A stretch of DNA of 64,000 bases from Asterias rubens (GCF_902459465.1 NC_047071.1:8928001-8992000), one strand, 5' to 3'; positions 1 through 64,000 are shown, numbered from the stretch's first letter. Program-made: numbers and translations. The notes: a model not told the origin generated them from the letters alone.

Positions 1-1199
1 TCAAACCACCATATTAATGTTGTCTTCCGAACCAAAGAAAAATATTGTCTGTACATGTACATTGATATTTTTGTTTAGTAATCAATTTGTTTACAAATAA
101 CCTTGTGAATGTTGATGATTCACTGTGTGGGTTGGTATTCAACTCAATGATTGAAATTATAAAGTTTTCAATAGACGTATCCTTCTCATTGTCATCTGTG
201 GAAAGGTATTGATTTCTGTTCAATAACTGATCCATTGAAAGTAATGTACACGTATTTGTAGTGCACTATACATCAGACACTCTCTTGGTACGGGGTCAAT
301 TTCAGAATCTGCCTAAAGCTGAACAAATTGCTTTCCAGGCACAATTTTTGAGCAAAATACCAGTCATTTTGGCAGGTAACCGTATTCTGCTGAGCACAAT
401 TTGTGCGTGCTTTACAGCTTTAGGGGATATTTTGACTGTAAAATGAACAGAGCACTTGTTTGAAACTTGTGAATACAACTTACGATGGGTGCCTTGTTGT
501 GAATATACAAGTGTAGCATGTTTTTGTACTAAATGGTACAGTGGAAATGGCCAGTTTTTAAACTGATTGAGCATTACAGATTTGTCAACAATTTTTTTAA
601 CAAACTAGATCAAGTTTTTATGGTTTATGACAAAGAACTTGGTGTATAGCAGTTTACATGTACTTGTAGGTGTTAGCCCTACTTCAACACTGGTTTAGAC
701 GGACAGACAACGTCAAATTGGGTCGTGTCTGTTTACCTTTCTGAAGATGTGTTGTCAAAATTCATTATAACTCATTTAAAGGCAATTAATTGATAATTAC
801 TCAAAAGAATTGTTAGCATAAAAACTAACTTGGTAACGAGCAATGAAGAGCTGTTCATAACTTGATATGTAGAAGAAACATAGTTTTCGAGAAAGAATTA
901 ATTTTCGAAGAATTCGATTTTGAGACCCCAAAATTAGATTGCATCGGAAAGCACACAACTTCGTGTGACAAGGTGTGTTTTCTTACATTATAATATCTCG
1001 CAACTTCAACGACCAATTGATTTCAAATTTTCACAGGTTAGTTATTTTGTGCATAAATTGAGGTACATTTGTACACCAACTGATAAATAAATGATGGCGC
1101 TGTCCAATTCAGTGACATTTTGAGACTGTTGACTTGATACCATATTGTAGGTTTTCAAACATTAATGTTTGCAAGGTGTATCTACAGTAGGTGGGGCCA

Positions 1200-1826
1200 T
1201 GTCAGTTTATCTCTGTCAGTTGGGTTACTGTAACCAAGGGGTGTGTAGTGGGTGGATGTATTTGGGGTGACCGAGGAAGCCATTTTCAATGACGGTTGCA
1301 TCATCAGATGGGGTGAGACCGCGGGGATATTTTTTCAGATCCCCTTCATAGTAATAACATGTTTTCGTGCCTCAATTTCGTGCACTCTTCAGTTGCGGGT
1401 GTGGGTGATTCAAATTGAATCTATAGGTCTCTATTCTCAAGAGAGAAAGGTTGTGAATTTGTGACAGTGAATTCCTGACCATTGGTGAGTTGTTCCTCTA
1501 GTAAGGAAACTAGGATGTCAAGCGTGTCATCGGGAATGTCAATAAATCCTGAAACATACTGAAGTATGATTGAGCTACTGGGAAGTTGAGTCGTTTGGAC
1601 TCTGGTTTAGTTTAGCTCTGATCAATTTTTCTCATATGTTTTGGTCCTTCCTGTATGCAATGAAGGGGGGATCCGGAAAGATTCCCGAGAGTGTTTCGTT
1701 GCATTGTATCATAGAACAGTGTTTTTTGATTGCTTGGTTTAGATCACCATGTTTGATGTGTGGGTTGTACTGTATGTCGTACTTAGGATTAGTGGGGTTT
1801 TGCTTTTTTGTTTATTAGGTCGTTTA
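1200..1826 (-). mobile_element. Decayed Penelope-like retroelement (PLE), C-terminal RT thumb region plus 3' flank
   Basis: Minus strand reads KTPLILSTTY/frameshift/NPHIKHGDLNQAIKKHCSMIQCNETLSGIFPDPPFIAYRKDQNI*EKLIRAKLNQSPNDSTSQ*. This matches the remembered PLE motif TTY.P...KHW..L...IF...P..AYRR..NLRD.LVRAKL. It has one frameshift and one internal stop. Boundaries are approximate. Confidence 0.7.
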
Positions 1827-1948
1827 TGAATCAGGTTTGACCATTCATTGTGTGATACTTTCCCATTGTGTGATTGTGGCGATTTCCACGGCTTTGTAAC
1901 CTCTTGTGGTTAATTTTTCGGAAAAACTGTTGACTTTTAGTAAGAAGT

Positions 1949-2278
1949 CGTCGTGTGCCCGGCAAAAGGGCGTAAGGCCTTACGCCCTTTTGCCGGGAAC
2001 ATAAAGTAGTTCGTCCCAGTAACAAAAGGACGTAAGCAACAAAATGGCTCCTGACATGAAAAATATGTCATTTTTGTTTGTTCTTTTGCTAGAATTACCC
2101 TGAAGACATGTTTCCCCATTCCCCATGCAGAATTTAACCTTTCTAGAATGACTTTTGCATGGCAACAAATTTACCAAACTTTCCCGCTCATAATTCTTGA
2201 AACACAAATTTTAACATAAATTGCTTACGTCCTTCTGCCGGGAACTTTCCCTTACGTCCTTTTGCCGGGCACACGACG
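1949..2278. mobile_element. MITE with terminal inverted repeats and 4-bp TSD (Sola-like?)
   Basis: TIRs CGTCGTGTGCCCGGCAAAAGG...CCTTTTGCCGGGCACACGACG. AAGT is duplicated at 1945-1948 and 2279-2282. Internal copies of the TIR motif form a hairpin at about 1954-2005. Confidence 0.75.
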
Positions 2279-3178
2279 AAGTCTTCTTTGTTGCTTGTGT
2301 TTCGAGCATAATGAAGTGTTTCTCCGTATACATATGAATGCTTTGAACACATGTTCTTTGACAAAATTACCAATAGTGTCATGGGTGGGGGGGTTAAACC
2401 TTTGATAATGACCAGTGTTTATAACCGGTTGTGAGCGGATACCCCGCGCTAGTCTTCGTGCAAGACGTTTCTTGTTACGGTGATGCGGACGCTGTCAGTG
2501 AGTTGGCCGCGCTGTGTGTGAAAGAAAAACCAGAACGTGTTGCACCAAGACTATGAAGCGCATGAGCACGAAAGAATCAAGAAACTGTCGGAAATAGGCA
2601 TCTCAGTCATAACAATGCAACACACGGACGTCGTACATACAGAGCTCAAACGGATTTAGTTTTACAGAGTTTCTTACTTTATTACGCCTTTTAACCACAG
2701 GCATTTATGAATGGGAATAAAATAGTAGTGATAAAGGCCCTCGCCTTCGGCTCGGAGCTTTATCACACGGCAAAAACAATGGCCCTGCCGGTTTTAAACG
2801 GTCGTGAAAGAACTCATGGACACCCCTTTATTCCCTTATTATAACAATTTTACCGTGGACGAGATGACAGACTTTTTGTAAACAAAATTGTAATAAAAAA
2901 TATAAAAACCCAGCCAGAAGACAATTTGACCAATTCTCCAGGATTTTAGATTCATGGTTTTACTTTTGCTTTTAGTTACGATAACGTTACCCTCCTCCCT
3001 AGGGCCTAGTTGAGATAACACAATCTGACGGCGGAGCCGCAGGCGCCGTCGGCAGGAGGGTTACAATACATTATCGCAACTACATGTACCTCCTCTCGAC
3101 CTCCGGCTCCACCATCTGGAGGAGTGTTATGTTATCGCAACTATTTTGCTTTTATTGGAACATTATGTCTTTTAAATT

Positions 3179-3310
3179 GGATAACTTTCCGTATGGCGCC
3201 ACCACTTTTTCACTCATTTTTACAAAAAGGGATATCTCATTGAGGTAAATAAGTTACTATATTATTTCATATCGAATGAAAAAGTGGTGGCGCCATACGG
3301 AAAGTTATCC
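3179..3310. mobile_element. 132-bp MITE, family GGATAACTTTCCGTATGGCGCCACC (copy 1)
   Basis: About 35-bp TIRs; near-identical copies at 16183-16314 and 16863-16994. Confidence 0.85.
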
Positions 3311-3906
3311 ATGCTGGAATAGTGTTGTTTACGTATCACGAGAGTTTCATTGTGTTGTCAATCCTCAAGTCAACACACTGTGACTCTCTGTGTATTTTTT
3401 GGCCGCCGTACATGCACACGTTGTAATAATAGGCACAACGTATTGGTTGTATGCTGCAGCTGCACCAAACGAGCACACAGCGGCAAATTTTAATGAACAC
3501 ATTTTGATGAATTATGTGCTTGGGAAACCAATGAAGAATTCGTGTCTGAAATGGAACTTACCCAGACTCTAAGAATACACTGAAGTGGAAATTCACAGGC
3601 ATCTAAAATTCGGGTTTAGTTTGTTTCGAATAGTCCCGCCAGACAGCTAACCGTACACACATTGCCGAAAAGCAATACACAACAAACAACTAGCTCGCGC
3701 GCCGACGTTTGTTGATGACATGCAGCAGGCGGCCGGCCCGGCGCCCCCCGCGACTCCGTGCTCGCCGTGTGTACGTTCAAGCTGGGCTGGCCATTCGTAA
3801 ATGGAAAAAAAAGTCACAAGCCGGTCAACTTGAGGCCGCGCCGGTCAACTTGAGGCCGCATCGGTCAAACGGCATTAAATGGTGCCTGGGGAATAGAAGG
3901 ACCCTG

Positions 3907-4055
3907 GGGTGGATTTCACAAAGAGTTAGGACTAGTCTTATCTCGAGTTAGGACCAGTTGCTCGTCCTAACTTAGGACTATCCATGCAATTTGTATATCT
4001 CCTATAGGACCAGTCCTAAGTTAGGTCTAGTCCTAACTCTTTGTGAAATCGACCA
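3907..4055. mobile_element. Harbinger-like MITE with CTG TSD
   Basis: TIR GATTTCACAAAGAGTTAGGACTAG/CTAGTCCTAACTCTTTGTGAAATC, with CTG on both flanks. Related copies at about 25055-25215 and 53163-53328. Confidence 0.65.
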
Positions 4056-4151
4056 CTGGTGAAAAACAATTTAGAAACAGACTTGCTCTAGCTGGTATCT
4101 ATAGTTGTTTTACTCACTACTTTTTTGCTCTGGTGATTGAGGCTGGATTGT

Positions 4152-4440
4152 GGGGGGTCTCGTATGGCCAAGGTGAGCTGCACCGAACTTTCACAAGCTC
4201 TGTGTAATCATGGAGGTAACCCTATCTCTCTCATCGATGCAGAGTGTGGGCTCGAGTCCCACTCGAGACACTGTGTTCTTTTAAACCATTGTTTTGTCAT
4301 TCGGGTGGGACGTAGGTATTGGTCCCGTTTGTTGTTATGAAAACGGTTGTTATCGACGTGTAAACAAACCCATTTAAATCGCAAAACTTGAAGGGGCTCG
4401 CCGCCCGCTGTGCCGGGTTTCTCACTGGCAGGCAGAGCTT
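4152..4440 (+). mobile_element. Degenerate tRNA-derived SINE
   Basis: B-box-like GGGCTCGAGTCCC; body similar to the SINEs at 29635 and 40908. Confidence 0.55.
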
Positions 4441-4463
4441 CTTCCTTCCTGATCCTCCAATGC

Positions 4464-5140
4464 AAAAGGGTACACGTTTGGTAATTGACGAGCATTGGAG
4501 AGATGTTGATAGTATAAAACATTGTGAGAAACGGCTCCCTCTGATATTTGAGAAAGAGGTAATTTCTCAAAAAATAATAATAAAATACTTCTAGCCAGAA
4601 GTCTGTATTCATAGGCACACAAATTCGTCAAACAAGATGTTTTTTCTCTCATCATTTTCTCGCAACTTCGATGACCAATTATTTAGCTCAAAATTGTTAT
4701 GCTTATGCATGTTGGGATACACCAAGTGACAGACTGGTCTTTGACAACCATTGTACAGGCTTCCCTTTATAATCACAGTGAAGGCTGCACTGGCTCTAAG
4801 GAAGAAGAACGTTGTTCACCATCTTCTTTACTATAAAGTTTTGTCTTTCTCCCGAACTTTTATTTAGTATGTATTCATCTTTAAAGGGAAGTTTATTGGA
4901 AGTTACTCAAAATGAATATACCTTAAAAACTGACGTGGTATATAACGGGCATTGGAGATTGTAGCGGCTCCCTCTGAAGTAGCATTTAAATAAAAGAGGT
5001 TATTTCACTACAATAACTAGCCAGAAGTCTTTTATTCCTATCTGAGAGCACACGAATTCGTCCAACAATAAGGGTGTTTTTTGTCTCATCATTTAATTTC
5101 TCGCAACTTCAATGACCAATTTAGCTCAAATTTTCACAGG
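4464..5140. mobile_element. Two partial Kolobok-type MITEs (AGGGAAGGTACACG subfamily)
   Basis: Family-diagnostic internal motifs GAGAAACGGCTCCCTCTGA and CGCAACTTCGATGACCAAT, at about 4464-4770 and 4880-5140. Another partial copy lies at about 775-1075. Confidence 0.75.
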
Positions 5141-5485
5141 AAAAGTTTTTTGGTAAGTTCTGGCTAGTTATTTTAGTGAATAATAACCTTTTTTTCGTGG
5201 GGGGCTGGAGAGCCGCCTACGGACAGATTTCCCTGAGACACCGTCGCTTCTTTGGGGAACAAAAAGTAAAAAAACAAAAATAATAATAATAATTGTTTTG
5301 TTGTTGCTGCTGCAGCTGATGTTGTTTATGTTTTTGTTAAAGACTACGGGACCTATTCGCGAATAGGTATTAGTCTTACTTGGGCAACAACTCGAAAGCG
5401 CTCGAGCGCGCAAGCCCGCCCCCTTTTGATATCCACATAAAAACGCCATTGTCATCACACTTTTCATTCATCGTTTGTTTTCATA

Positions 5486-6694
5486 ATGCACAGGGCACGG
5501 GCTGTCGATATTGTTAAAGCTGGCGGATTACTCGTTTTCCGTCGATGTCAACAAAAAATTGAGTATCTGATGCTGAAAAAGCCTAGACATAAGTTACACT
5601 GGTCGCCACCAAAAGGTTTGTTCGTAACTATCTTATGTTTACATAGCTTGCTGCTGCGCAGGAAAGTAGCAAGTTTGTCTTGCCCATTTTCCGGACAGTT
5701 TAACAATTCACAGTGTGTGCCGAGTCCCTAGTTTTAACCCATTATATTTCGTCCCAACCAAGGCTGCTCACCCGTGACCCTGAGCTAACAAATTGTGTAC
5801 TGTTGTTTGTATTTTCAATTTCTGTTTATTTGTGTCATGTTTGTCAACAATACAAACTGTAATTTTGTAATATTAAAATTTATAAAAAGAACCAACTTAT
5901 TTTAAAAACTAAACTTAATTAACTTAGGCCTATAACTTTATGCCAATCCTGATTGATTGCTTAGATTGTCCTTCATTCATGGGCTACCTTAGTTTACTTA
6001 AAGACCCAGCTGGGGCGCTGTACTACCTTTTTTCCCCCAAAAGTTTGTCATAATCGGTCGAACTTAACTCCATTTGTTTTTTTAAAGAAAGGAGACAGTA
6101 GCACAGTACCTAACTTTGCGTTTTGAGTTTACCGCTCAGTGAGCATTTCATTTTTATTTTGGCATCAATGCAATGCAACATTTTTAATTGATTGTTCACT
6201 ATTCTCTTGTGACCCAGATGGCCGATCAACAGGAAGTCCAGACTCTGTGGCTCTTTTGTAAACTAAATGTACATCGTCTATACATGTACGTAGCAATTGG
6301 AATATCAATTAATTTCAGTTGTGAACCTTCCCTTTAACCCACAGGTCACGTAGATGCAGGGGAAACCAACTATGACGCAGCCATTAGAGAAACATTTGAG
6401 GAAGCAGCCCTCCGAGAAGAACATCTCAGCATATACAAAGATAAATGCTGGACACTCACTTACCTGACAAAGGGAAACAGAACTAAAGAGGTTGTCTATT
6501 GGCTGGCTCAGCTGAGAGACTGGAATACACCCATTAAATTGTCCAATGAGCACGATGGTTACAAGTGGGTTGTAATCTCTGACGCCCTGGAGATGTCCGA
6601 CAGGGCCAACTGGCCAGAAATGAGGAGGATGCTACTTGAAGCTGAGGAACACCTGCGATTGAACATGGCTGATGGATCTACGACCTCTACATAA
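5486..6694 (+). CDS. NUDT2: Bis(5'-nucleosyl)-tetraphosphatase (asymmetrical Ap4A hydrolase), Nudix family
   Basis: Two coding exons, 5486-5615 and 6345-6694, joined by a phase-1 GT-AG intron; 159 aa. The sequence AGGLLVFRR...HWSPPKG|HVDAGETNYDAAIRETFEEAAL (Nudix box)...VVYWLAQL...LSNEHDGYKW is collinear with remembered NUDT2. Confidence 0.9.
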
Positions 6695-7789
6695 TTATTC
6701 AATGTTATCTCCATTTAGGTTGTTTCCATTCTTAATTTGTTTGTTTTTTAGTGTGTGATTCTTAATGAAGTATTTTAACTAGGTCAGCTTTGTAAGTCAA
6801 TAATAGTACTTCCTTCTGTGTTATGATTGTGCATGGTGTTTTATTTTTTGAAATGTTGCATATGAAGTGAAACAATTTGCCAGTTTTTTTAAATGTAAAT
6901 TTATTGATTTTATTTAAGAACTACTTTTTAACGATGCAGTGCAATTGTAAATTTGAGTTTAACTGTAATTATTTGATACTTTGTGTTTTAACCGAACTTC
7001 ATGAATAACCAATTGATGTAACAATATATTGAAATACAAGTTTTGGAGACAAAAGGGTTTCTTAGATCGTATGCAAAAACTAATTGTAAAGCAATTTTTA
7101 TAAACCTAATTCATACTTGTCGTGTTCAACCATTTGAAACCATTCACCTTGCACACTATGTACAGGGCACACAACTACAGACTCAAATTACAGTTCACCA
7201 TGAATGAAATTATAGTTCACCATGGGTGCAATTATAGTTCACTAAATCAACCAGGGTGTACCAACATGTAACAAAGTAGCACGCAAACTCTTTGATATCA
7301 GGGTATTGTCAAGGTTGTGTGCTTAGCAGAGAATACTGCTCAGTCCTCACCACATGCACTGTATGCATTTGCTTAGCAAACATGGCAAGGAGAGTTGCCA
7401 CAAGCTTTCAAATGGGCATACATGTTTTCCCTCATGATGTACTGTATGCACATGATGTATTTAGCATTTTTGTCTTAAAATGTGGTTATAACTTCATCTT
7501 TTAGGATTTTTAGTTTATTTTTTAGTGATAATTGTAATAAACACCCTCTTAAGTAAACATGTAGGGCCTACCTAAGTAAATAAATGTGTGGTCGAAAATG
7601 GCAGGTTCATACATGTACTGTAATATAGATTTTTAATCGGAATTATCAACGTTCTGAGATTTTGTTTCGCCTGGGTGGGTTCAAAATCAAAATAGAAAAA
7701 GTAAAAAGTTTCAAACAAAATTCAAAAACACCAAATAAACAAATGAAATGGCACAAAATAGAAATCTTAAGTTCAGGTTTGCATTTTTA

Positions 7790-8095
7790 GTTCATGAGTA
7801 CAAAACAACACGAAACCTGCGATCTTCACATAAATCCCTGCCGACTCCCCCAGTTATCAAAACCAAGTCGTACGGTACCCGCTCTTTCCAATATGCATCA
7901 GTTCAGTTATGGAACAGTCTTCCAAGAGGTTGTCAAACACTTAACAGATTGAGACATCAGAACAATTCAAAATCCGGTTATAAACATATCTGTTTACTTT
8001 GTACAATAGTTGTTGATTTCCTTTTACAGCGCATCTATAGGGACCTCATGGTGATACGCGCTATATAGAATGGTTTTATTATTGTATTATTAATA
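7790..8095 (+). mobile_element. 3' end of a 5'-truncated L2/CR1-group LINE
   Basis: HEYKTTRNLRSSHK...KSYGTRSFQYASVQLWNSLP is the typical RT C-terminal motif. It is followed by GATACGCGCTATATAG and a (TAT)n-like tail. Confidence 0.8.
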
Positions 8096-9649
8096 TTAGT
8101 AGCCCCGGTATGGCATCAGTCACTGAAAAAGAGGCACACATAGAGAAGTCTATTTCTACCTCCATGGTAATAGAGTGTAACATGGACTGACCCATATATT
8201 TATAACCACTTTTGAACCCCAAACTACCCTAAATAAGTATTGATTAAATGTTAATAAAATTGAGCTCTTGCCTAAGTGTTTTATGCAGAAATTCTCTCTC
8301 AGTGTCAGTGTTGAGGTTTATAGAGTACAACTATGTGTATACTTCAATGAATGTAGCCAATCAATTATTATGCAAAATAACTACTTGTCTTGAAGATATC
8401 TATGTATTTTAAATAGCAAGTATAATGTTTGTCAGTGAATTTTTAGAGCTGCTACATGTTACTAAACTCATGACAAAACATCTTTTAGACTTTGAATATA
8501 GCGTACATAAACATGTATTGTCCAACTTCTTGTTTAATACGGCAAGTCCTTTTTCATTGTTATGTTGTACAATAACAGGAAAACAAGGAAAAGGGGGAAA
8601 CAAGAACTTAAAAGAACCTCCTTTTCTTGTGAGGATATGCAGGCCTGGAATTTCATCTTTGAGAGGGCAAGGGCATTTTCATTTTGCATTTCTTATTATG
8701 GTCTACATGTACATGTATTGTAGGGGGGGGGGGGGAGTGTCCTAAACTTTTGAAGGGCCACCAAGGTCAAGACCAAGGCAACAGAGGTCATATGTAGCTT
8801 TCATGTAACTCCATGTCTGGATTAAAAAAAAGTGTAAAATAATCTGCTGAAAAAGCAGCTAACCTCGTGAATTCAGGACTTTTGGCCACTTTGGGAGAAT
8901 GACTAGTACAACATGTACAATGCACATGTACATTGTATGTTAAAGCAATCGCACACCATCGGGAAACAGTATTGTCCAACATGTCCAAAGGCCCACACTT
9001 CGTGTATCAAAACTTATATATTTCGCTGTGTCATGACATTGTTTAAAATAAATCCGTTATTCTCCATATCTAGAATTGATAACTGTTTTAATGTTTTCTC
9101 AAAAAGTTATGCATTTAATGGAATAATATTTCAAGGGAGGTCTTTCACCATTACCTTCTGTAAACCCTGTAAGTTATTTGTAAATCTGTGAACTTTTAAC
9201 TTTTGTTCTGTTCAGAAAGTGTCCAATGGCTTTAAATGCTGCACTTAGTTTATAACTGCTATAACATGTATAATGGCCTTTATATTGATACCCACCTTAG
9301 GCACACTGTAGTGTATATTACATTTACAGGTTGTGTTTCATTATTGTATTCTTCCAAAATAAAAATGTAGATCAAATGTAGATCATCTGATGTTAATATT
9401 TCCTCACCTTTGTACAATATTTGTTAGTAAGTTAAATAAATACTGTGTCCATGACAAAATGTAGACAATTATTAGTTGTGTCAATATTTAGGACTCTCCA
9501 AACGCTACTTCTATTTTTTATTTCATTTTAAACAAATCTCAATGTTACTTTTGGCTCATAATCTACTCATTTGTACCATCGAGGTACATGTAGGAGTAAG
9601 CATGTTAAACGGGGTTCTCTCTATGGCTGTACAGTCTGCAGTCTGTGTA

Positions 9650-9987
9650 AAACCTCACTTGGTAACCAGTAATGGGGAGAGGTTGATAGTATAAAAACAT
9701 TGTGAGAAACGGCTCCCTCTGAAGTGACATAGTTTTCGAGAAAGAAGTAGTTTTCCACGAATTTGAATTCGAGACCTCAGATTTAGAATTTGAGGTCTCG
9801 AAACCAAGCATCTGAAAACACACAATTTCGTGTGACACAGGGTTTTTCTTCTTTCATTATTATCTCGCAACTTCGACGACCAATTGATCTCAAATTTTCA
9901 CAGGTTTGTTATTTAATGTATATGTTGAGAAACACCAAGTGAGACGACTGTTCTTTGACAATTACCAATAGTGTCCAGTGTCTTGAA
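9650..9987 (+). mobile_element. Kolobok-type MITE, left end missing
   Basis: Family internal sequence and right TIR CAATTACCAATAGTGTCCAGTGTCT. Confidence 0.85.
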
Positions 9988-11071
9988 GCAGAAAATACTG
10001 CAAATGAGTAGGATTTATTTTGGCAAGCAAAATTGTGTTTGTGCTCGGCTTCTTTTTGTGCTTTGAAGAAAACATTGCACCTATATGACATTGAGGGCCC
10101 GGTAACAACATGACCAGAGGAGACAAATAAGGAATGCTTTGTCTTCTATTCAGAATTATCAACAGATTTGAACTTTAATGTGTTTCTCATCAAATTTCAT
10201 CACTAGAATATAAACAATTTGTGTTGAAATAGCTCGTCAATATTTGTACAATTGGGGTGGGTGATGGCTGAGTAAAAAAAACAATTTTGACAACAATGTT
10301 TAACTTGAAATTGTTTAATTTGTTTTTATGTAAAAGAAACCATAAAATTCTTCAGTTTGTACATGTCGTTGGAATCATAAATTTATTCACAGGAAAAATA
10401 AATATAAGGATTACCACAGATGATTCTGATGAAACATTGACAATCAAACAAAAGTTAAGTAAAAATGCCTCCATTGTTTCAACTTTCCTTTTAAATCTGT
10501 TGCTGTGAAACAGCGCAACGATAAAGGCTGGCCTGAATTTAATGGCAGTGCTCACGAACAGCGAAAACGTTAACAGATGTTATTACAAGATACTGCTGAA
10601 GGTCAAACAAAGGCTAGACCTGTGGACAAATCGTTAAAATGTCACGGTGATAGCGTTCCGACTAATTCCAAATCTCATCGCGATTCCCGCGGTATTGTTG
10701 CGAGACTGCTGGCTCCTCGAGACTACTGCTTTCACGACTACAGTTCCAATGGGGATTAGAAGTCGGCAACCAGCAGTTCGCAGGAGAGCAGTGATCTCAC
10801 CAGGCACCGCCACAACTCGACTTTCTCACCGCGGCAGACCATAAACAACTTGTCCAAAAGTCTAAATGAAGACCTACATGTATTATTGGCTGATAGGTAC
10901 ATAGATGTGAAGACGTAGATCATTGGCTCTATGGTACATTCTTTTAATTTTGTTTACAATTTTTACAAAGTTTTTGCATCTGCATTCTTGTATAACAAAA
11001 AGGTTTCTTAACAAAATACAGTGCAGATGCTAAGCACTTATTCTGCAAGGATAAACAGTGGTTGCAACCCA

Positions 11072-11217
11072 GGCCCAAATCGTAAAGCATGTCAGCATCA
11101 ACTTGCTAAGCACATTGCTTAGCAGAAATTAGTCACCAGCCAAAATATCATACAGTTTACATGCTGTGACTGGTACCCCACACGATTATCTGCTTAACAG
11201 CTTTACAAAATTGGGCC
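11072..11217. mobile_element. Harbinger-like MITE (GGCCCAA family, short variant)
   Basis: GGCCCAAAT...AATTGGGCC termini with CAG/CTG flanks. Confidence 0.6.
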
Positions 11218-11329
11218 CTGGTGTGGCAGGACTATCATAGAGGTCCTTTCTCTATGGTATTTTGTAGCACCAAATTACCATTCACAATAAAGATACTGTG
11301 TTAAATCAGTCAATAGCCACACAGGTCTG

Positions 11330-11566
11330 GGCCCAATTTCATAGAGCTGCTAAGCACACAAATTTGCTTAGCATGAAATTTCTTCCCTGATAAAAACAGG
11401 ATTACCAACCAAATTTACATTTGCTGCATATTGCTTGTTACTTGTATTCAGCTGTTGTTTGCTTATCCTTAAAATCCGAGGAATTGGTTGGTAATCCTGT
11501 TTTTATCAAGGAAGAAATTTCATGCTAAGCAAAATGTTGTGCTTAGCAGCTCTATGAAATTGGGCC
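11330..11566. mobile_element. Harbinger-like MITE (GGCCCAATTTCATAGAGCTGCTAAGCAC family)
   Basis: About 28-bp TIRs; CTG duplicated at 11327-11329 and 11567-11569. Other copies at 50599-50837, 60165-60405 and about 48957-49222. Confidence 0.85.
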
Positions 11567-12078
11567 CTGCTGGTAAGTGTTACTGACGATGTAAACTGAT
11601 ACCTTGACTCATTGTTTACTTCATGTTTTATCATCCAGTACTCTTGAGTCATCAACGAGTGCGGTTGCCAAATTCTAGAAGGGAAAAGAAAACAATCCAA
11701 CAAATTAATGTCTTGGATAAAGGTTATTATTGAACATTCATTGAATTGAATCCCTGCTTTTTCCAGGAATGTGAAACTTCAGACTTCAATCTAAAGTCAG
11801 GTTTGTTTGTATACTTGCCTGGTGGAACAAAATGCAATGATTTTGTTCAGCATTCACAGAACCAGAGGGGGACGAGTGACTGAGAAGTGCCCCCCCCCCC
11901 CAAAAGAAAAAAAAACAAAAAAAAAAACAGCCTGAATTATAGCCTCCATCGAGATAAATACGTCTGAATATGCCACTACCTCTCTTCAGATAGAATTAAA
12001 CCTTGATTTACATTCAGATAATGAAGAATACTCTTCATTGGACTCTACAAAGGGGGAGAGGGGGGGGGGAGTCATTAA

Positions 12079-12364
12079 AGGCAGTGGACACTATTGGTAA
12101 TTATTCAAAATAATTATTGGCATAAAATCTTTCTTGGTGACGAGTAATGGGGAGAGGTTGATGGTTTACAACATTGGGAGAAACAGCTCCCTCTGAAGTG
12201 CCATAGTTATTTTTTGCCAAGGGTTATTTTTCTGTCATTATTATCTCGCAACTTCGATGACCGATTGAGCTCAAATTTTCACAGGTTTGTTATTTTATGC
12301 ATATGTTGAGATATACCAACTGTGAAGGCTAGTCTTTGACAATTACCAATAGTGTCCACTGCCT
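12079..12364 (+). mobile_element. Kolobok-type MITE, internally deleted
   Basis: TTAA|AGGCAGTGGACACTATTGGTAATT...AATTACCAATAGTGTCCACTGCCT|TTAA. Confidence 0.9.
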
Positions 12365-12469
12365 TTAAACGATGACACTCCACTTTTTTTATGTGTGTCC
12401 TGAAATTAGGATCCAAAGGATTTTTATCTAGGACTCTGGAAACCCTAACCATTTTTTGTGGTGACTTAA

Positions 12470-12857
12470 AGGCACAGGACACTATTGGTAGTTACTAAAA
12501 ATAGTTGTTTGCATAAAAACTGACTTGGTAACGAGTAATGGAGAGCTGTTGGTAGTATAAAACATTGTGGGAAATGGTTCCTTCTGAAGTAAGGTAGTTT
12601 TTGAAAGAAAAAAAATCTCTAAAATATTTGAACTTGATTTCAAGACCTCAGATTTAGAACTTGAGGTCTCAAAAGCAAGCATCTGAAAGCACACAAGTTG
12701 TACACCAAGGCAAGGGCATTTTTTCTTCCATTACTCTCTCACAACTTTGATGACCAATTGACAGATTTCACAGGTCCGTTTTTTTTTTTGCGTATATGCC
12801 GAGATACACCAAGTGCCGAGACTGGTCTTTGACAGTTACCAATAGTGTCCAGTGTCT
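12470..12857 (+). mobile_element. Kolobok-type MITE
   Basis: TTAA TSD at 12466-12469 and 12858-12861; AG...CT termini. Confidence 0.9.
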
Positions 12858-13688
12858 TTAACATGACTGATGCAGTGTGAGGTCATTTTGTATCTTAATT
12901 GGCACCATCAACATTATCTTTTACATACCTTTAGTTCTTCAGGTAGAGTGAATTCATCATCGCTCCAGTTTATCTGACCAATGGGGTTAGCTTTCTCCAG
13001 CTGAAGGGCACACCTGTGTAAAGCATGACTGATGTGAGTTATAAATACACATAACAGACATACATGCAGTTTCCTTCTGCTGATAACACAAGTGTCAAAA
13101 GCATTCCTGAAACCACTGTCAAACAACGGAAACATACATGCTGCACACAACTCTAAGCCAATATACATCTTCATTGACCTCAGTGTGAGGGCGCTGTTTT
13201 GGTGGGTCTTGTGACATCATATGCAATGGGTCTACTGTTTGATCCTCAGCAGTGGCAGCCTGTGTGATGAGGGGTAGCTCTAAGTTATCTATATAACATC
13301 CTTGCCAGGTTATTCCAATTTAAAAGTTTTTTTTTTCGCAGCTGTATTTTTGTACAAGAAATATAGTGCAGACACTGAGCACTTATCCTGTTAGCTATGC
13401 ATACCCACTCATATTAGCCTGAATGTGTCAGTATTACGTAGAATCAAGATGTGCCTATTCCTGAAACCAAGTCAATACCTTAGGCGTATGCAAAACCAGC
13501 AGACAAATGAGGGCACAGGTTACCAAGGCCGATACCTTCATCTTCAAATGAGGGAAACTTAAATTTGTACTGGAAGGTTTCAAGGAAAACAATTTTAACT
13601 CCTGAAGTGAACTGGTTAAGAACACCAGTGTCAGTGTTCCACCTCAACTTGATTATCGTCCCAACTATAGATTGGACCAGTCCCAAAT

Positions 13689-13828
13689 GGGACACTTTGG
13701 GACGCTAGGTGGCAGCAGACTTACCAGGTAAATGTCCATTGTTTACGTAGTTCTGAGCCTGCGCACATTACCGAAAACAATGGATTTCACCTGGTAGGTC
13801 TGCTGCCACCTAGAGTCCCAAAAGTCCC
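13689..13828. mobile_element. Palindromic MITE carrying two inverted CTCF-like motifs
   Basis: Arms of about 45 bp, GGGACACTTTGGGACGCTAGGTGGCAGCAGAC.../...GTCTGCTGCCACCTAGAGTCCCAAAAGTCCC. Confidence 0.75.
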
Positions 13829-14079
13829 TTATTAGTTTCATGCCTGTACAGCGCATTTGGATCTTGCCATAGACAGAATGCGCTTTACAAGAATTTGTTT
13901 TTATTTGATTATTAAAGTTGGGGCGACCCTTGTGCTGCAGGAGAGCCAGTACAGAAGCTCTCTCAACTAATAGGGTTGTTTTATAGTTGGGATGATTAAC
14001 AAGTTGGGACGGAAAATCCGAACGTCGGTTTTGGACCCAGACTCAGATGAGCTTGGTCACCAGACCTTGAGTTTGTAGA

Positions 14080-16531
14080 CTAGACCGCTGTAATGAAAAA
14101 TAACCTTTTGATATCTTGCTCCAGACTGCCGATCTCTTTCCTTGTGGCCTTCAGGTCCTGTACATGAATGGTCAAAACAGAAAGAATGATTTTAACAATT
14201 TCACGCTGGATGGCAATGTATTGTTCTGGCAACATAAGGCATTGTTTTATTGAAAAAACTTCAAAGGAGAATTTTTCACTGGCAGCCAGCTGGCTGATAA
14301 ATACCTTCTACGCTGGCATCTCCCAATTGAGCTTGAGGCCTCATACATATAGGTAGCCTTAATATTGGCAGTCTCCCTGTTTTGTCAATGTCTTTGTTTA
14401 AAGTGCCAGTCAGAAGTCTGTGACTGCTGTACAGCCAGGGATCACACCTAAGTTTGCAATACAGCCTGGGAAGTGGCAGCACAGGGATCACCTTATCACC
14501 TTAGGGGATGCAACTTTTTATTTTTAAATATCAAGTAATAAACCACCAGGGCAGCTGAATAGGTTATTTCTAAATAATTTTGTATTAAACAAAGAAACTT
14601 GAACTAAAAATAATAACAGTTTTTAAAAAGGTTGAGATTTGCAAAAAGGCGACACTTTCTTGGTCTGCGAGAATATCTGAACAACCTAAATATTTACCGC
14701 TTCGACTTCTGCCTCTTTGCTCTCCAAAAAACTGACGGCTTGCTCCAAGGATTGATTCTCTGTACCACTATGGTTTGGCAAACTCGCATTACCCTGGGGA
14801 AGAGATAAAACAAAAACAAATAACAAAAACAAATTTGATCGTTACCTGAGAAATTCTGCTACCTTATGAAGGGATTGTACATTCGATAATTAAAACCCAC
14901 TGGTGTTGCAACCCTATAGCAAAACAAAACTGTGAAAATTTGATTGAAAAGGTGGTAGCGTTTTTGAGATTAATTTCCGAAAATCCGGAGTGGGTGTCCA
15001 CACAGGAAGAATAATCTGCAATTAGAAAAGTGACAATCTTTGGAGATAAATTTTACTGCCCACAATTTACTGGTCCTCATTAAGCCAGCAGACTACAAAG
15101 GAACGCTGGAAGGGGTCTGGTAACTTACTATGTGTAGATTAAGATCTCGTTTATATCTTCTTTGTATATCTTTGGCAACCTTTTCTCGTAACACTCTCCT
15201 TTGCCTCTGGAAGGCTCTGTACAAAAGACGGGCATCAGGGTGATCCCTATCAAAAGTAAATGGGAACATAACTTTAAAAAGTACAATATTCCACCTCTGT
15301 TTCGTTAAGCAACTCAAATCTCCTAATGACAACAACGTAGCGTACAGTGGTGTATTTAAGCCACCTTCATGAAGGCAATTTCAATTGCTCCATACCCCTG
15401 TCTGGCCAACAAAGTGTTCCAGTAATATTTAATATCCCTCAACAAGGAAGGGTGGGGGGGGAGGGGCTTGCCCGAGGGCGCACGCCCACCAACCCCCTAC
15501 CAATTTCCAGTGCGATTGAGTTTTTTGAGGAATGATTATGGAATTTTATGAATGATATCGTCATATCAAAATGTGTCGATATTGTCCAGGATAGGGGACT
15601 AGTAGTGACTAGTGTAAGTAGTAGTAGTACTAATAGGAGTGTAGTGTCTAATAAGACTCTAGAGTCTAAGTCTAATGTATTCTAAGTGATTAATAGTATC
15701 CTAGCGTCATACGTTATCGACCCCCAACTTTGATTCCCGTTTACCGCGAGATTGTGCAAGCTGCACCGGTGACAGTAGCTATGCAATTTATTCACGGTCT
15801 GTTTTTCATCAGGCTTTAATCATGCTGAGAATAAAGTTTCCTGTCGTTGGTTATGCTCAAGTCAAAACATTTATAAAATGATTGATTTTTGGAAAAAATC
15901 ACTAAAATCATCCATACAACCTCGAAAGTTCAAAACAAAATTACTATCTATCTGCTAGATTGAGTTTCATTCTGCTTTAGTCACTGGATGGATCACGTGA
16001 GGTGGTTACTATTTGGGATTCTATGGTGTGCCAAACTGCATACTGTAATAAATTCTGATAAGCATAATAAATATGAACTTGAAGTCTACATTAAAGAGAA
16101 AATATCATAGATTGGTTTCTTATCTCCTGAAACCAAACATTACTGATCTGAAATGGGGGAAAACGGATTGTTATGAAGTGTGGGAAAAGTTTCCGTATGG
16201 CGCCACCACTTTTTCATTCGATATGAAATAATATAGTATCTAATTTACCTCAATGAGATATCCCTTTTTGTAAAAATGAGTGAAAAAGTGGTGGCGCCAT
16301 ACGGAAAGTTATCCAAGGCATTTATGGCGGAATAAATTTCCATGCGTCAACAAACCTAGCTGTGTACACTGCTGGTTAGCAGAGGTCAGAGTGATGACAA
16401 CATAACACCCATTTTAATACATACCTATACTTTGGAGGAAACAACTCTTGAAATTCAGGGAATGAATCAAATGGACCTAGTGTAACGTCGGGGTTTAACA
16501 ACATCTCGGCCAACTTCTTCACCGCCGCCAT
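14080..16531 (-). CDS. Putative Cnl2/Nkp2-family kinetochore protein; 3' end uncertain
   Basis: Four phase-consistent exons: 16531-16425, 15246-15129, 14793-14698 and 14157-14105 (or read-through to the TAG at 14082-14080). Donors are GTATGT, GTAAGT, GTAAAT; acceptors are pyrimidine-rich AG. Protein: MAAVKKLAEMLLNPDVTLGPFDSFPEFQELFPPKYRDHPDARLLYRAFQRQRRVLREKVAKDIQRRYKRDLNLHIGNASLPNHSGTENQSLEQAVSFLESKEAEVEADLKATRKEIGSLEQDIK. Confidence is higher for the gene model than for the family call. Confidence 0.75.
16183..16314. mobile_element. 132-bp MITE (copy 2), in intron 1 of the Nkp2-like gene
   Basis: TIR TTTCCGTATGGCGCCACCACTTTTTCA; same family as 3179-3310. Confidence 0.85.
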
Positions 16532-16594
16532 TTTTCATATTTTGAAATAGCGCCCTCTTTAGTTTAAATTTACAAAACACAACCTTCAGGAAAA
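16532..16594. promoter_or_regulatory. Very compact bidirectional promoter/5' region between the Nkp2-like gene and NDUFS4
   Basis: The divergent ATGs are 63 bp apart. Both sit in GAAAAATGGC, a YY1-type AANATGGC motif overlapping the start codon. Confidence 0.65.
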
Positions 16595-19500
16595 ATGGCT
16601 TCCCTCTGTCGTTTAGCCACGAAATCTTCGCATTTCAACATCTTCCAGCGATGCATTTCAACTACAGCCTTGAGGACGTTAGCTGAAGGACAACAGGAGA
16701 CACGGGTTGACATTGTTAAGGACAAAAGTGTAAGTATTGTAGTTGTAATATCGCAGTTGTAAATGTAACTCCCCTTTCTCTAAAAAAATGTTGTGGTCTA
16801 GTTTCCGGACAATGAAAACATTGAATTTTTGACTTTCAATCTGACATGACAATAAGCCGATTGGAAAAGTTTTCGAATGGCGCCACCACTTTTTCATTCG
16901 ATATGAAATAATATAGTATCTAATTTACCTCATTGATATATCCCTTTTTGGAAAAATGAGTGAAAAAGTGGTGGCGCCATACGGAAAGTTATCCAGCCGA
17001 TTCACTATACAACTGCGCGAGTCTGTCACTGCTGACAACGCAATTTGTTTATCTCCCGTGACCTTTTGACAATACCCGGGTTTATTGTCAAAAGGTCACG
17101 GGAGATAAACAAATTGCGTTGTCAGCAGTAACGGACATGCGCAGCTGCAATAGCGAATAGGCTTATTGAGGGGAAACCAGTCAACTCGCCCCTACTCATT
17201 AAGCTTCCCCCTCACCTACCAAGTTGTACCATCTCAAGTCGCCCTGAAATGTTGCCCCTTCCTTACAAAGTCTCTCACTGTATTGACACTAATGACAGAC
17301 ATTAGACTCGCCACCGGCCCGGCATGCTCGGTCAAAAAGTCACCCCCTGCCTGGACTAGCCCCATAAAATTGGTTTAATAAAACTCTAATCCATTCCGTT
17401 ACCGTATGGTGATTATATGAATGGTCGATTTATGGGGCTATCCCTGGACATGCTGGAAAAATTAGGATTGAACTAATTTATAATAATTAATCAGGTTAGT
17501 AAGTTTACTTTTCATATTTAATTTTAAAACAAATCCAAGTTTATTAACTTTTTTTTGTAATTGTTGAATTGATGATTGTTTAAATTTGTATAATTGAAAC
17601 GGGATTTACTTTTATTTGTTTAAATATCCGTTTGTATTGTAAAATGTTTGTTAGTAAAATTGTCATGGATGGTGTTGTACCGCAAACCTTATAAAAAGTT
17701 ATAGAAAGCTTTACTTTATTATCAGGGTGACGTAGACGAGATGGTTTTAACTTTATTACTTTTCTTTATTTAAATTTAATAGTCTTTAAAGGCAGTGGAC
17801 ACTATTTTTAATTGTCAAAGACTAGCCTTCACAGTTGGTGTATCTCAACATATGCATAAAATAACAAACCAGTGAAAATTTGAGCTCAATCGGTCGTCGA
17901 ACTTGAGAGATAATAATGAAAGAAAAAGCACCCTTGTCACACGAAGTTGTGTGCGTTTAGATGGTTGATTTCGAGACCTCAAGTTCTAAATCTGAGGTCT
18001 CGAAATCAAAATCGTGGAAAACTACTTCTTTCTCGAAAACTATGGCACTTCAGAGGGAGCCGTTTCTCACAATGTTTTATACCATCAACCTCTCCCCATT
18101 ACTCGTCACCAAGTAAAGTTTTATAAATGCTAATAATTATTTTGAGTAATTACCAATAGTGTCCACTGCCTTTAAATTGAAATGACTGACATTTTCATAA
18201 ATATTGTACTTAACATTGTACTTTTTAAATATTTGATTGTTAAAAAAGTGTGATACTGTCATAAATTTAAATTTCAAGCCCTACTTTAATCATCTGGTGT
18301 CTCAAATTTCAAACCTAAACAGAAAAACATAAATTATTTTACTCGTCTTGGTGATAGGATGGTCGTTACTTGTTTGTTATTTGTTTTGACAAATTTGGTG
18401 TTTTTTTTACCAACTATTTTACAAAGCTTGCAGATGGATGTTCCCCTAAAGCTCAAGCCAAAACCTTTGTGAAAGACTTTGTAAAGACGACGAAAACGAC
18501 AACAACAAATTATTTTTGTCACTTTTGTGAAAGGGCTAATGACTTTATCCCTCAGACTTTGACACAGAGCGACTTTGTTCATGTTGTTGGGATTGAATCT
18601 GTCAGGGGCAACTATGTAAAGGGCGACAATTAGCGGGGGCAGCATTGTTCAGCATTCATAAAAAAAAATGATTGAAAATGTTAACCACTGTCTTTTCTAC
18701 ATGTACGTGTTATCAATTTAGATGGACATCACCGCAGTGTCTGGCATCCCAGATGAACACATCAAGACGCGCCGTGCCCGCATCTTTGTCCCAGCCAGAA
18801 ATGCCATGCAGTCTGGCACCAACAACACCCATCAATGGAAGCTGGAGTTTGAGACGAGAGAGAGATGGGAAAATCCACTCATGGGATGGGGTTCCACGTC
18901 AGTACAATTTGTTGAACATTTCTTGATCCAATGATAGTACATGTACCTGTTGCCTGCTCATTTTGGGGTATTTTTTTCTGAACTAATGTATGTACTTGTT
19001 AGTAAAGATGATGGACAATGAGCTTTTAATACAGGGCCTTATACATGTACATGGAGTAGATCACATGGTCCATAAGGTCAAATCCAAGGTCAAAGTAGAG
19101 GTCAAAAGGTTATTAAACCTAAACATGTTCCTACAAAAAAGGTTAAAGCAGATTTGGAAAGCTTATGCACTTTCCATTTCAAAGACACCATTTTCAACCA
19201 ATTTGACCTACTTGTAATGGTTACCGATTTATGGTCGTTTGAATATCGGCAGTCAGGCGCATTTTGACAGAAGTCAACAAGAAAGAGCGAGTCGTAGCTC
19301 GAAAAACCATTTATCGGATTGAGCCGAAATTATAAATTTGAGCTTGTTGAGTCAGGATTACCCCATAACCCAAATTTAGTTGACGTTGGTAGGGTTAAAA
19401 ATTGCCAGTTTGTGGGGTGATTTGACACGGAATGACCCGTAACAAAGTGTAAAAAAAAAAAAAACGTAATTGAATTAATTCCTTGTTTTCTCCTTATCCA

Positions 19501-21204
19501 GGGCGGATCCTCTCTCTAATATATCATTGTCATTCTGCTCTAAGGAAGAAGCTTCAACATTTGCTGAGAAGAATGGTAAGGGTTATTGAATTTATTTCAT
19601 TATTGATGCTGCACGAAGCTCTTCATATACGGAATCATGGGTACAAGTACCAACAGCATCTTTGAACGTATTGAGGGCAGCATCCATACAAAAAAACTCG
19701 CAAATTTCAAAATGTCGCCAGCAGGCAATCTTTGGAGATTCAAAATTTGTTGACATACATTGATTGACTTCTCATCAATGGGGGCACTTCAAAAAAAATA
19801 GTTTGAAGGATGCTAACTACCATCACCATCTTCAGGATAAAAAAACAACAACACAGTTTCATTTTGTGGTAATGACCAAAGTTTGACCCTACCTTTAAAG
19901 CCATTATACACTTTCGGTACAGAAAACAAACAAAAAGTTCACAGATTTACAAATAATTTACAGGGTTTACAGAAGGTAATGGTGAAAGACTTCTCTTGAA
20001 ATATTGTTCCATGAAATGCTTTACTTTTTGAGAAAACATTAAAACAATATCAGTTCTCGATAGCGAGAATTACGGATTTATTATAAACACATGTCATGAC
20101 ACAGCGAAACGCGCGAAAACAGGAGTGGGTTTCCCGTTATTTTCTCCCGACTCCGATGACCGATTGAGCCTAAATTTTCACAGGTTTGTTATTTTAGATA
20201 AGTTGTGATACACGAAGTGTGGGACTTAAACAATACTGTTTACCAAAAGTGTATAATGGCTTTAAAGGGAAGGTTTATGTTTGGTAATCACTCCTAAAAT
20301 TAATGGCAATAAACACCCACTGTAAAGAATTTCTTAATTTGTTCTCCATTTTTCATCCTCATATTCGAATTGTTAAAATGAACATCTTTTCCTAATAAAT
20401 CTATTCAAGAATAAAAACCTACTTGGTTAGAGGTAAAACAGCTTTCCATATTAAAAAGTATTTTGAGAACCTTTTCACATGGTGGAAATGTGGATATTTA
20501 AAAAGATTTAAGTTATTAAGCCCTAAAGCTTAAATACACTGGACACTCTTGGTAATTGTCAAAGACTAGCCTTCACTGTTTGTGTATCTCAACATATGCA
20601 TACAATAAAACACCTGAATATTTGTGCTCAATCGGTCGTCGAAGTTGCGAGATAATAATGAAAGAAAAAACACCCTTGTCACACATAGTTGTGTGCTTTC
20701 AGATGCTTGATTTTGAGACCTTAAATTCTAAATCGGAGGTCTGGAAATCAAATCTGGGAAAATTACTTCTTTCTCTAAAACTCCATTACTTCAGAGGGAA
20801 CCGTTTCTAACAATGTTTTATACTATCAACCTTTCTCCATTACTTGTTCCAAAGAAAGGTTTTATGCTAACAATTATTTTGATTAATTACCAATAGTGTC
20901 CACTACCTTTAATGTAATTGAACGGTTCTAAAAAAACAAAAGTATTGTCTGTACCCTGTACTGCTTTAAGAAGACAACTAAGATGTTTACACAAGAGGTA
21001 ATGGAGATATTTACACTGATTTGATCATGGGCTATTTGTAGCAAAGTTCAGTTTCACTTGATGCTAATTCTTTTTCTTTTTTGTTGTTGATAAATTTTAG
21101 GATGGTGGTACGAGATCGAAGAGCCTTCAGTCAAGGCCATGAAACCTAAATCTTATGGAGCTAATTTCTCATGGGACAAGAAGACCAGAGTGTCCACCAA
21201 GTAG
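16595..21204 (+). CDS. NDUFS4: NADH:ubiquinone oxidoreductase iron-sulfur protein 4 (complex I 18 kDa subunit)
   Basis: Exons 16595-16729, 18722-18897, 19502-19575 and 21101-21204 total 489 nt (162 aa), all GT-AG. The N-terminus looks like a mitochondrial targeting peptide. Diagnostic stretches: [62 protein letters not shown]. Confidence 0.97.
16863..16994. mobile_element. 132-bp MITE (copy 3), in intron 1 of NDUFS4
   Basis: Same family and same orientation as 16183-16314. Confidence 0.85.
16995..17163. mobile_element. Near-perfect palindromic MITE abutting copy 3
   Basis: Arms of about 80 bp, including CTGCTGACAACGCAATTTGTTTATCTCCCGTGACCTTTTGACAATA and its exact reverse complement. Confidence 0.75.
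17790..18171 (-). mobile_element. Kolobok-type MITE in NDUFS4 intron 1
   Basis: TTAA TSDs at 17786-17789 and 18172-18175; TIR AGGCAGTGGACACTA. Confidence 0.9.
19899..20261. mobile_element. Kolobok-type MITE, AGCCATTATACAC subfamily
   Basis: TTAA|AGCCATTATACACTTT...AAAAGTGTATAATGGCT|TTAA. The right TTAA is immediately followed by the end of another subfamily, AGGGAAGG. Confidence 0.85.
20534..20908 (-). mobile_element. Kolobok-type MITE in NDUFS4 intron 3
   Basis: TTAA flanks, family TIRs and internal sequence. Confidence 0.88.
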
Positions 21205-21988
21205 ATCCGCAATTATCCTAAATTATTGTTAAAAATTAAGCGTGTTTTGGGTTGTTCTCCTCTGATTCAGTAGGTATAGGTTTCCCAGACGTGTAAATTT
21301 ATAGTTATTTGGTGAAGATCTTTTACAGAGATCTAACCCAATGAGAGAGTTGCTTTATTAGTAAACACATCGGGTGTTAATGTTTCATTTCTGATTTGCA
21401 TGATTTATTACTACACTTGGACTAAAATTGCCACAACTTTATAAATGAAATGGTTGGATCATTCAATTTTGGTTTAATACAGTCGAAACGGAGAAATGTG
21501 ATAAAGGACATAGCAAAAGCTGTTTTCCTTTATGATTAGGTCTTAAACAGCCATGTGATAAAGATCTGGCTTGTTCATTGGTATCATTTATTCAGGCATG
21601 CAACTTTTTGGCTAATTTCTCTCTTGAACAACAGTGATGCTACACAGTTATACATTCTAGGCAGTTTACATGTTTTTGTTGCGATTGCAAAGTTGCATAA
21701 GTAGGTCTGGTTATTAAGTTTCAAACATCTGGCGATTTCTTTCCTCCAAACCATGAATAGTTCTTCACTTTGTAAAGGCTGTGAGTTTTCAGAGGCAAAA
21801 AGTGTAAATAAAGATTAAACTTGTTCAAGTGATATGATTAATCGTTCATAATTTTGTTATGGTGTATTGTCATTAGTGGTACTTAGTATATTCAAAGAGG
21901 GGCTTCAATGTTAAATTCACTGAGTTTTGTGGCACACTTATTATAGATGAGAGTTATTGTGAAAGTGGAAACAAGTTTTAAGTCTTAA

Positions 21989-22583
21989 AGACAGTGGACA
22001 CTATTGGTAATTACTCAAAATATTTATTAGCATAAAACCTTGCTTGGTAACGTGTAATGGGGAGACATGGTATAGACGATGTGACCTCTGACCTCACACG
22101 AAAACCATAACATGATTTGCGCGCATACCGCCGGGGCAAAACCTTTGTGTTTTGGCAGCCAGCTAGAAAGTGTATGCAATCTTACCATGACTACGTGTCT
22201 TTTTGCCCGGCCAAACAAGACATACGTATACAGTGTTTTTTTAAACAGAGTGCGATTTGAATGTAAACATAGGTCACATCGTCTATAGGTTGATGATATA
22301 AAACAATGTGAGAAACGCCTTCTGAAGTGAAGTAGTTTTCGAGAGAGATGTTTTTTTCCATGAAATTGAGTTTGAGACCTCAGATTTAGAATTTGAGGTC
22401 TCAAGTCAAGCATCTAAAAGCACACAAATTCATGTGACAGGGTGTTTTTTCTTTCATAGTTGTCTGGCAACTTCGATGACCAATTGAGCTCAAATTTTCA
22501 CAGGTTTGTTATTTTATGCATATTTTGAGACACGCCAAGTGAGAAGACTGGTCTTTGACAGTTACCAATAGTGTACAGTGTCT
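21989..22583 (+). mobile_element. Kolobok-type MITE containing a nested MITE
   Basis: TTAA flanks. The insert at 22071-22287 has TIR TATAGACGATGTGACCT/AGGTCACATCGTCTATA. Confidence 0.88.
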
Positions 22584-23143
22584 TTAACCTTATTTTTTTG
22601 TAAACTTTGGTGGGAACTGTTAACCCTGGTTCTTTGGCAGTAGGTTGAATGGCTTCTGGCTGGCGCCCTATAACGGAGATTGTTTTCAAAATGCAGAGCA
22701 AACCAACATTTGAGCCAGATAGCTCAGTTGTTAGAACCCAACAACATATTTCAGAGGTCGCAGGCTAACATCCTGTTCTAGTTAAAATTCTTTGTTCACC
22801 CCAAACTTCAAAATAGAAGTCTAAGACCTAAATTTAATATTTTAAAACGCCATTGTGTCTGACACTTCCAGTTGGAAAGTTAGTAACATCAACAAATATC
22901 AAATGATTTCACTTTGCAAATAAATGGATCTGTTTATTCTTGAGGAATTTCTGTAGTTCATTTCTCTGTTTTCCACAGTTTTGAACCAAAATTGAATTTG
23001 ACTTTTTGACTGACAAAAAAAAAAATCCCTGCATGTACATAATGTACAGACCCGTTTTAAAATTAAAATTGTTTACATCGATTGACACCATGGTTCACAC
23101 CTTTCATAAATGAAACTATAAGGCAGACACAGTTGTGCTTTAA

Positions 23144-23503
23144 AGGGAAGGTACACGTTTGGTAATTGTCAAAGACCAGTCTTCTCACTTGGTGTATTCC
23201 ATCATGTGCATAAAATAACAAGCCTGCGGAAATATGGGCTCAATCGGTCATCAAAGTTGCGAGAAAATGGTGAAAGAAAAAACACCCTTGTTGGACAAAT
23301 TTGTGATAGGATTAAAAGACTTCTAGCTAGAAGTCTTTTATTATTTTAGTGAGAAATTACCTCTTTTTAAAAAACTACATTACTTTAGAGGGAGTCGTTT
23401 CCCACAATGTTTTATACTATCCACAGCTCTCCAATGCTTGTTACCAAGTCAGTTTTTTAAGTTAATATTTGTTTTGAGTAATTACCAAACGTGTACCTTC
23501 CCT
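23144..23503 (-). mobile_element. Kolobok-type MITE, AGGGAAGGTACACG subfamily
   Basis: TTAA|AGGGAAGGTACACGTTTGGTAATT...AATTACCAAACGTGTACCTTCCCT|TTAA; perfect 24-bp TIR. Confidence 0.92.
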
Positions 23504-23778
23504 TTAATTCATTTGAGAGCACATCATCAACAACAAGGGTTCGTTCCACAAACAAAAACAAATCTTTCTTTTTTGCACCAGCAAATGTTATTGAATCAAG
23601 TCACAACAAACAAACAAATGTTTTCAAGCATGTTTCTAGAACACTAAAATCGGACAAAATCTCAAATAATATTTGAGAACAACTTCACCAGTAGTACATT
23701 CAGGACATTTGTCCCTGTATAGGACGGACTGTAAAGAGAGAATAAAAATCATATTGGTATAAATAAAATATTGTTTAA

Positions 23779-24153
23779 AGGCAGTGGACACTATTGGTAA
23801 TTGTCAAAGACTAGCCTTTACGGTTGGTGCATCTCAACATATCCATAAAATAATAAACCTGTGAAAATTTGAGCTCAATCGGTCATCAAACTTTCGAGAT
23901 AATAATGAAAGAAAAAACATCCTTGTCAAACGAAGTTGTGTGCGCTTAGATGGTTGATTTTGAGACCTCAATTTCTAAACCCGAGGTCTCGAAATCAAAT
24001 TCGTGAAAATTACTTCTTTCTTGAAAACTAAGGCACTTCAGAGAGAGCCGTTTCTCACAATGTTTTATACCATCAACCTCTCCCAATTACTCGTCACCAA
24101 GAAAGGTTTTATGCTAATAAATATTTTGAGTTTACCAATAGTGTCCACTGCCT
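23779..24153 (-). mobile_element. Kolobok-type MITE
   Basis: TTAA TSDs and AGGCAGTGGACACTATTGGTAA TIRs. Confidence 0.92.
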
Positions 24154-24624
24154 TTAAAGGAAATAAATTTACAATATGGATGAATACCTAAACTGATATT
24201 GCTAGCAATATCCCCCCCCAGATTTATTTATTTATTTTTTACTTATAATAATAACGTCATTGTTTTGCTTAATGTAGGCCCCCTTGACTACATCACAAAA
24301 TTCCTAAACAATATAATATGAACACAGCAAACAAACAGATACGTCTGATTCCACAGAAGAGCAAAATTTTGTCCCAACAGAAATTGTTAAAAGCTGTTTT
24401 TAATCTCTGTTTATATTAAATTATACAGTAAGTGGTTCTACAGGAAAACCAATTTTGTCCCAAATGAAATTGTTAAAAGTTATTATTAAAACTATGTTTT
24501 ATATTAAATGATACAGTAAGTGGTTCTACATTTAGGAGAGCAAATTTTGTCCCAATCGAAATTGTTAAAAGTTATTATTAAACTATGTTTTATAATGACA
24601 CGGTAAGTGAAGTTGCTTTGCAAT

Positions 24625-24935
24625 AGGTCTGGAGTTCTGGTGATAAAGTCATCGGGGTGTGGTTCGAATGCTGGTCATGAAACTTGTGCCCTTATAGGCA
24701 AGATGCTTTACTATAATTGCTTCTCTTCACCAAGGGGTAGAACCTGTGAGGGTAGAATTAGGTCGATTGTGTTGACACTATACATACATATATGCTTGCA
24801 GAGTCCCATTGCAGCCCAGGGCTGTATACTCCCCCAATGGAGCTGAGAACGATTACACGATTGTAATTGGCCTAATGACCATGGGGCAGGATAACAAGCG
24901 CATTGATAAGAAGTAGTTATTATAATTATTATAAT
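24625..24935 (+). mobile_element. tRNA-derived SINE (family B, CORE-like middle)
   Basis: B box GGTTCGAATG; contains GGCTGTATACTCCCC; ends in AGCGCATT and a (TAT)n tail. Matches 32977-33333 and 39143-39463. Confidence 0.75.
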
Positions 24936-27559
24936 ACACTTGGTAAGAACAGAGACAGCAACAAACCCCAGAGAAGTAAACAAGAACATATATTTTAGAC
25001 GTATACAGACAAAGCAGGGCTTGATATACCCAACCGCTGGTCAGTCTCCAGCCTCCGATTTCACCAAACTCTTCCTAACTTAGGATCATTCTCAGGACTT
25101 ACAATAAAGGACGAGTTAGTTTCCGTATCCACAGACGTTAGGACGCATTGAACCCATCCTAAGTTAGGACCGGTTACTTGTCCTAACTCGAGATAGGATT
25201 CGTTTCGTGAAATCGGCTGTAGTGGTTTAGCAATGGGGGCGGTAACGGTTATGTACATGTAGTCTTGTGTTTTTTTCTCCAGTGCATCTACAATGGACCT
25301 TTACAGATTCACTGATGAATGTAGTTCATTTTTTTTTTTTGCCAATATGACTCAACAATTTAGATGTAAATTCAAAAAAGATTTTGCAGGGGTTTTTCTT
25401 TTTTAAACAGTTAAAGGACATGTACATTACAAGCCCTGACAATACATACTTGTATAATACATACAGTACAGTGGTTTACAGACATAATTTTGAAAGATTA
25501 ATGCAGCATTTATACATAGTACATTTATTTTCGAAAATACAAACACCCAGAGGTGAAGAAAAAGTAACAAATTATAAATATCACTTTTTTTTTTCACAGC
25601 AAAACAAAAACAAAACGAAGAATAAATAAAACGCCTCCTGTGCGCCAAGATCAGTTTTCCATCAAAGTCAGCAGTGATCTACACTGATTTGGTCAAAGTT
25701 CAACAATAAACATCCAGAGCGCTATTAGTCTTACGTCAATCAATCAATCAGGCAATAATTATTTCCATACAAACACAAAATACCAAAAAAAAACAACAAC
25801 AGGATTTTACAAGGCTGAAAACTGATTGGAGGCATGGCCAATTAAAGCAATTAGCTTGTAGGCTGGGCGGATGCCTTTATGGTGAACTGCAAGATTTCCA
25901 AAAAACACATTGGTCATGTTGGTGTGGTTGGGTATAATTAAAAAAAAAGGCCCTGAACAAAGACTAATGAAAAGAGCACCTCAAGACTGTCCATCTGATA
26001 ACAAAAAGATAGATCGGACAGTTTTGGCGATTAAGCCGTGTCCAAACTGATGGCTACAGCTCTGGCTAGGTCACTGCTTCATTATGCCTTATAGACCGTA
26101 TTGAACGATCCCTTTGCTGCTATGAAAGTCCCAATCTTGTATAGGGCAAACTGTATGCGCGTCTAAATGCGTACATCAAAGAAACACGCAGCACGCAGCG
26201 ATCCCGGTTTGATTTCCACGGCGCACAAGCACGCACAAACACACACACCCCCGCTCACGGACGCCATCTTTTGGGGTAGATATTTGAACGGTGATGACGT
26301 CATATTCAATACATTCTATTATAGGATTTCCTTATGCTACTCTCACATTGTGATGAATATTCTTGCGAATATGAATATTTGAAATACGCGATGAATTCGC
26401 GCCAAAATTGCAATTGGATAGTGAATATTGTCTTGATCTTCCCTTGAACTCTCCCTTACCAATATTTTACGAATAATACGCACGCCTTACCAATGTTACC
26501 AATGGGTTACCAATGCTTACAAAACCGATGGCGAATTGCCGTCTTCAACAACTTTCGCTGAAATTTAGGAAGGACTTTGCATTGCTGCTTTCAGTCTTTG
26601 GCGAATGTCCTTGGGAAGATGAATATTTGAACATTGCAGTGAATTTGTCAAAAAATGGCAATTGAATAGTGACAATTTTCATCTCGGTCTCACCCCTCAA
26701 TTACCAATATCTCATGAATATATTATGAATGCTTAGCAATGCTTTCCAATGCCTTTACGAACTTTGCCAATGCTTACGATCTTCATAAGGAGGTGGGGAG
26801 TACAGTAATTTGTGAAAGTTTCAAATTTGTTACCAACGCTTACGAAGACAGGGCCAATGTTGCAAAGTTTGAGCGAGTGTGTAATATTTCCATTTGTAAG
26901 CAGATTCGCTTGCATATTCTTCACAGTGTGATAGTAGCATTAACTACAGTCGAGTTTTAGCTGTAACAATTCAGATTTGGCGATAAGCCACAAGAACTTA
27001 CCGGAAGCTTTTGGAAAGCTCTAGGTGATAATCTAAAATATGATTTTATGCACGATTCATCTAATAAAAAATTGAGCCCTGGCTGGCCTGAAGCACACGG
27101 CAAAGTTCAAATTGTGAATACAATATTCTATAATACATTAACATCTAGATGTACAGAATACATTCAATACTTTGTCTTTTAATTCACCACAAAAAAAACC
27201 TGCAGGGATTCTTCAATTTTTACTAAAATAAAAAGAAGATATTCTTATAAACATGCAGTTGCTTATAGCTACAGATTTTTCCTGATGATTAAAATTCTGC
27301 TGGTATATATAAAAAAAAATAAAAAAAAACATCAGTTAATTTCCTATGATGATAAATGAATGTCCAATTGCATTGAACGTGATTTTAAACCATTATAAAT
27401 TACAATTTTGTAAAAAGCATTGCACTGCAAGTATTTCATGTATTCTTTTGTCCATTCCTGGCCCTATTTTCTAAACAATTAACGTCTTCTCACAAAAAGC
27501 TGACATGAAGCAAACTTTATAAAAACTATACACACAGAATTTCTAAACAATGCACTCTA

Positions 27560-27668
27560 GGGTGCGTTTTGGCGGCTGTAACCAATAGTTGTTTCTGACG
27601 TCATAACGAAAACGGTAACCGCGCTCACAACTCGGTTATCACTCGGTTATCGTCGCCAAAACGCACTC
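27560..27668. mobile_element. Short MITE
   Basis: TIR GGGTGCGTTTTGGCG/CGCCAAAACGCACTC. Confidence 0.6.
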
Positions 27669-28978
27669 CTGCTATATTTATAAGAAAGCACAAATTAATA
27701 ATGAGTCTTCAAGACCCAATAGAGCTCACTCGGAATCAGAAAGTAAACAATACATTCCTATTCTATTTTACTGCAATAGATACACAGATGCAGGACAAGT
27801 CCTTATCTGAACTACATGTACGTGTAGGTAGTCGACAGATATTCAGATCCACTTTTGTTGCAGAAAACGAATCAAAGAACAAGTTTTTCTCTAAACTAGG
27901 TACATTGCTAGAGTACTGATTACCAATCTACTTCCAAGCAGAAGACAAAAAAATGGACACATTCCTCTCTTTGGAAAAATAATGATGACACTTATTTTTG
28001 TCTCATTGCCGTTCAAAATAATTGTGTTATAGAAAACTAGGAAGCTTTTAAACAATTCTGAAACAGTGTGCACAACTGTCTGTGCAACACTTACACAATC
28101 TATACACATTACAAGTTTCCTAATTTAGTTGATGTATTGTTATAATTTACAATCTCAAAGCATCAAATTCGTAAAAAATATTGTTATCCTCTACAAAATA
28201 AACCAAACACAGGCATATTACTCGGGTGGGATTCGAACCCACGACCCTTGCAACTTCTTACAACATCGAAACCTGTTACGTCTTCTCTTTACAGAAAAAT
28301 GTTCACACCCTGAAACTACTTACACAAATTTAAATTGAAACAAACCCATTTAACACATGAATTTGTCACAAACATCTAGGCGCATGGCGTTTGGTCTAAG
28401 CTGACTCTGCTAAACTTTTAAATCTACTCAGTACTGTTATATCAGATTGACATAATTTTATTTCCTCTTTTTAAAAACTTTGAATACAGTCTCCTGTAGA
28501 CCTACGGCCGACGAATCCGCACACAAACAAATCTGTTGCCGTTGTTACTTAGAATATCGTCCTCCAATGTTAACCCAAGCTCCAGAGATGCAAGCACACA
28601 CACAATTCTCTGGACGAAAACTACAAAACAAACAGCATTCTTTTTTTAAACAGTATTGTGAAAGACGTTCATCGACGCACCTCTGCAGATACAGCTCCAG
28701 GGCAAATCCTACCACGGGCCTGGAATTACAAGCGTGCCATGAAGGCTATGGTCTTGGTGTCCCTTCAAAAGTCTCCAATTGACTTTAAGATTTTCCAATG
28801 GAAGTGCCCTTAGCACAATGAAAATGGTTGTGCCCTCTCAAAGATGAAATCCCAGGGCTGCTACCCTAAAAAACTTACAGATTCTCAGCACAAAGTGGAT
28901 CGCCTTGGAGTCATCATTCTCTGTTTGGGTCCGGATTTCAGTTCAAATCGCAACCTGGCAAGCACAATGATGTCTTCA

Positions 28979-31900
28979 TCACACCCTGTTGTCCTCTTCA
29001 CTGTCTGTTGTAGTGTGTAATATTTGGGCTAAACGGGTCAGCCCTTCTTTGGCGCTGGCAAGGTCGTCCCTGGAGCAGAGCTGTAGTACTGTGTCACGAC
29101 CTGCTCTCAAGTTGTCTAGGTTGAGGGCATCGGAAAGCTGTGGTAATATGGAATATACAGTACAGCGAATCAGAAAATTTGAAACTTTGAATTATGATAA
29201 ATAATGATAATACAAGCATTTGTAAACATGGTAAAGCGCATTTTCCAATTATTGCAATGGTGAGGGCATTTCATTTCAGAGAGAAACGTTGTATTGAACA
29301 GGAACCTTCTAAGATGAAAAAAAAGTGAGTTTAGGTTTGAATTGAATAGCAGGCTTGTGCTATGGGTCCCTACTCGGGTCACATACAGTGGACACCTTGT
29401 GCCAGGACTCTGGCCTGAGACGGGAGGAGCTATGTACAGCAATGAAGGACCAACGTGTTAAACAGAGGCCCATCACTCGATCTCATCACATCGTCTGACT
29501 GAATAAAAATGAATAATGAATGTTGAGAGAAAACAAGTTCTTGCTTCAGGGTACAGCTACTGAAAAGGCCTTGTCACCTGCATGTTTGAATGTGCAATGT
29601 ATTTGTCAGTAACGCTCAGAACGGAGGCTCTTATGGAAGTGTCGTGGCCAAGCGGTTTAGAGCACTGAATTCAAACTCTGGTGTTTCTGATCAGCGGAGT
29701 TAGTGTTGGAATCCCCCAGTTGTGACACTTGTATTTGTGTCCTTGAGCAAAGCACATAACCATGGCTTCGTCCTTCTGACTGCACAGCGTAAAGCCGTTG
29801 GTCCCATGTGTTGTGTACAGTAACGCATGTAAAAGAACCCAGTGCACTTATCGAAAAGAGAAGGGGTTCCCCCAGGTGTTCCTGGCTGTGGCTGCTGAAT
29901 GCGCTGTAGCACCTTGTAAACCATTATATAAAGGTGCTAAATAATTGGGTCTCATAATTCATAACTTCAATAACTTATCTGTCTGTATAAATATATACTA
30001 AGCGCCTTGACTACCTTGTTGGTAGATACGTGCGCTGTACATAAGACTTTGATATTATTTAGCAATCTAAGTATTTGCTGATTGTAAACAATTGTAACCC
30101 TAGGCACTGTAAACTTCTTCCATGGTTTCTCTGACATCCAATTTCAAATAAGGTGAATTAACCACTGGTTTAAAACCTTGGACAGCACTTTTCCAATTGT
30201 TGTCCTTGACTAATTTTGAAAAGGTCCCTATATAAGCAGAGTCATTAATACGGCCCCTCGAGATGGAGCTTTACCTGGTCTTTATCGCGAGCTGATGACT
30301 TATCCTGGTGACTGGCTAGAATCAGAAGGGGTAGACCCAGTAAGGAGGCATGCGTCAGGGTAGTGGATAACACATCCGATACCTACGAGCAAACAATACA
30401 AAACTTTAAGAAACACATTTACGTACGGATAAAAAAAAAATTGCTTGTCATATGAAATCTGCTCCACTAAGAAAAGTATTCATTCAAAACTTTTTCAAAA
30501 GAGTATAGGTCATTATGAGATTAAATTATGAGACTTGGTGCTAATTCAATCAGTTTTCTTTAAGTTATTAATCATACTATTTTGTATACAATTTTCCAGC
30601 GAGTTGACCAGCCATTTGAGACCATTTAACTGCAAAGGTTGTTTACTAAGGTGGTAAAACTTTGCATAGACCCAACTGTGTAATTGTGAGTATTGTGTGC
30701 AAACACCACATGATATCATTTTGCTGGCTGGCATCATTTATCTGTCATTCAAAACCACAGTGGATGAGATTAAAGGGTTTGACAGTAGGAGGGTTAACTG
30801 TGTGTTGTGGTGTTACATTCACATTTCATATTGCAGGCTGGCATAGTTAATTTATCATTACATATCACAGTGGATGATGTTGGAGAGTCAGACAGTGGGA
30901 GGGTTAACTGTGTGCTGTGTTTTTACATTTACATTTCATATTGCAGGCTCCCATAGTTTCTATCTTTCAAAACCATCCTTGATAATGTTGGAGGTTCAGA
31001 CAGTAGGAGGGATAACTTTGTGTTGTGTTCATGCATCCACAAGATACAATATTGCTGCTAGCATAGTTTATCAATCATATTGTACCACAGTGGATGAGAT
31101 TGAAGGGTCACACAGTAGGAGGGACAAACAAGTTATATATACCTCTTGTAAATCACTGTCAGAGCAGGCACTGTCAAGAACAAACACAATGGCTTCAGTC
31201 CCTTCATAATATCGATGCCAGTGAGGTTGTATATTTGACCCACCTGTAAAATAAAAATAAAATAAAACTAAAATATGTAATGAGCACTTTGAGACACCAT
31301 AAATAAAATGCTTTATAAAAATTGTGTAATGTGTTGTTATTATTTTTATTTATTTATGAATTAATAGGCCTACCTCAGACAATTTACAGACTCTGATTGG
31401 CCAAAACCGATCACATGGGGATATACTAGCGGGTGATAAAGGACCGACTTTGGAAATTAGCGAATAAATGGCCCCTAAACCAGCATACATTGTGTAAACT
31501 ATAGATCTACACTTACAGTTGTGCCTATTTCAACCCCAGTGCTTTGGGAACTGTGCCAAGTGCTCATACCAAACCAACACAATGACTACATGTACTTCCA
31601 CATTAAGCTACCCCATTCAGAGGTACCCTGGCCAGGTCTTGGCCACTTCTGGACTTTTTCCATCTCCTTCAAAGCTACATTTACCTGTATATCCCCCGGC
31701 AACGCTGTGTCAATGAGATGACACACCTTCGCCCAATCTTAGACTACAAAATCCAGATGCCTATGTTTTATAACATGATTAGTCTGAACATTGAAGCCCA
31801 AGAGGATTCATTCTTGACCTGGTCGTTCTCTGCAACTTTCTCTGGAACATGATCATACCATTCCGCAAGACTTATTGAGACTTACCTCCTAACTCTTTGC

Positions 31901-33430
31901 AGTTTAGTACGGCATCTTCAAGAGGAACTGCTTTTATACTGAAACCTGCAACGTAATTCAAAGAAATTAAAACACATTTATTTCAATGCTATCTTTTATC
32001 CATATGCATTCAAACATTTTGCTAGATTAACGAATTATTTGAGTAAACCCCCCCCCCAAAAAAAAAAAATGGCACTATTGCTACACCTAAAAGGACAGGA
32101 ATATTCTGAATATATATGACAATAAATACTTATTAAAGTATTGATGACGTCAAAAAAACCGTTCTACCAGAAAGGCAATCAGAACCTTTTGGATATTATC
32201 AAGTCTTGAATTTGGAATTTTTTTATTGGCACTCCGCTTCATACAAAACGTGTCAACTACATATTAAGTTCATACTTTATAAACGTTAATTGCGAATGCA
32301 AAGCGAACATTAAATGGGCGCATTGTGGCTGAGTGTTTAAGTGAAATGAACGTAACCGACTGCTTTGGAAATTTGCTTTTGTGTAAAGTATGAACCAGTC
32401 AGCAACTAAGACACCCTTTTTTCCAGTTGATACCAAGTTTTTTACAACCACATCTCCTAATTCTAGCAAGAAACTTGCTTACCAACTGTAGGCACAATTT
32501 CTTCATTCTTCTCCCCGCACAGCAGAGTAAGCAGGGTGGTCTTCCCTGCTCCAGACAGCCCCAGACAGACTGCAGTGTACTGTGGTCTAGGTGGTGGCTC
32601 ACGCTGACAGCAAAGCTTCTGACAACACTGCAATCAAATAACAACAACTATGGACTTTTGGAATAATCTTCCAGACAAGTATGCTTTGTTTTTGAAAGGG
32701 CAAGGGCACCAAGACATTTTCTCCTCATTAAATTGAGTAAATTGTAAATTTCTACTGGAGCATAACTTCAGTTTGGGCTTGAGTTTGGACTCCATCATCA
32801 ATTTCGAAGCAGTGTACAATTTGCACAGTGGCTCAACATGGGTAAAGTAATTTAGTTTCCTTTGCTTCACAATCACAATTAACAAATAAAAATCAAACTG
32901 AGCCGGAGCCGAAGTTTTGTAATTAAGTTCCTGGCACAAAGCATGAACTCTATTTCAAACTCAAACCAGTCATTGTGGGGTGTCGTGGGCGAATGGATAT
33001 TAGAACACCGAACTCAAGCTCTGATGCTGCTGTTCAGCCGAGTGTGGGTTCGAATCCCGGTCGTGACACTTGTGTCCCTGAGCAAGACACTTAACTATAA
33101 TTGCTTCTCTCCCCCCAGGGGTAAATGGGTACCTGTGAGGGCAGAGATAGTTCTTGTGATTGGTTTAGCCGAGTAGCGCATATATTGCGCACAGGCTGTA
33201 TACTCCCCAGGGAGCTGAGATGGTTTAAGGAATGATTTAAGGCCTAGTGACCAGGGGTAATAATGCCGGAAGCGCTTTGAGACACCCCTCGGGTGTGAAA
33301 AGCGATACATAAAAATGGTCTATTTATTATTGTTAGCTACAATTATGTGAACACGTTTTACCCTATGAGTTCCAATTCTACACATCGCCCAGAAGATTCC
33401 ACAGTACTGGCTGGCACGAGAGCTCCCCAT
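28979..33430 (-). CDS. ARL15: ADP-ribosylation factor-like protein 15
   Basis: Exons 33430-33362, 32627-32483, 31945-31886, 31243-31143, 30382-30275 and 29137-28979 total 642 nt (213 aa), all phase-consistent GT-AG. Motifs: LCCQREPPPRPQY, P-loop GLSGAGKT, ARL15-type KELGG, WHRYYEGTEAIVFVLDSA, LPLLILASHQDK. The first coding exon is the least certain. Confidence 0.93.
29635..30060 (+). mobile_element. tRNA-derived SINE (family A) with L2-like 3' tail, in ARL15 last intron
   Basis: A-box-like TGGCCAAGCGG; body AAAGAACCCAGTGCACTTATCGAAAAGAGAAGGGG; tail GCGCCTTGACTACC...GGTAGATACGTGCGC...ATTATT. Confidence 0.85.
30710..31130. repeat. Diverged minisatellite, about 110-bp unit, about 4 copies
   Basis: ACAGT(A/G)GGAGGG recurs at 30782, 30892, 31000 and 31112 (periods 110, 108, 112). 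It lies in an ARL15 intron next to a donor site. Confidence 0.85.
32977..33333 (+). mobile_element. tRNA-derived SINE (family B, CORE-like), antisense within an ARL15 intron
   Basis: B box GGGTTCGAATCCC; GTGTCCCTGAGCAAGACACTTAAC and CCCAGGGGTAAATGGGTACC; (TAT)n tail. Confidence 0.85.
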
Positions 33431-33877
33431 GGTGCTGGGTTTACCAATCAGCAACGACTTTAATTACAGCGAGTGTTGTACTGAGCAAAAACAACAAGAG
33501 GTATGCTTCACAACAGACTTAAGTCATAGACGCTTCACATGGTAGGGAACTGGAAGACGCAGCAAGTTAACCTGTAACAGAGATGAGATGGGACGGATAT
33601 TGATTGGTAACAAAAAAAGTAAATTACTTGTGACCCCTCTATTTGTGGGACACTTTTATTTGTTTGGCCATCTCTATGCCTTTAAGTATTGTCACCTTAG
33701 CAATGGGCATTTTTTGAGACCCTTCCCTACACTTTTGTTCATCAATACCATCAATTATCGCAACTACTAGGCCCTATCTACAAAGAAATGTTTTCAAACA
33801 TAAACATTGATCATTCCCGGCCCCTCCCTCCCACTCCCCAGTTCCCCCACCACAGCCCACCTAAGTGACCACCACAT

Positions 33878-34422
33878 GGGGGCTGGTCATCTCGCCACCT
33901 AGCAAGCTAGCCACAAACAAAGTCGCCCCCTGCAAAGTCGCCCCCTAACCGGCTCGCCCCGAGTTGTTACAAAGTCGCCCCCTGACAATGTCGCCCCCAA
34001 ACAATGTCGCCCCCTAGCAAAGTCGCCCCCTGACAATGTTGCCCCCAGCCAATGTCGCTCCCTAGCAAAGTTGCCCCAAGAAAATAGTTAAGGGTTAGGG
34101 TTAGGGTTAGGGTTAGACCTTCCACAAGCACATTACTTCATACGGAATTTTTTCTGAAAATGTTTTAACTATATTTTTTTACCATAATTATTGTAGCCTT
34201 AATTATTTTCCGAACAACATCTGGGGGCGACTTTCCTAGGGGGCGACATTGGCTGGGGGCGACATTGTCAGGGGGCGACTTTGCTAGGGGGCGACATTGT
34301 TTGGGGGCGACATTGCCAGGGGGCGACTTTGTTTCAACCCGGGGCGAGCCGGGTAGGGGGCGACTTTGCAGGGGGTGACTTTGTTGGTGGCGAGCTTGTC
34401 AGGTGGCGAGATGACCAGCATT
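33878..34422. mobile_element. Foldback/MULE-like non-autonomous element with internally repetitive TIRs and a (GGGTTA)4 tract
   Basis: Inverted arms of about 200 bp built from AAAGTCGCCCCC-type units. CCACCACAT is duplicated at 33869-33877 and 34423-34431 (9-bp TSD). The telomeric tract is at 34092-34116. Confidence 0.8.
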
Positions 34423-35579
34423 CCACCACATCACCTGCACATGCAGTCCAGTGATGCACGTGTGACATCATTGACAACTGGAAGTACTGTACTGACTTTT
34501 GTTATAAATCATGTTGTAGTCTTGTATTTTTGTAGCCGTTCAGTCATCATGAAGACACGATTAAATTTAAAAGCAAACCTTGCCCTAGGCTGTTGAACCA
34601 TCCATGGAAGAATGATTTTTTTCCTCCATGTGAAAACTACGCCATTGCTAGTGCTGTGGGACATCCCCCATCCATAAATTCCATTCAATCACTTCTCAGA
34701 AGTTCAGTGCATGTGCACATACACATGCAACGGACTTTTACCATGTTTACGGACACGACTGATTCGTTGCACATAAATGACAACAACCTGCCTGAACCTA
34801 ATCTGGGCGGGCTGGTAACAAATATCTTGTGACAATATAAATTCATCATAACCAGACATCAAACTAAGTAAATAAGCACATGGTTCCATACCATTGTTAT
34901 TGGTGAAATCTGTTTACAACTTGCACTGCATGCAGGTAGTCGCACCGCTCATCTCACATCAGTCAGAGTTGAGCATCTCCTGAATAGAGAGAATAGGGCC
35001 AGCCAGATGAACTTTTCATGCAAAAATTGACCTATCCCCCACCACCGCCACTGTTTCATGTTAAATTGATGTCAACACTTTTCTTCTTATCTTTTTCAAA
35101 TAAACTATTTATACACAAAAACATCTCTTAAAATTAAATAATAATTTGTAAGAAAAACAATTTGGTCGCAAATCATAGATTGTTTAATCAAAAGCTTGAA
35201 ATATAGGGGGAAATAGCATCTTGCTTGTTGGTTAATATTCTCTAGCACAGCCGTGTCCAAAGAGCAGTGAAACAGAAATGACATCATTTATTAGACTTCC
35301 GTACAGTCCAAAAAGAAAATCCCCAATTCCCAGCAAATTTTAACTGATTCAAAAGCCAGAAGTTTAAACAAAATCAATAGTTTGATATATAAATGGAAAG
35401 GATTCCTGTTTTTCAACAAATTTAATGGTACTTCTTAAGAATAAGAGCAATATGGCCTTCTGAATTTAAATTACAATGTATTTCAAAAAAGACGGACGAA
35501 CTTAGACAAGTTTAATTTATTGGGTCGAACCATGACATCCCGTGTGTTTTTTTGCATATAATTATTGTGCGATGCAAAT

Positions 35580-38500
35580 ATGGCGGAAGCTGTTGTAGAT
35601 TCCAGAGCATCGTCGAGGTTTTTCTGTCACAAGTGTGCCACAGAAATAGCTCCAGAATTACCGGTAAAATTTGCGTGTAACACTCTTTATTGTTAGTTGT
35701 ATTTTGAGTGTGAGCAGAGATATATGAAGTGTGTTTGTTGATGTGATTATTTTGGTATAGCGTTGGCGAGTCTGGTGTGATGTGAATGAACCAGCAAGCA
35801 AGCAGTTTAGGAGAGTAGAGTTGTGTGTTGTGTGGCAGTGTTGAGTGTGTGAACATGGAGCTAAGTAAATAATGGCACAGCACAACATTAAGTTTACACT
35901 GTTGCATGACGTGTGGGATTTCCCACATTTAAATTGGGAATTGTATTATAATGTCTATGAATTATTCCCTTGCTAGCTAGCTGTTCACCATAATGTGTTC
36001 ACTGACATTTTCAGAATGTGATGTGATCACTATACCATGCTATACCCACCACCACTGATTTGTGAATTTGTAAATGTTTTGAAAATTGTACTTACAAATG
36101 GCAAAACAATCTTTAAAAAAAAAAAAGCATGAAAAAGAATGCCACCACCCACAAGCACAGGGTCACATATTTTACTGCCTCTTTTTCGTAAACTTTTAAG
36201 ACAATTTTTTGGCTTGAATTCTGTTTCCGGCCACCACTTTCATCTCCCTTAATTTAGGTAAATTTTACTCAAATTGTATCCTGACCTGTCCAGAAGGGTT
36301 GACAGAATGTATGCACATCAGTTACTTTGAGTTGACATTCCCTTTTGAATTTGTTTACAAACAAAGAGAGAGTCAAAATCAGGAAAAATTCTGTCATAGT
36401 TGCGAAAGAAAAATGAATTTCCCTGCATTGCAATTGGAAAGCAACGTGAACATGATTGTTTACGTCCCGTAATTTGCTTCGCAATGGACCGTTCCGGCTT
36501 TCCACTAAGCTCCACCCGCCGCGCACGTGAGCAAGACACGTGTACGAGCACTCCCGATGACATTCTGCACGATTCTGCCGCGCGTGCCAAATATACACGC
36601 ACGCATGACCGAGTTTGTCCGACCACAATCATTGCTTTGATTGGTCAAATGGGTGAACGCGCACAGTTTGATTGACAGGCCGGATCGGTTCATTGCTTTG
36701 CGCGTGAAGTATGGATGGTGACAGGCCTGACATTTGCTTTTTTGATTTGCTTTGAGGTTTTCAAGAATTGTCACAAGTGACAAGTTTACTAAACTATTCT
36801 GATTTTTATATTGTGTACTTTTCACTATACATGTAGGTAAATTAAAACAGATTGAATCTTGCTTCAAAAGAAAGATAAAAAGTGTTGTGAATATTATTGT
36901 ATTGTTTGTTTATTCACATCACGCACGAGTTTGAAATTGTCATTCGTATCTCGTTTAAAATAGCTCAGATGTACACCATGTTTGCTCTGAGCTATTTCAT
37001 GCGGGATACATTTTTTACAAAATCAAAAAAAGATGGTTGTGCACTGACACTATGATATAAACTACAGCATTTATGGTGTTTTCTTTTGTCTTGTTATAGG
37101 ACTTCACATGTCCGAACTGCCATGGGGGGTTCATAGAAGAGGTTGGCGAAAGCGAAGAACAAGAAAGGTAAGAATTTGAATCAGAAGGTTTGCCTTACAG
37201 AACTAGGCTTGGTCCATAGAAATAGAACCGTGAAAACACGGAGTGCATCATTGTGCATGGGATTTCTTTGTGAGACAACTTTTATGGACGCGCGTACTGT
37301 ACGCCATTTTTTATACGTGTGTATGGCAAGATATTTTGCCATACAGTGACGCCATGAACATTGACCAATGAACACACTAGAAACAGTCTATGTGCGCTGG
37401 CATCTTGCCATTTTGCCATCACGCGTGACACTTGATGCTCATTGCGCCATACGTGCATGTCACGCGATGATTGTTTTGCCATACAGGCATAGTGCTTGTT
37501 GTCGATACGTCGCGTCCACAGCCCACACAGAGGGCAGCCGAGCTCAGCGTTCTCCAGGTTCTATTTCTATGGCTTGGCCACAACTTTTCAGTGGCTAACC
37601 TGTTGGACCAGTTTGCCTGTCATTTCACATGTAGTCCATACTTGGTAATAAATAGTGAAGCTTTCCAACACTAAACAAGCCAACCGAACATTTGGAAGAT
37701 AATTTTGTTTGGTCCTTGGTAGTGTTGTGGCCACGGTTGGCGGTGTTGGGGTGAGCCAGCCCAGAGCAAAATACATTGTATAGAAAGGTTCGCGGTGACA
37801 CCATATTGATAATCTCTAAATGAGTTAGGGTGGTTCTGATCGACGCTTCGATCAGTATGCTCTGGTCGCTTCTGGAGACAGCCAGCCCGACCTTTAGGAG
37901 ATATTTTTGTTGCCTATCTATCGGGCAATCTTGGTAGTCTAGTTGGTAAGACACTGCTCTAGGATCGCAAGGGTCGTCGGTTCGAATCCCACGCGAGTAA
38001 TATTAATGCGTGATATTTGTTCACAGGACTAGGGAGAGAACTGAGTATACAGTGCTAACACATCGGTGCATGGGTAAAATCAAATTTAATAAGCTCATTA
38101 CGCTTTTATGGGATCAGGTTTACCACCAAACTAGAGAGTTCAACAGTTTAGTTGCTGAGTTACCATATGGTGTCGGATTTTGTTTAGAGTGAGGAAGAAA
38201 ACCATTCAAGTAAGTTCATGAAGAATCAGTTCTTATTGTAGTTCAATATGTGTTTTTCTTCTTTATGTGACAGGACGGAAACTAATGAAGTTAGTGGTGA
38301 AAGAAGTGATGTATTTGATTCAGCTTTAGCTTTCACTTCGGTAAGTCAAGGTTTTATTTGCTGTCTTTAATGTAAAGTTGTTGTTGGTTACAAGAATGGG
38401 ATGGAGGATTGTCTAGGCCAGTTTCACAGTGGGTAGGTTTCCACATTCAAACCAGGGACATATAACAAAAGGGACAATATGTCCACGGTTGCTATCACAA

Positions 38501-41500
38501 AGGAAATCATTGTGGTTCACGGTTGCTATCACAAAGAGTTGAACAAATGAGGGTCCACGATTGCAGGTGTTTACACACTTGTGTGTGTGCGTGTATGTAT
38601 CTCCCCTCTTATGATAAGTTAAACTGGGCTGAAGGAATTTGAGTCAAAAAGAGGGAGCTCCAAAATACAATTCAGCGTTTGGGGAAAGAATCTGACCGGA
38701 CAGAATCTCCTGCCACACCGTGACTGCTGACGACCTCAGAACACTAACTGCCATTATCTTACAAAACCAAATGGAAAATGTCTTTTAACAATGCTTTGTA
38801 AACATCGGATACCTCATTTGCATATTAATTGCTTGTAAGAGAAAATGGCGTCTGGGACTTTGCAATTTTTCTGGTAGACGCCAGATGTCAAGATAGTCTT
38901 AAAGAATAGTACGTAGGCGTTCTGGGTAATTTTAGCTGTGCTTCAATGTACCTGTTCTAGTACACAGGACTTGCACTTTTACATGTACGTTCAATCCTTA
39001 CAAAGTGCAAAGCAATTCTTGTGAAGTACATGTATCTTGCTCAAGGGCACTATCATCGTGACCAGCCAAGCCGGGGTTCAAACCCGAACTCTGTGACCTT
39101 GAATCCAGAGCACAAGACTGCAAGGCCACGACAATGGTGGTAGGGTGTCATGGCCAAGCAGTTTAGAGCTTCAAATTCAAGTTCTGGTGGTTAAGTCATC
39201 AGATTGTGGTTTCACATCCCGGTTATGACACGTGTGTTCTTGAGCAAGACCCTTCACTAGAATTGCTTCTCTTGTCAAGGTTGACAATGGGTTTGAAAAA
39301 CCTTTTGGAGCGCCATGGCAGCCCGGGGCTGTATACTCCCCAGGGAACTGAGAAAGATTACATGATTGTTATTGGCCAATGACAAGGGCATTACGTACAA
39401 GTATTAATGTACAGCGCATTGGTAAAATGCGCTTCATAAGATCTAGTTATTACGATTGTTATTTCATCTTATCTTTTCCTCTGTGCTTGTAACTCCTCGA
39501 GTTGGCTACATCCCAAAGCCTTAGATCTCAAGGGTCTTTCTCATGATCCTCAGTTTTCCAAAAGCGCCGCCTTCTGTAGCAAATCTCCCCGTCACATTTG
39601 TCCCTAGTTCATCTGGATGTTTCCCCAGTGCTTTCGGAATGGTGCCAAGCGCTCCAACCACCACAGGTACTACAATATTCATACTCGTTGTTTGACATTT
39701 GTCTCTGTTCCATCTAAACAGTTATGGAGTCATTTAGCAGACCCTGTCAATCATCAAAGGAACAGAACGCCGGGCGGCCCCAACGAGCCTGGAAGCAGCA
39801 ACAGTAGCAGTAGTAGTAATTTCAACAGCGGTAGTGCCAGTAATCCACGCAACGTCACACCCAGTCCCACAGCCAGCAATCCTCCTAGGTTACAACAGTT
39901 TGGCCCCAGAGGGCAGTCGTCCAGGGTAACCATTCAGAGGATGGGGCCTCGGGATCAAAGGGGGGACCCGGCTGCTGATATGATAGCGTGAGTATTTAGG
40001 GAGGAGCATGCTTTTAAATTGATTTTACCTAAGACAGTTTAGGCAGCCCTATTGGTTGAAAGGTTGTCACATGACCAGGTTTTAATAGATGCCTGATTGC
40101 GACAAAGCTGGAGTGGTTTAAGAGCGGTTGGTTAGAGTGGGTTCAGAGTTCATGCGATGAATGACCTTGCCTTTGGCTCAGTCTTTTATCACATGGCTGT
40201 TTAAGACCTGGTCATAAAGGACGTCACCTTTGGCTTGGTCCTTTTTTACATGGCCATTTTGGATCTCGTGGTGAAGGACCTCACATTTGGCTCAGTCCTT
40301 ATCATATTTAGGACGTTGTCATTAAAAAGTGCACCCATGATCCTGGCAGTGACAAGTATAAAATAGATTTGCAGTGTAATGTTTTAGTTTTTTGTTGAAC
40401 ACAATTCTTTTTCCTTCTCTGTAGGATTCTGCAACATTTGTTAGGACTGGGTAACCCCATGCAGCAAGCAGCACCTGGTGGTTTCGTCTTCCCAGTGTAA
40501 GTCACTATTTCAGTTTTTTTCTTTGACCTCAAGGCAAACTCTGCTAAGCATCTTTATGAAATTGAGTCCTGACATATATGCTTGATGCTTTGGTTGTCAT
40601 CAGAATAATTAACATCGAGGCAGGGCCCATTTTAACAAAGCCTGAAAGCACCAAATCTTGTTAAGCACAAATAAAAGGTGCTCAGCAGACACAGATTACC
40701 AACCAACATTTCAAAAGGTTTTGTAAACTGAAAGTTCAATCTGACTGTGGGTATGATAAAGTTACTTTAAATTCTATGAGTAATAAACAATATTGAATAC
40801 CTTTAAAACAAATTAGATCAATCTTATCTTAAAAGTCTCAGTGCTTGTTCATATCAAAGTAATTAAGTTGATGTTAAATTGTGCCATGAAGGGAAGTCAT
40901 GTACCACGACGTGTCGTGGCTGAGCGGTTAATAGCACCAGATTCAAGCTCTGATGTTTCTGATCAGCAGAGTGTGGGTTCGAGTCCGGGACACTGTATTG
41001 CTTTGTTCGTATGGTGTAAAGTCATTGGTCCCATGCGTTTTGTAACGCATGGCACGTAAAAGAACTGGGTGCACTTATCAAAAAGAGAAAGGGTTGGCCC
41101 CTGTGTTCCTGGTTTAATTGGCAGCATACTTCACCACAGCACCTTGTAAACCATAAATGGTTCTAAGGATTTGGTCTCATAGTTCAAACGTATTCCTACA
41201 TACCTTGCAGAAAATACTGTATGTTACAGCACCAGGAGCGTCACTGAGTGAGGGATATGTGCGCTACAACAAGAAGCCACTGTTATTATTATTCGGATTA
41301 GTATACAAATATTGACTGCTTTGAGTGCTGTGGTTAAAACTATGACTCCCGAGGTGATCCCCGGAGCGTTCTATTTTAGTTTAACGCTACGGGGATCACC
41401 GAGGGAGTCATAGTTTTAACCATTGCACGAGTAAAAAGCAGTCAATATTTGTTTTGTTACACCCCAAACATTTCTCTAAATACTTTACTATTATTATTAA

Positions 41501-44500
41501 GTTACAGACATGAATGCTACAATCCACGGACGACGCGAATACAGATTGCAAAAACTTTTACTAAAATAATAATAATAATAAGACTTGTAGTGCGCACATA
41601 TCCACCCTGCTGGGTGTTCAAGGCGCAGTAAAAACCAAAAACAAAACAAAAACAAAACAAAAACAAAACAAAAACAAAACACAACACAAAGAAAAACAGA
41701 CACAACAAAATTAGTCATTGAAAACCTGTGACATAAGATAAGTTTTGAGAAGAGACTTGAATTTTGCAGTACAAAGACAAGATCGAAGATTAAGTGGTAG
41801 AGAGTTCCAGATGCGTGGCGCGGCTGAAGAAAAAGACCTGTCACCCCATGAGTGTCGAGACTTGGGTTCAATGAGGAGAAGCATAGAACTTGATCGAAGA
41901 TTCCTTGATGGAGTGTAAACTTGAAGCAGTTCAGAAATATAGTGGGGAGCCTTGCCATTAAGAGCTTTGTGGACAATGAGCATCAGCTTGAAGATGATTC
42001 GTTGAGAGATAGGGAGCCAGTGTAGTTGTTTCAGAATGGGGGTGATAGAACAGGATTTTCTAGACAGTGTCACAATGCGGGCAGCAGTATTTTGGAGCCG
42101 TTGAAGTCTGGAAATCTGGTTGTTAGGAAGACTGTAGAGAAGAGCATTGTCGTTGTCAAGACGAGAAGTAACAAATGCGTGAATGACCTTTTCAGTGGCA
42201 CTTTTGTCCAAGTACTTGCGAATCTTACCTATATTCCTGATGTGATATGATAATAAACGAACAATGTTGTTGATGTGTGGCTGAAGTGTCATTGATGAAT
42301 CAAAAATAACCCCTAAGATCCGAGCTTTCAGCGAGGGAGCTATCCGAGCATCACCGATGGAGATGTATGGCACTGAAACCTTAGTTAACTGTTGACGTGA
42401 CCCAAATAGAAGGAACTCTGTCTTATCATCATTTAACTTCAGGAAGTTTTGTTGTGTCCAACGTCGAATCTCTTGGATGCATTTCTCAAGTCTTGCAATA
42501 GATGCATTGGCATTTTCTTGAGAAGATTTAAACGTGATGTATAGCTGAGTGTCATCTGCGTACACATGGTAATTCAGATTAAATTTCAGGATGATGTCAC
42601 GAATCGGTAAAGTGTATAGCGTAAACCACTGCGGGCCGAGTACCGACCCCTGTGGCACAGAGTAGTTCAAAACAACAGGGTCGGATATCGCGGTGCCAAT
42701 ACATACATGCTGAGTTCTATTGTAGAGATACGATTTGCACCATGCTAGGGCTGTGTCCTCTATGCCAAGGTGATTCTGGAGCCGAGAGAGAAGGATGTTG
42801 TGATCGACAGTGTCAAAAGCAGCACTCAAGTCTAGCAGGACTAGTGCTGTAAGGTTACCATTGTCCATTGCAGAGAGAATATCGTTGCTCACACGGACTA
42901 GTGCAGCCTCGGTCCCATGGAAAGGCTTGTATGCTGACTGGAACACGTCGGACAGGTTGAAAGTATGAATGTGATCAGAAATACGTGATGAAACTACTCG
43001 TTCGATGACTTTTTCAAGATATTTTAAGTTTGCAACCGGTCTGTAGTTTTTTAATATCTCCTTGTCCAGGTTTGGTTTCTTGATGAGCGGCCTGATGTAG
43101 GAAACTTTGAGGCTATCGGGGAAACAACCGGAACTGAGGGATTCGTTTACAAGCTTAGTGATGTAGGGTACAAAAATATCGATGTTTTGCTTTATCAAGG
43201 ATGTTGACACTGGATCCAGCTCACAGGATTTTGAAGGAGATTTCATAATAAGCCTTTGAATCTCAGCAACAGTCGCAGGCTCAAACACAGATAGTCTACA
43301 CTCTGGTTGAAGTTGTGGCAATGTCTGCGGCACGTTGTAAGGGACTGATGAAAATGATGAGAGGATGTCTGAAATCTTGGTGACAAAGAATTTCTGGAAC
43401 TCATTTGCTAAGTCCTGGTCATTGTAAGTGGATGGAAGGACAGGGGTTTTGGGTTTGAGCAACAACTTACCAATTACTGTGCTGCATGTAGTGTCGTGCA
43501 ATCCGAAATGGTAACAGACTATTAATTTATCATTTTCGTACACGCAACGGACGTCTAGCAAAACTAAGACATGTCATGTGACGCGCTCTAAACCAATGAG
43601 CAGGCAGAGTACTTGTAAGGGGTGCTATAATATATAATACCTTGAGCTAAAAGCCCTGTGGTCTTGTAAAGTTTCTCCCCGAATTTGAGCCCTGATTTCT
43701 TTCACATGTCTTGATTGCATTGAATTGATATCCAAATGTGACTGTTTATGTTTACATTGTGCAGTCAAATGCTTAATCTACATGGCAACCCACGAGACTA
43801 TGCATGGGGAGAAGGTGGTCTAGACGCCATCATCACCCAGGTAAGAAATAACATTACAGACCTTTATCATGATGTCTCCATCTTGGGTCTTGTTCCTCAA
43901 ATCGAATAACAATAATGAATGCTAATACTCATTTTGCAAATAGGAACCAGACTATTTTGTTCTTCCAGCCTCGGTTTGATTACATTGGTATCAATTGGAA
44001 AAAAAAAACTGAAGATGGCTGTAACACGATAAAGGTCTATTATTATTTTGCCTCCTACTTTTCAAAAGTCTAACTCAGGGTTGAGAAATGTCAGAGTTTT
44101 ATCTGAATTCAGATTTCGGAGTTCAAAATCGGAAGACAAAAATTTGTGTATTTGTCTCCAAATGAAATAAGTCATGCTCTTTGATGTACTTCTTTAGTGT
44201 TGAAGGTATTGTTCCCAGAGGCTCCTTGAAATCTATATCTTGAGGGGTTTAAACATTTTAAAGGGAAGGTACACGTTTGGTAATTACTCAAAACAAATAT
44301 TAAAGTAAAAACTGACTTCGTAACAAGCATTGGAGAGCAGTTGATAGTATAAAACATTGTGGAAAACGACACCCTCTGAAGTAACGTAGTTTTTGAGAAA
44401 GAGGTATTTTCTCCCTAAAATAATAAAAGACTTCTAGCTAGAAGTCTTTTATTCTTTCCTGAAAGCACACAAATTCGTCTAACAAGGGTTTTTTTCTGCC

Positions 44501-46556
44501 ATTGATCGTTACCAAGTAAGTTTTGTGCTGACAATTTAATTGAGTAATTACCAGTAGTGACGAGTGGCTTTAAGCATTATGTTGACAGAAACCAGTCTAT
44601 GACCCTACAATGTACCTTCAAGAAAGTCTCCTCTAGATTTTGTCGTTATTGGATCTTTTGTGTTTAACTGTATATATTTGTTTCTTTCTGTTTGCAGTTA
44701 CTAAATAATGTTGAAGGGCAGGGCCCATCACCTGCTGCACAAGAAGATATCGCTAAGCTTCAAACAATAACAATAAACAATGAACATTTAGGTAAGATTT
44801 CAACTTGTCTTGAGAAGAAAATAATCAATATTTGAATTCAGTTGAGTTACTGAGGAGGGGGATTGTGATATGTTTAGGTTTTGGCTTTGGCTTGACTTGA
44901 CTTTGAATTATGCTTGGGCTTTGACTTAGCTTAGATTAGGCTTTAGCTTTGTCAGTAATTTTGAAGTGGTGCGCTTCGGGTAGGCCCCATTGCGGTTTCA
45001 GATATTTTTTTTCATTGATAGATTGAATATTTTCCTCTTGTTGGATGGAACATTCCATATGTCAACTCGTGAAAATATTCCCACCATTTCACTTAAAAAC
45101 ATTCACTATTTATACAATATTTTGAAATCTTAGGCCGTATTCAAATTGGCGGCTAAAGTTACGGCTTTGACTGTTGATAAGGGTGTTGCTAAGAACAGTC
45201 TACAATTCAATGCATGATGAGCCAGAAATCTAGCCATAACTGTAGCCACTAATTTGGACATGGCCTTGAACAAGTTGTTTAACATTTTTAGTTCACACTT
45301 GTCAACTTCTCTTTTCACGTATACTTTGTATTTTTAAAGGCGTCATAATATTACTTCCCGAAACTTTCTCATTGCCAATGTTATTTCACTAATGTTTTAT
45401 TGGAGTTTTTGTATTTGTAAGCCAATAGTTTTGCAGTGCATGGGCTTCTTGTTTAGGGAAGAAAGCATGAACGAAATGAATATTTAATTTTCTTGTTCCC
45501 CCCATCAACAGAAAACACTTTAGAGTGCCCAGTTTGTAAAGACGAGTTTAGTGTTGGTCAGCAAGCCAAGAAGATGCCCTGCAAACACCTGTTTCATCCT
45601 GATTGTATAGTCCCCTGGTTAGAATTGGTAAGTTTAGAGTTTCATCTCCCGTTATCTCTTTCTCAATGGCAGTTGTTGTAATAGTTACAAGGTTGGAGAC
45701 TTAATGTTATAAGTTGAAACACGATGGGTTATTGAGCAACTTGAGAACTGGTTGTGTGACATACATGTGTACTGGGCTTACTAACATATGAATAAAACAT
45801 GAGTCTAGACTTTTACCAGTCCTACGTAAGTATTATCACAACAGTAGTCCCTTGCTTGGTGCTTCAGATGGGACGTAAAGCTGTGTAATGCACATAAAAG
45901 AACCCATTTCACTTATCGTTAAAGGCACTGGACACTATTGGTATTTACTCAAAATAATTAGTTAGCATAATTACTTGGTAACAAGTAATGGTGAAATGTT
46001 GATTGTATAAAACATTGTGAGAAACGGCTTCCTCTGAAGTAACATAGTTTTAGAGAAAGAAGTAGTTTTCCACGATTTTGATTTTGAGACCTCAGAATTA
46101 GATTTTGAGGTCTCAAAACTTTGTGTGACGGGTGTTTTTTCTTTCATTATTATCTTGCAATTGAGCTCAAATTTTCCAAGGTTTGATTTTATTTATGCAT
46201 GTGTTGAGATATACACCAAGTGAGAAGACTGGTCTTCGACAATTACCAATAGTGTCTAGTGTCTTTAAGAGAAGGGGTTGTGAAGGCTTTATTGTATTCT
46301 TATAATTCGATGTAATGCTTACGGAATTTTCATTGCATTTGTACATCTTTAGATGAATCCTTTAATGGACAGGGAACATATCATTTATTCAATGTGGCAT
46401 TTTTTTGGGTCATAAATTCAAATAGATGCTATTTGTTTGTATTTGCAGCATAATTCCTGCCCAGTATGTAGGAAAAGTCTGGATGGACACAGTACTGAGA
46501 AAGACATTAGTACGGATGGTAATGGTTCCAGTGATTCAACGCCTGCTGCCTCTTAG
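35580..46556 (+). CDS. RNF126: RNF126/RNF115-like RING-H2 E3 ubiquitin ligase with N-terminal zinc finger
   Basis: Exons 35580-35663, 37100-37167, 38274-38340, 39722-39987, 40425-40496, 43765-43840, 44698-44791, 45512-45627 and 46449-46556 total 951 nt (316 aa). Motifs: RFFCHKC...[47 protein letters not shown]...[26 protein letters not shown]. It is probably co-orthologous to vertebrate RNF126 and RNF115. Confidence 0.93.
36481..36696. mobile_element. CpG-rich MITE in RNF126 intron 1
   Basis: TIR GCAATGGACCGTTCCGGC/GCCGGATCGGTTCATTGC. Contains two CACGTG E-boxes and a CCAAT box. Confidence 0.6.
37933..38090 (+). mobile_element. tRNA-derived SINE (family C)
   Basis: A box TAGTCTAGTTGG and B box GGTTCGAATCC, without a complete cloverleaf. 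An antisense fragment lies at about 28215-28255. Confidence 0.7.
39143..39463 (+). mobile_element. tRNA-derived SINE (family B)
   Basis: GGGTGTCATGGCCAAGCAG head, GGCTGTATACTCCCCAGGG body and AGCGCATT...ATGCGCT tail. Confidence 0.8.
40908..41293 (+). mobile_element. tRNA-derived SINE (family A)
   Basis: A box TGGCTGAGCGG, B box GGTTCGAGTCC; tail GGATATGTGCGCT...(TAT)n. Confidence 0.85.
41305..41452. mobile_element. Palindromic MITE (hairpin of about 150 bp)
   Basis: ACAAATATTGACTGC...GGTTAAAACTATGACTCCC / GGGAGTCATAGTTTTAACC...GCAGTCAATATTTGT. Confidence 0.7.
41564..43480 (-). mobile_element. 5'-truncated L2-clade (CR1 group) LINE with intact reverse transcriptase frame, antisense in RNF126 intron 5
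   Basis: 616-aa ORF at 41711-43561 with [34 protein letters not shown] and a C-terminal [17 protein letters not shown]...FKSLLKTYL. The 3' UTR has a (GTTTT)n tract, a GCGC stem-loop and an (ATT)n tail. There is no endonuclease domain, and the first ~25 codons are flanking sequence. Confidence 0.95.
44262..44569 (+). mobile_element. Rearranged Kolobok-type MITE
   Basis: TTAA flanks. The left part is the AGGGAAGG subfamily; the right end is an inverted left-end-type sequence. Confidence 0.75.
45923..46264 (+). mobile_element. Kolobok-type MITE inserted into a family-A SINE fragment
   Basis: The SINE motif CACTTATCG...AAGAGAAGGGG is split by TTAA|AGGCACTGGAC...GTGTCT|TTAA. Confidence 0.9.
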
Positions 46557-46918
46557 TTTAGACTTCATAGACAAGCTTTATACAGGTAAGCACTTCAATA
46601 AGGTGTGGGGTGTTGTGGCTGAGTGATCTGGGGTGATCTAGTGGTAACGAATCAGAATAATTATTAGCATAAAACCTTACTTGTTAACGAGCAATGGGGA
46701 GTGTTAGTATTAAAACATTGTGAGAAACGGCTCCCGCTGAAGTGACGTAGTTTTCAAGAAGGAAGTAATTTGAATATGAAACACATGTTGGAGTCAAAGA
46801 TATAGAATAATTTAATTATATATCTATGGTTGGAGTTTGTGTTTATTGAACGCTACGCGATAATGTTTTGTTCAACTTACAAAATGGCCGCACAAACACA
46901 CGCTTTGGGGGGCGCCAG

Positions 46919-47072
46919 GGGCCTTTCTCAAACCACGGCTTGGGCTCCGGCTCGGGCTTAGGCTTGCTGCGTGCTGTGTACGCAGCTTGCATTTTACCTG
47001 CATTTTGGAGCAGCGCGTATTGCACGGATATCAGCACGAGCCAGAGCCCAAGCCGTGGTTTGAGAAAGGCCC
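46919..47072. mobile_element. Harbinger-like MITE
   Basis: About 33-bp TIR GGGCCTTTCTCAAACCACGGCTTGGGCTC; flanks CAG/TAG. Confidence 0.7.
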
Positions 47073-47160
47073 TAGTTTTGTCAACTTAGAAAATGGCCAC
47101 CTGCGCGCATGCCGGGGCGCGTATATAGGCCAGTGCACCCTCTAGATCTTATATATAACT

Positions 47161-47550
47161 CTATGGGATAAACGCACCGGACTCAAGTGTTTATGGATAG
47201 CAGAGTGTGGGCTTGAGTCCTGGTCGTCACACTTGTGTCCTTTAGCAAGACAAGTAACCATTGTTGCTGCCTCTTTCAAAGCTGTTGGTCCCATTTGTTG
47301 TGTAACGCATGCAAAAGAACCCAGTGCACTTATCGAAAAAGAGAAGTGGTTCGCCCCTTTGTTCCAGGTTTGATCGACAGCATATTGCACCACAGCACCT
47401 TGTAAACCAGTACATGTTGCTACAAAGAAATAATCTCATACTTCCAAAATGTTACTCCACATTACATTGAAGGAAAATACTGAATGTTGAAGCGCCTTGA
47501 GCATCACTGAGTGACGGACTTGAGCGCTATGAGAAGCCATAATTGTTATT
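47161..47550 (+). mobile_element. tRNA-derived SINE (family A)
   Basis: Body AAAGAACCCAGTGCACTTATCG; tail AGCGCCTTGAGCATC...GAGCGCT...TTATT. Confidence 0.8.
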
Positions 47551-47983
47551 AACTGTTAATTCTTATTCTTATTGATATTCCAGATGCAATGATGATGTCC
47601 TGTGCATGCTGGTCTAACTGACAATCTTGTCTTGTCCAGTTTGACGCAGATGACACTAGCAAGCCAGTGTGACAAGTTCATCAAGGCTCGCTGCGCACTA
47701 CACCAGACATCATGACCACATACTGCAAGTATACTCATCATCAAATTATAACCAACAGTTGACTTTTAAGGAAAACTTATTATTTTTATTTGAGAAAGTT
47801 TTATCAAAATGCTCACGCTATCTCTTTGATTTCTCAACGCATTTTTTTGTTATTCATGGGAAATAAAAAAAAGAGAAAGGTCGGTGAGTTATAATTTGTT
47901 AATACCTGACATAACCAAGGTTCATTACGCATTGGAACAAAGTACAGCTTTAGTACTGTGGCTAAAGGTATACCACAGGTTAG

Positions 47984-48651
47984 CCCTGGCGGCCTTACAC
48001 TTTTGTATTATACTACAGTGACGTCCTGGATATCAGGGTCCATTACTGGGGCGTAAAATTTTCAAAGCTTCATAACTAAAATCTTACCTGCAAGAAGCCA
48101 CTAACTTAGATTCACATTCCATGGCAGCATACATTTTTCTGCGGTGGGTTTTGGTTGTCATATATTCTCCACAAATCTGTCATTTTCGTAAAATAATGCA
48201 GCTCCCAACGTTAAAAAATTCCCGTTTACAATTGTATTCTCACAGTCAGCCGTGCGTACGCAAGACGCCTGATGCGCAATATTTTGTTTGCGTGTTAACG
48301 CTGTGCAGTCAAGATACGGTGACCAAGAATAAATGCGTCTTACATCCTGCGTCTTGCACGCAAATGTATACGTGTACGCACGGCAGCAGACAACAATGTG
48401 AGAGTGCGATCAAAACGGGAATTTGTTAACGTTGGGAGCTGCATTATTTCACGAAAATGACGGATTTGTGAGGAATAAATGACGACCAAAACCCAACGCA
48501 GAAAAATGTATGCTACTATGGAATGTGAATCTGTTGAAATTAGTGGCTTCTTGCAGGTAAGATTTGAGTTACGAAGCTTTGAGAATTTTACGCCCCAGAA
48601 ATTTAGGACTCTGTATCCGTGTACAGCACAGAGGAAGAGTCCTATATAGGG
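47984..48651. mobile_element. piggyBac-like foldback MITE
   Basis: CCCT...AGGG termini flanked by TTAG/CTAA. Internal inverted arms of about 190 bp (about 48047-48230 versus 48410-48598). Confidence 0.65.
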
Positions 48652-49989
48652 CTAACACCACTGGTGTGTCTTTACACTGTTTGAATCAAGATAACACACA
48701 AAATTGATAGCAAATTGAAAACTGCCACTGATATGCCTTCTGTCTTTGAATCAAGAAAAGTATGTTTTTTTTTTCCAACGAGAACAATTACCGAACAGCA
48801 AACCAGAGAATAGTCCAGCAAAACTATAATACAGAATGTGCATTTGCTCTTAAATTTTACCAGTGTATTTACATTTTGATTTGTGACTTTGAGACAAGTT
48901 GTTGGAATTTTGTTACCCCAAAAACTTGTCTCTACATGTTGACAAAAAGAAAAAGCTCTCAATTTCATAGAGCTGCTACAAGCAAAATAATTGCTTAAGC
49001 ACGAGAATAGCGCGCTTATTTTACACATGTTACTGGCCAAAATTTCATGCCTTATTAATATAGATTGCTTCTGAATGGTGTTTAGCTATTGTATACTTAG
49101 CATAACAATTGAGTGGAGTCTTGGCCGGTAATCTGATTTTACCAAGCAAGGATTTTTTTGCTTAAGCAAAAATTTGTGCTTAAGCAAAAATTTGTGCTTA
49201 AGTAGCTCTATGAAATTGGGCCCCGGTCCTTTCTTGGTAGACAAGATACAACACTGGTGGTATGAGAAGTGTACATTTTGTATCATAACTTTCACATTCA
49301 ATCAAGAATTGTAAAAAAAAAAAACTGATTAGAGACGGCCACCTTTCTTTATATCAGAAGGTGATTAAAGCTGTACTGTCCAATCTTCCATTGAGCGTTG
49401 TACAAATCAAGCTGCATGAAGTTCAGGCTCTGTGGCACTTTCTTAATAATGTCACATACCTTAAAGGCACTGGACACTATTGGCAATTATTCAAATAAAA
49501 ATTTACTTGGTAACGAGCAATGGAGAGCTGTTGTTACAGTTTTATCTTATACAATACTTAAAATAAAACCTATGTTAGACATTGAAGCAAGAAATGTTGA
49601 ACCATTCAATTCAATGTTTTTGATATTATACGGTGCTACTCCACTAGGGCACACTTTCTCAAAGCCTGTAAGCATACAATTTTTGTTGTTAATTCATGAA
49701 GTCCCAAGTCAACTATGTCCATTAACCAGCTACGGCTACACCTATGACAACCACTGCATGTCTGTGGCTATGATGGATAACTGTGTTAACATGTGTTGAA
49801 CTATGGTGTCTTTGGCAACAGTTGCCGGCAATTTGGACCAGCTTAAAGTCTCGGGCATAATATTAGAATATTGACCCAATGTTAGAGAGAACAACTGTGT
49901 TTCTTTTACTTGGGAAAGTAAAGTACATCTGACATTTTGCAAGGTTCACAGCAGAATTTTGACTTCATAAAATACTGCTTGACCTAAGC

Positions 49990-50270
49990 AAAGGCACTGG
50001 ACACCTTTTGTAATAGTTAAATACCAGTGTTCTCACTTGGTGTATCACAACATATGCATAAAATCTGTGAACATTTTCACTCAATTGGTCATCGAAGTTG
50101 CAAGAGAATAATGACAGAAAATTTGTGGGCTTTCAGATGTATAATAAAAGGGTGCAGGCCTGAAGTCTTTTAAAGTGTTTGAGTGAGAAATTACCTCTCC
50201 GTTGCTCGTTATCAAGTAAGTTTTTATGATAATAATTATTTTTGAGTAATTACCAACAGTGTCCAGTGCC
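49990..50270 (-). mobile_element. Kolobok-type MITE (degenerate)
   Basis: AAAGGCACTGGACAC...GTGTCCAGTGCC-TTAA. A left-end fragment also lies at about 49462-49540. Confidence 0.8.
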
Positions 50271-50598
50271 TTAAGGGGCGTTAGGAAAAATAGAAAGAAA
50301 AAAATGTTGTGGTCAGAGCCTCTCATCATTTGGCAGTTGTTCTTTCTAGCATAAGATTAATTAATGCAACAGTGTGAATTCAATTTGAACAGACACAGTT
50401 AGTTTGCTTGTTTTTTTTTTTGTTTATACTGGAATAATTAATAGTATCCAATAGTAAGCACACACAAACTGACTAGTAAGCAACAAAAAAAGAGGAAGTT
50501 TAGCCCAGGTAAATTTAGCTAGTGTGGAACCGCTATGCATGTGGAGATCAAGCCACACATGCTTTGACAGTGTCCACAAAGTACGTGGTTAGTATCAG

Positions 50599-50837
50599 GG
50601 CCCAATTTCATAGAACTGCTAAGCACAAAAATTTGCTTAGCATGAAATTTCTTCCCAGATAAAAACAGGTTTACCAACCAAATTTCCATGTGATTTTCAG
50701 GATAAGTAAACAAAAGCTGAATACCAGTAACAAGCACTAATAACAAATGGAAATTTGGCTGGTAATCCTGTTTTTATCTGGGAAGAAATTTCATGCTTAG
50801 CAAATTGTTGTGCTTGGCAGCTCTATGAAATTGGGCC
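50599..50837. mobile_element. Harbinger-like MITE (GGCCCAATTTCATAG family)
   Basis: Family TIRs; CAG/CTG flanks. Confidence 0.85.
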
Positions 50838-53732
50838 CTGATATTTTGGGGAAACTGGGCAGATGGAAAAAGTATGGAATTTGGCCCAGATAAATGTGGC
50901 TGGTGTGAAACCGCAATGCGTAGTGAATTCAAACCATGCACTCGATGAAAGTGTTGACAAAAGTATGGGGCGGGGGTGTCTGGTGTTTTGCGAAAGCCTG
51001 CCAGAATTACCTCCAATTGAATGTGCATTTATTGTGACTGTTGCAATACATCAGAACGGTTGTTGTAAACGGTTGCATTTTCATTTAAAAGTAATGAAAC
51101 CTGCGATGAATGTAGGTATGTTTTGGGGAGTGGTATGTATTAATATTATTATTATTATTTTTTTTTTTTTTCGGGGAAGTGATGTTGTACATAAATTGTT
51201 TGCAAATTTGTTATTAAAACATATTTTTTAAAAAGACACGCTATAGATTAATTGAATTTTAAACTTAGCCTGGATTTGAGAGCTGCCCATGTCTTGAATG
51301 CAGTGTACACCAGTGGTAAAGTGTTTATAAATGCAACCTGTTTCAAGAAAAGTTCAAAGGGGGAATTAAGTTTCCCTTCTTGTGTTTTTTAGTTGTTGTT
51401 TTTTTCTGTTTTTTTTTTCCCCTTTCTGATTTGGCAATAATCCAGAATGATGGTGGTTGATGAGTAGGGAGAAGGTTTTAGCCTACCAGTATAATGGTTA
51501 AAGGAGCTCAACTTTGCTGGAAGTGTAAAAACTGTCGGTCTAAATTGTTTACTTACATTACATCTACTTGTACATGTGAATGACAAATAAAATGGTGTCT
51601 TAGTCTAAAACAGTGTAACCACAAGACACCTAGAAACCCCTCTGTCACACTATGAATTAAGTGTTTCTGGTTCACACTATATCAAGCACCCTAGAGTACA
51701 GGTTTTTCTCAGGCTTGCGAACACACCGAGCCTGGTGTAGTTAAGGTTGACCCAGCATTTGTCAAAGAGAGCATTTGGTCACAGCCTAATAATAGCGCAT
51801 GGTTTTTTTCAGGGGAAAACATTGCACCAAAGTGGTTACATCATGGAGATTCAACTGAACTCCAAGTCAAATGACAGGAGACTTCCCTGAAGTCTGTTTG
51901 TAATTTTCTCGATTTTGTTCTTCGAATGATTTTACACATTTCTCACATCTGGGTTTACTTGTAAGAGGACATTATTCTGATACATCTATTTGTGCAAGCT
52001 TATAATTGATTTCATGTTGTAAACACCTGAAATTGTTGCTTGGGTTTTTCTTTTTCACAAGAAATATTGGTTGAATTTGTCAACCTTGTTCTATTAATTT
52101 ATTTAAAATTTAAAGCAAATTTCTGTATGCACTTGATTTCATTTATGTATGTATTGTTTTCCCCATTGTAGTATTTTGTGTAGAATCTTATTTTATTTCG
52201 GCTGTTTCCCTCACAACTGCAAAAACTATTTATGGCGAATTGTTCAGAAATATCGCACGACAGCGCCCTCTTCTGATCAACCTCCTTCAGCCCATGTTAG
52301 ACACACGCCGGGGGACAAAATCTCCTGCGACATAAAGCTCTGTGTTGCAGTCACCTCTGTACACAGAACAAAAATGATGTTGTTCATAATGTAAAAAAAA
52401 ACCTGCGTGGATGTGTGTAATTTCACATGGTGTTTCAAGTCCGCATAGTGGTCGTCTTTTTGTTCCCAGGTCCACACTTCAAAGGAACAGTCTCTGTGTG
52501 ACATTTCATGTGATGTTTAACTTTTCACTGCTGAGGTGCTTTCGATTTATTTTATCAAGTTAAAATATTCTAGTTTAAGTTTTTAATTAACGCATGAATA
52601 TTTCAAATGTGAACGAAAGATCAGAACAGTGGCATTGTGTGTATACTGGTCTGAAGTTTGAGTCACTGAAAACTCTCACAAAATAATAATGTTTGTTCGT
52701 TTGTTTGTTTTGGTGTTGTTGTTTTTCTTTGAGTAGTCCTATGAATACATTTACAGACACTTTACCAAAGGTGTCGCATCCTTTTAACATCACAGTGGGT
52801 AGACGTGTATTTGTTTTCGAATTGATGAACTAATACTGTTTCGTTTTTAAAAAAATGGGTATGCTTTTCTCAATTTGTTTTGTGAATAAAAAAGTTAATT
52901 GACGATCGATCTTCTGTGTTGCTGAGTCGTTCTAGTTTTCGTCGGGGTTGGGTCTAGTTTGTCACACTTTTTGGGTAATTTTTGTTTTTATGAGATAAAT
53001 TATTAGCCTAACATCACAAGGCCAGACGGCCACTTCAAGGTGATTATTTTGGTCTAATAATCGACCCAGATCAACTGTCACCAGGGGCTCAATGCCAACT
53101 ACTCCTGGGGCTGAAACTGGGTTACCCCCTTCGTATGGGTATCATCGTCCACTAGGGGCCAGCCGTCGCGTTCACAAAACTCTTCCCAACTTAGGAATAA
53201 TCTTGGGACTTGGGACGAGTTGAGCTCCTTAGTGTATGGACGTTAGGACGCATTAAACCCATCCTAAGTTATGATGAGTTACCGTCCTAACCCGAGATTG
53301 GATTAATCCTAGCGTTTCGTGAAATCGTATGTCTTGTCCAAGGGCAACATGTGTAAGGAGCGTGAATCGAACCCACACTCTGCTGCTGACATTATTCACC
53401 AAAGCTTTTGGCCGGTGAATGAGACAGCACGGCAACGACACGACCATGCTTGTTCCATTTGTATTTACTCTATTGGTTATAAGTCTGTACTAGTTTCAGT
53501 CATGCAATGTTTAGAAATAACATAGCCCCCCTAATAATAAAGGTGGTATATACTTGGTAATGATACACACAATGAAGTTCATGAACGTGAAATCATGATT
53601 GTTCGAGAAAAATGCAAAAAAAAAAAAAAATGCATTCCCAAAAACTAGCAACAGCTGATTTCGGGAAATATCTGTTAACAAGCTGAAAATTCTGCATTGT
53701 CGGCTCAAGCGACAGATTAAGCACAAGTTTAA

Positions 53733-54025
53733 AGGCAATGGACACTTGGTAATTACTCAAAATAATTATAAACATAAAACCATACTTGACAGGTTGGTAG
53801 TATAAAACATTGTGAGGAACGGCTCCCTCTGAAGTGGATTGAGTACTTTTCAAGTTATTTTCCACAAATTTGATTTCGAGACCTAAGGTTTAGAATTTGA
53901 GGTGTCGAAATCAAGTATCAGAAAGCGCACAACTTTGTGCGGCAATGGTGTTTTTTCTTCCATTATTATCTCGCAACTTCGATGACCGAATGAGCTAAAA
54001 ATTTATGCATATGTTGAGATACACT
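53733..54025 (+). mobile_element. Kolobok-type MITE, right end missing
   Basis: TTAA|AGGCAATGGACAC followed by family internal sequence. Confidence 0.8.
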
Positions 54026-57000
54026 CACAAAACATAAACACTACGACATTGTTTGTCAGCTGGAGCAATCCTGTCATACATTTATTACCCTCTGTAACAT
54101 TGGCGAAAATTGCCATGTGAAAGTGAAATATTATTCTCGTTTTAAAGCTAAAACCTTTCACTAAAAACACAATGATCCATATTAAACACAACCCCATGAT
54201 CTTGACCACAGCCCCAGACACAAGCGCATTTCACAGTGTGTGTGAAATGATCAACGAAATGTCAATTCTTTAAAAACCAACAAAGTTCAACCAACAATAT
54301 TGCGGTCATAATAATAGTATTGTCAATAAGTTGTTTGTTAGTTAACAATTATTTTCATTAATAGTGTGCAGGGGTGGACTTTAACCAGTAGACAGTCCGT
54401 GAGTTGGACAAATACAAAATACTCATATTTTGATTCCAACATTGAATAGACGCTTTGTCTTGTGGTTGGAAATTTTAAGCGCAAACATTGCAACAGAGGT
54501 TCCCACTGTGTAAATTCACCATTGTGTTGAATTTGTTTGTGCAGACCAGAAACATACAAACCAAAATATTTGTTGGTGTCCTTTGTAGTGGTATTTCCCT
54601 TTCTGAGAAGTTTGAGAGTTTTTCTCGTATTAGAAGAAGAATTGATTTACTTTCAAGGTTTGAACTGTCATAAACTGACAACTGTCAGTCACTGTTTGTT
54701 GTTTTCTTGTCACATATGGAGTTAAAGGTGCTATGTCAGATGTTTTGCCCCAAACATTCAAAAATATATTTTTTGAGTGAATGGTATTTCAAAGAGTATC
54801 ACCCGCTCTTGCGAAAAAAAGTTAAACTTTTACTTTTAATGGTCAAGAACCATGACAAAAATTTAAAACGTTTTTAAAAAACACATAAGAATTGGTCATG
54901 TGATTATATTGTCGGGATCCCGCGACAAAAAAAAAACTAATTTTGAGCACTTTTTTTTCACTGCTACTAATAATTGGCGGACTTTTTCGAGCAATGGTTC
55001 AAATGAGGGCTTGTAACTTTCTCGACCCCCATCAAAATACCTATTGAATTTTAAATCAAAATTTTGGGGTCAAATCGGCCAAAAATCTTTAAGAAGTGTG
55101 ACATCTTTAAGAAGTGTGACATCGGAAGAAAGAAAAACTGTATTCGGACGACAACAATCGGCGCTTCTAAACAGCTTGGTAGGGATTACTTCTTGAACGA
55201 AAACAGAAAATCATAGGCCCGAAGTCTTAAAAGCCTTCTTGCTGATTATAGATTTCATATAAATAATCTATAGCATCCGTGAGTTGAGTTTACCAGAGCG
55301 TAAACTGCGATAGATATCAAAATCGAATCAAGGGTGTAAAAATCCCCCTTTACACTTCTGCCAACTTGATGTCAACTTTAGCACCCTATAGTTTGTGTAC
55401 GTGCAAAGGAACTGATCCATTCGTTGCGTGATACGAGTTTATAAGGGGCAGATCTCTGCTCTGAACCTTTGCAAACCCACCCCTCCCCCATCAGATCGAG
55501 GTGGGGGGAGGGGGGGGGATGGGAACAAACTTTGCTCCCGCTTGCCCCCCCCCACCCCCACCCAGTATGGCTATGCCATCCCCATGAGAGGATTATAGTT
55601 CCGTATACATTCGTGTTGAATCTTTATGGACATAAAGGAATCCGCCAATAATCAATGTAGAAAGAAACCGTCATTCATGGGCCTGGGCTTCAGGCTAGAT
55701 AACTGTACAGAGAGAATAAGATGATGGGGTAGTTGTACACGGGGAGAAAACTACACCAATAGAAAAAAAAAACACAATCTGTTTACAGTGACTGAAAACC
55801 CATCCAATCCACATGGAGGCTCTGATATGGGTTTATTGTGGATTCGAACCGGGGTCAAGAATGTGCGAGGCATGCATGGGATCGGGATCGATAAAACTAC
55901 CGAGTATTTTCATTCATCCGTGGTAAAACTAGATCCAGAATGGCCCACGAAATACAATATCTTTTGAAGGGAAATCCAAACTATTTTGCGATCGAGCGCA
56001 CGCTTTGAATGTGTGCAAACCATTTATTTGACAAACAAAACTGGTTGGTTTCTTTATCATTAATTTGTTAACAGGACCAGCGAATATACCGACACTTTGT
56101 AGCAGAATGCTGCGTTGTTGAAAACTAAAGAAGGAGGTTCAAATTGAGTTTACTCTTCGAAAACATATGACATAATACACTTAACAACAAAAGCCTTTCA
56201 TAAAAGCATTAAATCACAATTTCCTTGTGTGAAATAAAAGTGTGTAAAGTCCCCACTTATACACATTGCACTATTGACGACCATAATGGCCCAACTGGAC
56301 CCGCTAATCTGAATACAATTAAACAAAACCCTTTATAACAGAAAAAAAAAAAAAAAAAACCAAAACCCGCCAACCACCAATTAAACACAATCTTTTGTCA
56401 CTTTTTCAGCCTCATTTTCCTATGAACTTTGATAGCGATAAAGCCTGATAATAAAAAAGCCATCTTTTGTAATCGAAATTGAAAAGCTAAAAGGTTATGG
56501 CCGGGATGAAATAACAACCCGGACAATTGTGAGAAGTTAATCTAAACAACTTTTAGAAGAATGATCCGTTTTTTTTCTTCTTTTAAGTTGTAAAACCTCT
56601 TCACCTTTCCAACCCTCAATATACAATAAGTTTAATATTTATTTTACTCTGATAGAAGTCACCCGACGATAATTTTGGGGTATTCCCACGGGGTGCGTCA
56701 TCGTCTGTGAAAGGTACAACTATTGTCCCCCTCTAAACCACGATATTAGCAACGGTTCGGCGCGTTCCAATTCTCTCACAGTCCACAATTGACTTCTTTA
56801 CAAAACAATATGCAATGCAAAACCCACTTTTTTGAAGGCTTTCTCCCCGAAAACAGAGCAGTGATTGTATTAATTTGATAGTTGCTTAGAAGAGAATAGG
56901 TTATTAAAAGGCAATTTAAACCCAGCCAGGCGGAAATAAAATGCTCAAGTGAGCATTTGCAGCCGGGAGTGAAGGGTGCGTATGTGTGTTTCATTAGTCA

Positions 57001-57491
57001 TAAGTTTGGCATGCTGGGCTTTTATCAGTTAGAGGTTAAAACCTAGCGGTCGATTGTGCATACAGAACTCACACCGTGTTCTGTGTACATACAACAATAC
57101 GACAGTTGTGTACTGTTGATGACGATGTTTTCGTCACTCAATCAGCGTTGTGATTCAACCTTGCCGGTGGTATAAGCTGTGCACACTGAATCCGTGTAGG
57201 CTATGTACAGTACGCACAGATTGTGAATGAACACAACCAGTGTGACGGCTTCATAATACTCGATAGTTCATCAACGATGCGGGAAAGTTGGTAACGCCCA
57301 TAAGGCAAGCTCATTATCCTCACTCAGTAGTCCTCTGACCACCGACACGGACGGACCGTAAATTCATCGACTACTCCGCCGGGTCTCTTGCGTCGTTTCC
57401 CCGTTCCGTTCTTGCTGTCGTGAGGCGGTAATTTCTACGGGGTTGTAGGGTAAGGTCGCCCGCTCCAGAGGGTGCCATATCGCGGGATGAT

Positions 57492-59347
57492 TTAATCAGC
57501 AAACCTGTCGGAAATCAGACTTGACATTACGATGGAACGATATGTATGTAGAGGAACGATCATGATGGATCTGCGCAGAATATTTTTGTCATTGGTGATA
57601 GTTATGTACGTCAATAATGGTAAGGATGATTTTTATACACAACAGCCTTTTTTTTCTTCTTCTAAATTTAGATAAGCTAAAACACTGTATGATGGCAAAC
57701 TCAATGCCAAATGCAATCCAAAAATGGTGTACCGTTTTTAGATACAGCATCGTTTCGTACGACAATTTTTACAAGGTAATTAAATAATGCGTGTTGTAAC
57801 TTCAAGGCCACACAATGCCGTATGTAGCTTATACAATATAATGATGAAGCGTTGCTATGGTAACGCAGACAGGCTCTTGCAGACAACATATCACTGCTGT
57901 GACAGTGACGTCAAAGGAGTTTCAAAATGATTCTCAAAATTGTTCGTTTTTAGAAGAGTTTATAAAATAATATTACAATTTCATATAGCAGCAGTTTCCT
58001 TAGTTGTCAATTCCAGTCATAATTATATGATGCTTAAACTCCCACACAAGAATAATGCTCGTAAAATAACATTTAATAAAATTAACATAATCAACATTTA
58101 AACATAAACTCTTGTCTCGTGTTTGTGTTTCTGTTGGGCTATTGCCTTGATCAGGATCCCAGAATCATGAGTTGTTACTTTAATTGATCACCATGAAATA
58201 TAAAAAACATTTAATTGTCAATCAATCATTAGTAGAAACTGCACCTATATCGGATTTTTTTTTGGGGGGAAGGCATGCATAAGACCCTTCCGAATAAACA
58301 GAAGCCCAAAAATTACAAAAAAGCTATACAATTTTAGATAAAGCTATCCTCGCATGCTACAAATTACACGAGTGCCAAATCTGGCAATATTTTCTTATCT
58401 GACGCAAAATCCTTTATTAATTTCATGCACTATATAGGGCCTATGTCTTTTGTTCTATGTCTTGTGTTAGTCTTCTGTATGTTTGTTTTGTGTTTGATTG
58501 TTTTGTTTTTCTTTCTCGTTTTTTTTTGGAGTGGTTTGCCTGTTTGTGTGTTTTTCATGTTGTGTGCTTGAATTGTTTGCTTATTGTCTCACTGTTACGT
58601 TGTTAAAAGGTTTGTTGGTGTGCGTGTGCGTGAGTGTGTTTTGGAGGTTTATTTTTGGGGGATAAATTGTTTCTAAATATTTTGTAGTAAATGTTGTTTG
58701 TTTATTTAGTTTTTTTTTCCCCCAGGCGCTTGTGGAAGACACATGTTGTGATGAAATTTTTTAAAACTGATTTACTTCCCTAAACTTGGTCAAGATGTTT
58801 TCTTTCAATAATATATTGGCAATCTACCGGCGAGATTGTACACATGTTCTTTCAACAACTGCCAAGTGACACACAAAATATGACCCGGCCTCAAATAACG
58901 AACTCAACCCATATTATGTGACATAATCATCATGTTACTAGTTAGTGTACAAAGCCATTCTATGCTGCTGTATGCATGGTATACCTCCCAGAAAGAACAC
59001 AGTGCAATCATTCTCCATTTAACTTGACCTTTAACCCAAGTGTTTTAAAGGGATCCTCACAAAGTAATTATATTAAATACATAATTTATTTTTTTATTTT
59101 TTTTCTCCAGAAGCCCACTTATTTACCGCTTTTGCTCTCTGTTTTAAGACAATTTGTTCATTATAGCGTTCTCATCTTTTGTTATATTGATGAAGAATAA
59201 ATCTAACTTGGGATTTCAGAAAACAGCTTATTAAGTAGAAATACTTGCATAAGTAAACATTGAACCAGTCAAGGACGGCATCGTCGCAAGATATTGGTAA
59301 CCTTAGAATATTAATGTCCTGCTCAACGCAGCTCCAGTAAGCGGTGC
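57492..59347 (-). CDS. Candidate last two coding exons of an unidentified gene
   Basis: Exon 59347-59245 (TTTTATACAG acceptor, GTATTT donor, 2+99+2 nt) spliced to the acceptor at 57504 gives ..(G)TAYWSCVEQDINILRLPISCDDAVLDWFNVYLCKFAD*. No family recognised; upstream exons not found. Confidence 0.3.
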
Positions 59348-59400
59348 CTGTATAAAACATGTAGCTAATAAGCACAACACAATACTGCTTACCAGATTAA

Positions 59401-59779
59401 AGGCAGTGGACACTATCGGTAATTACTCAAAATAATTATTAGAATAAAACCTTTCTTGGTGACGAGTAATGGGGAGAGGTTGAGGGTATACAACATTGTG
59501 AGAAACGGCTCCCTCTGAAGTGCCATAGTTTTCGAGAAAGAGGTAATTTTGCACGAATTTGATTTCGAGACCTCAGATTTAGAACTTGAGGTCTCGAAAT
59601 CAACCATCTAAACGCACACCTTCGTGTGACAAGGGTGTTTTTTCTTTCATTATTATCTCTCAAGTTTGATGACCGATTGAGCTAAAATTTGTACAGGTTT
59701 GTTATTTTATGCATTATATGTTGAGATACACCAACTGTGAAGACTAGTCTTTGACAATTACCAATAGTGTCCACTGCCT
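59401..59779 (+). mobile_element. Kolobok-type MITE, best-preserved copy
   Basis: TTAA|AGGCAGTGGACACTATCGGTAATT...AATTACCAATAGTGTCCACTGCCT|TTAA, 379 bp. Confidence 0.95.
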
Positions 59780-60164
59780 TTAAGGTTACCAGCCAAAATA
59801 TAATTTCCCCATGTGCGATCTGAGACTGCCTGTTTATTTATTTTTTTGTAAGAGGAACATTTTAAAGCACATTGTATGCTCAAGTTTTATTTTTCTGTTG
59901 AGGCAGGCAGGCCTATAGGCTAGACCTATGTGCCCGTTTTCGTATAAAACCCAAAACAAATCACTTGGACCACTATAAACTCCATTGCCCCGTTTCTGCA
60001 TCTACATCGAATACACGTGCTGAGTTTACTAAAATCTGTTTTTTTTTTCTCAAATAGAATTATATGGCCTTGCTTAGGTCGAGGCAGTAATCCGTGCCTT
60101 TATGACCTATTATTAGAATGTTTGGGCTTAAACTCCTGAAATACACAAAGTAGGCCACGATCAG

Positions 60165-60405
60165 GGCCCAATTTCATAGAGCTGCTAAGCACACAAATTT
60201 GCTTAGCATGAAATTTCTTACTTGATAAAAACAGGATTACCAACCAAGTTTCCATTTGTTGCATATTGCTTGTTACTGTTTTTTAAGCTGTTGTTTGCTC
60301 ATCCTTAAAATCACGTGGAAACTTTGTTGGTAATCCTGTTTTTATCAAGGAAGAAATTTCATGCTAAGCAAATTTGTTTGCTTAGCAGCTCTATGAAATT
60401 GGACC
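60165..60405. mobile_element. Harbinger-like MITE (GGCCCAATTTCATAG family)
   Basis: Family TIRs; CAG/CTG flanks. Confidence 0.85.
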
Positions 60406-61427
60406 CTGCACACAACAATGCCGTGCTTTTCTCGAGTAACCTTAATTGATTCCAAAGTTTCTACCTTTCCTTTAAGGTGACCCTGGAGGTCATGGTGTTC
60501 AGGGGCCGGTGAAAATAAATACGACCTTAAGTCACACTCCGAAACGACAGAGAGCCGCACCTAACCCCACGGCCCTGCCCTGTTAATTTACCCATGGAGG
60601 AAGAAAAACGATTAGTGCATATCAGATTATATTTCAGAACCTCCAAGTATTGGTATTGGTGTTGACGATTAATTTTGTTGCACCATTCCTTCCTACGTTG
60701 CACCGAGCGTGTCATATACAGTTGGTAACATGAGAAAGGGTTCAGTTGACTATGTACACAAGAAATTATATTTGGTTTAATACTTGTTATTCTACCACAG
60801 GTGGTATTTTTAGTGACATTATTCAATTTCATAGTTCCAGAGTGTCGTTTACACAACTATTAAAATACAAAGATACATCAAAAGTACACCAACTTTTCGA
60901 AACAACTTTTGTTGTGTTCCTTATTAACAACAATGAATTTAATAGATTAAGCAAGATTACATTAAAACTTGATTATCCATGATCCACAGAGTCAATTTTG
61001 TTTGACCTTCAAGACTAGATTATAAAACAGTAACTGGACAAAACGTCACATTTCGAGACAAGAATTTGTCGGTTGAGCTTTGGCGAGTGTGCGTCTATAG
61101 TTTTATTACTGTTTGCGATAATACTATATAATAGGTCTAGTTCTGGATCTGGATACTCAACGCTGCGCAAAACGAGAAGAGAAATTTGTAATAATGGGAG
61201 GAAAACCCCAGATAATTCAAAGCCACTCAGTCAGGGAGTGATTGACAAACCAATCCACACTGGAGGGAGGCAGGGCAAGACAGCACCATCAACCATGTCA
61301 CCTCTGACTGAATCGTTGACGGATCCTCCTTGATCTATGTCTCCCTTCACAACCAACAACTGTACAGGGCGTGAACTGGTAGTAAACAATCTATAAATTA
61401 AAGACACTATACAAGCTTTTGCTTTCA

Positions 61428-61806
61428 AGACACTGGACAATATTGGTAATTGTCAAAGACCAGTCTTCTCACTTGCTGTATCTCAAAAATGTGCAAAAAA
61501 TAACAAACCTATGTGAAAGTTTGAGCTCAATCGGTCATCAGTTGGGAGATAATAATGAAACAAAAAACACCCTTGTCACACGAAGTTGTGTGCTTTCATA
61601 TGATTGATTTCGAGACCTCAAATTCTAAATTATGAGGTCTCGAAATCAAATTCGATGAAAATTACTTCTTTCTCGAAAACTACGTCACTTGAGAAAGAGC
61701 CGTTTCTCTCAATGTTTTATAATATCAAGTATCAACCTCCCCCATTACTCGTTACCAAGTAAGGTTTTGTGCTAATAATTATTTTGAGTAATTACCAACA
61801 CTGCCT
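61428..61806 (-). mobile_element. Kolobok-type MITE
   Basis: Degenerate TIRs, family internal sequence and a right TTAA. Confidence 0.85.
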
Positions 61807-62848
61807 TTAAATTTACTCATAAAACAATTGACCAAACTCTGAGCACTTTCCGTACCCACACGCTCTAATTACGCTCTAATTACTTTTCCAGTCGAACGCA
61901 ACATTATAGTATAAAATGGCGGGAAATAACGGTCTGTTATAACGCTGTTTGAACGAGGCATGACATTGACAAAACCTATAATAATAATACACAACATACG
62001 GAACACTGCTGTTTCTAATACTTTGAAACAGTGTGAGAAATTAATAATTATGTTCGAAATGTTTTCGCTTTCCTCATTTTGAAATTGACCCGGTAGTTCA
62101 TAACAAAACGCTCCCCCAAGAAAAAAATATTGATGTAAACTTGCGGGTGCGTCACGTCTAAAACTCTTTTTGGGATGAGTGTTGGTTATTAGGGAGAACT
62201 CATTATTTTCCCCAGTGATACAAACGCCTTGGAGCGAAAATTGCACTTTCCATGTTCAACCCCTCAGCCCTCTATGATTGAAAAACGTGAGTTTCTAGAA
62301 ATGATTTATAGTGAGTGATACTTTGAGTTTTTCGAAACACTTCGAAGTCATTGCTATGGGGTGTTGGCAAGTGGAATGTTTAGACATAACTTACATATCC
62401 CCCCCCCCCACATTATGTCGTTAAATTAAAACAACCACTTGTTACAAACTGTTCGATTTGTCCAATAAATCATTTGTAATTAATGACGAATATCCGGGTG
62501 TTTCTTCTTCTTTTTTTCTTTTTTTAGTACCGGCGGCCGTTCTAAAACCTTAATTGGAACAACCTGTTTGGTTTACCCCAAAAATGCCTGACCTTGTGGG
62601 TTTCTTTTATATACGTGACTAAATGTCTGTACTGTAACTAGTCATTTTGGTGTCTAGGTCAAAGACAGAGGACGTTTATATATTGGGGCAATTTGGTTCA
62701 ATCTGAGAGCTCATGATGAAGTTCACCCAGTAGCAATTTTTCATGCAAAGTTTTGCTAAAAACAATAATATACTTCTGAAGACAAAACCACAAAATGGCC
62801 GATACGCAATTTAAAAACTTATAAAAACTTTTACAACTTTTAAAATCA

Positions 62849-62892
62849 GTCTCCTGACGATGACTAGAGCAAGCTAGTCGAAACGTTGAGAC
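62849..62892 (+). ncRNA. Minimal type I hammerhead ribozyme motif
   Basis: GTCTC (stem I) CTGACGA T GACTAG-agcaag-CTAGTC (perfect 6-bp stem II) GAAAC-GT-T (palindromic loopless stem III, GUU cleavage triplet) GAGAC (stem I'). Confidence 0.85.
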
Positions 62893-63420
62893 CAATTCAG
62901 AACTGACTCCGCGGCAGTACAGTTAATTACGATCCTATAAGCTTAAGTAGTAGTCCAGTCTATTTTCTATACCATCCGCCCGGGTAATAGTTAAAAGCAG
63001 GACAGTTCTTTTCAGAGAAGTCTCCCGAACCTCCTACTCGGCGGCAGTAGAATAAAGCAAGACTGTTCCATAAAAACAACTCCACCTGGCAAGTAGATAC
63101 ACACATGGTATAACCGCAAACCAAATATACATTATAAAATCAAGCAATGAACTATATTGCTTCATAATTTTACGGTGTGATTTGTGATAACACCACTTAT
63201 CAGGTGAACACAAAATTAACATTTTGTGCGTGTTTTTTTAAATAACTGATTGATAGACTGAAACAATATAATTTCGAAATGTTCAACTCAATTCACAAAT
63301 CACACCCCCAAACTGAGTGAACAAATTGGAACAGTAAGAGAATAAAATCATTGATCAAGTTTACTGGAGGCAAACATAGAATGGAGGCTTGAAGCCGATG
63401 CTTGTGTGGCAATATGGCTG

Positions 63421-63678
63421 CACTGTAAAACTTAATTTTGCACTGTAATTTTGACAGTATTTTACTGTATTTATTTACAGCAGTGTATTGTATATTTGTT
63501 TTACAGTACAATGCCTGTAAAAAATACAGTAACTTACTGGCAGCTGAGTTGCCAGTAAGTTACTGTATTTTTTTACAGTAATTTATTTACAATAATGACT
63601 GTAAAAAAACACAGTAATTTACTGGCAACTCAGCTGCCAGTATGTTACTGTAATGTTTACAGGCAAAATTTTACAGTG
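63421..63678. mobile_element. CACTA/EnSpm-type MITE
   Basis: CACTGTAAAA...TTTTACAGTG termini and internal inverted TTACTGGCAGCTGAGTTGCCAGTAA units. Confidence 0.75.
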
Positions 63679-64000
63679 TCGGGACAGACACACATACATG
63701 ATAGGACACAAGGACCGACAGGGTGGACACAACTCATACGTCACACCGTAAAGACTCACAGATCAAAATTGAATAAGTTATAGCATGGAGGTAGGTTATG
63801 AGTGAACACAATATTATTTTGATGTGTTGTGGAGTTCGACCAGATTCCCATGGCAGCAAACATAAACACAGCACTGAATAATGAGATTGTTGAACCTTGC
63901 TCTGAAATTGAATTCAATGCATTAACCTGGGGGCAAGGTTGAATGTGATACAAACACAGCGCATTACAACAAAAGTAATAAGCAGTGCTTGTGGCATAGC

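What the first reader, a model, noticed from the sequence alone, without database searches (positions are those of the whole stretch)
14080..16531. Spliced gene encoding an apparent Cnl2/Nkp2 kinetochore subunit in an animal genome
Seen in the sequence: four phase-consistent exons that the ORF track mostly misses, encoding ...LLNPDVTLGPFDSFPEFQELFPPKYRDHPDARLLYRAFQRQRRVLREKVAKDIQ..., then a linker and a heptad coiled coil (L-L-V-T-L). From memory, the N-terminal domain of fungal Cnl2/Nkp2 (Pfam Cnl2_NKP2) has the pattern FLL.P..L...IS...F.ELFP...R.HP..R.LYR.LQ..R......V...I, followed by a C-terminal coiled coil. This aligns almost without gaps (ELFP, R.HP, LYR, Q..R, V...I). Nkp1/Nkp2 are known mainly as fungal CCAN/Ctf19-complex subunits with no recognised sequence orthologue in vertebrates, where CENP-R is the proposed positional counterpart. 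An intron-containing copy here would imply a fungal-type Nkp1-Nkp2 module in invertebrate deuterostome kinetochores that was later lost or diverged in vertebrates. Family assignment and novelty are inference.
Basis: partly seen in the sequence, partly recalled or inferred. Interest (0 to 1): 0.85.

Follow-up and report, generated by a model that had tools for sequence, protein, structure and literature searches.

The report
Starfish Nkp2/Cnl2 kinetochore-family gene
This is a real, spliced, transcribed starfish gene for a small protein of the Nkp2/Cnl2 inner-kinetochore family, but that family was already reported in non-vertebrate animals in 2019, so it is a correct call and an ordinary new member.

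Summary
The gene model needs correction and the novelty is overstated.

**Gene model.** A minus-strand gene has six GT-AG coding exons: 16531-16425, 15246-15129, 14793-14698, 14157-14105, 13013-12929 and 11674-11621. It encodes 170 aa, 167 of them identical to an Asterias amurensis protein. It over-extended exon 4 on both sides and missed two 3' exons.

**Family.**
- The near-identical orthologue scores 41.2 bits against Pfam Cnl2_NKP2 (cut-off 27); the Patiria orthologue scores 47.3.
- A starfish-only profile recovers echinoderm, hemichordate, cnidarian, nemertean, choanoflagellate, apusozoan, amoebozoan and fungal proteins, and no named vertebrate. 32 of the 33 aligned proteins hit PF09447.
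- An animal profile matches a fungal-type profile at 99.1% hhalign probability.
- The family profile matches solved yeast NKP2 end to end, but weakly (E 0.008).

**Descent.** The exon count, the intron phases and the 53-nt exon 4 are shared with a sea urchin and with Nematostella. This indicates vertical descent within animals.

**Novelty.** Plowman et al. 2019 (Table S1) already score Nkp1 and Nkp2 present in Saccoglossus and Nematostella and absent in vertebrates. Tromer et al. 2019 include both proteins in their reconstruction of the LECA kinetochore. What is new is echinoderm membership; S. purpuratus had been scored absent.

**Untested.** Kinetochore function and an Nkp1 partner in starfish.

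The parts
16425..16531 (-). Coding exon 1 (107 nt, from the ATG at 16531; ends in phase 2). Encodes the first half of the Cnl2_NKP2 head domain, including the F..LFP..Y motif.
   Evidence: Donor AG|gtatgt. 100% identical to P0002 residues 1-36.
15129..15246 (-). Coding exon 2 (118 nt). Encodes the second half of the head domain (RDHPD..LY..Q..R....V...I).
   Evidence: Acceptor ttttgatag|G and donor ATA|gtaagt. Alone it scores 24.2 bits, E 3.4e-5, against PF09447. Contigs in runs X2 and X3 match exactly this interval inside longer contigs.
14698..14793 (-). Coding exon 3 (96 nt). Encodes a low-confidence linker and the start of the coiled-coil helix.
   Evidence: Acceptor ccccag|GGT and donor GCG|gtaaat. 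tblastn to P0002 residues 71-107.
14105..14157 (-). Coding exon 4 (53 nt), the coiled-coil core.
   Evidence: Acceptor tgtacag|GAC and donor AAAAG|gttatt. 100% identical to P0002 residues 108-125. The 53-nt size is the same in Patiria, Diadema and Nematostella.
12929..13013 (-). Encodes the end of the coiled coil and a loop.
   Evidence: Acceptor ttacacag|G and donor AAG|gtatgt. tblastn to P0002 residues 116-153.
11621..11674 (-). Encodes the C-terminal helix.
   Evidence: Acceptor cccttctag|AAT. 100% identical to P0002 residues 154-170. A piece of an X4 contig ends exactly at 11674.
10826..11620 (-). Probable 3' UTR (tentative), interrupted by a high-copy repeat at about 11351-11545.
   Evidence: Contigs from X2 (10826-11356) and X4 (10951-11315, joined to 11567-11674) cover it. 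The exact end is not determined.
16532..16594 (.). A 63-nt spacer between this gene's ATG and the ATG of the divergently transcribed NDUFS4 gene. Presumed shared bidirectional promoter region.
   Evidence: The same head-to-head arrangement with a PF04800 (NDUS4) gene is seen in A. amurensis locus L001.

Best explanation
The region holds the starfish orthologue of Nkp2 (budding yeast) / Cnl2 (fission yeast), a small subunit of the inner kinetochore. The gene lies on the minus strand and has six coding exons. It encodes a 170-aa protein with an N-terminal helical head carrying the family motif, a roughly 40-residue coiled-coil helix and a short C-terminal helix. By analogy with the solved yeast Ctf19 complex, it most likely pairs with an Nkp1-type partner. 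The pair would then pack along the CENP-Q/CENP-U coiled coil to form the four-chain 'NANO' pillar of the CCAN. Shown here: the gene model, support for splicing from contigs of likely RNA runs, family membership, conservation under purifying selection, and an intron-exon structure shared across animals. Inferred: kinetochore localisation, pairing with Nkp1, and binding to CENP-Q/U.
For: - **Gene model.** Six GT-AG exons give 513 nt / 170 aa.
- **Orthologues.** 167 of 170 residues match A. amurensis P0002, and exon sizes are identical.
- **Pfam PF09447.** P0002 scores 41.2 bits and Patiria P0001 47.3 bits against a cut-off of 27. Exon 2 alone scores 24.2 bits.
- **Wider family.** A HMMER profile of the two starfish proteins against 1.84 billion representatives gives 35 hits. 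Named hits come from Ophiuroidea, Echinoidea, Hemichordata, Cnidaria, Nemertea, choanoflagellates, Thecamonas, Amoebozoa and fungi. 32 of the 33 aligned proteins hit PF09447.
- **Link to fungal proteins.** hhalign of the animal profile against the fungal-type profile gives probability 99.1%, E 1.2e-18, over 121 columns spanning head and coiled coil.
- **Link to solved structures.** The family profile matches the solved S. cerevisiae NKP2 chain collinearly (query 14-137, chain 4-129) at E 0.0078.
- **Predicted structure.** The AF2 model has pLDDT 80.5, with a helical head and a helix at residues 91-132. Its top Foldseek hit in AFDB Swiss-Prot is S. pombe Cnl2, and S. cerevisiae NKP2 is rank 4.
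- **Selection.** dN/dS is about 0.12 against A. amurensis.
- **Gene structure.** Six exons, phases 2,0,0,2,0 and a 53-nt exon 4 are shared with Diadema and Nematostella. Intron 1 lies in the same Arg codon in Nematostella.
- **Literature.** The published Nkp2 phylogenetic profile correlates best with Nkp1 (0.85) and CENP-Q (0.69).
Against: - There is no experimental evidence for any animal Nkp2-family protein at a kinetochore.
- The direct sequence match to yeast NKP2 is weak (19 bits) and sits among coiled-coil noise of similar score.
- Structural searches of the PDB gave nothing specific, and the Foldseek hit to Cnl2 is not significant on its own (E 0.12, TM 0.28).
- Transcript support comes from assembled contigs of runs whose RNA status is partly guessed, and only two of the five junctions are directly visible.
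Confidence: 0.8

Rival explanations
1. It is a true Nkp2-family protein by descent, but in animals it has been repurposed and no longer acts at the kinetochore, for example as a generic coiled-coil adaptor.
For: There are no functional data for any animal member. All animal orthologues are annotated 'uncharacterized protein'. Vertebrates manage without it. The family is patchy in animals.
Against: In the published table every species listed in the part read with Nkp2 also has CENP-Q and CENP-U, and the Nkp2 profile correlates with Nkp1 (0.85) and CENP-Q/P/U (0.64-0.69). The head motif is strongly conserved between animals and fungi.
Confidence: 0.13
2. The Pfam match is a chance or compositional hit, and the protein really belongs to another small helical kinetochore family (Mis12/Nnf1-like or CENP-R) or to an unrelated coiled-coil family.
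For: The C-terminal half gives only generic coiled-coil hits. VIA-align lists MIS12-complex chains at Z 5.6-5.9 over the full length. Tromer et al. report distant homology of Nkp1 and Nkp2 to Mis12 and Nnf1.
Against: The Pfam match lies in the non-coiled head domain and scores 14-20 bits above the curated cut-off. No Mis12, Nnf1 or CENP-R family appears even at E<=1. 32 of 33 homologues independently hit PF09447. hhalign to the fungal set gives 99.1%. The VIA Z scores are within the tool's stated noise range for helical models.
Confidence: 0.03
3. The locus is a decaying pseudogene, a contaminant, or a recent horizontal transfer from a fungus, rather than a functional animal gene.
For: The family is best known from fungi. 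The earlier survey scored a sea urchin as lacking it.
Against: The reading frame is intact with canonical splice sites. dN/dS is about 0.12 against a congener. Identity falls in step with animal phylogeny: 63% Patiria, 42% brittle star, 35% urchin, 27% hemichordates, about 22% fungi. Intron phases and exon 4 size are shared with Nematostella. The NDUFS4 neighbour is conserved in A. amurensis. Spliced contigs exist.
Confidence: 0.02

Closest known systems
S. pombe Cnl2 / S. cerevisiae Nkp2 (Pfam PF09447; solved in Ctf19c/CCAN structures such as 6NUW and 6QLE)
   Same: Same Pfam family, above the cut-off. Similar size (150-190 aa). Same order of parts: helical head with the FLL...F..LFP..YR.HP.V..LY motif, then a long coiled-coil helix. 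The profile match to the solved NKP2 chain is collinear. Cnl2 is the top Foldseek hit in Swiss-Prot models.
   Different: About 20% sequence identity. An animal gene with five introns. No functional or structural data. The Nkp1 partner was not shown in this genome.
Saccoglossus kowalevskii and Nematostella vectensis Nkp2 orthologues (Plowman et al. 2019, Table S1, PMC6823300; Tromer et al. 2019, PMC6601020)
   Same: Proteins from these two species were recovered by my starfish profile at E 1.2e-15 and 4.1e-8; I assume, but did not check, that these are the proteins the paper scored. The Nematostella gene shares the six-exon structure and intron phases with the starfish gene.
   Different: A different phylum or class. 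The 2019 survey had no asteroid and scored the one echinoderm it included (S. purpuratus) as lacking Nkp1 and Nkp2. I find orthologues in Asteroidea, Ophiuroidea and an echinoid (Diadema).
Vertebrate CENP-R
   Same: It occupies roughly the position of the Nkp1/Nkp2 helices at the head of the CENP-Q/U pillar in human CCAN (Pesenti et al. 2022 preprint).
   Different: No CENP-R family hit for the starfish-type protein even at E<=1. CENP-R contacts only the pillar head, whereas Nkp1 and Nkp2 run the whole length of the pillar. No homology is shown.
Mis12 / Nnf1 (Mis12 complex)
   Same: Reported distant homologues of Nkp1/Nkp2, with the same head-plus-coiled-coil topology (Tromer et al. 2019). Weak full-length structural alignments, Z 5.6-5.9.
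   Different: No Pfam Mis12 or Nnf1 hit. The Z scores are in the noise range. The Mis12 complex belongs to the outer kinetochore.

Membership tests
Cnl2/Nkp2 (PF09447) | Profile match to the family HMM above the curated gathering score (27 bits) | tested here: met
   P0002 scores 41.2 bits, E 1.7e-10. It differs from the window's protein only at residues 86, 98 and 142, all outside the domain. Patiria P0001 scores 47.3 bits. Window exon 2 alone scores 24.2 bits, E 3.4e-5. The spliced window protein itself could not be submitted by reference.
Cnl2/Nkp2 (PF09447) | Small protein with an N-terminal helical head followed by a long coiled-coil helix | tested here: met
   170 aa. The AF2 model (pLDDT 80.5) has helices at 2-11, 14-17, 24-28, 39-71, 91-132 and 148-167.
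Cnl2/Nkp2 (PF09447) | Detectable, collinear similarity to the experimentally defined yeast proteins | tested here: inconclusive
   The family profile A2 matches the solved S. cerevisiae NKP2 chain at E 0.0078 over query 14-137 / chain 4-129, but among coiled-coil noise of similar score. Foldseek's top Swiss-Prot hit is Cnl2 at E 0.12. hhalign to a set of six fungal-type hits (three named fungal, three unnamed) gives 99.1%.
Cnl2/Nkp2 (PF09447) | An Nkp1/Fta4-type heterodimer partner encoded in the same genome | not tested
   No Nkp1 query sequence was available by reference and the protein-database searches were exhausted. Published tables score Nkp1 present wherever animal Nkp2 is (Saccoglossus, Nematostella).
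Cnl2/Nkp2 (PF09447) | Localises to centromeres and binds the CENP-Q/U (Okp1/Ame1) coiled coil | not testable with these tools
   This needs localisation, pull-down or multimer modelling. There is only indirect support, from published phylogenetic-profile correlations with CENP-Q/P/U of 0.64-0.69.
CENP-R | Sequence match to the CENP-R family profile | tested here: not met
   No CENP-R family appears among Pfam hits for P0001 at E<=1 or for P0002 at E<=0.01.
Mis12 / Nnf1 | Sequence match to the Mis12 or Nnf1 family profiles | tested here: not met
   Neither family is among the Pfam hits at E<=1. There are only weak structural alignments, Z 5.6-5.9.

The most novel reading that the evidence does not exclude
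Echinoderms, including sea urchins that a 2019 survey scored as lacking it, keep a complete fungal-type Nkp1-Nkp2-CENP-Q-CENP-U four-chain pillar in their CCAN. If so, starfish oocytes and embryos would be the first tractable animal system for studying this module, and for asking whether vertebrate CENP-R replaced it.
Probability: 0.5. Interest if true: 0.4.

Novelty: new member of a known kind. Interest (0 to 1): 0.25.

Why it matters
The finding adds asteroids, and through the homologues found here also brittle stars, a sea urchin, a second hemichordate and a nemertean, to the animals that keep Nkp2. It also suggests that the published 'absent' call for sea urchins may reflect annotation or lineage-specific loss. 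This slightly sharpens the picture that the Nkp1-Nkp2 part of the inner kinetochore is ancestral and was lost on the chordate line. It also points to an experimentally convenient animal, starfish oocytes, for testing the module. [quoted passage not shown]

Tried and rejected
Read as the whole ORF 14080-14235. Rejected, because the only AG before that ORF's body (ccag|AA) is out of phase with exon 3. The orthologues show the true 53-nt exon.
- **Pfam on the raw 95-aa open frame around exon 2.** It scored 30.3 bits. About 6 bits came from intron-encoded residues at the polypyrimidine tract that happen to mimic the F..LFP motif. The strict exon scores 24.2 bits, so I do not cite 30.3 as evidence.
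- **Two-sequence starfish profile against PDB sequences.** Only coiled-coil noise.
- **Foldseek against the PDB.** Nothing.
- **VIA-align wide search.** Generic helical hairpins only.
- **First AF2 model from two sequences.** Mediocre, pLDDT 69. Superseded by the 33-sequence model.
- **Word-indexed protein search with the 33-sequence profile.** It returned only 4 proteins because of the candidate cap, so it gave no taxonomic survey.
- **The look-up of encoding contigs for the Saccoglossus protein.** Nothing on record.
- **Read laying joints table.** Swamped by high-copy repeats in introns 4-5 and the 3' UTR, so three of the five splice junctions are not directly documented.
- **Literature search for a paper naming an echinoderm Nkp2.** None found in the held library.

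Full report
**What is in the sequence**

The region holds a minus-strand gene. Frame analysis, splice-site inspection and tblastn with two orthologues give six coding exons. All have GT-AG introns and consistent phases.

| Exon | Window coordinates | Length (nt) |
|---|---|---|
| 1 | 16531-16425 | 107 |
| 2 | 15246-15129 | 118 |
| 3 | 14793-14698 | 96 |
| 4 | 14157-14105 | 53 |
| 5 | 13013-12929 | 85 |
| 6 (with stop) | 11674-11621 | 54 |

The spliced CDS is 513 nt and encodes 170 aa.

Its fourth exon (14080-14235) is the whole ORF around the true 53-nt exon. The upstream part of that ORF is intron, and reading through the donor to the stop at 14080 gives a false C-terminus. Two further exons were missed.

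**Transcript evidence**

Most of the output was swamped by high-copy repeats. Three pieces are still informative:
- In run X2, a 477-nt contig matches the window with no mismatch over 15128-15245 only, at contig positions 105-222. This is exon 2, flanked on both sides by sequence that is not collinear with the genome.
- A 236-nt contig in run X3 behaves the same way.
- In run X4, from a related organism with about 12% mismatches, a 1104-nt contig has a piece that ends exactly at 11674, the exon-6 acceptor. That contig also covers 10951-11315, which suggests a long 3' UTR.

The remaining junctions were not listed. The tool marks the RNA status of these three runs as a guess.

**Whose genome**

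- The protein is 167/170 identical to an 'uncharacterized protein' of Asterias amurensis (P0002) and about 63% identical to Patiria miniata LOC119746319 (P0001).
- The A. amurensis locus has identical exon sizes but different intron lengths (3955 nt against 4911 nt from start to stop). The CDS differs at 11 of 513 nt.
- The window is therefore from a close relative of A. amurensis, probably a congener.

**Family**

- Pfam Cnl2_NKP2 (PF09447, cut-off 27 bits) is hit by P0002 at 41.2 bits (E 1.7e-10) and by P0001 at 47.3 bits (E 2.1e-12).
- The three residues that differ between the window's protein and P0002 (86, 98, 142) lie outside the domain. The domain score therefore carries over to the window's protein.
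- The strict exon 2 translation alone scores 24.2 bits, E 3.4e-5.
- A 30.3-bit score from the raw open frame is inflated by intron-encoded residues and is not used.
- No other family comes close. The remaining hits are weak coiled-coil families, and no Mis12, Nnf1 or CENP-R profile appears at E<=1.

**Relatives**

A HMMER profile of the two starfish proteins, run against 1.84 billion cluster representatives, found 35 proteins at E<=1e-3. Those that carry names come from the following groups:
- **Echinoderms:** Amphiura filiformis (brittle star), Diadema setosum (sea urchin).
- **Hemichordates:** Saccoglossus kowalevskii, Ptychodera flava.
- **Cnidarians:** Actinia, Nematostella, Exaiptasia, Oculina, Paramuricea.
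- **Nemertean:** Lineus longissimus.
- **Unicellular eukaryotes:** Codosiga (choanoflagellate), Thecamonas, Pellita (amoebozoan).
- **Fungi:** Ascobolus, Dentiscutata, Funneliformis.

No named vertebrate is among them. I aligned 33 proteins, the two starfish proteins plus 31 of these hits; 32 of the 33 hit PF09447 on their own. The alignment shows the shared head motif. Identity to the starfish protein falls in step with animal phylogeny: 63, 42, 35, 27 and about 25% through the animal groups, then about 22% for fungi.

An animal-only profile (A3) matches a profile of fungal-type hits (A4: three named fungal proteins and three unnamed ones) at 99.1% hhalign probability. The E-value is 1.2e-18 over 121 columns that span the head and the coiled coil. 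One caveat applies: the fungal set was itself drawn from the hits of the starfish profile.

**Link to the experimentally defined proteins**

- The 33-sequence profile matches the solved S. cerevisiae 'Inner kinetochore subunit NKP2' chain (entries including 6NUW and 6QLE) nearly end to end, query 14-137 against chain 4-129. The match is weak, E 0.0078 and 19.4 bits, and other coiled-coil hits score similarly.
- An AlphaFold2 model built on that alignment has mean pLDDT 80.5. It shows a confident helical head (residues 1-71), a disordered linker, a long helix (91-132) and a C-terminal helix (148-167).
- Foldseek against Swiss-Prot AlphaFold models ranks S. pombe Cnl2 first (E 0.12, probability 0.60, whole length) and S. 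cerevisiae NKP2 fourth. This is suggestive but not significant.
- Foldseek against the PDB found nothing.
- VIA-align gave generic helical hairpins. MIS12-complex chains appear at Z 5.6-5.9, inside the noise range for helical models.

**A functional, vertically inherited animal gene**

- dN/dS against A. amurensis is about 0.12, from 7.5 synonymous and 3.5 non-synonymous changes. The counts are small.
- Exact spliced models of four annotated orthologues show six coding exons each, with intron phases 2,0,0,2,0 and a 53-nt exon 4. This holds for A. amurensis, Patiria, the urchin Diadema and the cnidarian Nematostella.
- Intron 1 splits the same Arg codon of the ..YR|DH.. motif in starfish and Nematostella.
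- The head-to-head NDUFS4 neighbour, 63 nt between start codons, is shared with A. amurensis.
- Together these rule out a pseudogene, contamination and recent transfer from a fungus.

**How it most likely works (inferred)**

In the yeast Ctf19 complex, Nkp1 and Nkp2 run along the Okp1/Ame1 (CENP-Q/U) coiled coil and thicken 'pillar 1'. In human CCAN, only CENP-R sits at the head of that pillar (Pesenti et al. preprint). Tromer et al. describe Nkp1-CENP-U-Nkp2-CENP-Q as a 'NANO' tetramer related to the Mis12 complex.

In the published presence/absence table, the Nkp2 profile correlates best with Nkp1 (0.85), CENP-Q (0.69), CENP-P (0.66) and CENP-U (0.64). The same table scores the one echinoderm it covers (S. 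purpuratus) and a hemichordate (Saccoglossus) as having the whole CENP-O/P/Q/U set.

The most likely role of the starfish protein is therefore as the Nkp2 chain of such a pillar. Nothing here tests localisation, the Nkp1 partner or the interface.

**Novelty**

This is already in the literature:
- Plowman et al. 2019, Table S1, score Nkp1 and Nkp2 present in Saccoglossus, Nematostella and Salpingoeca. They score both absent in vertebrates, Branchiostoma, Ciona and S. purpuratus.
- Tromer et al. 2019 add both proteins to their reconstruction of the LECA kinetochore.
- Public databases already tag the Patiria and Asterias proteins with PF09447.

The new points are modest. Asteroids, ophiuroids and at least one echinoid carry the gene, despite the earlier 'absent' call for a sea urchin. 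A nemertean also has it. I found no paper in the held library that names an echinoderm Nkp2. The finding is a correct identification of a new member of a known kind.

Noticed in passing
window 16595-16729 (+) and onward: The divergent neighbour is NDUFS4 (mitochondrial complex I subunit). Its start codon lies only 63 nt from the Nkp2 start codon, which implies a shared bidirectional promoter. Its first exon differs at one residue from the A. amurensis gene that carries PF04800. No NDUFS4 was seen within 6 kb upstream of the Patiria orthologue.
   Followed up: partly
window 16183-16315 and 16863-16995; also 17010-17147: There are two 96%-identical copies of a 133-nt element, each an internal palindrome (MITE-like). 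One lies in intron 1 of the Nkp2 gene and one just inside the NDUFS4 gene. A separate 65-nt-arm hairpin lies next to the second copy. The element is very abundant in the contigs of the laid runs.
   Followed up: partly
window 11194-11587, 11982-12966, 13558-13951: High-copy repeats sit in the 3' UTR region and in introns 4-5. Summed contig depths there are thousands to millions of times those of the flanking sequence. They swamped the splice-junction table.
   Followed up: no
window 41711-43561 (-): A 616-aa open frame with a reverse-transcriptase domain (RVT_1, 103 bits). Probably a retrotransposon copy.
   Followed up: partly
window 15249-15278 (-), the 3' end of intron 1: The polypyrimidine tract translates in frame to a peptide (FKVMFPFTF) that mimics the F..LFP..Y motif at the end of exon 1. 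It adds about 6 bits to a naive Pfam scan of the open frame. This is most likely chance. A relic of intron gain by duplication was not examined.
   Followed up: partly
L004 (Diadema setosum) 3001-9710: A sea urchin has a six-exon Nkp2-family gene, although a 2019 survey scored Strongylocentrotus purpuratus as lacking Nkp1 and Nkp2. It is open whether S. purpuratus truly lacks the gene.
   Followed up: partly
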